Source: Ministeria vibrans ATCC 50519
Taxonomy: Eukaryota; Protista; Filasterea
Assembly (NCBI GenBank): GCA_943704425.1
Contig: CALSCP010002121.1
Location: 106,624-170,623, forward strand
Reading direction: 5' to 3'
Length of the DNA: 64,000 bases
The notes below the pieces were generated by a model. That model saw only the letters and a program-made list of their open reading frames with translations, did no database searches and was not told where the DNA came from. The position numbers and the translations under genes were made by a program. Positions 1 to 64,000 of this stretch are shown here, piece after piece (within the stretch, counting starts at the first letter, position 1; every line of letters starts with the position of its first letter).

Positions 1-38
1 CTGCGCCAACCGCGACTGTCCACAGACCTCTAGTGGAA

Positions 39-42
39 AGAG

Positions 43-104
<62 letters not shown>
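39..104. repeat. (GA)n microsatellite
   Basis: Visible directly in the sequence. Confidence 0.98.
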
Positions 105-110
<6 letters not shown>

Positions 111-242
111 AGACCGCTGTACCATTGAATGTTCGACTAGCAGAAGTAAATATTAAAGAGAATCAATCGCTTACAATAATCATGGTTAGTATGGAGTACA
201 ATCATTGAATTGGTCGAATACAATAATTCACTTGTCTGTTCA

Positions 243-1141
243 ATGATCCGCACAAGTATCGTCGCCGGCAACATCCTGCGAATCGGACTCAACAACGGCC
301 CCGTGAATGCCATGTCGCCGGGCCTGCTGCAGGGGATCGCCAAGGCGTGCCAGAGCGCCGAGTTGGATGAGACAGTGCGCGGAGTGCTCATTGCGTCGGA
401 CTGTCGAGCCTTCAGCGCCGGCCTCGACCTCAAGGTTTGCTCCGTTGCAGAGAGTGCCGAGTCTTGTTTGCGTGCACCTAACACTCTGGGGTTCGCAGCA
501 CGTCAGGGACTTGGTGACCGACTCAGACGCAACCAAGGTTGAAAAGTTCATCTTCGACGACTTGGAGAATGCGCTTCTGGCGCCCATCCGACTGTCAAAG
601 CCCGTTGCTACAGCAGTGGACGGACACGCTATTGCCGGAGGGTTCATCCTGGCGCTCGCGGCAGACTTTGTGTCCCTTGGCGAGAACCCCAAGGCACTTG
701 CAGGGCTCAGCGAGCTGCTTGTGGGCGTGCCCTTCCCGCCGCTCCCTCTCCTCGTCTGCGAGCGACAACTCCCTGCCTCGTCGTTGCGCCACTTTGTATA
801 CTCGGGCGCCACCATGTCTCTTTCCAAATGCTACCAGACTGGTGGCTTTGGCGACGCTGTCTCAGGCGCTCCTGAAGCGCGTGCTACCGCCTGGCTGTCG
901 CTCGTTGCATCGAGACCACCGCAAGCTTTTGCCCTTGCAAAGGTTCATTTCCGCTCCTGCGCACATGTACCACAATGATCCCATTCCCCTCCCTCCTTTT
1001 TCTCTGTAGGCGTCCTTTTGGGAACAGCTGCGCTCACACTCTCCCACCCAGTCCCAACGACAAAATTTTCTCACGGCGATTCGCTCACAGGAATGCATCG
1101 ACGCCATCTCAGGCGCACTTTCGAAGAAAAAGACCAAGTAA
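243..1141 (+). CDS. Enoyl-CoA hydratase/isomerase (crotonase) family protein, 3 exons
   Basis: Motifs NGPVNAM, FSAGLDL and AVDGHAIAGGFILALAADF. In-phase GT-AG introns at 435-498 and 943-1009; TAA at 1139-1141. Confidence 0.9.
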
Positions 1142-1185
1142 ACTCCTCCACCAATACCGTTGCTCTCTGTACTTCCCAAACTCAC

Positions 1186-4330
<3,145 letters not shown>

Positions 4331-4675
4331 GAATGCAGAGTTAAAAATAATAAGATTCTATTAGAACAAATTAAAATGGGATGAGATCTTGAGAATCGAT
4401 TTTTTCGTATGAAATGTGTGTTGGAGTATATACGCTCGATCTTAAATATCTTTGGGGGGTTAGTCTATACTCTATGATCGTCGATAGTCGATAGAAGTAT
4501 TGATAATTGTGTTTCTTTCTTTGTAGTTTACACTTCTCTGCTTCGGTCTTATGAGAATAGGAATAAATGAAGCTTAATAAAATTAAATCAAATTATTACT
4601 ATTATTACTATTATTTTTAATATCATGCCTTAGGATGAAAAAGGAGATGTATAACGTTTATTTATTTTCAATGGG

Positions 4676-4863
4676 TCACTTGACAAGATGAGCTAAACAA
4701 AAAAAGATGCACCAGTCAGACACAACGCAAAATGTGAGGCTGTATCTTACATTTACGAGGCATTGCAAGAGACTGCTCGTCGGCAATGGTGACATCATGG
4801 ATGCGCTCACGGAACTTGTACCGCACGCGCAACTGCAACAACATGACAAAATGGAGTGAACAC

Positions 4864-4952
<89 letters not shown>

Positions 4953-7559
4953 CAAAGTGATAGAGAAAGAAACAAAGTGATAGAGAGAGAGAGAACAAAG
5001 TGATAGAGAAAGAAAGAAAACGAAAGAGAGAACAAAGTGATAGAGGGAGAAAGATAGAACAAAGTGATAAAGAGATATAAAAAAGAGATACAAAGTGATA
5101 GAGAGAGAATAGTGAACAAAGCGCACATCTTACTTGTTTGTCGCGACTGGGCATTGGGTCGTAGAAGCCGACCAATTGAGACTTGGGACCGGCGGGGAGC
5201 TGCAATACGCTGTCGCGCACCAGCATTTGGAGGGGAACGGTAACGTCAACGACCTCGGGCGTAGGTGTATGCTGGGCGCCCGCGCCGTCGGTGTCGTCGT
5301 CCTCGTTGACGAGCAGCACACCATACCACGCAGCAAGGACAACTAACCCACTGCGTTCCTCCTCGACCTCTATCCGCCGCGCCACTGCTTCCGCCATCAG
5401 CCCCACTGCAGACTCTGCCTCCGCCTTGGCCAGGGCAATCTGCTCTCGCTCGGCCTTGGCGGCGGCCTCTCTGCGCTCCCGCTCCTGTCTGCGCCGGTTA
5501 GGGATCATAATCCACCGGTGCGCCAGGTACGCGAGCAGCGCAGGAATCGCCGAGCCCAGAAGCACACTAGGCACCGTGGGCTCGTCGGGCATCAGCCGGA
5601 TCGGCAGCATATACACTTGTCCCATGCGCGCCACACGGATCTTCAGTGTCACGCCCGTCGGCACTCCCAGCGCAAGCGACAGTCCCACGCGTGTTCCTTC
5701 GCTCACCTAACCATATTCGACACAAATTATACAATATTATTATAATTATAATTATTCTGTTATTATATATATATAATAATAATAATAATTATTATAATTA
5801 TATAATTATAATAATTAATATCATATAATATATAATAATAATTATAATTATATATATCTGTGTGGTGTACCAGTCTATCTGCTCCGTATTCCACCGCCCA
5901 GCCACTCAGCGTCAGTTTCCCACTCAGCCGCGCATTCATCACAGTGCTCACTGGCACTGCAATCGTACTCGACACTGAAAAAGGTTTGCGTGGCGCAATG
6001 TCAAACGCGCCCGTGAGCTGCACTCCATTCTCAAACGCACGCACAGTCGACACAGTCATTCCAGAATTGCCGCCCCACTAATGGAATAATAAAAATATAT
6101 TAATATAATAGTCAGGGAGAGGGTTAGTGCGCATGGCGTGACGGTCGCACGTACCTTCCATGACACATACGACATTGTTGACTTGGTGAGCTGGCGCCCC
6201 ACTGTCAGTGCACCCGCTGGTCGTGCGCCCATTTCATTGACATGTAGAGTCACAGATTTGGTGATAAACCTACATTGAACAATTGTGCAGGTGTTACTGC
6301 CAAACTCAAAACTCTCTCTTTATACAATCTCTCTCTCTTTTTACGTGTGCTTGTTAAACTGATGGTACATCTTTCCCGTAATCTGCGTCGTCGATCCAAT
6401 CGTCACTTCAGCCTATCACCAAAACATGATTTTATCAGAGCTACTCTCGGTCTTTCATCAGAGCTATTCTCTGTCTCGCTCCATCTCTCTGCCTTGCTCG
6501 ATCGCCTCTCTCTACACTTACTGCAACATTGGACGCATTTCCAATCTGACGTTTGACGGCTGCGGTCAATGTGCCCCCGCCACTTCCATCTTGCGAGACC
6601 AACAGCCCACTCAGTGTCAGTGTGTCGTGTTCACTCAATTCCGTCTAAATAGAGTGTGTTCAATAACAAAAAGAGAGTGCTCGGTCATGTTGTTCATGTT
6701 ATTTTGATTACCTCCACACTCTGTTGGAAACTCATCCGTTCCACTCGCATCTCCTGAGCCTGTGGAATGGACGCTGCAAAGGCGTTCGTCGCGTCCACTT
6801 GAAACACAACCATTCCCTAGAAAAGTTGATAAAGACACACGCAGCGTTTGATGGCTCGATTTCCTCACTCCTCCGCCTTACCCTCGCTTGCGAAATACGC
6901 TGCATCCGTTGCATCTTTCGCTTGTACGCAAGCTTCTCAAACTCCCTGACAATGTCGTCGGCTGTCGTCAGGTGCGGCCCCAGCTCACAGCCAGCGTCGA
7001 GACCGCGCTGGCCATACAGGTCGTAGATGGTGCGCTGCTGCGAGTCGCTCAGCACCTCAAAGGCACGCTGCACGCGCGAAAACTGCGCCTGAGCTGCCGC
7101 CTTCTTCTCAGGATTGCCTTGGTGCTTGTCTGGATGGAATTGGACACAGAGACGTCGATAGGACGCCTTGATCTCTTCGTCGGTCGCCTGTGGAACGCAA
7201 CAGCACAGTCAGCTCACAACACCCCCCGTCGATCAACGCACACACGCCCCACTGCAGCAACACTCGTCTCCCGGCCGGGTGCGCGACGCATGTAGAAGGC
7301 GGATGGCCGGGCGAAGCGCAAAAAACGTGACAAAAAGTGTTTCAAAAAACGCCATTGCGCGAAATGTCTCCGCTGAGCCACCCTCCTGCGTCGATGCCAC
7401 CCGGCAGAGCAGCACACAGCATACACACACCCACACACTCACCTCCTTGTCGACTGCGAGCACCATGTAGTAGTTGACGTCCGTGCTGGGCTCGCCCTCG
7501 TCCTCGCCGTCAAAGGCCCCTTCGTCAAAGGGCCCGTCGTCGCCAAAGTCGTCGTCCAT
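4676..7559 (-). CDS. DNAJC11: DnaJ homolog subfamily C member 11-like, multi-exon
   Basis: N-terminal J domain (NYYMVLAV...FHPDKH...RAFEVLSD...YDLYGQRG). C-terminal segments RMGQVYMLPIRL, VVDVTVPLQMLV, GFYDPMP and LRVRYKF...HDVT are typical of DNAJC11. Confidence 0.9.
4867..5108. repeat. (GA)n tract followed by a degenerate ACAAAGTGATAGAGA minisatellite
   Basis: Visible directly; lies in a DNAJC11 intron. Confidence 0.9.
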
Positions 7560-7682
7560 GCTATGAGAACACTGAACTATGTAATAATAATTATAAAATT
7601 AAAAAGCCAGATCACTCGATAGGTTTTGGGCTTTAACTTTTATACACATTTTTACGATCCAATTACAACACGATTTTTTATT

Positions 7683-10452
7683 CTATACATAACTATCACC
7701 ATTACCACTGCCATTGTCAGGAGGCGCCAGTGTCACGCGAGGTTCACCCGAAATTTGCGCATTGTCAGTCGTGTCCGCTGAGCCATGGAACACGCCTGAG
7801 GCAGAGAAGACATCGTCGTACGCAGGCAACCCATCAGGATCGTCTTCACCGACGTCGCCCATGGGTAAGGCAGCTGGGGTAGACGATGTGGGAGGCGCAG
7901 GCGACAAAATTACGGTCGCAACGGGTGTAGCCGTGGCTGAGGCTGACGCGGCTGCGGAAGAAGGTGAAGACAAGGCTCCAGGAAGCAAAACAGGGGCAAA
8001 GTGAGGAGAGAAGACGGGATTGACAAAGCCAGCGCCATCGGGACACGCCTGCTCGTAGGTGGGTGGGCCATCGGAGGCATGTGGCGGGGCCAGTAAACCC
8101 CCACCGACGGGCGTGAGGTGCTCGTTGTTGCCGTCAGCGCCGACGAGACGAAGTCCGTCGCGCTGCTGCCGAAGACGGTAGCGTGCCGAGCGGCGTTGCA
8201 TGTAGCCACCAACAGCAGCAATGACAAAGAGGAGCCCGCCAACGCAGAACATGCTGATAAAGACAATGAGGCCAATGGAAAGGGAGAAGGGCGAGGTGCG
8301 TCGCGACGGGTTGTTCGCGCCACCGCCGTCAAGGCTACCCTGCGCCTGGGCACAGGTGTCCCCCGTGAACGAACTGGTGCAGGCGCACTGAAAGTCAGCG
8401 ACAGTTGCGGAGGACATGTCGGGCGACGAGTACTGCAGATCGATGACGACAACGGGCGACAGACACACGCCATTGTCGACCTGCGTCGAGAAGGACACGC
8501 TGATGTCGACCGAGCCGTGCGTGTACCACTGCAGCAGAATGGACTGCGTGACAGGGATGATGTCGACGCGCGTGGCACAGTCGGAACCACCTGCGGCAAA
8601 CAGCGTCGACGAAATGCCCAGCGCAGAGACAACAAGCCACTCGGTGGAGGCGCCCAAATCAGCGTTGGATGTGACGCGCAGAACGCCGCCATCGGTGGAC
8701 GGGTTGAGGAGGCCGTCAAACGAGAAGTGGAGTTGGTTGTTCGAATAGGCGTTGGAGCGTGTGATGGAGCGCGCGTAAGGCTCACCAGCAAGGCACGTGC
8801 CAGAGTGAGCACATGGCGTCGACATACATGGGTCCTCCTGATTGCAGGTGGGTCCCACGTTGCCGGCGGAACACACACAGGCAAAGCTGTTCGCGTAGTC
8901 AACGCACGTGCCGCCGCGCTGGCACGGTTGCGACGCACACTCATCAATGTTTGAGTCGCAAAAGATGCCGGTGAAGCCCGCGGCACACACACACGCGACA
9001 AAGTGACGCTGTGTCGTGCCGTCCTCGATGCAAGTGGCACCATGTTGACAGGGAAGCGATGCACACTCGCCGGCAAAAGTCTCGCAGTTCTCGCCAACGT
9101 ACGTAAGCGGACAGCTGCACTGGTACTCGGCAAACGACTGTGTCATGTTCAGCGAGGCCGTGAGGGTGGGTGCTGCACACACGCCCGCATCGACAATGGA
9201 GGAAAAGGTGAAGAGTAGCTCAAAGGGCGCACCCTTGACACCTGCTTGCATGGCCAGCACACTGGCCGCCGGAATTAGCAGTGTCTCTTCGCGTTGCGCG
9301 CAGTCACTGGCACTGCTAGCAAACAGCTGCGCACTGAAAATCCCCCCAAAGGTGGCAGCGTCGCGCACATCGACAAACTCGGTAGGTGCGCCCAAATCTG
9401 CTATGGTGCTCACAACAAGTTTGGCGGGGGGTTCGGTGCTCGGAACCGGATTAACAATGAAGCCGCTGAAGATGGCGCGCAAGGTTGACGGGTAGTAGAC
9501 ATTCGAGGAGAAGGTGACGGACTCGAAAAAGTTGCGACGTTCAAGAAAGCACGAGGCGCCATTGCTACAGGGCGACGACGAGCAGCCGTCAAAAGTTTCG
9601 CAAAGCGCACCATACGTGTCGGGAGGACATTCACAGGCAAATGAGGCAACGCCCGTCGAGTTGTTGCAGGTACCGCCGTTGATGCAAGGCGACGACGCAC
9701 ACTCGTCGATGTCTTCAAGGCAGTGGTCGCCCCGGTAGCCCGCCGAACAGTCGCACGTGTATCCGCTCACATGATCGTGGCAGGTGGCGCCATTGAAACA
9801 CGGAGAAGAGAGGCACTAAAGTAAAAAGGAGTATAAGTCGAAAAATAAATGAAGTGTCTCAATCAGTTTGTGCATATGTACTTCGTCCAGGTCGGTTTCA
9901 CAGAGGGGCCCAGTGGTACCGGGGATACAGGTGCAGTTGGTGAAGGCGCGGGTGACGGGGTCTTCGGTGCAGTTTCCATCGTAGAAGCACTCAATAGCGG
10001 CACACTCGCCCAGGTACGTCTCGCACGCCAGTCCCGAGTACGTTGGTGGACACTGGCATGAGTGGCCCTCAGGATCCAGGTTGTACGCAAACTCGCTAAG
10101 ATGTATGTATATATAATTATACATAATTATTATATATATATGTGAGTGTAAAGAACAAAGGACAATGGTACGGGGATCAGGTTTGACAGTCGGTGACATT
10201 TAAAGAGACGGCATGGGTGTACCATGAGAGAAAAGGAGCGGCGCAGACAAAGTCATTGACGTTGTTGGTGAAGGAGATTTCAAGAGTGAGAACACCTGTG
10301 CCATCGGTGCGATAGAGCGATTGAAGTTGGGCAATAGAGAGAGAAATGGAGGCAGAGAGGGTGTTGCAGTCGAATGTAGTCGACGAGAAGAGCACTTGGG
10401 TGATACCCAGTGCCGGTATTTCCACAAGCATATACTGTAAATCAATAATAAC

Positions 10453-10513
<61 letters not shown>

Positions 10514-12596
10514 GAGAGAGAGAGAGAGCGAAACAAAATGACGGAGAGAGAGAGAGAGAAAGAGAAAGAAGAGAAAGAAAGTGACAGAGAGAAAAATTGA
10601 TAGTGAGAGAGAAAGAGAGAGAAAATAAAAAGAATCGGAATCAGTAAAACTATCAGACGCACACATACATATACACACGGTGTATACCTCGGTGGAAAGG
10701 CCAAAATCCGCTACTGTGGAGAAAGAGAGCAGACCACCAGTGACGGGAAAGGCTCCAATGGGGTAGGAGAAGGTAGGCGTCTGAGGAGCGAATACGAGGG
10801 TGGTCGTGATGGTCTGGCTGGTGACGGCCAAAGCGGTGCACGAACCGCCGTTGCTGCAGGGTGACGAAACGCAGTAGTCGATGTCATGGCAGGTAAGCCC
10901 TGTGAAACCTGTGGGACAAAGACAGGTAAACCGGTTGCGCGACGACACACATGTGCTGTTGTTGCTGCACGGCGATGATGCGCACTACAAGGAAAATGAG
11001 TTTCACGCGCAGGTTAAGGGATGTAGACGAGTGCAACGGCGCCGTACCATATCGATCATAGACTCGCAGTGGTCGCCTGTGATACCCGCAAGACAGACGC
11101 ATGAGAATGTGTCTAGATTAGACGAGTGCATGCATGTGCCGTTGTTCAGACACGGAAATGAGTCACACTGAAAGAAATGCACAAAAAAGAGAGCACAAAC
11201 AAAGTATTAGTATTAGTATATAAAAGGGATCGACTTTTTGTTGAATACTTCGTTGATGTCTGTTTCGCAGAAGAGGCCGGTCGAGCCGGGAGGGCAGACA
11301 CAAAAGGCGTCGGTGCCGTTGGCGTGTGTCTCGTTGCAGGTGCCGCCGCGCAAACAGGGCGCGGACGCACAGTCGCCAAGGAACGTCTCGCACAGGGCTC
11401 CCGAGTAGAAGATGGAGCAGGAACAAAAGATGGGGGGCACAGGGGAAGTTGAGCCGGCAATGGTGAGCGTGATAGTGAGGTAGGGGTTGGTGCAGAACGA
11501 GTTGACGGCGACAGCGAAAGAGGCGCGCAGGGCCACCACGGCCGACGACGAGCGAATGCGTCGGATATCATCGGTGGTCAGCGTTAAAGTGGATGTCTGT
11601 TGTGAGCAATCGTTGCCGGAATTGACAAAGAAACGTTGCGAGAAAGTCGGGTCGGCGATGGACACGACATCAATGTATTCAGTGTCCGCCGACAGGTCGG
11701 TGTTTGTCACGAGTGTGAGTGTGCCGCCCTGGGATGGAGGAGGCACGTTCAAAAAGGAATATTCTAAAATGCTCGGGTAGTGAGCTGGTTGTTCCCTAAG
11801 ATTGCAAGACGAATATTAATAACAATACTGACGATGTTGTTTATAGCAAAACATACGTGAGATCCGATGAATAAAATGTCGAAGCGCGACATTCGTTGCC
11901 ATTTTGGCAGGGCGACGACAAACAGTCGATTACGGTGGCGCAGTGGGCGCCGGTGAAGCCTGCGGGGCAGGTGCAGAAGGAGGAGTTGGACGAGAAGTCG
12001 CAAGAGCCGAGTCCACCGCAATAGAGAGTGCTGCAGTCGTCGGTAATGGTCTCGCAGAGAGGCCCGGTTGTTCCTGGGAGACAGTTGCACTGGGCGGGAC
12101 TCACGAGAGACTCGTTGTAGGCGAGTGTCATCTGGATGGGGGCGCACAGCAGGCCCGTCATATTCCGTGGGAAAGTCACGTCGAGCGAGACGGAACCGTC
12201 CAGAATCCACTGTGCGAGAGTAGCCTCAGCAACGTCGATGGCCACCACAGTCAAGGAGCAGTTGTCGCTGTCGATGGCAAGGAGGGCGTTGCGGTGCAGC
12301 AGCGGCGCCGTCACATTGACGTGGTACGACTCGTTCCCACGCAAAGCGTCCAAAATAGAGAGGGTCAGTTTCGCAACGGTGCCCTCGACGTTTGAGTAGG
12401 AGGTGTTGGCTGGCGTGGGCAGGGCGACTGTGACGCCGAACGTGAAGCCGTCGTTGTCCGACAAAGATTCGCCCAGTGAAACGTCTCTCTCCTCCGTCAC
12501 CCCACACGACGCTCCGTTGAGGCACGCAGCGGCACCGCAGCCTGCATAGCCGCCTGTAGCATACATTAGTATGCTTGCCACGGTGAGCAGCAGCAT
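7683..12596 (-). CDS. Type I membrane protein (~1420 aa): signal peptide, 14 Notch-type EGF modules (5 split by an inserted domain), transmembrane helix, PY/PDZ-motif tail
   Basis: Exons 12596-11857, 11795-11249, 11167-11048, 10984-10688, 10434-10223, 10095-9882 and 9815-7683 join in frame (4263 nt). Calcium-binding EGF starts such as DIDEC and NIDEC. Hydrophobic TM at ~8200-8285. Confidence 0.85.
10444..10512. repeat. Intronic (TAA)n microsatellite
   Basis: Visible directly. Confidence 0.97.
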
Positions 12597-12761
12597 AAAT
12601 GAAAAAGGAAATGTGGGACGAGAGACCGATTGGGAGATAAGAGAAAGAATGATTGAGTTTCGATCTGACATAGTCATCTTCATACTTCATCTGTCTGTTG
12701 TCTCTTGTGACACTGTGACTTGTGACTTGTCTCTTGCTGTCATTTTTTTTTTTTTACATCA

Positions 12762-13013
12762 ATGATGGACGATCGATACAGCGAGGCGGACGAGGATGAG
12801 GTGATTCACGAGGCGGAGTTGCCGCTGCCGTCGAGCCAACGGGTCGTGTTCTCGTTTGGCTTTGGCAATCGAATGGCCATTGCTAATAGTACAGGCGGCG
12901 CGTCCACACTGGCTCTTGTGGAATGGGACGACGAAGGGTTCCACTCCACCGAGGTAGGAAGCAACCACGCTGATCCGCATCGAGACAAAATGTCTGTCTC
13001 AAAAATTTATAAC

Positions 13014-13046
<33 letters not shown>

Positions 13047-15252
13047 ACTTGTTTCAAAAAAAAAAAAAACTCTCTCTCTCTCTCACACACACAGCCTCGT
13101 AAGCTGGCGGCCGAGAGTCATGGGGCGTTTATGTCGAAACGGCAGGAAGAGAGGGGAGAGGATAGCGAAGAGACGGGCGGTCGACAGGACCATGGGGCGG
13201 CGGGGGGGACGACGAGCGACGAGGCGTTGGTGAACGAGTCGCGGATGTTTCGTGCCATTTTGCGGGCGTGTGTGGAGCGCATCAACGACGCCCTGCTTGT
13301 CCGACGCAGCCAAAAGCAACACGCTCATGCGTATGGTGAAGACGAGGACGATGAGGCGGCTGCAGCGGCCGCCGACGACGAAGACAGCGAACAGCACATG
13401 CAATTGTATCGGCTGATGGAGCTCGTCTGGCATCTCTGCGAAGTGCTCTTTGTCGATCGTATGCCGGGTGCCACCATCATGGTACAGTTGCTTGAATGGC
13501 TTCAGTGGCATTTTGGAGATGAGCCTCGCGTTGGCCAGATTCTAGCGGCGCGCTTGGCGCACCCCGAGCAGCACGAATCGTACTGGTCGTGCGTTCGACG
13601 ACTCGCTGTGCTGGGCCGCGTCAATGATTGTGCCGAACTGCTTCGGCTGCACAGCGACTACGGGCACTCGCAGGCGCTGCATACGATGGACGAGCTGTTG
13701 CGTCGGATGCCAATGCTGCACGCAGGGCGATCGGCGGCCGAATTTCTGATTGTGTGGTCGCGGTGGCACGACGAGTGTGTGCGCAGCTGCAACACGACGT
13801 TTGCGGCGGGACACAGTACCTTTGGAGGGGATCTTACAGAGGAGTTGCATGTGTTGTGCACCTTGCTGTCGGGCGACGAAGAGCGTTTAGGCGAGCACAC
13901 ACACAAGTGGTACGAGCTGCTCGTGGCCAAGATGCTGTACACGCAGCCGACAGTCAAGTCGTTTGATCTACGCAACTATGTTGACGAGTGTTTGACTGTG
14001 TTTTCCGCTGATGCGCGCACGGGTCTGGACAACATTCTCATTCATTGTATGGAGTTTGACATTCACAAGGTAAGAAGTGCGTTGCATTGTGCCTGAAAAT
14101 TCGGACTGAACGAGTCTTGTAGGTTCTTCGCGAGTGCTCGATTTACATGGGAAGTCGGTGGTTTGTGACGCATCTGACGGATCTGCTTATGCGCAGTGGT
14201 CAGCTGGAGGCACTTCCACTCAAGGCGGGCGGAGACTTGCGTGAGCACTTTATGCTCGACTATGCGAGCAGTCTCGCAATGGCCCCCGGTCTGTGGCCTG
14301 TAAGCAAGTTGTTTTTTTTTTGTGCCTGTGTGTGTGATTTTTGATCTTGTGTATGAATTTGTGTCTGTTTTCGATTTGTTTGTTTGACTTTATACTTTTT
14401 TTTGCGTAGTTGGCGTGTGATTATTTTGCACAGTGCAGTGAGTTTGGCGGAGCGCATCTTGAGGCTGTTTTGGAGCGCATTTCGCCGCTAGGGAATGAGC
14501 GACGGGCGCGCAAGCTCGCACGTCTTGCAGATGCGCACAACCTGCCAGAGACGGCAGCGACGATTGCGCGTGTGGTGGGAGTCCATGCGATGCGACATGG
14601 GCGTCCCGGAACAGCCCTGGGCTGGTTTACGCGTGCACGCGATGTGGTGCGGCTCGAGGCCGTTGCCGATGTGCTTCTGCAGTGCTACGCACAGAGTGGT
14701 GCTTTTACCGGAATGGTTCGTTTCTTGTCATTTCGTTCAATTCAATTTGACTTGCCAATTGTGTGCGTGTTTTTGTCTCTCTTTCTCTCTCACTCTATTT
14801 GACACGACCTCTTTTCTTTTTTCCAGGACGTGATTGATTCCCTTGGGTCAGAGAAGGTGCTGTCGGAGCGACTGTTGTTTTTGGACAAGTACCGCGAGAT
14901 GCACCGATTGTATCAGTCGCGTAGCTTTGTCGACTGTGCTCGTCTGCTTGTGCAGCTCATTGCCAGCAACATTGCGCCTCCCGAGTATGCAATACAACGT
15001 GTGGGGTGACACTCTGTGATGCTATTGTGTGTTGTGTGTAGGTTTCGAGGGACTCTTCTGGTCGACGCTGTGCCCTTGCTGGAGACAGCAGAGTCACCCT
15101 TTACAGCCGAGCAGACGTACGAGCTGATGCGCTGCTGCGAGAATTTGTCACTGGCCTCGTCACAGCCGCAGTCGACTGCGATCACGGCCGATCAGCTGCA
15201 AGTGGTGCGTCTTGCGTTGGCTCGTGCTCTCGCGCGGGCCATTGTAATGTAA
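12762..15252 (+). CDS. NUP85: Nuclear pore complex protein Nup85
   Basis: Motifs LVNESRMF, ELVWHLCEVLF, LLEWLQWHF, WYELLVAKMLYTQP, WFVTHLTDLL, REHFMLDYA, LLVDAVPLL and VRLALARALARAI; multi-exon. Confidence 0.9.
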
Positions 15253-15319
15253 TTAAGTTTTTTTTTTGTTATTGAGATTTGGTTAAATCGCAAGTTCATA
15301 TTTATTTTTTATATCCACG

Positions 15320-15871
15320 ATGAACCCTGCGACATTTGATTATACGCGCGCGTATTGCGAAGAGAACGTCTACAGATTGTGTGAGCGTATCGGAGAGCAA
15401 CAAAGCAAAGTGGATGTGGTGTTCATTTCAAATGCGACTGCGAGCGTCGCGATTTGGCAGCAGGCGCAGGCGACAGCGCCGCATCTGCCGATCGTATGGG
15501 ACTATCATGTCATTTGCATTGCCGATGGGTGTGTTTACGACTTGGACTCATCGTTGCCCTTTGGCTGTGGCGTTGACGAATACCTTGCCAAGAGCTTTCC
15601 CTTTCGCGAGTCGGTTGCACGCGAATTCCACCCAATGTTCCGCGTCATTCCCGCCGCCGAGTACCTCCAAGACTTTGGATCTGACCGATCGCATATGCAG
15701 CGGCTCGACGGCTCGTGGCTGGCGCCCCCTCCGGAATGGCCCTGCATTGGCGATGGACGACACAACCTCGACTCGTACCGGACCATGCCGGACGCCACTG
15801 CGGGCCCCGGAACACTATATGCACACTACACGGCAGTGGACGACTTGAGACGGGCTGTCACGACGTCGTAG
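15320..15871 (+). CDS. NTAQ1: Protein N-terminal glutamine amidohydrolase
   Basis: Single ORF with YCEENVY, VVFISN, WDYHVI, YDLDSSLPF and SDRSHM. Confidence 0.95.
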   Translation: MNPATFDYTRAYCEENVYRLCERIGEQQSKVDVVFISNATASVAIWQQAQATAPHLPIVWDYHVICIADGCVYDLDSSLPFGCGVDEYLAKSFPFRESVAREFHPMFRVIPAAEYLQDFGSDRSHMQRLDGSWLAPPPEWPCIGDGRHNLDSYRTMPDATAGPGTLYAHYTAVDDLRRAVTTS

Positions 15872-16114
15872 ATTCAGTCATTACGGTGCACAGCAGTTCT
15901 GCAGCTTCAGTCACTGNNNAGCCTTCAGTCATTACGGTGCACAGCAGTTCTGCAGCTTCAGTCACTGCCCCAATTACTTCAGGTCATTAGGTTCTACAGT
16001 CACTACTTGCAATTGCTTCAGGTTATTGCGGTGGAGTTGCTCCTTACCTGTTGCCTTGGCTATACTTGGGCTGTGGATCATAAAAGTATATATAAAAAAA
16101 TTCTTGATAATATA

Positions 16115-18240
16115 TTACAAGACGCTATCTTCGACGTGCTCTGCTTCAAGGAGGCGTGCCGCCAAGCGCACGTCACTAATATCTGCGCCCGCATCGTCCT
16201 GATCGCACTCCATTGTCAGAGCGGTCCGCGCATCGTCGTCGTCCACCACCAGTGGTCTTCCCTCCTCATCACTCGCGTTGCGTGTTTTGCTCTCTCTCAC
16301 CTCTGCCGATTCACCGCCACCACCATTAGTAGCAGCAGCAGCAGCAGCAGCAGTGCGCCCCTTGAGTAAATTCGCATACTCACTGTCCTCAATGAGGCGC
16401 GTGTGCGTCTCCTTGCGCAGATAGAAAGCAACGACCATAAACCAGAGGGCGCTGATAAAGTAGGCCGTGGGCACGACAAAGAGCAGCGCATAGCGCACCG
16501 CCTCGTTGTAACCGTATTTGCGCCCCACAATGCCATCGTCGCCATCGCCGCCCAAGAGCGCACCGATGATGACCGAGCCAGTGCTTCCAATGAGCGTGTT
16601 GAAGGCAATGTAGACGGCGGTCGCGGTGCCGCGCATCGACGGCAGCGATACGTCCTGCACAATGGCGGCGGCAGGGCCCAGCCACGTCTCGGCCGACAGG
16701 TATGCCAGCGACAAACATCCAAAAGACGCATTGGCGGAGGGTGCAAGGAGTGTCGCAATGATCATGGGCACGGCCATGAGCTGCGACAGCACAATGACCA
16801 CCGCTTTGCCATCGACGCGACGCAGTGTTAGCCGGTCGGCGCAGTAGCCCCCGAGAAAGGATGAAAGCGTGCCTGCAATGGGGATGATCACCGCCAGAGC
16901 AATGCCATCTACACACAAAAAAGACAATCAGAGGAAGAGAAGACATCGCCAGTGCATGTGTACATTGGGTGGAGTCAAGTCCGTGCACTCGGTTGTAGAA
17001 AACGGCGGTGTATCCGCCCAGCGCATAGCCCGCAATGTTACGCACGGCCGCCGCCAGGCACACGTGTCGGTACGTGTGCGATCGCCACAAATGTTTCAGG
17101 GTCACCATCAGTGTGAACTGAGAGTGTGGAGAGTGAGTGAACGAGGCAAGTTGAAGCGATACACTGAGTACAACATGCGATGAAAAGTTGTACCTTTTCG
17201 TCGGTAGAGAGAGCATCGTCACGTTCAGCCTTTCCACGTGTGGGCTCGTTAGAGGTGAGAATCCACAGGAGAGCGACAGCAAAGCCAGGAAGAGACATGA
17301 TGAAGAAAGTGCTGCGCCAGCCAACGGAACCGTTGATGACGCCTGCGAGATAGCCCACACCCCCTCCTGCGTACACCTGCAACCCACAATTACATAATTA
17401 TAATAAGTGCAATATCAATATTATTATTATTATTATTATAATATTTTGGAAATAAACATACGCCAAAGTGATAGATGCTAAATGCAGTGGCTCGATGTTC
17501 GGCGGCAAAGAGGTCGCTGATGATGCTGAAGGCGGACGGATTGTACGTCGCCTCGCCAATGCCGAGAGCAATGCGGGTAAGCAGCAGTTGCCAGTATTCC
17601 TTGACGACGGCGTTGGCAAGGGTCATGGTCGTCCAAAGAAGCAAGCCGACAAAGATGATGCGAACGCGGTTGAAGTTGTCCGCTAAGCAGAGATGAGATC
17701 GAGATGAGAGAAGATGAGCTTTGCATTGCAATTTACCGAGTCTAGCCAAGGGGATGCCGGCGAGCACGTACATCACGGTGAATGCAGGGCCTGTCAAAAC
17801 CCCTGTGCCGACATCTGAGAAGGAGATGCAGTCGAGGGTGACGTTGGACGGTGGCGCTGTGGCGTTGACGGGCGGACACTGCAGCCCGCCGGGGATCAGG
17901 GCCGGCAGGAGGGTTCGATCGGCACCGTCTGCAAGGGACGACGGTAAAGGAGAGGGAGAGACGGGTCAGCGTGGGTGAAGGAGAGGCAGAGACGGGTCAG
18001 CGTGGGCGTAAGCGGGCGTCTGGAGGGGTCTTGTGGTTGCAAGCGCGTGAGTCGATGCGATGCGTTTCAATGTGTGTCTGCCGGGCGCACGACGCATGCT
18101 TGCTCGCCTTGGAAACGCCACTTACTCAAAATGTAGACGAAGAGCAACATGAGCAGCATGAATTTGGCGTGCTTTCCGTTGACAGCGGGCGGATTGTTCG
18201 AGCGGATCCACACGTTGAATCGGCGCCACATCTGGCCCAT
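16115..18240 (-). CDS. Spinster-like major facilitator superfamily transporter
   Basis: Motifs GIPLARLAD, LTRIALGIGEA, IISDLF...RATA, WRSTF, EPTRG and GGYCADRL; many hydrophobic helices. Start codon inferred. Confidence 0.8.
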
Positions 18241-18452
18241 TCCGGCTATTTCAATGAGTACAACTGAGGCGGCCGTTCAGCGCCAAGTAGTGCAGACGAG
18301 CGAGAAGTGACAGGATGACGGGAGTGCAGAAACCAAACAGACTGATTTTAGACTTGGGGCCATAATTAAATATTGATTCAACACACACACAACAACGCAT
18401 ATACCACAGCAAGTCAGTACTCAGTGACCACACGCATTTCATGACTGTTCGT

Positions 18453-21074
18453 ATGGAGCTGGCCACCAACACCCTGCTGTTGATCGTTGCATCGTTGGCA
18501 GTGCTGGCAGTGGACACCGCAGCCACTGCCAATGTGACGGTGCACAACAAAGGTCTTGACACTCTCAGTCCGACGCTCTACGCGGCCTTTTTCGAGACGG
18601 AAATCAACTGGGGGTCTGAAGGCGGTCTCTATGCAGGTAGGCTAGTGTATTGGTGTGCGACGGTAGACGAGAATTGACTTGTGATCTGCAGAAATGATCG
18701 CCAATCGCGATTTTGAAACCCTCGGGCGTGGCGTCATCCCATCCGCACCGTCCACCTCGAGGCACATTCCGCAAGCAAGTGTAGCCTCGATTGGTAAGGG
18801 AGTGACCGAAGAGCATCTCAATAAAAAGCGAACTTATTCAATGAGTTCACAGGATTGGATCCGAAAGAGCCAGCGCCCAATTTCGTCGACTACGACCCAT
18901 GGAAGGCGATTGCTTACGGCGGTGGGAGTGTGACCATTGCCGTTGTGAACTACACACAGCCGTTTCCCACGAATCCGTCTGTCCTGCAGGTCAAATCGAG
19001 TGCGCGCTGCACGCACCACAATAACACGCTCTTGTCGCTTCCCAGGTGGCCGTGGATTGCCCCATTTCGGCAACGGACAGTACGTGCGAGGGAGGGGTGT
19101 CCAACCCTGGGTTCTGGGGCATCAACGTGGTGAAAGGGCGTGCCTACAACCTGACGGTTGCAATGCGCTCGCTTGGTCATGTCAAGCGAGTGCGAATGCG
19201 TCTTGTTGATTCGGAAGGGGCTCTTGTGTCGAATGAGGCGACGGCGAGCATCACATCGCCTCCCGGTGAGTGGGGAGCGTACGCTGAGAGTCTTGTGGCG
19301 ACCGTGTCAGACTCGGCCGCATTGCTGCAGGTAATCGAAACCGCACAAGCGTTTTCATTGCATCTTGTGCACTATTGTTGCCTTGTAGGTTGTGACAAGT
19401 GACGATGGAACATTCTGGATGGACCATGTGAGCGTGTTTCCCAGTGACGCAGTCGGCGGGCTCTTTCGACGCGACCTGTTTGAACAGCTGCAAAAGCTGA
19501 ACATGGGGTTTATTCGGATGCCGGGAGGAAACTACCTGGAAGGGACGGGAGAGCGGACGCGGTGGGACTGGAAGGGGACGGCGATGGCGCGACAGCGGCG
19601 GAGCGGACACTACAACAGTGCGTGGGGGTACTGGGTGACAGATGGGATGGGGGTGTACGAGCAGCTGCGGCTGGCGGAGCTGCTAGGGACGGAGGCGCAG
19701 ATGGCGGTGTACACCGGCTACTCCATGGGGGCGCAATACAACCTGAGCGGGGTGTTTGCGGCGGAGGCAGTGGAGCTGCTTGAATTCTGCAACGGGGATG
19801 CGAGCACGCCGTACGGAGCGCAGCGGGCGCGCATGGGCCACGCAGCGCCGTTTGGCGTGGGGCGGCTGGAGGTGGGCAACGAAGAGCTGGACATGGACGG
19901 GTACACGACGCAGTACGAGCGCATTACGAGCGCAGTGTGGGAGCAGCAACGTAATGTGACTGTCGTGGCCAGCGGACGCTGGGGTCCACCCATTGCAGGC
20001 AACCCATGCCTTAGTGCAGGCGTGCGCTGTGACCTGTGGGACGACCATTACGTAGGACATTGTTATTATTTGTGCATCTTGCCTCTCTCACCTAGCTGAC
20101 CCTTACCTTCTTTCATAGTATCGCTCTGCAGATGAAATGGCTGCGGTACCAAAAACGCCGCACGCGAGCGCCATACTCTGACTTTTTGTGTTTTCTTCTT
20201 CTGTTGTTCATGCGTCGTTTATCCTCTCTCTATCACTCTTTCTTTATGACTCATTCACACACACACTCTCTCTCTCCTATCATTTTGTTTCTTTCTCCTC
20301 TCTCTGTATAACTCTTTGTGTCACATTTTTTTGTTATATGTCTCTGTCTCTGTGTGCCTCTCTGTCTTTCTCTCTTTTTATGTTTAGTTGGGCACTGCGT
20401 ATGACACGTACAACCGGTCGCTTCCCAATGTGTTTGTGGGAGAGTACGCGGCAAACAAGGATGGTAAGGGTGCGCTACAGAATGCCATTGCCGAGGCCGT
20501 CTTTCTGTTGGGCTTCGAGCGCAATGCCGACAAGGTCAAGGCCAGTGCATTTGCACCTCTGTTTCGCAATGTCGCTGCGAGTCAGTGGAGCTACGATCTC
20601 ATCAACTTCAACTCGTCGTCGCTCTTTGTGCTCCCTTCCTTCCATGTTCAGGTGCACAATCAATATACCGCGTACCAAGCTCTAGGTTGTACTGACGTGC
20701 TCTCGTTCCCGCAGTCGATGCTTCAAAAGGTATCTGTGGGCGCAACGACACTGGCAATGACTCTGGAAGGACTGGCCGCACCCTCAACGATTATTGCCAG
20801 TGCGCGTGCCGGCTCCGTCGACGTCAAGGCCGCCAATTACGCTGGCGAGCCTGTGCCCCTGACCATTCAGCTTGACTCGACTTTCAACGTCGCTTCTTCG
20901 TCGGCGTCCGTCGTCACTCTGACGTCTGCGCAAGGTCCACTTGCGGAAAATTCACTGGACCATCCAGACAACGTCTCACCCGTGCTATCCTCCGTGCCCA
21001 TCACCTCCAAAGGTCTTCTCACCATTACATTGCCTCCTTGGTCTCTGGTCATTGTTTCCGTCCCCACGAAGTGA
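18453..21074 (+). CDS. Secreted alpha-L-arabinofuranosidase, glycoside hydrolase family 51
   Basis: Signal peptide; motifs FFETEIN...GGLYAEMIANRDFE, NPGFWGI, FIRMPGGNYLEG, LEVGNEE (acid/base), DDHY, FVGEYA (nucleophile) and ERNADKV. An in-frame ATG at 18441 is an alternative start. Confidence 0.9.
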
Positions 21075-21212
21075 TGATTTGATTTTTTTCATCATGATGA
21101 TGAAAATTTTACTCAACCCATTTGTGTAAAGATGAAAAGTTCCTCTCTCAACTCTCAAGAATCACTTTCACTTTATTCTCTCTCTTCTCTCTTTTCAATC
21201 TCTACATATACC

Positions 21213-23866
21213 ATGTCGAACTGGGCGTGCTTTGGTCACTCGAAGGGGTTGCGTTACGACTTGGAGGCTGTCCGCAACGCTCTTCGTCGCGCCAAAATGC
21301 TCCCTGCGATTGTCGACCAGTCGCTCGCCCGCCTTGTGTGTGTCTGTGCGATGGGCAGCGCCCAGTCTGGTACAGTGGACACTGGCGAGTACGTCGGCGA
21401 CGTTGGCGCGCGCATCGTGGACTGTTTGAGTCATAGCGCGAGCGACGACTACGTCTTCGCGACGAAACCCTTGGCGTCGCTTGGTCCTCTCGTCGCACGT
21501 CTCTGCACGCGACTCTCCATGCGATGCGACGGAACCGATTCATGGCAACCCACTCTGCCGTATGACCTGAGTGCCATGCGTCTGTTGCGTGTGCTCACAG
21601 CATGCGCCAGTCGCGAGTCTCGCGAGGCGCTCGTCTCGGTCCTCCAGCAAGACGAAATGCGTTGCACCATTGAACGCTGTCGCGCCACGGCTACTTCAAT
21701 GACTATGCGTCACACCCACACTGTTGATCTGGACCTTCCCGAGACGTTGATGACGACGCTACTGGGCGAGAAGAGCGAAAACATTCGTGCGCTCACGATG
21801 ATCTCCAACGTGCACGTTTCCATCTTCAAGAAGTCGGGTGCCAAGCCCGCTCCGCTTTTCGCCAAGGTGTCGGCGAGCATTCTTGCGACATTCGAAATGA
21901 TTGCGACGGACGAAGCGCTCGCCGACACGCGGCAGCACCTGGCCGAGACAGTCATGGGTGTCGTGGGCAGTCTCGTGTCGCACGCGCGCTTCACCAAGTA
22001 TCTGGTGGCACTGCGCGTCGCTGAGAAGGCCGAAAAACAAGGTGAGAAGAAGACGAGTAAGAAGATGGCAAGTGAGGCAACTAAACGGCGTGCGCCCTTC
22101 CCGGCGGGTGCCGGTCATGCTCGCAAGCGATTCCATTATTGATTTTTTTTGCTTGAGTCTCTCTAATGCACCATTTTTCTTCCTTTTCTCTTTCTTCAAA
22201 AACAACCAATATTGGTATAGCAGAGCGCATGTCTCGTCGGGTGTATGGTCTATCGATGGATAGTTTGGTCATGACTGGTCGCGATGCGATTTGTGAAGCA
22301 TTGGACTGTGATGACGGGGAAGAAGACGGATCAAAGTGGGGAAAGCGGAAGAACAGCCGACGCAGACCGAGTTGCAAACAAGCGAGAGAGGTGATGGCGC
22401 AGCGGCGGTCGTCGGGCCGACGCCAATCACGTCTGATGACTCGACTGCGTGATGAGAAGCAACTGGGATTGGCAATGGACAAGGCATCCATGGTGGTAGT
22501 GGCGGAGGAGAATGATAGCGGCGTGGACTCGAGCGAGGAACGGCGAGAGAGTGACAGTGACAGCGTGGTTGCTGATGCAGCGGATTTGGATTATGGCCAC
22601 GAGTCGACGTCGCACCATTCTATTCCTTGTGTGGCTCACCACCGGCTATTCCGTGCGCTCACGCAGCATACTCTCAATGCTCTGCGTGAGCTGTGGCATG
22701 ACGTTGCGCAACACACGAGTGCCCTGATATGCTCGTGCGAACACCAGCGCAACCACGACCGACATACCCGTCAACTGGAAATACTCATGGCTCACGGGAA
22801 TGCATTGATGAATCGTTCGATGACTTCTGTGTCCATTCAGGTGTCTCTTCCACAAACGGTGCAGGACTATCTGAAGACGCTGGCCGAGTCATCCTTTGAA
22901 CAGATGCACCGTCTGCCACTCATTGCTATTGTGTTGGCGGATCCCCTGGCACGTATTCTTTTCAAGGAGACGCTGGAGGATCTTGCGCTGCAAGAACGGC
23001 GGGCTCGCATGCCTGTCGACACGTCTCCTATAACAGCAGCGATACCAGTGAGTGAGACGCTTCCACTGGCGCTTCTTCTAGCAGACGTGGGCACCTTTGT
23101 GGGTAAAGGCGGAAAAAATCTGAAGGACCTTGTGCGCGAAGCTGTGTTTGTCGTCTTCCAGGAGCGAACGGAGGTAGTGACGGCGATTCATTCGGCTGTG
23201 GAACCGGACCCGATTGTGCACACCCGACGTGTGCTGAAGGTGACACTGACAGTGTCTGACTTGGCACATGTGCCACAGGCAATGCGAGCGATGTCGTGTT
23301 TGCGAGAGCGAGTGAATGCTGAGACGACGCGGGTGGCGCAGGAGCAAAAGGTGCGCTTAGCTGCAGTAACGAATCGACAACAGGCGTGGATGGCACGACA
23401 GGAGAAACGACGGGCGCGATATGCCAGCCGTGGTAATCGTGTAGTTGTACCACTTCCCCCTTCGGCCAAGGTGCTTGCCACGTTGCGAGTGCACGCCAGG
23501 AGACAGTGTGCTCACACGTACAAGTCAAAGGGAGACCGTGGATCGAGGAAGACGTTGGCGAATGTGGCTGTTCCAAAGCGACGTGAGCTTCAGCGGCTTG
23601 TGCGAGAGGCGTCGTCGACGACGGCCGCTGTTGAGGCACAGGCGCGCTCAAGTCAGCTTCGATGCCGATCATGCCATGGCGACGCAACAACGGAGCAATG
23701 TGAGTGTCACGAGGGTTACTATCTTTCTCACGAAGGCTTCTGGTCGTGCTGCATGTCAGAGGGCATTGACGCGGCGCCTTGCGCGCTGCGCTTGTGTCAT
23801 GATTGGCGATCAACCCAGGTCATGAAGCGAGGGCGTGCCAGGAACGATGATTTGTATCAAGAGTAA
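21213..23866 (+). CDS. Hypothetical protein with two KH-like motifs and a C-terminal Btk-type-like Cys/His finger (one spliced gene or two adjacent ORFs)
   Basis: ORFs 21213-22142 and 22229-23866 can be joined by a phase-1 intron: donor at 22042 or 22108, CTAAT branch at ~22163, acceptor AG at 22219-22220. Motifs LLGEKSENIRAL, FVGKGGKNLKDL and CHEGYYLSHEGFWSCC. Confidence 0.6.
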
Positions 23867-24091
23867 ATAATATTTGGAAAGAAAATATTTATAAAATAAT
23901 ACAATTACTTTATTTATTATAGTGTTTAAGTGTTGATTATTTTATTGTGTTACCCTTCCGTCCCTTCGTATTTTGTATTAATTCGTTAAATTCTTAATTA
24001 TTCTGGTGTATTATTATGCATTATAATATTACTTATATAATTATTAATAATTTGGCATTTGGCATTTTTTTCTGTCCTTGGGTCTCTCTTT

Positions 24092-24808
24092 ATGAATCTC
24101 TCGTCTTCTTTTGTTACCTATGCCATTCTACCATATGTTGTAGTGATTGGCACAGCTGTTCTGCTTACTTTTCCGTTCACAGTGGCCGATTGGCTTCGAG
24201 TTGGGCGAAAAATTCAATCCAGTCGTGCACAACCTCCTCGTCTCGCCGAACGTCTTCTCTGTGCCCGCCTGGTACTTACTAATTTGCTAGTTGTACTCCC
24301 TGTGTCACTTCTGTTGTCGTGGCGAGCGCTCGAGTGGCTAACGGACCCGCTTGAAGCGGAATGGCCTTCGTTTGCAAATGTGTGTGCGCAACTCGCGATT
24401 TTTTTTATCGCCGACGATACGGCGTTCTACGTGTATCACCGTGGCCTCCATGCCTCGCCGTGGCTCTACCTTCACATTCACAAGGTGCACCATCGGTTTA
24501 CGGCGCCCTTTGCGTGGACGGCGTACGCTACCAATCCGGTTGAGTTTGTGTTGCAGGCTGCTGGAAGTGCACTGCCGCTGCTGCTACTCAGACCGCATTT
24601 CGGCGTTCTTTTGGTTTGGCTTGTGGTCCGCCAAGTGCCCGGTGTGCTGGATCACGTTGGATTTGCGTGGTGGCCCTTTGCACGCTTTCACGATCTGCAT
24701 CATGAAGTCAACACAGGCAACTTCGCCTCTGTCTTTCCTCTCTTGGATGATCTGGGAGGGACTCGAATCAAACCAAGCCGGGCGAGTATAGCCAAGCGTG
24801 TCCAATGA
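24092..24808 (+). CDS. Fatty acid hydroxylase / sterol desaturase superfamily (sterol methyl oxidase-like)
   Basis: Histidine boxes YHRGLH, HIHKVHH, DHVG and FHDLHH, with hydrophobic segments; intronless. Confidence 0.85.
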   Translation: MNLSSSFVTYAILPYVVVIGTAVLLTFPFTVADWLRVGRKIQSSRAQPPRLAERLLCARLVLTNLLVVLPVSLLLSWRALEWLTDPLEAEWPSFANVCAQLAIFFIADDTAFYVYHRGLHASPWLYLHIHKVHHRFTAPFAWTAYATNPVEFVLQAAGSALPLLLLRPHFGVLLVWLVVRQVPGVLDHVGFAWWPFARFHDLHHEVNTGNFASVFPLLDDLGGTRIKPSRASIAKRVQ

Positions 24809-25302
24809 ATTCTTGGTAGCGCGTCGAGGCAAAGAGAAAGACAAAGGAAGCGCGCCTGAATCACCAAAGAAAGAGAAAGGTGCGTGTGTGTGACTGAACA
24901 AACTTGTACGCGCCTTCGAGGTACTTGTCTCAAGGACGATGCCACCCTGACAAAGAGACAGCGATGTATGTCTTGGACGATAATACATGCGCGGTAATTA
25001 TTAATGGGCGGCTTCATTAACCTGTGAGGAGTGTAATAATTATTATTATTAGTTTGAGTCAAAATAAAAGTTTACTCATTAATTTATCTGATACTTTTCA
25101 CTATTGCGTGGCATTGTCTATCTCCCCATTCACAAATCACCAAACCCAAACCTCTGCCTAGCATTTGAACTTTGGACGTAGATTTTCGTAGATCTACGCA
25201 ATGTCCAAAAATCCAACTGTACAAAACATGTTGTCACCAATTGGACTTGTACTCATTGCAACACCCCTACACCCATAGCTAAACATCCGCACGCGGCCGA
25301 AC

Positions 25303-28300
25303 ATGGACCTGTTCTGCTCTCAGTTGCTTGAAATGGGTGTTGACAGAGACTTGATCGACCTCGCCATTCACGATGGCTTCGTGGAAGTGCCAGCGGCGCT
25401 CGATTGGTAAGCGATCGTTGAAACTGCACCTACCGAGCCTCTTAGATCCCTCTGCCGCTCCAGCCGTTGCGATGTCTTTTTGTTTTTTGTTGACGAATTG
25501 TTTTCGTGATGCGTCATTTTTGTTTCCAGGATTCTCGCTGGATGTATTCCTCGCGAAAACGCCGAAAAGGAGAGTGCGCTTGACGCGGCGCAGCTTGTCA
25601 AGAATGTGCCATCATATGGCGGACCTGTCGTTGCGGATGCGACGGGTGGCGAATCGAGGACGGCGACGGGACGCGCTGGTGAGACGCACCAGCCGGCTGT
25701 GGTCGCGCTTGAGACGCGAATGCGCAACCGCGAGGAAGCAGAGGAATTTGAGAAGCGCGAGTCGTGCCGACGTGCGGAACAGTTGAAGAAGAAGAAACGT
25801 GCTGACGCGGAGAACCGTCGAAATGTGCTTGCCGAAGTCGAGGCAGATCGCAAAATGCAAAAGTTGCGTCGTGGAGAGCTGGTCGATGTTGACATGGAAA
25901 CGCCACACATTGCTACTGCTGCTGCTGCTGCTAGCACTGCCACCTCCACGACAAGACCTGCTGAGTCTGTATTGCAAATCAGGCTGCCAGGTCCGCCGGG
26001 GATACTCAAGGTGGTGTTGGCATCGACGGCGTCCTTGAGTGAGGTCATTGCTAAAGTCGCACCCACCGTCAACGGCAGTTTTCACTTGTTGCAGGCGTTT
26101 CCGCGGCGTATCTACAACGAAGAAGATCATTTCAAGAGCCTTGTAGAGCTAGGATTGGCGGGGCGTGCTAGTCTTAACGTCCTATTGCAGCCTGGCAAAC
26201 AGGCTGTATCTCTGCCTTCACTGACGTACAAGCAAAAGCAAGAAAAACCATCACCAATGAGAATGATTTTTATTTTTGTTTTCTGTGTATGTGTAGGATG
26301 GATTTGCCAGTCAAGACAGAGAAAGTGCCGGTACGAATGCCATCGCAGGAGCAAAGGGCGGTTGGTGTAGGATACCGATGGGGCAGAGGTGCAAAGTTGG
26401 ACGGAGACGGTGAGGTGGAGGAAGAAGAAGAGGGCGAAGAGGGGGAGAGGGAAGAGGGGGAGAGGGAAGAGGGGGAGAGGGAAGAGGAGGCGATGGGTGA
26501 AGAAGATGAGGAAATGGCCGAGGGAGAAGCTATGGATGTGAACGATGTGGACATGGAAGGTGGGGTGGACGAGAACGAAGGTGACGAGGAAGACGATGAG
26601 ATGGGGGATGGCGAAGACGAAAATGATGCGGATGACAATGGTCCACCGCGAGTGGGACGATTTAATTTTGGACCTGGGGCAGCGCCATTCAACCCAGTGC
26701 TCCATCAGAGACGAGTGGGTCGAAATGCCCCCATGCAGCCGTTTGGCGGCCAAGGTAACCGACTGGGCGATGCTGCGTCCGCTGAGGCTCCCGCCGCCGC
26801 TGCCGATGCTGCTGCCGCTGCGGCGCCTGCCCTAGCCGCTGCTCCACAGCAACATGCTGAGCCACAGCCGCAAGTTGATCCTCGTCAGGCACGACTGGCC
26901 GCCTTGGAACGGCGCAGTGCAGAGGCGGCGGAGGTCGCTGAGGAGCAGGCACGCGAGAGGGCGATTGAACAGGAGTTTAGCGTGAAGAAAGTGTGGGAGC
27001 AGTACTGGCGCAAGAACCCGACACTGTTTGCATTGACCGCCGAAACTTTGGCGAGCCTTATTAAACGACGTTTGCCGGCGACGATGAAGATGTCGGGTCT
27101 GTCTGCGGACGTTGCCGCGCACGTGATTCGTCTGTTGTGCCGCGACGGCACCCTCAACGGCAAGATTGTCGAGACGTTTGCGCCGTGTGGCCTCACTGAC
27201 CTCGACTTGGGTGACTACTCCAAGCTGGGCAATGAAATTGCGCTGGCAAGCTCGCGTCATGTGTACTTGCGCTCGCTCAATCTGTCAGGTGGTCCGTTTC
27301 TTACCGACGAAGGACTGCGATTATTCAACCGGTTTGATTGCCTGACGGCGCTTGACCTGGGACTGTGCAAGTGCCTGACGGACGGTGCAGTCGAGTACAT
27401 TTGCGAGCTCAAACGCGACACGCTCACGGCGCTTAGTCTGGAGAACAGCAAAGTGAGCGATCATGGCTTTGCGCGTTTGTGCGAGCACTTTCATACGCTG
27501 GAGCGTCTCAACGTGGCCGGCACACATGTGACAGGCGCCACGCTGGGATCGTGTGCCTTGCTCAAGTGTCTCGTGTCGCTAAATGTGTCGCGCACGCAGA
27601 CCCGCTCGTTTGCTCGACTGCCTGCGCTCACATCCTTACGCTCGCTTGCCATTGACAAGGTTCCCGTGAGCGACAGCCGCGAAATTTTGGCGCTCTGCAT
27701 GGCCGTGCCCAGCCTAACAGCGCTAAGCCTGGCAGGTGTCGAGGTTGGCGACGAGGCTCTTGCGTTTATTGGCGAGCATCTGCAGCGTCTCGAGACCATT
27801 CTGTTGCCGCATCGACTGCACGTGTCGGACGCAGCGCTACCAAGCATTGCGCGTCTGCATTGTCTGCGTCAGTTAGATCTCGATGGTTATCGTCAGGTGA
27901 CCGACAAAGGCGTGGCGTCGCTCGTGCCGCTGCGCTCCTCGTTGCGTCGTCTGTCGCTTGCCAACACCAACATTAGCGACGATGCTTTTGCGTCGCTCAT
28001 TCAACTGACCGAACTGCGCGACCTTGTGCTCGATCGTACCGCCATCACCGACGCAGGCCTGCTCATGCTCCAGGGTCACCTACCCTATCTTGAGGAGCTA
28101 TCACTGGCGGCCACGGCCGTTGGTGAGCGAGTCAGTCAGTCTCTCAACGGCCTTCAGCACCTGGAGCGCCTCAACCTGTCGCACACTCGTGCCTTTGACG
28201 AAGGTACGTTTTTATTTTATTTTTCTATCAGAATAAGAAAAGAATTATTAATAGAGAATTTCAATGTCAAAACAAAACAAGACAATATACAAACCAAGCA

Positions 28301-28614
28301 CAATACTTTTTCACCGTAGACTAACTACGATAATAATAATAATTATTATATATTTTTTCCTGACGATTGCAGATCTTATGGCACTCAATTTGCCCTCTTT
28401 GCGTCTGCTCAATCTTGATTGTGCCCACATTTCCGATGCGACGGCTGGGCTGATGCTGACGCGGCTGCTGCTGCCGTCGCTACAGACGGTGCGTGCTCGA
28501 GTGCGTCGAGCAGTGGTGGCGCAGCAGGGAGGCGCTGTCGGCCAGCAGAGAATGAATTGGAATGCGGCTGGTGTGGACGAGGAGGAGGACGAGGAAGAAG
28601 ATGTGGACATGTAA
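25303..28614 (+). CDS. UBA-coiled coil-UBX-acidic-LRR protein
   Basis: UBA-like QLLEMGVDRD...ALDW. UBX motifs LQIRLPG, FPRRIY and SLVELGLAGRASL. In-phase intron 26226-26296. More than 10 LRRs of the LxxLxLxx...TD type. Confidence 0.8.
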
Positions 28615-28779
28615 AGATGCACTAAAATTAATTGACTGTTCGATTTGCATAATAATCATTATGGTTTATCAGTCCTGTATCAGTAGTAAAACGACAAAAG
28701 AGTTGCATTTCCCTTCTAAATATACAGTTGTAAGTCTTGGGCGTCTCCCAAAGCTAAATATTGCGGGGTTGCAGCTTAA

Positions 28780-29427
28780 TTAGGTCTCGATCGAATAGGA
28801 GAAGAGGGCGAGACGACGACCCGACGGCAGGCGACTCACGAGAAACACAGGCTTGGTGGCCGAGTCAAACTCGTCGGCAGAGTCGACATGAACGTAGTCA
28901 ATGGGAACAAGGGAAGACCACAGGGACCGTGCAGAATCGCTGTCCGTCTTGGACCAACTGTCCGTTCCGCGCGTGAGACGCCTTTGGAAATGAGCGAAAA
29001 CCTCTTCGACAGTGTTGAGCCTTTCCACAGAAGTGCCCGGCCAGCGCGATGCCTCTCCTACTCCCAGGGCCGGCAAGAGATCTCCTTTTGATGGAAAGAG
29101 ACCCACGAGGCAGCCAGCGTCCGTTTCGCTTTGCCAGTGAATGCGTTGTGGCGAGCGCGACCATTCGCAGAGCTGTTGGGCGACGCGACCGTCGTGAAGC
29201 ACCATTTCCGCTTGCGCCATTGCCTCGACGTCGCTGTCCGCATGCACAGTCAGCGTATGGCAACCCTCGTCGTCGCTTCGATGGTACACGCCCGACGGCC
29301 AGCGCCTGACAAATGCTTGGGAGGCACCAAGACGCGCGGTGATTTCATCGACGACGCCACTCTCGACAGGGTCCGCATTGGAGTTGGAGGGTGCCGCTGT
29401 AGCAGTCGTATGGGCTTGGGTTGACAT
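28780..29427 (-). CDS. NuiA (nuclease A inhibitor)-like domain protein
   Basis: Intronless 215-aa ORF. Its WQSETD motif and C-terminal PVFLVSRLPSGRRLALFSYSIET resemble the SE(S/T)D and terminal VET pattern of the NuiA family, from memory. Confidence 0.55.
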   Translation of the reverse strand: MSTQAHTTATAAPSNSNADPVESGVVDEITARLGASQAFVRRWPSGVYHRSDDEGCHTLTVHADSDVEAMAQAEMVLHDGRVAQQLCEWSRSPQRIHWQSETDAGCLVGLFPSKGDLLPALGVGEASRWPGTSVERLNTVEEVFAHFQRRLTRGTDSWSKTDSDSARSLWSSLVPIDYVHVDSADEFDSATKPVFLVSRLPSGRRLALFSYSIET

Positions 29428-29749
29428 TGTACGCAATAAGTAGGTGGAGCGTGTCAGATGTTGAAGCATACAGGAGGAAGGAAAATGTGAAAGTTCAAAG
29501 TTGAAACGCTTGATTCTTGAAGCTGCTGTCGGTGTCACGAGACTAACGACTGACGACAGTTACATCGTACATGTCGCGTGAGTTAAATTTATTGGGTTTG
29601 TGACATAGCACTGTACAGTGTACACAGTATACACCGGGGTGTCACGTACTTGTCAGAGCGAGGAGTGTCAGTGATCTGATTAGATTAGAGAAAGTCTTTT
29701 GATTTTCTTTGTCATTATTTTTTTGTTTTTAAAAATTAACTTCCCAATC

Positions 29750-30338
29750 ATGACTGACACACTTCCGGCCGATGGTAGTAGTGACTCTGTTCACTCTGGC
29801 CATTTGGTTGGTCAACCTGGCGAGGCAATGGAGGAATGGAAAATGCGCATTGAAAAGGTGAGAAAAGCGAAAGACAAACGAGTTTTTGATTCGTTTTCGA
29901 TGTGATTCTTTGTGGCGCCAAACCTCCTGTGACTTGAGCAGATATGTCATGGATTGGAGGAGGAGGTCAAAAGTGCCGAGCAGCGCATTGCAGTGAGCCA
30001 TCGTAAGACAGTCGTTGAAGAGAAAGAAGGAAAAAACGTTTTGCGCTCTTTTTCTCGCTACTTTAGGTGATGTGTGGGAATTGAACTGCTCTCTGTTGCT
30101 CTCCTCAAACCCCCAGCTGGTAGGATAGCATTTTGCACGCACGCTATGCAAAGCAACCAAGGCAACTGACGAAGGGTGTTTGCAGGAGGCAGAGTTTAAG
30201 GAATTGATGGACTCCGTTGCACATGAGCCGCACATGACAAGCTGCCCCGCACCGGCAACCACGCACACAAGCGACACATCTCTTACGCCCCCACAGGATT
30301 TGTCTGTCGCCGAACAGAGCGAACCAATGGAACTGTGA
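29750..30338 (+). CDS. Small 4-exon protein (~115 aa), weakly APC16-like
   Basis: In-phase exons 29750-29857, 29942-29972, 30067-30119 and 30186-30338 encode KMRIEKICHGLEEEVKSDVWELN. Confidence 0.5.
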
Positions 30339-30521
30339 ATCAAGTTGAAGTTTCGTATTTTGTTCTTCTTTCAACTCTTATTATGATTGTGCAAAATTGT
30401 ACTCTTACACACAATTTTCCACAAATAACACACACATACTCTCACGCACACACATAAGCGCGAGAAAAAAACAGCATCAAAATAACCAAGAAAAAAAAAC
30501 AGAGAAAAGACAGCGCGACGT

Positions 30522-32525
30522 CTACTGAAGTTCTTTGATCTGCTTAATGAGATAGATCTTCTCGTCGTTAAACTGCTCGTCTTCGCTGCGGTCCGTGTGG
30601 AACTTGGCAAGGTACTCAATGAGGCGGTCTTTGTTCTTCAGCAGAATGTCAAGCACCGGTTTCGCCTTGTTGGGATTTGCCACAAAGACCTAAACACACA
30701 AGTCAGCGAGCGAAGTGGGACACGACTGTGCGAGTCGGACCTTGAAGACGTGAAAGGCCTCGTATTGAATGTTGCGGGAGGAGTCGCGAAGGAGGTTCAT
30801 GGTGAGCTTGAGGTTGTCGGCGACGCCAATAAACTTGGTCATTGTGTTGAAGTTGGCACGATCCAGCAGAATCTCACCCAAAAGCTGGAGGGAGTAACAT
30901 TGAGGAGGAAAGAAATGCGCGTCAGCAGCGTTGGCCAGTCACTGTGGCAGTACCTTGAGCGACTGTCGCTTTGTAACGTAGTTCTCACTGTTGAGCAGTT
31001 TCATAAAAGATTCAAAGAACTGCACATGCAGGAATGACAACAAGAGCGGTCAAGACTCGACGCGTGATCATTCTGATTACCTTGTCATAGTTTTCGTCAA
31101 GGTACTCTGCACACATCGTCTTGTGCTTGGTGAGAAGATCTTTGAAGGTCGCATACGCATCACTGGCAATGTCAAAAGTGCTCAGCTCGACATAGCGAAA
31201 CAGACTGTCAAACTTGTCGGAGCGCAGGATAATTTTGGCCAGTGACTCGTGTCGGATGCACTCTCGCAACATTATTCCAGCCGACAGCGCAATCTCAGGA
31301 GTATCATATCTGATCATGACAAAGCGAGAAAGAGAGAAAGAGGAGAAGGAAAAAAACAAAGCGTTAGACGAAGAGCGAAGCAAAGCGTTAGAGGAAGAGC
31401 GAAACAAAGTGCGCGTGAGTGTGAGTGTACGTGCGTATGCGAGAGAGAAAAGGGAAAGAAATATGATAATAATAATAATAAAATGAATATAATAATAATT
31501 AATACAGTACCCTGCGAGCAAGTCAAAGAGAATCTTGTCGTGCGCCTGGATGTACTCCACTGTGGGAAACCTTTGTCCAATTTGCCGTCGTACAAGATTG
31601 TTAAAGATCAATGCACAATCTTTCTTCGCCTACACACACAGGTGCACAAAGGACCATGTCAGATGCAACGCTTATGCCAAACGCGATTCTCACCTCAAAG
31701 TCTAGCCGATCGAGATTCTCCACAAGCGGCCCCAAGACATTGTTCTGACACAGCTCGCTGGCCAACTGTCCCTTGAGCTCCGTGCTCGGCTCGTTCTCTA
31801 CGGTCAATAAGATTTGGTCAACAAACAAACATCATAGTTATTTTTAAGGGTTTGGCAAGTTTCGTTCTCAACACGTCACGCTCGCCCAAAAACGACACCG
31901 GCAGACATTGAACATCAAGATTCACGCATACACGTGCAGCACGCGACGCCCAACGCTGCCTATCTATTGCCTTGTCGTTTTTTTTCTTCAGCAAAGGGCG
32001 ATTTTGAAACAGCTTTCAAGAGACTGTGGGGCTTGATGGCCATTTCAAGTGCATTGGTGGGCAGGCAGGCAAACAGCAATATTGAATGCGAGGCAAAAGC
32101 AACGAGATTTCGACAGGAAAGAGGCGCACTGGTGCGAAACCAAAAACGTAAAATCAGGGGCAAAAAAGTCTTTTGGAGAAAAAAAAACGATGAGAGCGTC
32201 GTTTGCCTTACCCGAGTCGCCATAGAGCACCAGCTTGCATTGTCCCAGCAGCTTTCCAAGTTCTCCCGCGGCCTATTTCGACGGGGAGTGCGAGAGGGAG
32301 CGAGTGGATGAGAAAGAAGGTCAGATTGTCGAAGCGACGCTCGGGGCATCGCCCAGGCACCCAGGGGCGTCGAGCAGCACGCCACGATGCGTGTGCAAGT
32401 GTGCAGGGTGGAGTGCACAGCCACGGTACCTTTTCATTCGGTCGCGTCGCGAGAAACTCCTCAAAGGCTTTCGCCAGGTCCTGTGGTGATTTGATTTTAC
32501 TCTTGCCGCTGAAGAACTTGGCCAT
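30522..32525 (-). CDS. CAB39: MO25 / calcium-binding protein 39
   Basis: Motifs [68 protein letters not shown] and [16 protein letters not shown]. Confidence 0.95.
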
Positions 32526-32829
32526 GGTGTTTTACAAAGAGTACTCAGTAGAGAAAAAAAAATGAGAAATTGTTTATAGAGACTAGAGATAGGAGAATTT
32601 CAGAGATAAGTGACGACTATTGTGCGACTATTTGTGTCTCCGCTCCCTCTGACCCTCTCGACGCTCATGTAGGTTGTAGTAAATGTAGGCTGTACTTTGG
32701 CCTTTGCGTCATTGAGTAGCTCATGATTATTCTCATAACTTATAAAGACGAGTTTCAGTTTATTTGTTGACTTGTCATTCATTTGTGACTTTCACCTTTC
32801 TTTCTCTTTACTTCGTTCTTCACGTCTTA

Positions 32830-34461
32830 ATGCGCTTTAAAACGAGCGTGTCCAAGCTGGGGGCCACGGGCGAGAGCGACCGCGATCGCGTCCAACAGGG
32901 ACTAAATTCAAAAGCACAGCCACTCACGACCCACAGCGACTTTGCCACTTGCGTTGCGTGGACCAGCAACACAGACCTCTATTCGTTGGGTGATGACCGC
33001 AGAATGCTTCGATGGGACTCAGAGAGGTGGGCACAAACGACGGAAACAACAAAAAAAGAATCGGTGGCAACGCACCAAATACCGTTGTCCAGCGTGTTTT
33101 CTTGCAATTGAGAGCACCCTACACCCAGCTTGCTATGTTGTTGGCCTCTTATATGCAGTATGGTTACTTTCTGTTGCGTAGAATGCAAGCAAGCGTGGTG
33201 GCTACGTTTCCCGAGACGCTTTTTCCGACGACCCTTGACGTTTCCTTGACAAGTTCAAAAAAGGGAACAAGCACGACAGGGGAGATTTTTGTTGTTGGGG
33301 CGTCAGACGGCTTTATGCATCTGGTCACGTCAAAGCAGGTGCGGGCGGTTTAATTTGTCATGTTCGTCGTGACTATAAGCGTTGTGACACTGATTGGCGT
33401 GCTCGAACTTGTTTTGGTTTATTTGATTTTAGGGACGTGTTGACAAATCCGTTGAGGCACACCAAGGGGCCGTGCTGTGTGTCAAATGGAATCAGACCGG
33501 GTCGGCTATTGCGAGCGTGGGCGAAGATGGCCAAGTGAAGGTGTGGTCTCCGAGCGGGATGCTCCGCACACAGTTGGGCCAGCACGACGTGCCAGTGTAC
33601 GCGTGTGCGTGGAGCCCCGACTCGGAGAGTATTGCTTACTCACAGGGACGTCACATGATGATCAAAGCCCTACAGCCAGGCATCAAAGATACCGCGTGGA
33701 AGGCTCACGAAGGACTTGTTCTCAACGTACTCCTCTCTTTTCATGGCGTTTTATTTACTTATTATTATTTTTGTACTTTTTTTTTTTTAGGTTGATTGGA
33801 GTTCGGCAAACAACACGCTTGTGACGTCGGGAGAGGATAAGAAGTATCGAGTGTGGGACAGCTATGGACGAGTGTTGTACGTGTCGCACGTGAATGACTA
33901 TGCGATTACGGCGCTACGATGGGCGCCCGATGGGAGCATGTTCGCCGTGGGCTCGTACAACATGCTGCGGCTGTGCGACCGGGCCGGGTGGTCTCATGCG
34001 GTGGAGCGCACGAGCGGTGGATCGTTGTTTGGTGTGGCATGGACCCCGGATGGGACGCAGCTGGGTGGGGCGTGTGCGACGGGGCAGATTGCGGTGGCTC
34101 TGGTGGTGGAGCGCAAACTTGAGTGGAAGAACTACGAGGCCGTGGTGCTCGACGAGAGTCGCATTTTGGTGCGTGACGTCATTCACGACACACGCGAGAC
34201 GTTGGAGTTTGCAGAGCGCATTGTCAAGGTGGCGAGAGTAAAAATGGGGTGGTGCACACATTAATGCCAAGAACACATTACTTGTGTCATATTTTATCAT
34301 TTACAGGTGTCGATGAGACATGGGCATTTGCTGGTGGTAACACGCACGCAGTGTGCCATTTATGGGTAAGTTTATTATTATTATGTTTGTTATATATTAT
34401 TGAATCATACCGTGTCATTACACTTACACTTGTACCATTCCGAATTTCCGAAGAGGTTGAA

Positions 34462-34545
<84 letters not shown>

Positions 34546-34976
34546 AAACAACGTCTTTATGTTCGCGTCTCACTATGTGTGTCTGTCAGAGTCCAGCGGT
34601 GGAGTTCGCCTGTACTGGTGGACCTGCGGGCGGGCACGGTGACACTACTGGTGCAGGCGGGCAAAGTGTTTGTGCTTGGCGATGCGGCTGGGCTGCATGT
34701 GTACGGTTATGACGGCCGACATCGCAGCAGCCCCAAGGGCGCCAACATGGCGTCACTGGCTGGGCGTGGAGACCAGCTGTTAAGCGAGCGCACTGTGTCG
34801 CTTGCCAATGACACACTCGTCGTGCGTGATGTTGCCGATGAGCGCTCGGTGCACGTATTTGATGTGGCAACAGGAAAACCGCTGGGCGTTAACAACACCA
34901 ATGCACCCGCCGTGCGCCACGACATTCCCATCATGGAGGTAAAAATCTCAATATGCGACAACTAAGGGTGTGTGTA

Positions 34977-35007
<31 letters not shown>

Positions 35008-36301
35008 GTACATATTTTGTATGTGTGATTAATTCAATCTTTTATTTTTTTATTTTTCATCTCCTTGCTTGGTCTCTGTCTCTCTGTGTTGCTTTCATGG
35101 CAGATTCATATCAACCAGGGGGGAAACCAGCTTGAGGCACTGCTGGCGGTTGTTGACAAGAACCGTGATCTCTACCTCACGCCACTGCGCAAGGCCACTA
35201 TCGACTTTGTTAAGGTATAATATTATTAGAAAATATATTTTTTAGCACTAGCGAGTTTTATTCTCATCGTTTTGTCACATCAGATTGGAACAATGGTGAA
35301 CTCAGTGCAGTGGCACGACGAGGCGAACATGCTAGTGGGGATCCTAGATGCGCACTTTGTAACATGGTTTTATCCGAATGTGTTCTTTGTCGATCGGGAC
35401 ATTGCGCGGGCGACGCGGGTTGATTCGGACGCCACGTCGTTCGGCAAGCACGCGACGCTGGTTAACGTGTACGAGAGCAGTGCACTGGTGCGCCGCAACG
35501 ATGGTGCACTTCTACCTGCTTTGCTGTCACCCTATCCACAGCAGCTGCTTGCACTGGTGCAGGCCGACCGATGGGCTGACGCAGTGCGGCTCTGTCGCTT
35601 TGTCAAGGTTCCTGCGCTATGGGCGTCGCTGGCTGCGCTCGCCATGTACCAGCGCGACCTCAACACCGCCGAGGTGGCATACGCTGCCATTGAAGAGCTT
35701 GATAAGGTACACTATGTGCAGTACATGAAGACCATCCCGACAGCGGAGGCGCGCAATGCTGAGTTTGCGCTCTTTCGGCGCGCGTACGCCGAGGCCGAGA
35801 CCACCCTCATCCAAGCCAACCTCATCTTCCGTGCCATCAAGATGCACTTGGATCTCTTCAACTTTGACCGGTGAGTATCTCAAATGTCAATTTTCTACAA
35901 CCTCACCTGCTCTGCGTGTGTACGCCTCTCCTCTTTTTAGTGCGCTTGACTTGGCAATCAAATACAAGACTCATGTGGACACGGTGCTCTTTTTTCGTCG
36001 AAAGTACCTAAGGACGTTTGGGCGCGAAGAGGTTCAAAACACTCATCGAACAAGCGAGAGCGAGACTAAAATTCTAATACGCTGTTTTTTTTTTAGGATC
36101 AGGATCGCTTTTTGCAGTATCGTGAAGGAGTCGAACTGGACTGGGAAAAGATCGAAAAGAAGGTACGCAAAAATATTAATGGCTTCTTCTTCTAATATTA
36201 TTGTGATTTGGGTTATCTGATCTGCATTCTGTGGTGTGACGTAGATGGAAATGGAGCTCGAAGCGGAAAAGAATCGTCCCGGTGCGAGACCCTATGTTTG
36301 A
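32830..36301 (+). CDS. IFT80: Intraflagellar transport protein 80
   Basis: MRFKTS start; WD40 repeats ([36 protein letters not shown]); [14 protein letters not shown]; [16 protein letters not shown]. Confidence 0.95.
34462..34543. repeat. Intronic (TAT)n microsatellite
   Basis: Visible directly; lies in an IFT80 intron. Confidence 0.97.
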
Positions 36302-36546
36302 GACCTTTTTAAAGAAATGAAAGCAAAGCATTAAGAGCTCTACTCATCATTGGGTTATGAATGCTTTTCAAGTTTTGAACGCTTTTTTCGCTTGTACAGT
36401 GGGCAGTGGACTCGTGATACAGTGCGCGAGACGTTCGCTTTGGCGTTACTTTATGAGCTCACTATGAGCTTATTGAACATCGGATGATTTGGGTCTTCAA
36501 TTGAAACTTGAAAGAATAATAACTTATTACTTTTCTTTGCTCCGTC

Positions 36547-42202
<5,656 letters not shown>

Positions 42203-42593
42203 TTTTGTTGTTGTTGTGTGTGTCTTTTTTGTTTTTTTTATCTATGTGTGTCTCAGTGTGTTTGTGTTTCAATGTCGTTTTTCAACAACAACAATACAGC
42301 AAGAAATGTCAAGTGTGTTTCTCTCCATCCGACTTTTATTTTCCATAGCGTATGTCTACCTAGTTCATGAGCAGTCAGAGTTGTAGTTATTGTAGAATTG
42401 TTAAAAGTATTATAATAATTAGAAGAATACAACCCATTTATTAATGATACAGTCACCCCGCGAAGACACAGCCAGACCGCCTTGCAAACTCAACCGAAAC
42501 TCTAGAGGTAAAATGGGAGAACACTCAGAACAGTGGCGGGTCATAGTTATTTCTGGTGTCTTATTTAACATTAATTTTTCATACAATTCATCT

Positions 42594-44058
42594 ATGCGGT
42601 CAGCTGCGAAAGTATTGTCACTTATGACGCTCATTGTTGCCACCTTAATACTCGTGGTGGGGTGGCACAGCCGTGGTGTAACGGTTGGAAGCCCCGAGGT
42701 GGAGAGCATTGTCGTCAGTGAGCGCTCTGCGTCACCACCGTCCATCCCACCGCAGTCAGCAGGACACGAGCTGGCCAAGAGCGATGTTGAACGCAGTCAA
42801 GTTGCAAATAATGAGCCTCCAGTGGTGGCAAGACGGGAGGAGGAGATCAAGGAGGAGGCGGAGGAGGACAAAGGGCCAATGGACGACGAGTCAAAGCGCA
42901 TCAGCGACGAATTTCACAATTCGGGCATTACGGGGCCATTCAAGGGGGTGTACGCCCCGTCTCAAGTGAGAGAATTGTTAGACCTGTCACGAGTGGTGAA
43001 GCGTTGGCAGTTTGGCTGGAAGACCGATCCACAACTGAAGCATGAGCCTTGGAGTTTTTCGTGCATCGGCTACAACTCGAAGTGTCTTCGCCTCGCACTC
43101 GAGCCACGCCTTCTCAAGCTTGTACACGCAGTACTGGGACGTGACATACTCCTCTTTGGAATGGAATGGGTCGATCGACGGCCCGGCTCTGGACACCTGT
43201 GGCACACGGACGCAATGAGTGTGCGTTGCGGCAGCAAAGTTGTCCTCAACGTCTGGCTTGGACTACACGAGGTCGAACATGCGACGTCGCCCTATGTAAT
43301 CAGCCACACGAGCCGCATACAGAGCCTTGTGAGCGACATTCATGATTTGGGGCCGGTAATAGGCGCTTCTGTCGGGAACTACACAGATCCAGTGGTGACC
43401 AAAGCAACGAGCGTACGACATTAATATTTGATTGTTTCTCTTTGTTACAAGCAATGACGTGCCCTGTCTTTGACGCGGAATGTATGTCGTATTGTGTGAA
43501 TTTGCTTCTCATGATGATGATGTTTTTTTTTTTTTTTTCTGGGGGGGGGGGGNNNNNNNNNNTATTAATTATTTACAATTTTTCATCAATATTCAATAAT
43601 TATTTTGTTTAGACTATGCGCGTAAGAACGGAAGCAAGGAGGCGGAGGTGGTGCATCGGGCGATGGAGGTGGGTGACGTGATGCTGTGGGACATGTGGAC
43701 TTGGCACATGGCTCTCAACCCGCTAGCTAATAACCGGTACAACAACGCACACAAACGAGCGGAGGACTTTTGTCCTCTCTTCTGAATCTGCTGCTTTGCA
43801 ACTCAATGATGTGTGTGTGTGTGTGTGTGTACTTTCAGACGTGCAATGACAATCCGGTACACGACACCCGACTGTGCGATTCGACAGCCGCTGACGTACG
43901 AAACGCCCGTAACCTTCAAGGAGGCGACGCCACCGCCAACAGTACTGGTGCGCGACGGGCGTATTGCCTCACCCGCACACGTTGCACGTGTCCGCGCGCT
44001 GTACCCAAACCGCAATTGGATTGCGAACGACGTTCTTCCCGCGCACGAGGGGCTTTGA
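42594..44058 (+). CDS. Signal-anchored PhyH-family 2-oxoglutarate/Fe(II) dioxygenase (paralog A)
   Basis: N-terminal hydrophobic anchor; HLWHTD (HxD), NVWLGL and distal TWH. One exon junction near the N gap at 43553-43562 is unresolved. Confidence 0.75.
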
Positions 44059-44312
44059 GTTTGGACCATTGAGCAACGCAGGTGTACTAATAATATTATT
44101 ATTATAATAAGACGTATAATATTTTCATTATTTATTTTATTTTGACTTGAGAATGTAATACAGACAAACAAACGCACATAAACACACACACACATACACG
44201 AGAGAGGAGGGGGAGAGAGAGGAGGGGGAGAGAGAGAAACAAAGTGATAGAGAGAGAGAAACAAAGTGATAGAGAGAGAAACAAAGTGATAGAGAGAACA
44301 AACGTGTGGGCG

Positions 44313-45395
44313 CTATGCGATAAAGGAAGTAAAGTTGTTGTGGGGGTGGCGGCGGAGGAAGGCCGAGTCGGGCTCGGGGACGGCTGTGCGGTTGCGCACA
44401 AGAAGGACGGGTGGGAGTTGGTCGTAAAACGTGATGACGGGCGGTTCGAAGTTTTTCGGACGGCGGATGGGACAGTCGGGAGTGGTGTAGCGCAAGAGAA
44501 AGGCGTCGCGCGGTAATGCCGTTGGGTTGACTGTGGCGTGCCACGTGCGGAAGGACCAGACGCCTGCCCAGCCATCCTGCATGGTCGGGTGGAGCAGGTG
44601 GGCGCTGGGCTGGCCGTGCAAATGGGCATAGCGCACGAGCTGATCGCCGTAGTGCAGCAGTTCGCTCGTCGAGAACTTGCCCAATAAAGGCACCTTTACG
44701 GCTTCGTTCGCCATGGGACCTACCAGGTGGCTGTACGGAATGAGGTAGGGTGCCGTGTCGTTATTGATGTTGTTCAGGCCAATCCACACGTTGATCAGCT
44801 GCGACTCTTTGCAGTTGAGTGCCTCGACGCCACTGTGCCACATTTGCGACGTGTCTGGGGCGCGATGTACTCGATCGATGGCAAAGAGAATAAATTCGGG
44901 GCCAAGCAGCTGCTCGACGACATCGAGGACGGCCGGTCGCAAACCCAGCGTGCGACATTCGGGGACGTACGCCAGACACGACATGTACCAGCGCGCATCC
45001 TCCTTGCGGTCCGGCCCGGGTCTTCGCAGAATCTCCCACTTGCGCCACGCTTGTCGGGCCATGCGAATGTCGTCGGCGTCGAACGCCTTGAACGCCGGCA
45101 CGTATCCCTTTTTGGCGAACATTTCCTTGAGCGGCATGTCTCCCGCCGCATCATAACCCGTGCGCATTTCGACATTCTCTCCGCCTTTGGGGTGTGTGCT
45201 GACGACGACAGGCGACTTGAAAACGTGTGCAACCTCCTCGCGACGCGTCAGTGGCGGAGGGGGCGGCACAACGACGTCATCGTCGGCACCGTCACCAGAA
45301 GCCCCCGTGCCCGCAACGATGAACCCAACGGCAATGCATGTGAGCACACACACAACAGCAACGGCGACTGGGATCTTTTTAAGGCGAAGGATCAT
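44313..45395 (-). CDS. Signal-anchored PhyH-family dioxygenase (paralog B)
   Basis: Single ORF with an N-terminal anchor, MWHSGVE, NVWIGL and TWHATVNP. RYTTPDCPIRRP is shared with paralog A. Confidence 0.75.
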   Translation of the reverse strand: MILRLKKIPVAVAVVCVLTCIAVGFIVAGTGASGDGADDDVVVPPPPPLTRREEVAHVFKSPVVVSTHPKGGENVEMRTGYDAAGDMPLKEMFAKKGYVPAFKAFDADDIRMARQAWRKWEILRRPGPDRKEDARWYMSCLAYVPECRTLGLRPAVLDVVEQLLGPEFILFAIDRVHRAPDTSQMWHSGVEALNCKESQLINVWIGLNNINNDTAPYLIPYSHLVGPMANEAVKVPLLGKFSTSELLHYGDQLVRYAHLHGQPSAHLLHPTMQDGWAGVWSFRTWHATVNPTALPRDAFLLRYTTPDCPIRRPKNFEPPVITFYDQLPPVLLVRNRTAVPEPDSAFLRRHPHNNFTSFIA

Positions 45396-45615
45396 TTAAA
45401 AAATGAAAAATTATTATAATTATTTTTATTCATCGTTGATGCCTCAAAAAAAATGTAACATAAACTACTGGTACATCCGTGATTAGTGTCAAGTCGCAAC
45501 AATTGCACCAAAATATGAAACGTTTGAAAATTTCAAGTCCTTCCGAAATATCAACGAGCATTAAATGGATGATGAAATGCTTAATGTGTAAGTATTAGAC
45601 TGAAGGGATTCGCGC

Positions 45616-46819
45616 TTAAGCGGAGAGGGCTTTTTGCGCAGCTGCAACAATGGATTCGATGCTCTCCGCGAGCGACTCAAACACGCCGCTCGACTCGTAC
45701 GCGTGCATGTCGAGAGCCACGTCACAGCTCTCCTTGACAACGCGCTCGGCATCGCCAGCAAAGCGCTGTAGTACCGGCAGACACGTCTCGGTCGCCACCG
45801 AGCCCAGTGCCTCGGCACACTCGTGCCGTACCATGGGATTAGTGTCTTCTTCCAGAGCCTATTGCACACAAAATACAAATCAGGTCAGATTGTGATAGGA
45901 TTGTGTTCGCTCACTCGTTGAAGACCCTCAGCCGAGACGGGATGTTGCATTTGGCCAAGGACATATGCAATTTCGTGACGAAAGAGAGCACTCTTGTCGT
46001 GGAATCCGGCGACCAGCGCAAGAACGCTCTCTTCACTGTTGCGGTTGCGCAGTGCAAACATGGCTCGGTAGCGCTCGAACAGAGGACGACTCGTGTCCAA
46101 AAGATGTTCACGTAACGTAGACGTCTCCAAGGGCGCTGCATCCTCTGAGTCAACGGCCTTTTCGCAAGGTGGCGCCGGATCGACACTCGAGAAGAGTCTG
46201 TGTGTGTGTATGTGTGTGTGTGTGAAACTGGTGAGAGATGGAACATGAAGGAGCGTACGGGTCCGGAGCACCGGCTGCCTCTGCCTTTTGCGCCATGACC
46301 CATTCAACACGCTGGATTGCAATTTGGCATGTCTCTGCAACTTCAACGGTCTCGTCGTGTTCATACTTGCGCAAGACATCCAACACATTGGGAGCTGCGA
46401 TCGCTCCGAGCGCCTCGGCCGCCTCGTGGCGCACCATTACTTGCTGCTTTGTATTGTCGAGTACGTCAATCAACAGAGGCACTGCATGGGGGTCTGTGAA
46501 GTCGAGGAGAACAGCGAAGCGAGAGGAGGGTTGAGAAGACGACGCGACGAAAAGGCGCAGGCACACCTTGCATCTGGCCCAGGCAGTAGGCGCACTCGTG
46601 CTTGAGCAGCTCACTGTCAGAGGCAAACGAACGCGCGATAGCATCGATTGCAGCCGGTCCATTGAGCGTACGAAGCACAAAGAGGGCACGAAAGCGCAAG
46701 GGAAGCGGCACGCGTTCGTTGGCGATCACGTCGCCAAGCTAAATCCAAAGAGAAGTCGAATCAGGATGCACGCCAAGCGGAAACAGTACCTGTGGAATGA
46801 CTACGTCTCTGTCGACCAT
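45616..46819 (-). CDS. DOHH: Deoxyhypusine hydroxylase
   Basis: Four HE motifs ([46 protein letters not shown]) and SVDPAPP. Confidence 0.95.
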
Positions 46820-46961
46820 TCTTAGCAACACTAATAATAATATTAAGAAAACTGAAAAAATAATTAATTGTGTGTGAAATAGATCAAATTGAAAATCTCA
46901 ACTCAGTTATTACCTGTTATTTCAAGCTAAACCGCTGTCTTGTTCCGTTCAGCAGGCGACG

Positions 46962-48485
46962 ATGAACCAGAGACGTAGGACGAATTGGGTCGAGAGTGAC
47001 GACGAGATGGAAACGCCGGTGGCGTCGCGAGCGTTGGCGGAGACGGTCGCGGCGCAAGAATGGCCGCGGTCGCTCTTTCTGCGCAACTGGGCCGCCTTCT
47101 TCCTGCTGGGCACCATCAACAACCTGGCGTATGTGGTGGTGAATTCGAGTGCCGAGTCGCTGTCCGACTCGTTCTTCGCTTCGAACCTTCTCGGACTCAT
47201 TCCGTGGGCCAACGTCGGCTTTGGCTTTGTCGCGCGCGCAGTCGCGACTGGATTACGCGACGTGGCCCCTTACCCTGTGCGTTTCTTCATGACTGGATCC
47301 ATTCTCCTCGTGGGTCTGCTCATGCTGTCGTTTGCGCCCTCTTTCGGCCTGGTCATCGCTTCCATTGTTGTCTGTGGCTTTTCGTCCAGCTTCGGCGAGT
47401 CCGTCACCCTCGGCTACTTGCGCCTGTTTCCTCCCGAGCTCGTGAATGCCTGGTCAAGTGGCACGGGAATGGCCGGTGTTGCCGGTAGTGCTCTGTATCT
47501 TCTTCTTTCTGGTATGGGCATGACCAATCGTCAGGTGTTTCTCTTCTCATTGCCCAGCGTCGCGCTCTACTGGTTGACATACGTTGTCATTGTCAAGCGG
47601 TCAGATGGCAGTGAAATTCGCGCGGAGACCGATGAACGGGAAGCATTACTGGATCGTGCTGCTATCGACGCGGTTGTACAGGCGGATGACGACGCCAACG
47701 GTAGTCAAGAGGACGACTCCGTGTCTCAGGCGCCCTCGATGACCACGACGCTAGCCAAAGCGACCAAGTTTCCAACCGAATCGTCCTTTAAGCGCTACAT
47801 GCGTTGTACACGCCTTGTCCTTGGTGTATCATGTCAGCTTGCCGCAGTGTACTTCTTCGAGTATGTCATTTCATCAGGATTGAGTGCGAAGGTGAGAAGA
47901 AAAGGATTCTATTGTTACAAACATATACACTTTCACCTGTTCCCTCACTTACACACACACACGCACGCACGCACACACTTACCTTTAATATAGGTGTTGA
48001 CTGCACAACAGCAACAGAGCAAATCATACGTATATGTACATGCGTATGCGCTGCTATCTTTCTGCTACCAGGCAGGCGTCTTTGTATCACGCTCATCCCT
48101 TCAACTGCTCCACATCCACCGCATCTCCATTCTGACGCTTCTCCAAGCAGCCAATTTTGTTCTTTGGATGGTCGACGCTCACTACCGCTTTCTGCCTATT
48201 GGCGCACTTCTTCCCCTCATGGTCTTTGTGGGGCTCTTGGGCGGTGCAATGTATGTCAACGTCTTCTATCTTGTCCTTAACGACCCAGTACGAATCATTT
48301 TGTTATTCTTTTCCTGCTCTTCTCTCTCCTCGTCTTCTTCACCTCAACAATATGTCTCTGTCACGCAGGATATTGCCAATGAAGACCGTGAGTTATGCAT
48401 CAACATTGTTGCGTTTGCCATCACCATTGGCATTACCCTTGGCTGTGCTGCAATCCTTCTGTTCGACAACACCTTCCTCAAGTAA
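46962..48485 (+). CDS. CLN3: Battenin / CLN3 (Btn1) lysosomal membrane protein
   Basis: Motifs FFLLGTINN, SSFGESVTL, WSSGTGMAG, VYFFEYVI, YQAGVFVSRSS, GLLGGAMYVN and EDRELC. Confidence 0.93.
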
Positions 48486-48681
48486 CTCTACCGTATTAAT
48501 AATCATTATAATACTATAGCAATACAGCTTTAATACAGCTACGACTCGTGTACATTAGTCTTTTTGTTACAGAACTGTTCATAGTCGCCAAGCACAATCG
48601 CATTCTAAAAGAACGTTAGAGAAAAAATGTGTGAGAGAGAGAGGATATTGTACGAAAAAGAACAACAGAAAGTGATGCAAC

Positions 48682-48777
48682 TCAGATTGGAAGCGTCAAC
48701 ACAAATCCCACTCGGTAAAGAGGGGACTTTATGACATATGCTTGTCATTTTGTGCCCTCACTCGAGCAACTCATCAT
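48682..48777 (-). ncRNA. Intronic box C/D snoRNA, SNORD27/snR74-like (copy C, diverged)
   Basis: Box C ATGATGA (48777-48771), guide GACAAGCATATG antisense to the 18S rRNA 5' sequence CAUAUGCUUGUC, box D CTGA (48685-48682). Lies in intron 48818-48605. Confidence 0.8.
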
Positions 48778-48938
48778 AGTCTAGTAGACTGTGGTTGCAA
48801 AGTCGATCGACAAAGTACCTTGAAATAAACTTGCAGCGCATTCAAAAAGTACGCACGCATTCTCATCTAAGAAAGCCATACAAAGTTAGAACGAAGAAAC
48901 AAAGAGAGAGACTCAAACAGAACAAATAAACATTTAAT

Positions 48939-49029
48939 TCAGATTGGAAGCATCAACAGAGACTCTGCATACACAGAACCTTATGACATATGCTTGTCAT
49001 TTTGTGCCCTCACTCGAGCAACTCATCAT
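48939..49029 (-). ncRNA. Intronic box C/D snoRNA, SNORD27/snR74-like (copy B)
   Basis: Same boxes and guide as copy C. Lies in intron 49076-48867. Confidence 0.82.
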
Positions 49030-49127
49030 AATAACAGCCTAGTACGCAACGGCTGCAAAGTCGATCGACAAAGTACCTTGAAATAAACTTGCAGCGCATT
49101 CAAAAGTATAAAAGTACGCACGCATTC

Positions 49128-52100
49128 TCATCTAAGAAAGCCATACAAAGTTAGAACGAAGAAACAAAGAGAGAGACTCAAACAAAACAAATAATCGTTT
49201 AATTCAGATTGGAAGCATCAACAGAGACTCTGCATACACAGAACCTTATGACATATGCTTGTCATTTTGTGCCCTCACTCGAGCAACTCATCATAATAAC
49301 GCGCACAGAGAAGACAGAGAAGAGAAAAAGCGAGACAAAAAATAATTGCTTACTCGGAGTGGAAAAGAGCAGAAATGGTGCGCACAAGCTGAGCACGCTT
49401 GTGTGCAATGACGTGGGCGCGGAGGACCGCATTGTTACACTCGTTGAGGTCCTTATCACCGAGCGTCTTGACCAGATGGGCGCCAATGTAGCGAAGATGA
49501 TGCGACAACTGGGTATGCTTGTGTTTGGTGTCGTGGCGCACAAGGGCACTCGAGAGATACTCGAGCATGGGAAGATCGTACATGAAAGAAGATACAATGT
49601 GCGTGACGGCACTTGAATTGTTGAAGGCATTCGAGGCGTGCAGTGAGGCGGGGAGCGCAGATGATGGCGACGGGTCAACATACACTTGGCAGAGACGCAA
49701 CATGGCCGACGAGAGAATGCGAAAGGCAAGGGTGTAGTCGGGCGAGGGCAGCAGCTGACAGGTGGCCACGGCAAGCATGTGGGCACCTTTAGTTTGCAAA
49801 CAGCGCACCAGTCGACGCACAACCAGTGTGTCGAATGCGACGGTCGGCACAGGTGCGCCATTCTGTGCAGGGGTGTTCGAGGCAAAGGTAGAGGCGGCGA
49901 CCGCAACACTTTTGTCGGACCACACTGACATGGATAAGACGGCACTGTAATGACGGGCGGCGTCGTAGTATTCACGCGCCTGGAAGCGCCTGTGTCCCGC
50001 ACGCACACGCCACTCGGCCTGGTGCGGCCACAGATCGCTCCAAGCACGCTCCAACAGCTTGTCACATAGTTGAGCACAAGCAGGTACCAGAGGTGCCGGC
50101 ACCACGGTAGAGTTGGGCTCAACGGCGGTGTCGCTTGCAGTTGGCTCCTTTGACTCGGCCGCCGGATAGCGGTGGTTTTCAATGTCACCGCTTGTTCCAC
50201 TGGCGGGAGCCTTGGCGACTGCGAGAACAAGGCACGAGCACAACGACGCAATACAATCGGGATTGTTGAGGCCTTCAAGGCAGAGGAGTGCAGCACGCGA
50301 CACACCACACATGCCAGTGTGCAACGTTGTCGAGGCGGCCGCACCCAAAGCATCCGACGCAGACGATTCTTCGCCCGCGGCGGCTGCGCGTCCACGACGC
50401 CGTGATTCGGTCTTGTTGTGCACACCATAGAAGAGTTGGGCGACGACTGCGTGTGCCACTCGCACCGGAGGCAACACCGATGTGGTGGTGACGACTGCGG
50501 AGCCGGTGTGGATCATAGGCACAAGCGCATTGCACAAGCTTGCCATTCCACCGTCATTTGAGCACCTAGTAAAACAAAGAAAAAGCAAAAGAAAATAATT
50601 AGTATTGAAAATATTCAAGTTTTTTTTTTTTTTTTTTTTTTTGTTACGTTCGATGTGCGTGAGCAAAAACACGCGCAAGAGCACAGACGTTCTTGTAAAG
50701 TTGTCCATGTTCACTGCGAAACAGACCTTCGTTAAGAAGACGAAGCATGATAGAGTCACAGAGGTGAACGTCAGGGACGATGGCGACGCCCGGCAATGAG
50801 TTGAGCAGGCGAGGGAGATCGTCTGATGAAGCAACGGCAATTTCGTGAAAGGACACGAGCAAACGGTAGAGGTCACGTTGAGGATGTTGTTGAGTTGTTT
50901 CGCCCTGCAAATCGGATAGGATACGACGGGCGGCTACAGTGAAACGAGAGCATCGCCAGACGCGCGACAGACGGAGAAGACAGAGTAAGACGCGCTGCCA
51001 AGGTTGAGACACGTCCAGTAGCAGGGGAATCCAGCTGTGAGCTGGCGGTGGATTCGACGCATCTGCAGTTCCATCTACGTTTGTGGCGACGGCCGCTTGA
51101 TTTTCATACAACACAGCGAGTTCAACACCTGGAACGACGGAATCGCCTGCTACGCGATCACCGGCAAGCAAGGAACGCGCGGCATGAATAACTTGAGCGG
51201 GGTCACGCTCAGTCTGAAGCGTGTGCAGACAAGCGGCAACCGTAGTGCATGGATCGCTGTTGGTCGGGGATGTCGAGTGAGAGGCAATGTCGTGGATGGG
51301 AACGTCGCCAGAGGACGAACTGGCTGCCAGACAATGGATTGCAAGGCGCAGTTCGGGGGTGTCGATACGCTCGACAATGCGTTGTGACCAAAGACGAAGA
51401 CGCTCCATAACGGTTGGACGAAAGAAGATAGGAGCGGCAGAGAGTGAAGTGACGTGACGGGAAAGCGAATCGGCAAGGGTATCGAGTGCTTCGGCGGGGT
51501 GACGGCGAAGTGCGGAGCAAGCCAAGTCGGCAGCGTTGACGGGAGCACCTTGCATTGCTACGAGAATGCTGTTAAGCGCAATAAGTTGCGATGCAAGAGC
51601 AACGGTGAGGCCAAGGTCGTGCGGCACGGCCTGCCGGTAGGGCAGGGAGAGGGAGGAAGATGGATGAAAGGGATTTTCTAAAAGTGCCAGCGAGTAAGAG
51701 GAGAGTCTGATGGCGGTGTCCTCGAAGAAAAGCTCGCACAGCTTCGGGGAGTGTGCCGCTACGAGGTGTTGACACAGTTCCATCGGACTTGCATCACCCG
51801 AGGCGACACCTGGCTGTGGAGTCGTATTGGCAAGGGCATGGCATGCGCGGGTGTAGCCGGCGAGCACATCGCTACTTTCGTCGGACGCGTCACAATCATG
51901 AGCAAGTGCAAACCAAGACAAGGCGGAGGCGTGATCACCGCGCAAAAAGAGTAGCTGAGCAACGTCAATGATAGCCTGGCGGCGCAATGGAGGGGGTAAT
52001 TGTTGTGAGGAACGGGCGTGGTCGGTGACAAACGCGAGGCTCTCGGCGTCGTCGGCAGGAACAGTGAGGCGCGTCAGAAAAGCACGATCGGCGCGTGTTG

Positions 52101-52999
52101 ACACTGAAGGGAGTTCGCTCGAGTCGCTCGCGCCTCCCGTTGTGTTATTTGCAGTGGCTGTCGTCGGTGAAGTCGACTGGAGATCAGCAAGTTCTGCAAC
52201 GAGTTCGGGCAACGAGTGACCACGTTGCGGCAGGCGCACGATCCACAGATGACGACGCAGCAAGTCAAGAAGACGAGTGCTAGGCGAAGTCTGAGGAGGA
52301 CTTGGGACATGCGCGGCCACCATGCTGTCGACGAGAATCCACTGATTGACCAGGTCAAAGTCACTCTCGATGACTTCCAAGGGAATCTCGAGTTGACGCA
52401 CAACACGATGAGCTTTGCACAGTAAATCCATGGCGAGTCGTTCCTGGTCGGGTCGCATGGAGCGCTGCTGCGATGAGATGACGGTGGTGGCCATTGAGAC
52501 GGTGCGGTGGAACGCAGGAGGCCCCACTTCGTTCATGGAGTCGTCGTCAACGTCAAAGAAGCGCGATGCGTGCAGCGTGGGCGGCGCAGGCGACACAGAT
52601 CCCGACGACCCACTGTCGCTTGTGCTTGAGTCTGTGTCGTCGGCGGTCGCAGCAGGGAGAGATGCATTGGCGTCGCTATCGCCATCTTGCGAGGAATCCT
52701 GCAAGTCATAGGAACAAAGAAAAAAAAAATATGAAGACCAAAAAAAGAAAAAAAAAGAGGAAAAAAAAAAGGTTTGAGGGGATGGGATGAAGGTTGATGG
52801 GTAGGAGGGGGGCGACGAGGGAACGATGGTAGCGGACTCGTACGACGCTTCTCATGATCTTGGTTGCTTTTTCGAGAAGCGCGCGAAGGAGGGCGCGCGA
52901 TTCGGATTTCGCATGGGACGGCGACGGATCGGTGCGTATTGCAGTGATTTCCTCATCGAGTTTGTTCGGAAAGAGAACAAACTCGAGGAAATCAGGCAT
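49128..52999 (-). CDS. INTS8: Integrator complex subunit 8-like
   Basis: N-terminal FLEFVL resembles WFEFLL. The C-terminal AVATCQLL...DY..AF, MYDLPMLEYL and DLNECN pattern fits INTS8. The protein ends FHSE* whether or not the intron at 49353 is spliced (stop at 49128-49130 or 49350-49352). Confidence 0.75.
49204..49294 (-). ncRNA. Intronic box C/D snoRNA, SNORD27/snR74-like (copy A)
   Basis: Same boxes and guide as copies B and C. Lies in intron 49353-49132. Confidence 0.82.
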
Positions 53000-53094
53000 A
53001 TGGTATCGAGTTGAAATAAAATAATAAGCTGATTGATCATTGAATTGAATTCATGTGCTGTGAATTGTCTCATATTTTGTTGACCTTTGCCAAC

Positions 53095-54199
53095 ATGAAT
53101 CATTCATGCAGAAAGTGTGGAGCCAAACCGAAAGTTTTGCATCTGTGTGGTAACTGTGAGGCGGTTATGTACTGCGACGAAAAGTGTCAGCGGGCGGACT
53201 GGGCGAACCACCGGGGGCCGTGCAAAGCAAGGGTGGCGGCAGTGAAGGAGGCAAAGCGGACTGAGCTCAATACTCAGCGAGTACTGGATCATTACCGCCA
53301 GGCTCCCGAAGAGTTTGACAAAATGGTGCCTGCCTCGTGGAAGATGGCGGAGAGCGACGACGAGGATGACGACGAGGATGCAAGTGGCGTAAAACAGTCA
53401 GTGTCGGCCGAGACGAAGCAACCGTTGCACATCGAGGTGGAGTCGCAAGGAGAGGGCGACGCACACGCACATGCACACGCAACGGAGGAGGTGGATCGAC
53501 CACGGATGTCGCTGTATCGTCTTGAAACACCCTCCGTGTTTGTGTCGCGTATTCATGCGAGTCCGACCGAGACGCTTTCCGACTCGTTTACCGCAGTCGA
53601 AGGCGGCAGTAAGCCAGCCAAAGTAGCATCGACTCGGCCCGACAAGTTGCGAGTGTCTGTGTTCATGCCAAAGACACGCGGTGCGTCGTGTGTTCACAAC
53701 GTGTACATTCGCGACGAGCGTCGTCTGACGGTCGAGGCAAATGGCTACCTGCTCGAGGAGTACACGCTGCCTTACGACGTGGAAAGCAGCACGATGGGGT
53801 TGAAGTATGTTAAGGACAAGCACAAGCTTGTGGTTGAACTGAAGGTGTGTCAACCCGACGTGGCGATGGAGACGGGGATAGCGCCGATGCACGTGGAGGA
53901 CAACGCGGATGGGGGCAACGGGACGTGTGATGAGAGTTGTGACAAGGAAGATGTGGAATTGGTAGAAGAAGAGGCAGTGAAGAGTTTGACGAAGAAGGCG
54001 CTGACGAGTGAGGCGATTGTTCCGGCGTTTGAGTTGGGTCAAACGAACGACATGTTGACCATTGTCATTTGTGTGAGTGCGATTCATGCAGCGTCTGTGA
54101 CTGCTGTTGTCATGGGACAGGCAAGAAGAGAGAGAAAGTGTGTGTGTGTTAGTGTGAGTGTTAGTGTTAGTGTTAGTGAGTGAGTGTTAGTGTTAGTGA

Positions 54200-54271
<72 letters not shown>

Positions 54272-54273
54272 CT

Positions 54274-54339
<66 letters not shown>

Positions 54340-55000
54340 TTATTGACATGTGCACAATTAGACGTGTCGATTGGCCATGTCGGACAGCGAGGGCCAGTTG
54401 TATGCCATGGGCGTGCGAGTGGACGATGCAGAGAGCAAAGTGACAATGTCACAAGCAACGGTGGATGTGAGTGCTCTCAACTGTGTGGTGAGTGTGTTGA
54501 AAGAGGGAGGCAGCGCACTGTGGCACTCGGTTGTGGTCGAGGGGCTTGGCGGGCAGGAGAGGGCTCGGCGGTTTGCTTTTGTGCATGACGGGGATGCAGC
54601 TGTGGAGGTGGGCGATGACGGAGGGCCACCGGTGCAAGCGGATGGTCCGACTGAGGACAAGTGGGTATGAGAAGGGCAGAATTGGGATGTATTTTTTTTT
54701 TTGGTTTTTTTGTCATATTATTATTATTATTATTATTATTTTATTTTTATTTCTATTGGTGTACAGGAGGCAAAGGGGTGCGAGACGCGTGCAAGTGCGA
54801 CGCGATTGATGCGAGACGGGACAGCAGAAGTAGCCGTGGAGACGACAATGCCAAAGGAAGCGCAAGTAGAAGAGGTGACCAAGAGAGGGACAGAAGCAAA
54901 GGAAGGAATAGCATCGACGACAAGTGTCAGTGAGGCAGTGAATATGGGCCTGGCTACGCTGGAGCTTGGAAGCGAGTCGTTGGTGTTAGAATTGGAGTGA
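53095..55000 (+). CDS. MYND zinc finger plus two CS-like domains (Kintoun/DNAAF2-like C-terminal half)
   Basis: MYND finger CRKC...CGNC...YCDEKCQRADW..HRGPC. CS-like PDKLRVSVFMP...LPYDV...KLVVELKV and PAFELGQT..MLTIVI. C-terminal SLVLELE. Confidence 0.7.
54205..54337. repeat. Intronic (TG)n microsatellite
   Basis: Visible directly. Confidence 0.97.
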
Positions 55001-55044
55001 TGAAAATAAAAAGTGTAGTGTACGATGCGAGTTGATAATTTTTT

Positions 55045-55890
55045 TTATTCTGCGGCTGAGCCGGCAACACGTGTACCATTGACAAAGACATGCTGGATGT
55101 TACGGTCGTCGCCAAGATAAAGGAAGCGAGAAAGGAGGGTCTCGGGACTATCAAGTGGTGTCGTGTCGATGAGACCGCAGTCGACGCGCACGACGAGCGC
55201 GTCAAAGCACTTGCCGACCTCAAAGTTGCCCGTCTGCTCGTGCAGCCGCAGGGCCTCTGCACCCGCCAGCGTTGCCAGATAGAATGCCTCGTGTGTATCG
55301 ACAAACGCATCGCGCGTCTTCTCCTGAATCACCAGCGTCTTGGCGGCCGTGACAGCGGAGCGTAGTGCATCGAGTACACTAGGACTGGAACCGCCCGAGA
55401 CGTCAGTGCCCAGCGCGACGGTGAGACCTGCCTTGCGTAGATGACGCACGCGACAAACGCCCGACATGAGGTTGTAGTTACTGTTGGCACAGTGCGCCAC
55501 CGCAACGGAGCGCGTGTTCAACAGCGTCGTCTCGCTCTCGCCAAGATGGATGCAGTGAGCCATCACAGTCTTGTTCGTCAACAGCCCTACATATTTTATA
55601 TCGACAAGTGAATGCAATTTGAGAGGTCAAAGATGCACACATGCATGACATCACTACGTCTTTTTACCAAAGTCGTCGTACACCTGTGAGTACGTCTTGC
55701 CGGGGTACCTTCCTTCCACTGCACTGATTTCGCCAAGATTTTCCGACAGGTGACTCTGGACGTGACAGTCATACCTAGCAAAAACATATGAAGTTATTAA
55801 TTAGAAGAAGAAGAAGAATACAACCCATTTAAAGTTAATAATTATGATAATTATGATTAATAGCAATCATTAATAATAATAATAATAATA

Positions 55891-55923
<33 letters not shown>

Positions 55924-56759
55924 ATTATTAGTATTGCATTATTAATGATCTCCAGTCGCTTTGAATTTTCCTCACCAAGTTCCGACTCTCTCACGATTTG
56001 TGTGTTTTCCATTACCTTCTTGCCAGGTTGCCGAGTTCACCAAGGAGCTTGTCGGAACAGGAGAGGACAAAGCGCGGGGTGATGACCGGGTGGAGCAAAG
56101 GAGAATTCTGGGCACGAGCCCACTCGATGAAGGTGCAGGTGTCACGCACGGCCACCTCGGTGGTCTGCGATAGATCATTGGGCGACTCGTGGTCCATGCA
56201 GACAAGGCCCACGAGAGCACGCTGGCCCAGATTCATGGTGGTCTCCGCGAGAATCTGAGTCGCGCGCAGATGAACCGTGGCAAAGTATTGTGCGGTGGTG
56301 GTGCCGCAGGAGAGCGTCCGTCGCACACACCGGCCGTATTGCTCGCGAGCAAACGACTCGTCGGAATAGCGAGCCTCGGTCGGGAAGGTGAGGGTGCGCA
56401 GCCAGTCGAGCAGCTCCATGTCCACGCCCTGTGCGTAGTTGGGATACTGCGGGGCGTGGATGTGCGTGTCGACCAGGCCGGGCAGAAGCAGCTCGGTTGG
56501 GCCAAGCTGGTGGTGCTGGCACTCATCCGACAGGGCACCGTTGCGCTCGACAAACTCATTGATGACGCTCTCGTCGCCGCAGAACGCAATCTTGCAAAGG
56601 ATGGACAAGCGACGGTCAGAGTGTTTCGCATTCCGAGCGAATGCGCACCTTTCCGTTGGCATCCACCCCGAGCGCTCCTTTGGGGAAGATCTGAAGTGCA
56701 CCTGAAGCGGTGCTATGGGCAATGATGCCTCGAAACAGACGAACAACTGGCATTGACAT
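55045..56759 (-). CDS. GDA: Guanine deaminase
   Basis: Motifs PGLVDTHIHAPQY, LLDWL..TFPTE, GTTTAQYFATVH, ITPRFVLSC, MAHCIHL, ALGTDVSGG and GDDRNI. Confidence 0.95.
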
Positions 56760-56976
56760 CAAAAAAAAAGGGAAACTGTAAAAAAAAATTAAAAAAGACA
56801 AAAACTCTCAAAAGTTTAGTCAATATCAGTCATGAGTGTGCAGAGTCAAGAGTGTGATCAATGATAATCTTTTTTTCTCAATTCTCATTTCTCACAGGGT
56901 TGTTTACTTTCCTGTCGGGATTCCAGGTGGTTATCGGACACCGCAATTGAACTTAACGGAATTCTTCTTGTTCATC

Positions 56977-57130
56977 ATGTCGAACGAGACCAACAAGAAA
57001 ACTGGCTCGCTGTTCGGCAAGATTGTGTATGGTGGGGCTGCAGGACTAATTGGTGCAACCTTAATAATGCCCTTGGTATGTTTCTCTTCTGGTTTACTCA
57101 AAAATGTAGTGAACTTCGACTGACACTGTC

Positions 57131-57165
<35 letters not shown>

Positions 57166-58104
57166 CTAAATGTTCTGATCCCACGCGCAGGACACAATCA
57201 AAACACGATTGATGGCCACCACTGGGCAAAAGATGTCTCCGAGTGGTGTGGTTCTTCAAATCGTCCGTAAAGAAGGCTTGCTGGCATTCTACACGGGACT
57301 CCGGTACGACAACGCTCGACTGGGCGCAATCGACTGTAGTGCGTGTCGCTGACAAGCCACTCATTGTGATCCATCGCAGACCCTACCTCATTGGCGTTGT
57401 ACCCGAGAAGGCTCTCAAACTCGTGGTGAATGATACGGCACGAGAGTACTTCACAGCGAGCAACGGAGGCGGGAGCATCACTCTAGCGCAGGAAATTGCG
57501 TCGGGTGCATTGGCCGGCTTTTGCCAGGTGGTCGCGACAGCGCCAATGGAGCGAACCAAGATTCAGATGCAGGTAATGCATCGCCTTTTGAACGTTGAGG
57601 TGGACCCGTCGGGCTGAATCAATTTCCTCTTTTGTACAGATCAACGAGCAGAAGCAGCGCAAAGTACCGCTGACGCAAGTAGTGAAGGAACTTGGTTTGC
57701 GCGGCTGCTACCGCGGTACAGTGGCCACGTGGGCACGTGATGTGCCCTTTTCGTTGCTGTACTTTCCACTCTACGCTAACGTGGAACGATACCTGTCGAG
57801 CAAGACGGACCAGCGCTTCACTGCAGTCCTCGTCAGTGCGATGGGTGCAGGGGCTGTGGCAGCGTTTCTGAGCACGCCCATGGATGTCATCAAGACGCGA
57901 GTGCAGGCGCAGCGCAGCACTGACATGTCTGCGCCCGTCCTGCGTTGGGTACCTACAGCTCTGCGCACTGTGCGCGAAGAGGGTCCCGCTGCGCTCTTCC
58001 GCGGCGCCCTTCCACGCGTCTTTGTCATTGCTCCGCTTTTTGGCGTCGCACTCTCCGTGTACGAATTCAAGAGTGCCATGGAGTCGCAAGGCTACGTTAT
58101 CTGA
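56977..58104 (+). CDS. Mitochondrial carrier, glutamate carrier (SLC25A22/GC1)-like
   Basis: Carrier signatures PLDTIKTRL, PMERTKIQMQ and PMDVIKTRVQ, plus PEKALKLVVND, RDVPFS and IAPLFGVA. Confidence 0.85.
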
Positions 58105-58211
58105 ACAGATGTGTAACACTAATTATTACTAATAATAATCAACGACAGTTCGTCCAGAAATTGGAAAATGGAAAAGAGGAGACATTGTTCACAAAGAAAC
58201 ACCAGCCAAAC

Positions 58212-59043
58212 TTAAAGCTCGTCCTTGCTGTAGTACTTCTGGGCGTTCTCCATTGCCTTGACCACCTGAGACGGACCACCATAGAAGTACTTGAACTTGT
58301 CGTTGCTAATTAAACAGGAATGCATTTAGAAATTAGAAGATCACAACCAAACAAGGGGATATGAATGTAAAACTCACCCGCCCACGTTGTACAGACCGGC
58401 GTTGACGTTGCCGTCGGGGCCAATAAAGAAAATGCGGGGAATGTAGGTGCCGTCTACAGACACGATCAGGGGGAAATCTTGGACAATGGATCGAGAGTCG
58501 TACCAGGACCATACTGAGCATCTTTGGGCTCCTCGTCGTCGTGCACGTTGATCATGACAAAGTTTTTAGCGTTGTTCTAAAGACGAGGGTGCCAAAAAAA
58601 AATATGACGAAAAGAAGGATTGGGGAATCATGATTCGTAGGAAAACCTTGATGCCGTCAGCCACGCTAAAGTTGGGCCCAAGACGCTTGCAGGCACCGCA
58701 CCAAGACTTGTGAACAACCATCATGCCAGGCTTGCCGGTTGCCTTGACCTGATAGGACAAGAGTGTTAGAGAGAGAGTGAGTCAGACCGTTGCGAGGAAA
58801 AAGTGGTGAAATCCAAAAGAGAGAGACACACAGAGAGGAACACGCAGCACAAGGGAAGGCACACAGGACGGGAGATGGCGTGTGCGCCGATGCAAGGGCA
58901 CATTTGCAATGTAAAAGGAGCCAAACCTCAGCGAGTCCTTCTTCCAGCTTGAACCAGTCGTACTCGTCGCCGAAACCACGGCCAAGTTCGTTGGCAAGGC
59001 ACGATGCGACGGAGAATGCAGCAAGAACAACAAAAAGCTTCAT
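58212..59043 (-). CDS. TXNDC12: ER thioredoxin-domain protein ERp18/TXNDC12
   Basis: Signal peptide, GRGFGD..DW, HKSWCGACK active site, YIPRIFF and C-terminal KDEL. Confidence 0.92.
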
Positions 59044-59697
59044 AGTTGTGAACCGAAGTACAAATAGTGGGTGATCAGTGATGAGCATGAGAGTGCAGAC
59101 TGATGAGTTTTAATGCTATTAGTACAACTGATGCGGAAGCCGATTGGCCGAAGTCCGATCCTTGGATGAGTAATGAGTTGGATCAGTATTTATTCAGTTG
59201 GCTCCATGTGGCTGGCTCAGCACTCCTACAACTAAGGTTTGGAAATTGGAGAATACATCTTATGATCGAGCGCCGCTAGCATCGCGCAAACGAATAAAAG
59301 AGTGATACACTCTCCAGTGATCTGAGTGAGAGTGTCAGTGAGTGTCACAGACTCACGTATCACAGCCACTCACAGTAGTGACAGTACCAACATTGCAGCT
59401 TTCGGCCTTGATCAGACTGCAAATATTTATCCGAACACCTCCTCCCCTCCCCTTCTCCGGGGCACCTAGGAGGCGGGATGCTGGACGGTGAATTGGAAAC
59501 TGCTCAATCGGAGGGAGCGCCATGTCTGATGTCGCAGTAGAATGTCGGCACTACTTATAGTTTCGCAAAGGCCGTTGTTCCTGTGGTCTGTGATAAAATT
59601 GGCTTTATTTTCAGGTTTTTCATTATTCATTATTGGCTTTATTCAGTTTATTGCACTTTTTTTTTCCAATCTCGCATCTTTCCCTCGTCACACAAGC

Positions 59698-61532
59698 ATG
59701 TCATCAGAACGATTGAGCCGCCAGATGGACGAACGAGAGGCGTGGTTGGCTCGCTGGAATGACTCTAAACTTACAGATTTCGACCGCGCTGCGTCCGAAC
59801 CCGGCTCGGACGAGTGCCGGTCGCTGATCCTCAACGACGTCCACATCGACTTGGAACTTGCACGCTTTGCGCCTTTGGTCGACGCAACGGACGCTCCAAC
59901 GATCGTTTCCAATGGGTATGCAAGCGGCTAAAAATCGCGTGCAGAAACGCCTAACCGCAACTCTTCTCGTAGGCAGCCGTGCGTTGTGTTCTACAGCCAG
60001 GCAGGGGGCATGCGAATGTCACACATTCAGGAGGGCGGACGGCAATCGCCTGGCAACGTTCTGCTTGTCATCTGTCCCACCTGGCTGTCCAAGCGCGACG
60101 GGAAAGTGTTTTGCACTCAAGGCATGTTTGTCAAGTCATCCCATCCGAAAAGAAATATTATTATTCTTATGATTGTTTTTGTTTAGGCATCTCTATGGAT
60201 CAATACCAACGCACCACTATGCGCCGATACCATCCACCACGACTTGTCACGTACTTTGTCAACATGATGAATTTTGCGACCACGAACGGCTGGCGCAACG
60301 ACGGCGTCCAATTTACGGAGAGTGTTGAGACTCCGCTGTCGTCGAGCGAGGCGCTGAGCAACGCCATTGGCGACAAGCTCAACGTCGGCGTGCTCTTAGG
60401 ATGCACTACCAGTGTCCGCGTTCCCGTCACTCTCGCCTTCATGTACCGTCCGCTGCTCGAGTATGCCAAGTCGAGTGAGGTCCGTGTGCTCACCCTCGAC
60501 TCGCTCGACCTCGACGCGGCTTACTACGAGCGCGAGGTCGCTTCCTTCCTTGCCGCGCAACAACCACGCATTGCCCGCGTCGTCGTGAAACCAACAGGCG
60601 TGAGCTTTCACCAGTCGTTTGGCGTATCCTTTCATTGGTCCAATGAGGTGAAAATAAATCATTATAAAATTAATAATTATTATAATAACAATAATAAATT
60701 TTAACTGACATCCATCACTCAGGTGTCTCAAATTGCGGCTGCGCTGCGCGGACTGTCGGATCATCTGAAAGCTGGCGACGGCATGTTGGTGGAGGAGTAT
60801 CTGCAGGCGTGCCCATCGAAGACGACCATGAACGACTTTGACCGCATGCTGGTGGACAACACACGCGAGCAGTTGGGCCCCGACGCGACGTCTGTGGGTC
60901 AGCTGCGTGCACACCGTCTTCGTGTAATTGTGGCGCGCACCGCCGACGATCGTGCTGTGGCCGCGCCGCCCGTCTGCGGCATTGGCATGGCAGGCGTGCC
61001 CATTGGCGGTCACAATACCTTTGCCGTCACTTTTGACGTGTTCTGCGACTTGAGCGACATTCCGCAGGGCGACCTGCGCGAGCGACTGCGCTCAGACATT
61101 CGCCGCACTGGCGCCGACTCACTCATGGCGCTAATCCGTGCCGAGCCTAAGTGGCGTTCGGCCGACAGCCCGCGCTCGCAGACGGACAACATTGGCCTGG
61201 ACGTCATCCTTGGAGTCGCGACCGACGGTACCATCTCGCCGGCGGTCATTGAAATCAACGACCACGACTGCACCGCCTTCTCGCAGGAACTCAGTTCGGG
61301 TCTCAGCAAGTACAATGGCATCTTTGTGCGCACTTGGATCACCAACGGCCTCCACCGCAGCGTCCGCTATCTCCTCTCCAAGCGCACCATTGCCATCATA
61401 GGCAACCTCGACATCCACCACTCCACCTTACCCCGTCTGCTCGCTGGCCATCTCCACGGTCTCTCCATTGTTCACATTGTCTCCGTCTGCTCTTCCCCCG
61501 AACAATTGGTACGGAGTACATATCGTGCACTT

Positions 61533-61605
<73 letters not shown>

Positions 61606-62858
61606 TAGAGAGAAAGAGCACGCTGGTTTTCATACTATTTCTTCACCATTTATAGGCAGCACTACAGGCGGGTGATGCTTACGTGCAGGTGTTGGTGCGC
61701 GACGTGTGCGATACCAAGGAGATCATCGAGGCACTCAAAGCATCTAATCGCACTGTTGACGGAGTTCTTGCGGCGCGTGAAGATACAGTCGCGGTAACGG
61801 CGGACCTGTCGCACCAAATGGGTCTGTTTGAGCGCACAGGCGACCCTGCCAGTCTGAAGCGGGCGACACGTGCACTGGTGCGCACCGCCTTCCTGAAGCG
61901 CATGGCCGACATGCTGGCCGTGAGCATTAACCACGTCACAAACCCAGGTGAGGTTGCGCCCTTGTACACCGTCGCCGTCAAGGACCGCAGCGAATTGGTG
62001 TTGCTGGTGGGCGACGCTGATGCGCGCGCTCGCTTGACCAAGGCCGAACGCAAGGCTGATCTGGAAGTGAAGATCCACGGTGCCAACGCAACAGTTGTGT
62101 CACTGCCGGCCGTGCTCAAGCTTGACAATACCTCAAACGACCCGCAGTGTACGCTCATTACCTCGCTGAAAGACCTCGACGATCGCAAGCAGGAGGTTTC
62201 CGAGATTCTCGCACGCGCGACAGCGACCAACTCGGCCGTACTGGAGGCGTACGCGTATGGCAGCGAGCACGGCGTGGCCATTGTGCTCTTTGACGCCAAG
62301 ACACTGGGAAGCGTTGTGATCGATTACGGCAGCGGCATCTACCCCAACCTTCCGGCGGCGTCGGCGCAGATGCCCTCGCTACTGTCGGACGAAGCGCAAG
62401 AGCGCATGACTAGCTTGGCCAGCGACCTGCTGTTCCACCTGGGTCTGCGCAACGGCGTCTACTTTCTCAAGTTCCGCCACTCGACCCGCGCGCCCTCGCT
62501 CACCAGCCTGCGCATGGTCCCCTGGTCCTCGTGGCTGTGCGACTGGGTGCGCCTCACAACTGGCTACGATCTTACCGTGGCAGCCCTGGCCGTCGCCGCT
62601 GGCATCCACCCGCCACCCTTCATCGTAAATACCCAAAAGGAACCTCTGTGCTTCATCAAGGGTATCATTGTCAGCGACCAAGAGGCGAGGGACATCCCCA
62701 GCACCGTCGACGACGCCATCCTCACCGTCGCTCGTGCCCCCGCCTCCCACGCCGCCATCGTCTACACCCACAGCGCATCCGCCTACGACGCCCACGCCAG
62801 CCTCACCACCGCACTTCGCACCCTGGGTCTCACTGATCTTGCTCAGCGTGCCCAGTAA
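59698..62858 (+). CDS. Carnosine synthase 1-like tandem ATP-grasp protein
   Basis: Motifs CPTWLS, PPRLVTYFV, VPVTLAF.Y.P, VVKPTG, QTDNIGLD and VIEINDHDC, then a second degenerate ATP-grasp (LPAVLKL, GSEHGV, GLRNGV). Confidence 0.75.
61533..61606. repeat. Intronic (AGAGAGAGAT)n repeat
   Basis: Visible directly; lies in a CARNS1-like intron. Confidence 0.95.
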
Positions 62859-63524
62859 CGAAAAAAAAAGAAAAAGAAGAAAAAAAGCGTGTATTCTTGG
62901 GATCAGGTTGTTTTATTATCTATTATTATTAAAAAAAGAAACCCCAAACAAAAGACTCTTGAATGAAAATAATTATTATTGAAAACCAACAAAAGAAGAA
63001 CAAGAAAAAAGAATAAAGTTCAAGGGTTTCAGAGGGGCTTAGCAGCAATGACACTTATCCCCTGATCAGTGGACATAACGCGATTGATCAGGTAACCCGG
63101 CCTCCGGTCTGAACGTGACTCACGTGAGCCGCAAACTGCGCCTGATTGTTGCTGCGTTCGCGCCCATAAATATTGGTCGTGATGGGGCAGTGGTTATCAC
63201 TTCTAATCTCGCTGACTACTTAGCAAAATACATTAATTCAGAGACTATAGTCGGAGACTACAGACTACTAACTCCCAAGGTAGTCAAACTGTAGTCTTGG
63301 CCACCCTTAATTATTTTGCGGGCCAACTGTGGCTCCTTCCTTGCGTTCTATGGCGAATCTATGGCCGTATTGAGTTCATAACTGAGGTGTTGTTTTGGAG
63401 ATGTTTTGCAACAAGCAGGAAACAAGCAGTAACAAGGCGAGTTCACGTATATATTCACTCTCATAAGCGCCTGGCTCCACTCTCAGTTGATAACAAGTCT
63501 CTCTCCCCCGCTCGCTCCACCTTC

Positions 63525-63966
63525 CTACTGCCGGACGTACTCCACGCAGTATTCGGGGTAGGCCATGTGCCGATCGTACACAACGAACTCGCGAAACCTC
63601 TCCAAGTACGTGGCACGCGCGTCCTCGCGCTTGGATGGCGCCACAATACTGTCGCAGCGGTTGTCAACGCACAAGTGTGGATCAAAGTGGCCCTTCACGC
63701 ACGGGGGGCGCACGATGTTGCTGTTGCTCGCGTAGACCGTGTGCGGCTTGCCCACCACGACACGGCACACAAAAATGATTAAGCGTTGTCCACGGCAGTA
63801 GTGATCGCTCTTCGACGACCTAAAACAAAGGTGGTTATCAGTGCGTGAGAACAACGGCGTCCAAAAATCTCGTACTTCTCCGCAAAGTAGCAGCCCCGTC
63901 CAAACAAACCCGCATTAGACACACGCTCCTCAAATCCCTGTTGCTTGATCTGCTCAAAGAACAGCT
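63525..63966 (-). CDS. PARP catalytic-domain protein, 3' end only (5' part lies outside the window)
   Basis: Motifs GLFGRGCYFAE, SSKSDHYC, FVCRVVVG, CDSIV and REFVVYD...YPEY. Confidence 0.85.
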
Positions 63967-64000
63967 CCTAAAACACGATAAAAGTATAACATTAATCATA

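Follow-up and report, generated by a model that had tools for sequence, protein, structure and literature searches.

The 64,000-nucleotide stretch of Ministeria vibrans DNA analysed here (the window) contains a gene whose predicted product carries 14 EGF modules, five of which are interrupted between their third and fourth cysteines by a 135–143-aa insert that is best described as a jelly-roll sandwich. Judged by sequence similarity, the insert is an unnamed but widespread module of giant bacterial surface proteins and is not new to biology; what is new is the nesting of this domain inside the canonical EGFs of a eukaryote. A first-pass annotation of the same DNA had suggested a candidate new adhesion or prey-recognition receptor family, a proposal that needs qualifying in that the domain itself is widespread in bacterial surface proteins. 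To our knowledge, globular domains nested in EGF-type modules have so far been met mainly in laminin and perlecan, where their purpose is unexplained. The gene described here would add a second, apparently independent case, with another sandwich, another host module and five copies in one receptor, and would do so in an organism near the root of animals, which may offer a simpler setting for studying the purpose of a nested design.

The gene lies on the minus strand and its coding span comprises seven exons (Table 1). Intron borders read GTA(C/T)...AG throughout, the exon lengths total 4350 nt and stay in frame, and the last exon holds an uninterrupted reading frame of 2.1 kb. The predicted product is ~1420–1449 aa long, according to whether translation begins at 12596 or at 12683. 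A metagenome scaffold from a second isolate (L001, 98.96% identity) differs by a 7-nt indel at 12648, which would break the frame from 12683, so the ATG at 12596 is probably the true start codon; downstream of it the two isolates show three synonymous and no non-synonymous differences. The translation then runs through a signal peptide (a hydrophobic stretch followed by G-Y-A-G ahead of the first cysteine), the 14 EGF modules, a transmembrane helix and a tail, in which no Pfam domain was found and whose motifs are short enough to occur by chance. Read from the in-frame exons and the pattern of differences between isolates, the gene is real and under constraint.

Table 1. Features of the predicted receptor gene, in positions of the window
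Feature	Position	Strand	Basis and details
Whole gene, coding span	7683..12683	-	ORFs and translations; our own reading of the sequence, gene model predicted
Exons 1–4	12683-11857, 11795-11249, 11167-11048, 10984-10688	-	read from sequence
Exons 5–7 (stop within exon 7)	10434-10223, 10095-9882, 9815-7683	-	read from sequence
Signal peptide, with probable start codon (ATG at 12596)	12540..12596	-	scaffold comparison; hydrophobic stretch
Split EGF 1	12054..12539	-	translation; insert 12090-12503, 138 aa; insert HMM 129 bits
Split EGF 2	11390..11924	-	insert 11426-11888, with intron 11796-11856 inside; HMM 161 bits, exon-2 part
Split EGF 3	10023..10873	-	insert 10059-10837; HMM 54 + 84 bits, two exon pieces
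Split EGF 4	9084..9584	-	insert 9120-9548, 143 aa; HMM 157 bits; modelled with both neighbour EGFs
Split EGF 5	8352..8828	-	insert 8388-8792, 135 aa; HMM 178 bits
Transmembrane helix, then Arg-rich stop-transfer stretch	8199..8288	-	read by eye from translation
Cytoplasmic tail, ~170 aa	7686..8198	-	translation
Tail motif P-P-T-Y	8055-8066	-	translation
Tail motif F-V-N-P-V-F	8010-8027	-	translation
Tail motif L-P-A-Y-D-D-V	7809-7829	-	translation

In the minus-strand translation all five split units follow the pattern C-x4-C-x5-C (insert) C-x-C-x8-C, and their positions, measured from first to last cysteine, fall within a few bases of those given in the first pass. Copies 1, 4 and 5 (the last being closest to the membrane) each lie in a single exon, one intron interrupts copy 2 and two interrupt copy 3 (10435-10687 and 10096-10222); within split EGF 3 the exon 5/6 junction adds an extra cysteine and is therefore the least certain of the junctions. 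Searches and folds were run on separate exons, copies 2 and 3 being represented as exon pieces only, and the intron-split codons at exon 1/2 and exon 5/6 were excluded from the analysis of these pieces. The inserts share the motifs already noticed in the first pass (L-x-V-x-S/T-x-A-D-L/F-G-x-x-T-E, then LF...DC, then SF..V....C..P), and copy 1, correctly singled out there as the most diverged, is without the residues that we refer to as Asp45 and Glu51. Within the 64-kb window an HMM of the inserts finds these five copies and no others, and elsewhere it finds independent proteins at E-values down to 5e-41, so the repeat is not a chance resemblance. Successive split EGFs are separated by 1, 3, 3 and 2 intact EGFs, which agrees with the alternation with one to three intact modules described before. 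The further suggestion of a higher-order repeat receives modest support from the sequence pattern: splits 2, 3 and 4 are each followed by an EGF whose Cys3–Cys4 loop is the longest (11–12 residues) and which has the common linker C-E-T-F/Y-x-G-D/E-C.

Several lines of evidence support a topology in which an EGF is opened between Cys3 and Cys4. The six-cysteine spacing and the usual Gly/aromatic positions of the EGF family (PF00008) are present in all five split units, and the two halves are complementary: the N half of copy 5 matches positions 1-15 of the Pfam EGF model and its C half positions 13-28 of the tenascin-EGF model, while positions 3-17 and 142-159 in the profile comparison with PDB sequences match the N and C parts of EGFs from Notch and factors VII/IX. 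An HMM was built from the nine intact EGFs of this protein, which score 17-42 bits on leave-one-out; the split EGFs, once their inserts are excised, reach 25-29 bits. As a whole sequence copy 5 reaches 16.3 bits for PF00008 and stays below the gathering cut-off of 21.5 because its halves lie ~135 aa apart. An AlphaFold2 model of split EGF 4 with both neighbours (256 residues) has a mean pLDDT of 84 with no residue below 50, and the split module itself lies at 73-86; it is predicted to have the strand pattern of its intact neighbours, with long strands (54-68 and 183-200) that begin at Cys3 and finish at Cys4, followed by the minor hairpin seen in the flanking EGFs, so that in this model the EGF hairpin runs on as a ribbon into the sandwich. 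Cys1–3, 2–4 and 5–6 would then pair as disulfides across the insert.

The insert itself, taken from copy 5, is modelled by AlphaFold2 with a pLDDT of ~98 as a sandwich of eight strands and one helix, in keeping with the beta-rich, jelly-roll type domain expected from the sequence. Its Foldseek neighbours include PorU and, with probability 1.0 and E-values of 5e-5 to 4e-3, the carbohydrate-binding domains of BcsB, CBM36, the Kex2 P-domain, the collagen-binding domain of ColG and Cry domain III, at TM-scores of only 0.36-0.46 for a query that included weakly modelled EGF halves. These matches support placing the modelled insert in the CBM/galactose-binding-like superfamily as a matter of fold class only, and they are generic ones that single out no ligand. 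Across the family Asp45 (95%) and Glu51 (93%) are conserved, are placed by the model in the loop between strands 3 and 4, and are kept in four of the five window copies; a further Cys pair is present as both or neither in 148 of 152 domains. The family has a signature of its own (D-L-G/D-x-x-x-E, D-G after the helix and the optional Cys pair), which sets it apart from the accessory sandwiches of bacterial proteases and adhesins (PPC/collagen-binding, P-domain and CBM jelly rolls) that belong to the same fold class. Models for PPC (PF04151), P-domain (PF01483) and CBMs gave no match on the insert, whether in the window copies or in short bacterial homologues, and PPC matches in bacterial proteins adjoin the insert-homologous region but never fall on it.

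A profile built from the five window inserts was searched against 1.84 billion proteins and retrieved 134 cluster representatives at E<=1e-3, 30 of them at E<=1e-10. Nearly all belong to Planctomycetota and Acidobacteriota and are giant proteins, secreted or on the cell surface, in which the domain keeps company with S8 subtilases, PPC, RTX, dockerin, PKD and CARDB domains; in S8 subtilases the homologous region often lies directly beside PPC (P0038, P0042). The split-EGF setting recurs among the relatives in four fragments only, all environmental and eukaryote-like, and in a domain tree the eukaryotic copies form one clade, with support of only 0.68 and on an alignment profile made from those same copies. 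A bacterial origin of the insert domain would fit this distribution. The first pass had called the insert unrecognised, which is borne out for Pfam, NCBIfam and PDB sequences, where no family covers it and the EGF halves alone are recognised, but not for protein sequences at large. Pfam likewise left the insert uncovered when window copies and short homologues were searched at E<=10, and PDB sequences matched the EGF halves only, whether queried with single sequences or with a profile. A word-based search with the copy-4 insert, as part of the 695-aa last-exon ORF, found no match among proteins of 382-1216 aa, a length range too narrow for the ~1450-aa product or for bacterial proteins of giant size; the unrestricted profile search followed. 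Neither the domain nor the architecture is named in the databases searched, no characterised domain was found in the same setting, and a literature search for split or interrupted EGFs returned nothing relevant. A match to PrgK in PDB sequences (E=1.8) was dismissed as noise. YkcB_C reached 54.7 bits on one protein (P0001) only by summing nine repeats, and among the 31 members of alignment A4 it matched two, at E ~0.05, which is at most a very remote hint. An EGF N-half pattern flagged in P0077 was a false positive from a bacterial Cys-rich signal-peptide region.

Several alternatives to this description have been weighed. It is exceedingly improbable that the gene is a pseudogene in decay or its model an artefact; the model was drawn from sequence alone and carries the unpaired cysteine at the exon 5/6 junction, but its seven exons are in frame with consistent splice signals, the 2.1-kb last exon is open, its differences from the second isolate are synonymous and paralogous loci with the same architecture exist. 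One might also suppose that the flanking cysteines make no EGF, the halves forming disulfide knots of their own or pairing with neighbours so that the sandwich stands in series. The first AlphaFold2 model, in which the halves reached a pLDDT of only 54-66, and the fact that each half alone falls below the Pfam EGF gathering score would suit such an arrangement, which we nevertheless regard as improbable: with three cysteines per half neither could be fully paired alone, spacing and conserved residues are exactly those of the intact EGFs, the second model shows the EGF-like strand pattern at higher pLDDT, and Notch EGF triplets align in Foldseek over all 256 residues of the three-EGF model.

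A different question is whether the architecture is related to that of laminin, in which an LE module carries L4 between its Cys3 and Cys4 (PMC5338690), an arrangement rightly cited in the first pass as the precedent for this topology. In laminin and perlecan as in the window, a beta-sandwich of ~130-180 aa sits at Cys3–Cys4 without breaking the continuity of the module rod (PMC5338690). This shared insertion point, the CBM-like sandwich of L4, the holozoan-like host organism and the weak fold matches of perlecan L4+LE structures to the three-EGF model (Foldseek ranks 17-19) could suggest a laminin/perlecan L4 domain (Laminin_B) that has diverged very far, and a gene that is kin of the basement-membrane LE+L4 proteins and no independent invention. 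We hold this to be very improbable, since the hosts are six-cysteine EGFs and not the eight-cysteine LE of laminin, the clear sequence relatives of the insert are bacterial, and L4 is absent among the fold matches listed for the insert model. Moreover, Laminin_B (PF00052) gave no match in Pfam at E<=1 to 10, Laminin_EGF (PF00053) gave a single non-significant one (E=0.054, in an exon piece of intact EGFs), and at E<=10 the PDB sequences matched by the family profile included no chain of laminin or perlecan. The window gene, with five nested copies in one membrane-anchored type I receptor and not a secreted matrix protein, parallels L4-in-LE without detectable relation.

The reading that we favour, and consider reasonably probable, is that of a multivalent EGF-rod receptor bearing five nested bacterial-type jelly rolls for adhesion or uptake, which arose by capture and later duplication. 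The protein, from a holozoan-like unicellular eukaryote, would be a membrane receptor of type I whose ectodomain is a rod of 14 EGFs; in five of these the Cys3–Cys4 hairpin would be opened to hold a disulfide-braced sandwich of ~120-140 aa, which, being nested in the hairpin, would project sideways and leave the EGF array unbroken. As to its history, the bacterial module would most likely have been captured once, after which the split-EGF unit was duplicated. The sandwiches would serve as ligand-binding units for particles, prey or matrix, and the NPxF, PPxY and YxxV motifs of the tail could couple the receptor to the endocytic machinery. Hints of the ligand-, lectin- or Ca2+-binding and prey-recognition roles envisaged in the first pass are limited to the fold neighbours, the Asp/Glu pair and the tail motifs. 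It is unlikely, in our view, that the sandwiches are instead ligand-free structural spacers or kinks in a rod that joins cell to cell or cell to matrix, with any binding left to the EGF array. A spacer role would suit the absence of any known ligand for L4 and LF, the analogous domains of laminin (PMC5338690), the loss of the Asp/Glu pair from copy 1, and the Notch-type C-x-S-x-P/A-C motif kept in 11 of the 14 EGFs; conservation of Asp45/Glu51 across distant bacteria and in most window copies favours a conserved site over a mere spacer, and the bacterial contexts are accessory arrays of adhesins or exoenzymes. More tentative than the multivalent receptor, and to be thought of as a possibility somewhat short of even, is the stronger claim that in a lineage of unicellular animal relatives horizontal capture from bacteria, nesting in the Cys3–Cys4 hairpin of an ordinary EGF and amplification of the composite gave rise to a new class of multivalent phagocytic or adhesion receptor and, apart from the basement-membrane toolkit, an independent re-invention of the L4-in-LE design.

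Two groups of receptors invite comparison with the favoured multivalent receptor. CED-1, Draper and MEGF10 combine an EMI domain with an atypical EGF array, and NPxY and YxxL motifs in their tails recruit CED-6/GULP or Syk-type kinases. Like the window protein, they and the LDLR-type receptors are type I proteins with an EGF-rich ectodomain and one transmembrane helix, and the N-P-V-F (F-x-N-P-x-F/Y-type) and Y-D-D-V motifs of the window tail resemble theirs, a short motif match that serves as analogy only. No EMI or LDLa domain was matched by Pfam in the window protein, and the engulfment and LDLR-type receptors have no counterpart of the nested sandwiches. The EGF repeats of Notch are the best structural matches to the EGF parts, and D-x-D/N-E linkers stand ahead of several window EGFs; the LNR, NOD and ankyrin parts of Notch, however, have no Pfam match in the window protein, whose tail is short and domainless, unlike that of Notch.

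Beyond the receptor itself, the search defines a sizeable bacterial domain family, unnamed in Pfam and NCBIfam, that recurs in giant exoproteins of both Planctomycetota and Acidobacteriota and for which a confident structural model is now at hand. Should its bacterial origin be true, the gene would clearly exemplify the uptake of a prokaryotic binding module into the holozoan extracellular toolkit. An Rfam scan of the 64-kb window gave no match. We do not regard the contig as human, since its best matches are proteins of filastereans and choanoflagellates, at ~40-45% identity.

The first-pass annotation had proposed five EGF modules split between Cys3 and Cys4 by a repeated domain, and that reading is supported for the topology and, from sequence and models, for the fold; the relatives of the insert needed correction and the functional part stays putative. 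Nesting within modules of the EGF type is already known; what is new is that the nested domain comes from an unnamed family. All five units follow the pattern C-x4-C-x5-C, 135–143 residues, C-x-C-x8-C on the minus strand, within a few bases of the coordinates first reported, and the motifs originally ascribed to the inserts recur in all five once aligned. An insert HMM run over the 64-kb window returned these five copies and no others. The inserts are 19–39% identical to copy 4, and copy 1 (numbering from the N terminus) is indeed the most diverged, being devoid of the two acidic residues that are near-invariant in the family. The alternation described earlier holds, with 1, 3, 3 and 2 intact EGFs separating successive splits. 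A repeat unit of two modules is modestly supported by the sequence: the longest Cys3–Cys4 loop is that of the EGF directly following splits 2, 3 and 4, where a common linker, C-E-T-F/Y-x-G-D/E-C, also recurs.

A single minus-strand gene occupies 7683–12683 (six reading-frame pieces and their translation) and encodes, in order, a signal peptide, split EGF 1, one EGF, split EGF 2, three EGFs, split EGF 3, three EGFs, split EGF 4, two EGFs, split EGF 5, a TM helix and a tail, with nine intact and five split EGF modules (n=14). The seven exons total 4350 nt in frame, with short introns whose donors (GTA(C/T)) and acceptors (AG) were read from the sequence, and the product from 12683 is 1449 aa. 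A metagenome scaffold, L001, is 98.96% identical to the window across 1244 nt and differs by a 7-nt indel at 12648, tolerable only with the ATG at 12596, which is therefore the probable start codon of a protein of ~1420 aa; 3' of it, all three coding differences are synonymous. From this comparison, the SCHR19-1 metagenome series contains either this strain or a sister of it. Searches and folds were run on separate exons, copies 2 and 3 being exon pieces and two intron-split codons being omitted. The intron at 10435–10687 (253 nt, inside insert 3) is almost all low-complexity, with CT-rich runs and a long TAT microsatellite whose open frames read poly-Leu/Ser and poly-Tyr; the remaining introns are 61–127 nt. 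The exon 5/6 junction (10222–10224 and 10095), read TG/GTACAC ... AG/C, yields a Cys codon, leaving insert 3 with a third cysteine that has no partner; either this copy departs from the other four or the junction is misread.

Coordinates of the receptor gene, its main parts and neighbouring genes in the window
Feature	Position	Strand	Basis or remark
Exon 1	12683-11857	minus	ORFs and intron borders
Exon 2	11795-11249	minus	ORFs and intron borders
Exon 3	11167-11048	minus	ORFs and intron borders
Exon 4	10984-10688	minus	ORFs and intron borders
Exon 5	10434-10223	minus	ORFs and intron borders
Exon 6	10095-9882	minus	ORFs and intron borders
Exon 7	9815-7683	minus	ORFs and intron borders
Split EGF 1	12054-12539	minus	first to last Cys
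Split EGF 2	11390-11924	minus	first to last Cys
Split EGF 3	10023-10873	minus	first to last Cys
Split EGF 4	9084-9584	minus	first to last Cys
Split EGF 5	8352-8828	minus	first to last Cys
TM helix	8199-8288	minus	
Cytoplasmic tail			~170 aa, after TM helix
Nup85 ORF	opens 12762	plus	Pfam match begins ~107 aa in
GARS-AIRS	1396-2961		
DNAJC11	4807-5706		
CLN3	46962-47993		
Integrator subunit 8 (INTS8)	49350-50876		
MYND-PIH1	53053-54183		

Four lines of evidence, from sequence and modelling, agree that the halves would rejoin as a single EGF across the insert, with the disulfide pairing predicted. Each half has three cysteines, so that neither can be fully paired alone, and these cysteines are spaced and flanked exactly as in the protein's intact EGFs. 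Profile searches of PDB sequences matched the N half (profile positions 3–17) to the beginning of EGFs from factor VII/IX and Notch and the C half (142–159) to residues 22–39 of Notch EGFs, and Pfam gives the same two-part match. An HMM was built from the nine intact EGFs, which themselves score 17–42 bits when left out one at a time; copies 1, 4 and 5, each of them inside one exon, reach 25–29 bits against it once a local script has excised the insert. An AlphaFold2 model of split EGF 4 between its two neighbours has a mean pLDDT of 84 and no residue below 50; a long strand (54–68) begins at Cys3, another (183–200) ends at Cys4, and next comes a minor hairpin of the kind that the two intact neighbours also have. 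Notch EGF triplets align along all 256 residues of this model in Foldseek. A first, shorter model speaks against the single-EGF reading, with pLDDT of 54–66 in the EGF halves.

The insert itself is left uncovered by Pfam and NCBIfam, which gave EGF-type matches only on the exon pieces, and neither the PDB sequences nor a length-limited word search yielded relatives; no characterised domain known in this architecture was matched in Pfam, NCBIfam or PDB sequences. As the claim of an unrecognised domain depended on a lack of relatives, an unrestricted profile search was run from the insert-only alignment over 1.84 billion proteins, bacterial ones included. It found 134 cluster representatives at E<=1e-3 and 30 at E<=1e-10 (best 5e-41). 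The insert has many bacterial relatives, whose homologous stretch is likewise uncovered by Pfam and NCBIfam. Half of the matches are more than 1200 aa long, 48 of them longer than 2000 aa, with Peptidase_S8, PPC, RTX, PKD, dockerin, LTD and LRR domains; those named are S8 peptidases or CARDB-, Ig-like- or choice-of-anchor-D-domain proteins from Pirellulales, Planctomycetaceae, Planctomycetota and Acidobacteriota. In one protein, P0001 (L002:3001-7539, metagenome-assembled genome GCA_049472375.1), an LRR region precedes nine tandem copies. Pfam's YkcB_C model, which describes a C-terminal domain in putative mannosyltransferases, totals 54.7 bits for P0001 only when faint matches are added up; a very remote link, which could hint at glycan binding, is possible. 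Across 152 domains (148 from the profile search and four window copies), Asp45 (95%), Glu51 (93%), Val105 (93%), Gly93 (87%) and Asp92 (80%) are conserved, and two cysteines are both present in 76 and both absent in 72, only four domains departing from this rule, which fits an optional disulfide.

In the AlphaFold2 model the insert has eight strands and one helix (pLDDT ~98), and Foldseek against the PDB places it near PorU, BcsB carbohydrate-binding domains, a PNGase, CBM36, Cry domain III, the Kex2 P-domain and the ColG collagen-binding domain, with probability ~1 but TM-scores of only 0.36–0.46. The models support the jelly-roll suggested from sequence, as a CBM/P-domain-like fold class rather than a family assignment. 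Laminin L4, inserted in an LE module, had been named as the precedent, and it shares the insertion point, between Cys3 and Cys4 (PMC5338690), and the general fold class; its hosts are 8-Cys LE modules, those here 6-Cys EGFs. The insert has no Laminin_B or L4 match in Pfam or the PDB-sequence profile search, L4 is absent among the Foldseek matches listed for the insert model, and perlecan L4 plus LE matches weakly and only with EGFs in the query. We file the gene, on sequence and model, as resembling L4-in-LE topologically and not as a member.

EGF halves flank the domain in only four of the 134 representatives: P0002, which is the window's own exon 1 on L001, and P0037, P0100 and P0073 (on L003, L004 and L005). 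L001, L003 and L004 belong to one metagenome series (scaffold names starting with SCHR19-1), whereas the source of L005 is SRR23272272, a sequencing run unrelated to it. L003, L004 and L005 do not match the window at the DNA level; they have a similar G+C of 52–54% and additional intact and split EGFs, two split EGFs adjoining in L004. L005 (3–959, 997–1527) has one recognisable insert at 42 bits and another, at the same Cys3–Cys4 position but far more diverged, at 3 bits, so that the nested domain is fast-evolving in some copies. By sequence, the architecture defines a small family of eukaryotic proteins, known to date only from environmental data that lack annotation. A FastTree of 148 domains, on an alignment whose profile derived from the window copies, groups all six eukaryotic copies together with modest support (0.68). 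Because the domain is spread broadly among bacteria, the simplest history would be one transfer into a eukaryote, then internal duplication.

The protein is an EGF rod anchored in the membrane, with five sandwiches of a bacterial-type family nested at its sides. The sandwiches may be binding modules, as would be suggested by their neighbours in fold space, by the loop joining strands 3 and 4 with its conserved Asp/Glu, and by the bacterial adhesin-like and exoenzyme arrays; that the inserts are purely structural is a serious rival. By analogy with LDLR- and CED-1/MEGF10-type receptors, the tail, with F-V-N-P-V-F, P-P-T-Y and Y-D-D-V, may couple to adaptors of endocytosis or phagocytosis. C-x-S-x-P/A-C, the animal consensus for POGLUT1 O-glucosylation of Notch-type EGFs, lies between Cys1 and Cys2 in 11 of the 14 modules, including four split ones (8352–11924), and PDB matches of the EGF N halves include EGF substrates from O-glucosylation studies.

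The receptor gene and Nup85 lie head to head, their start codons at most ~170 nt apart (12596–12800), which indicates a compact genome; they probably have a promoter region in common. Rfam returned no RNA families across the whole window. The gene set is holozoan-flavoured and the contig gene-dense, with 46–60% G+C. It does not resemble human DNA, and the protein matches point to a single-celled, holozoan-like eukaryote: Nup85 matches animal proteins at ~30%, and the best CLN3 matches are choanoflagellate-transcriptome-like entries (~45%), an entry labelled Opistho-2 (40%), which we take to be the filasterean Pigoraptor, and Capsaspora (38%).

Follow-up and report, generated by a model that had tools for sequence, protein, structure and literature searches.

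The INTS8-like gene and the predicted intron array

The window, meaning here the whole stretch of 64,000 nucleotides from Ministeria vibrans ATCC 50519 that was analyzed (contig CALSCP010002121.1 of the assembly GCA_943704425.1, positions 106,624 to 170,623 of the forward strand), contains an INTS8-like gene and a CLN3 gene in convergent orientation. The gap between them holds an array of three tandem units of the form GT...CTAAC...TAG, which a script run on the window sequence placed on the minus strand, directly 3' of the INTS8-like stop codon. The ORF upstream of the array matches the Pfam domain TPR_INTS8 (E = 2.1e-15), and an 82-nt intron (50647-50566) connects the last INTS8-like exon to a 686-codon ORF (50644-52704). 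The features of the array and its surroundings, with positions relative to the first letter of the window, are as follows:

49350-50565, minus strand: final coding exon of the INTS8-like gene, ending with the TAA stop codon at 49352-49350 (Pfam TPR_INTS8, PF25756, E = 2.1e-15)
49132-49353, minus strand: predicted intron 1, 222 nt, with the donor GA/GTAAGC overlapping the stop codon and CTAAC 19 nt before the TAG acceptor
49204-49294, minus strand: candidate snoRNA copy A, box C to box D, 91 nt (model R1, 27.2 bits, E = 8.6e-4)
49252-49263, minus strand: 12-nt guide of copy A, antisense to 18S 25-36, followed by one nucleotide and then a degenerate D' box (CAUA)
49077-49131, minus strand: mini-exon 2, 55 nt, whose nucleotides 2-4 would form a TGA stop codon once spliced
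48867-49076, minus strand: predicted intron 2, 210 nt, with the donor AAG/GTACTT, CTAAC and TAG
48939-49029, minus strand: candidate snoRNA copy B, the same as copy A from box C to box D (model R1)
48987-48998, minus strand: 12-nt guide of copy B
48819-48866, minus strand: mini-exon 3, 48 nt
48605-48818, minus strand: predicted intron 3, 214 nt, with the donor AAG/GTACTT; although its 3' portion no longer resembles that of introns 1 and 2, it has CTAAC, a pyrimidine tract and TAG
48682-48777, minus strand: candidate snoRNA copy C, 96 nt, with boxes and guide unchanged, a different hairpin sequence and a C'-like UGACGC (model R1, 21.0 bits, E = 0.016)
48735-48746, minus strand: 12-nt guide of copy C
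48500-48604, minus strand: putative terminal exon, with an ATTAAA-like signal, adjoining the convergent CLN3 stop codon at 48485

The INTS8 gene was searched one exon at a time, and the spliced protein and 3' UTR were only translated from the window. A word-indexed search recovered no homologue of the N-terminal exon (686 aa), and with the C-terminal exon (404 aa) phmmer was equally negative over 1.84 billion representatives; neither the INTS8 exon searches nor CLN3-based synteny detected an orthologous INTS8 locus. The locus of the CLN3 homologue most similar by identity (L001) is without INTS8 or a snoRNA nearby. The closest relatives of the CLN3 protein, which are only 38-46% identical, come from filastereans, sequences named like choanoflagellate transcriptomes, and nucleariids.

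An earlier note on this DNA had delineated three introns with the boundaries, donors, CTAAC elements, TAG acceptors and 55- and 48-nt spacer exons listed above, each enclosing an ATGATGA...CTGA pair; a script returned every one of these coordinates, as well as the note's distances of 72, 72 and 77 nt between box D and the acceptor, counted from the end of CUGA. There is one CTAAC per intron, whose branch A lies 19, 19 and 11 nt before the TAG acceptor and 53, 53 and 66 nt from box D. In the fungal orthologues described below, the corresponding distances from box D are 51-56 nt to the branch A and 60-68 nt to the 3' splice site, and a position about 50 nt upstream of the branch point is known to be optimal for a snoRNA (PMC8162545). 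Of random positions, 0.1% have the composite 3' splice signal and 1.6-4.7% a donor-like motif; the array combines two independent 3' signals with two independent donors, in the right order, and these intron signals are far beyond chance. The confirmed examples of introns in the window were those of INTS8 and CLN3 only, and an ORF-based intron finder tried for deriving the genome's splice consensus was discarded as too noisy.

These signals make it very improbable that the snoRNAs are instead cut from an unspliced polycistronic precursor by an endonuclease of the RNase III type and exonucleases, like yeast snR72-78, with the splice motifs being incidental. Yeast snR74 is processed in this manner (Qu et al. 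1999, cited in PMC10557570), and the GTACTT donors of introns 2 and 3 are indeed weak, deviating from GTRAGT at +4 and +5. However, the 3' composite, with its background of ~0.001, is found in the downstream segments of both types, A/B and the diverged C; of just 36 CTAAC elements in 128 kb, three belong to the array; box D and the branch point are as far apart as in the intronic fungal orthologues; and around the donor of introns 2 and 3 the units share an identical block of 52 nt amid neighboring sequence that has diverged. A layout with one snoRNA per short intron and this box D-branch point geometry would favor splicing-coupled snoRNP assembly, with the likely pathway running from splicing through lariat debranching to exonucleolytic trimming down to the snoRNP.

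Box C/D elements and the 18S rRNA guide

A box C/D RNA is expected to carry RUGAUGA close to its 5' end and, at a distance of 60-130 nt, CUGA close to its 3' end. All three copies display this pattern: AUGAUGA and CUGA are exact in each, the distance from the start of box C to the end of box D being 91, 91 and 96 nt, and AUGAUGA lies at positions 60, 48 and 42 of introns 1, 2 and 3. Every copy has the same layout: box C, a 19-nt spacer, the 12-nt guide, one nucleotide, a degenerate D' box (CAUA), a hairpin of 8 bp, a C'-like UGAUGC or UGACGC and, 7 nt further on, box D. The D' box agrees with CUGA at two of four positions. Strong divergence of D' and C' boxes is common, and in snR74 the internal pairing is conserved, with sequence that supports the structure (PMC3116282).

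The guide 12-mer, GACAAGCATATG, occurs three times against 0.33 expected, a count reached by 0 of 100 shuffles, and forms a perfect 12-bp duplex with its target, CAUAUGCUUGUC, at nucleotides 25-36 of the 18S rRNA of locus L003 (Rfam SSU_rRNA_eukarya, 1791 bits). A C/D guide is expected to have at least 10 nt of antisense adjoining D or D', with the modified nucleotide opposite the fifth position upstream; in the window copies the fifth position upstream of the D'-like CAUA pairs with 18S A28. Both the antisense match to conserved 18S sequence and the snR74/SNORD27 adenosine that the earlier note had reached by the fifth-nucleotide rule hold against an actual 18S sequence. The twelve rRNA loci used were chosen by record title from a set of contaminant rDNA contigs, some of which, such as those of gut or oral isolates and MAGs, may be human rDNA and were set aside. 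The twelve comprise two records of Candidatus Burkholderia, whose rDNA was taken to be that of plants, together with marine, environmental and unassigned MAGs and isolates. One contig (L073) bears closely spaced tandem rDNA units, unlike the human arrangement. A de novo scan for box C together with an 11-mer complementary to conserved rRNA retrieved only these three sites in 128 kb. The 19-nt spacer has no conserved extra base-pairing with rRNA, the exact 22-mer spanning guide and D' has no match in the metagenomes, and the 18S pattern has none in viral contigs. A second guide upstream of box D was also considered and rejected: only wobble-rich matches of 9-12 nt at inconsistent rRNA positions were obtained, so the element is better read as a C'-like box with a 7-nt spacer.

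Copies A and B are identical over the 91 nt from box C to box D, and copy C differs from them mainly in the internal hairpin. This hairpin still folds in copy C despite a sequence unlike that of A and B, with 8 bp in both versions and changes on both strands. Terminal stem duplexes formed by the 12-nt flanks (-3.2, -2.2 and -0.6 kcal/mol) are no better than those of shuffled sequences, and a poor terminal stem is common in intronic snoRNAs. The global minimum free energies of copies A and B are likewise no better than shuffles and that of copy C has z = -1.9; unremarkable values of this kind are expected for C/D RNAs.

The Tandem Repeats Finder (TRF) describes the array as a 265-bp period with 2.2 copies and 92% matches. 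It probably grew by tandem duplication of a unit comprising the snoRNA, the 3' part of the intron, the mini-exon and the 5' part of the next intron. The flanks of A and B differ, including a 7-nt indel in the mini-exon, and since the units differ by both substitutions and indels the array is not a simple collapse or expansion error of the assembly. It is hard to credit that we are dealing with a chance resemblance, a decayed repeat devoid of RNA function, or an assembly artifact that turned one copy into three. In favor of such an explanation are the sub-threshold Rfam scores (see below) and the identity of copies A and B over the mature RNA, which might in principle stem from a duplication in the assembly. 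Against it, box C, the guide, the C'-like box and box D are invariant among the copies while the flanks and the hairpin have diverged, the hairpin having been kept through changes on both strands, and the specificity controls, namely the 12-mer count, the R1 model and the de novo scan, speak against chance.

Relationship to snR74, CD21 and SNORD27

The predicted target points to a known group of snoRNAs. snR74 guides 18S Am28 (PMC5699541); CD21 of N. crassa is intronic, has a D' guide to 18S-Am28 and has been equated with snR74 and U27 (PMC2780460); and SNORD27, located in introns of SNHG1, guides 18S Am27 (PMC13507652). The earlier note had proposed a SNORD27/snR74-type identity and named the Rfam SNORD27 model as a check. 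In a 1.4-kb search this model (RF00086) gave the three copies 22.9, 20.6 and 20.6 bits (E = 0.55-2) against a gathering threshold of 52, which makes SNORD27 the top Rfam family for all three copies, albeit below threshold. A search of the whole window with Rfam returned nothing at the gathering threshold and nothing at E <= 0.5; no neighbors of the snR75 or snR73 type were found in the window at E <= 0.5, and the snR75-snR74-snR73 or SNHG1 neighborhood is not matched. Another family, Afu_335 (RF01513), was dismissed as a weak match (16.6-19.1 bits) having only the boxes and short runs in common with the window copies.

The fungal relatives put the Rfam score in perspective. Box C and the guide recur together in twelve metagenome loci, which proved to be fungal clusters of the snR72-78 type; there the element occupies the place of snR74, following snR75 and, in one case (L110), lying between snR75 and snR73. 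RF00086 has no match to these syntenic fungal snR74 orthologues at E <= 0.01, so the threshold test has low power outside the taxa of its seed. The fungal orthologues have a degenerate D' box at the same offset as the window copies, immediately followed by a hairpin, and then a C'-like box and box D; their D' (CCAA or CCGA) and C' (xGACGA) are as degenerate as those in the window. The D'-C' hairpin is found at the same place in seven of seven fungal orthologues, with 95% of cells paired, and it covaries; 0 of 500 shuffles reach this level of pairing or the covariation score. A covariance model, R1, built from these seven fungal sequences only, recovers the window copies end to end (model positions 1-93) with 27.2, 27.2 and 21.0 bits (E = 8.6e-4, 8.6e-4 and 0.016), and has no match in the window besides them at E <= 1. 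As the seeds of R1 were themselves retrieved with the box C and guide pattern of the window snoRNA, the share of the score due to these two elements is circular.

The identity proposed in the earlier note is supported by the guide with the fifth-nucleotide rule, the fungal-type architecture, R1 and the splice signals; the Rfam score stays below threshold, with a model that also misses the fungal orthologues. Judging from sequence, the RNA is the predicted functional equivalent, and probably a homologue, of yeast snR74, Neurospora CD21 and human SNORD27 (U27). If expressed, the corresponding snoRNP would 2'-O-methylate the equivalent of A27/A28 in 18S rRNA, as expected from the fifth-nucleotide rule.

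The predicted host transcript and comparison with known systems

The first donor overlaps the INTS8-like stop codon, and the simplest host is therefore the INTS8 pre-mRNA; it is on this overlap only that the prediction of INTS8 mRNA as the apparent host rests. We consider it likely that the array comprises three tandem intronic box C/D snoRNAs equivalent to snR74/CD21/SNORD27, most simply hosted by an INTS8 pre-mRNA with a three-intron 3' UTR. As the earlier note had noticed, the protein would end in ...FHSE* whether or not splicing takes place: translation of both readings gave identical ends, with the genomic TAA at 49352-49350 serving in one and the spliced GA/A TGA in the other.

It is possible, though unlikely, that the snoRNAs and introns are real and belong to a different host, either a separate, mostly non-coding transcript of the UHG/GAS5/SNHG type or a read-through of the INTS8-CLN3 gap, with INTS8 mRNAs ending before or within the first unit. 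In favor of such a host, the fungal and human homologues of snR74/U27 reside in non-coding multi-snoRNA host genes (PMC2780460; PMC13507652), ATTAAA is found after box D of copies A and B, and the joining of INTS8 coding sequence and mini-exons on one molecule is a prediction. However, the best first donor, GTAAGC, overlaps the stop codon, which would force a separate transcript to begin within INTS8 coding sequence, and only 55 nt lie between the stop codon and box C of copy A. Moreover, splicing restores the same stop codon, which looks tolerated or selected.

With the INTS8 pre-mRNA as host, the first exon junction would lie upstream of the spliced stop codon and the later ones 51 and 99 nt after the spliced TGA. 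The junction criterion for NMD-sensitive hosts is a position more than 50-55 nt downstream of the termination codon; the junction at 51 nt is borderline and only the last one, at 99 nt, is plainly beyond the limit of the >50-nt rule. In human cells NMD is best predicted by an intron that lies in the 3' UTR at more than 50 nt from the stop codon (PMC5238794), and snoRNA hosts are enriched among NMD targets (PMC4233243). A coupling of INTS8 mRNA to snoRNA output through NMD might be inferred from this layout. A stronger version, which we regard as rather improbable, is that the INTS8 mRNA may be the obligatory host of snR74/U27 and that splicing of its 3' UTR reciprocally tunes how much of an Integrator subunit and how much of a ribosome-modifying snoRNA is produced. 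Making the snoRNA would then always yield an INTS8 mRNA whose stop codon is followed by exon junctions. This mRNA would be destined either for NMD or for translation of a 42-codon ATGA-overlapping ORF that would clear the junctions, and a stop codon overlapping the donor would be kept for the sake of an unchanged protein from both isoforms.

On the reading we prefer, this is a familiar arrangement, soundly annotated and involving no new mechanism: an intron-encoded snR74/U27, tandemly amplified and apparently located in a 3' UTR. It provides a methylation-guide annotation for a poorly sampled eukaryotic lineage and extends to that lineage the range of two features, the snR74 architecture seen in fungi and the placement of a single snoRNA in each intron with box D some 50 nt ahead of the branch point. 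The comparison also reveals a weakness of RF00086, in that the syntenic snR74 orthologues of fungi escape it. A predicted 3' UTR of a coding gene that has three snoRNA introns and a donor within the stop codon is a natural test case, and one might imagine the array showing whether snoRNA hosting and NMD are coupled outside animals.

Mammalian SNORD115/116 are tandem arrays of repeated units, each with a snoRNA-bearing intron and a short non-coding exon. The window array resembles them in the amplification of dosage by unit duplication, but has only three copies, encodes a canonical rRNA guide rather than an orphan, and is attached to a coding gene. Known NMD-sensitive snoRNA hosts and 3' UTR-intron targets are alike in having junctions after the stop codon, which are predicted here from sequence only. 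Yeast snR74, from the snR72-snR78 polycistron, has the same 18S Am28 target and a conserved internal structure (PMC5699541; PMC3116282), but is non-intronic: Rnt1 and Rat1 free it from a polycistronic precursor that is transcribed independently (PMC10557570). Human SNORD27 (U27, RF00086), with 18S Am27 as its target, has the guide core, the one-snoRNA-per-intron layout and an NMD-prone class of host in common with the window (PMC13507652; PMC4233243). It differs in a canonical CUGA D' box, a short spacer and a non-coding host with eight different snoRNAs, and the window copies attain less than half of its gathering score. In fungal snR74, i.e. CD21 and the environmental loci L103-L112 with their UHG-like multi-snoRNA hosts, we find the same box C, D'-side A28 guide, offset of the degenerate D' box, D'-C' hairpin, C'-like xGAYGM and box D as in the window, along with a separate intron for every snoRNA, small exons and a branch point about 50-55 nt beyond box D (PMC2780460). 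Box C and the guide are 19 nt apart in the window as against 12-14 nt in the fungi, and C' and box D 7 nt as against 11-14 nt. Further, the fungal clusters consist of different snoRNAs (Afu_300, snR76, snR75, snR74 and snR73) in UHG-like host genes, whereas the window has three copies of a single snoRNA in what is apparently the 3' UTR of a protein-coding gene.

Three intron-like units and their splicing signals

When the minus strand of the region 48400-49600 was read directly and all features were re-derived by script, the coordinates, donors, branch points, acceptors, spacers and box distances that the earlier note had proposed for three snoRNA-hosting introns were reproduced to the base. 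The units, which carry snoRNA copies A, B and C respectively, are:

49353-49132, minus strand: GT...AG unit 1, 222 nt
49076-48867, minus strand: GT...AG unit 2, 210 nt
48818-48605, minus strand: GT...AG unit 3, 214 nt

They are separated by spacers of 55 and 48 nt (mini-exons 2 and 3), and Tandem Repeats Finder reports a period of 265 bp with 2.2 copies and 92% matches. Each unit has a single CTAAC, with its A 19, 19 and 11 nt upstream of the TAG acceptor in units 1, 2 and 3, and a single AUGAUGA 59, 47 and 41 nt downstream of the donor; from the end of the CUGA to the acceptor there are 72, 72 and 77 nt.

These signals are rare in the surrounding DNA. The composite 3' signal, a CTAAC 35-80 nt downstream followed by a pyrimidine tract and YAG, has a frequency of 0.1% at random positions of the window, where correctly placed donors have backgrounds of 1.6% (GTAAG-type) and 4.7% (GTAMKY-type), and 3 of the 36 occurrences of CTAAC in 128 kb fall in the array. 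The array contains two independent 3' signals, one of A/B type and one of C type with surroundings diverged beyond alignment, and two independent donors, and their order around the snoRNAs is the correct one. The units share an identical 52-nt block that comprises the mini-exon end and the donor of introns 2 and 3, and differ in the adjoining sequence. From box D to the branch A the distance is 53, 53 and 66 nt in copies A, B and C, the optimal position of box D being ~50 nt upstream of the branch point (PMC8162545); it is similar (51-56 nt) in fungal snR74 orthologues, each lying in its own intron. The predicted geometry thus matches that of known intronic C/D snoRNAs. At the level of sequence, the rare 3' signals, the donors and the box D-branch point geometry bear out the three-intron reading, which we consider well supported; splicing precisely at the weak GTACTT donors of introns 2 and 3 is a prediction.

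Two further motifs were observed. A perfect 10-nt palindrome, GTCGATCGAC, lies within the identical 52-nt block at 49069-49060 and 48811-48802 (minus strand), 7 nt inside introns 2 and 3. The hexamer ATTAAA, a common poly(A)-signal variant, directly follows box D in copies A and B (49203-49198 and 48938-48933, minus strand) and is absent in C; intronic polyadenylation could compete with splicing there.

Guide, target and snoRNA identity

The window has three occurrences of the guide 12-mer GACAAGCATATG, where 0.33 would be expected, and 0/100 shuffles reach this count. As 18S reference we used eukaryotic rDNA on contigs that contaminate bacterial assemblies. Some of these contigs may be human, and those from human-associated sources were left out; the comparison covered twelve loci chosen by record titles: two from Candidatus Burkholderia (taken to carry plant rDNA) and the others from marine, environmental and unassigned MAGs or isolates. 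In the reference contig L003, where Rfam SSU_rRNA_eukarya matches 2635-4444 with 1791 bits, the guide target CAUAUGCUUGUC occupies 18S positions 25-36. After the guide and a single U, the copies have CAUA as a D'-like box, in the place where SNORD27 has CUGA. The fifth nucleotide upstream of this CAUA is a U pairing with 18S A28, in agreement with the A27/A28 target proposed earlier. This site is methylated by yeast snR74 (PMC5699541), by N. crassa CD21 via its D' guide (PMC2780460) and, numbered A27, by human SNORD27 (PMC13507652). A de novo scan of both window strands for box C plus an 11-mer complementary to rRNA (11-mers conserved across 3 or more reference rDNAs) returned just the three array sites.

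The survey of rDNA-bearing contigs (L002-L081) also revealed, among contigs filed as bacterial or archaeal genomes or MAGs, more than 100 with an exact match to the 5' end of eukaryotic 18S rDNA, a sign that these assemblies are contaminated with eukaryotic DNA; L003 has the complete 18S and the beginning of 5.8S.

Elsewhere in the copies, no consistent rRNA target was found for the conserved stretch before box D as a second guide, and this stretch is best read as a putative C'-like box with a 7-nt spacer. The 19-nt spacer 3' of box C has no conserved rRNA complement. The terminal stems of the three copies are weak. Between D' and C' the sequences of A/B and C differ, yet 8 bp of a hairpin form in each.

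At gathering thresholds Rfam gave no match. In a local search by E-value, all three copies have SNORD27 (RF00086) as their best family, but at 20.6-22.9 bits, under the gathering value of 52, and the bulk of this score comes from the guide itself. A metagenome scan with the pattern box C, 12-28-nt gap, guide recovered 12 loci with fungal-type snR72-78 clusters, scoring strongly for Afu_300, Afu_513/snR76 and snR75. The guide-bearing element lies 3' of snR75, and in locus L110, where snR73 is above the Rfam threshold, exactly between snR75 and snR73, the snR74 slot. Despite their A28 guide, the elements in the snR74 slot of L103-L112 gave no RF00086 match at E <= 0.01. RF00086 has a sensitivity gap for these fungal elements, and as it misses even syntenic orthologues, its failure says little about the window copies.

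All 7/7 distinct fungal sequences and both window variants have one layout: box C, spacer, guide, one U, a degenerate D' box (CAUA in the window, CCAA or CCGA in the fungal sequences), a hairpin that begins immediately 3' of this box, a C'-like xGAYGM box, 7-14 nt and box D. The fungal hairpin covaries, with 95% of cells paired and 4/6 pairs changing on both sides, and 0/500 shuffles attain the observed pairing or covariation score. Previous work describes both structure-supporting conservation of the snR74 sequence and C'/D' motifs that diverge strongly (PMC3116282). When the window was searched with R1, a covariance model whose seeds were all fungal sequences fished out by the box C and guide pattern, the three copies matched over their full length and nothing else did; they scored 27.2, 27.2 and 21.0 bits (E 8.6e-4, 8.6e-4 and 0.016). 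The layout, the R1 matches and the guide specificity support the snR74/SNORD27-type identity first suggested, and we regard the array as a real feature, predicted to be a tandemly triplicated, intron-encoded snR74/U27-type box C/D snoRNA.

Host gene and neighbourhood

The ORF ending at the array matches Pfam TPR_INTS8 (E 2.1e-15), and an 82-nt intron (50647-50566), with a run of ~25 A at ~50640-50618 (minus strand), connects it to a 686-codon ORF upstream. Its frame terminates CAC TCC GAG TAA, with TAA at 49352-49350, and the donor GTAAGC at 49353 consists of the last G of GAG plus TAAGC, thus overlapping the stop. Splicing of unit 1 gives GA/A TGA; translation confirmed that the protein end ...FHSE* is the same in spliced and unspliced mRNA, as had been noted. 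With the first donor built into the stop codon and the box C of copy A just 55 nt past the stop, the INTS8 pre-mRNA is the simplest predicted host. The feature had been described correctly, and the array apparently forms the 3' UTR of the INTS8-like gene, a host role suggested by the position of the stop-overlapping donor.

In the spliced model the stop occupies nucleotides 2-4 of exon 2 and is followed by two junctions, at distances of 51 and 99 nt. NMD in human cells is best predicted by a 3' UTR intron lying more than 50 nt past the stop, and NMD targets are enriched in snoRNA hosts (PMC5238794; PMC4233243). Given these positions, one of them borderline, and the human precedents, coupling of the array to NMD, which we infer entirely, is plausible.

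The spliced model (49131-48580, minus strand) also has an ATG overlapping the new stop (ATGA) that starts a 42-codon ORF spanning both 3' UTR junctions and ending in the terminal exon, as happens in 4.5% of shuffles. Splicing from donor 1 to acceptor 3 would, as read by eye, lengthen INTS8 by about 30 residues.

INTS8 database searches were run exon by exon, and the joined protein and 3' UTR were translated locally from the window. Searches for an orthologous INTS8 locus gave no match with the N-terminal exon and none with the C-terminal exon among 1.84 billion representatives; the contig of the CLN3 homologue most similar by identity is not syntenic.

CLN3 (battenin) converges on the array with its stop at 48485, so that the array fills most of the 864-nt gap between the convergent genes. 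Its best homologues, 38-46% identical, are from Pigoraptor 'Opistho-2', Capsaspora, nucleariid Nk52, an ENA contig and transcriptome entries judged choanoflagellate-like from their names. A CLN3 intron of ~101 nt at 47893-47993 (plus strand) is rich in (CA)n/(CACG)n; as the seeming in-frame stop between the two CLN3 ORFs is the TAG acceptor of this intron, a pseudogene or a recoding event is ruled out. A zf-MYND and PIH1 CS-like domain protein (53053-54183, plus strand) lies head to head with the INTS8-like gene, ~350 bp apart. PIH1-family proteins are R2TP cofactors in box C/D snoRNP assembly (PMC10557570), and this proximity to the array is probably a coincidence. Further ORFs are:

1396-2961, minus strand: GARS-AIRS purine-synthesis enzyme
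7683-9770, minus strand: EGF-repeat protein
12762-14096, plus strand: Nup85

These ORFs fit a holozoan-like protist with long exons and few short introns. Together with the CLN3 homologues, the genes of the window assign it to a compact, intron-poor, holozoan-like unicellular eukaryote and not to human.

Relation to known arrangements

Only two points are mildly unusual, a donor that overlaps the stop codon and the use of a protein-coding 3' UTR as apparent host. One snoRNA per intron, mini-exons, tandem amplification and NMD-prone hosts are all precedented, as are the degenerate D' box and internal stem for snR74. As every element has precedent, the array is a further example of a known arrangement, and the intronic fungal snR74 orthologues, with comparable spacing from box D to the branch point, likewise have one snoRNA per intron.
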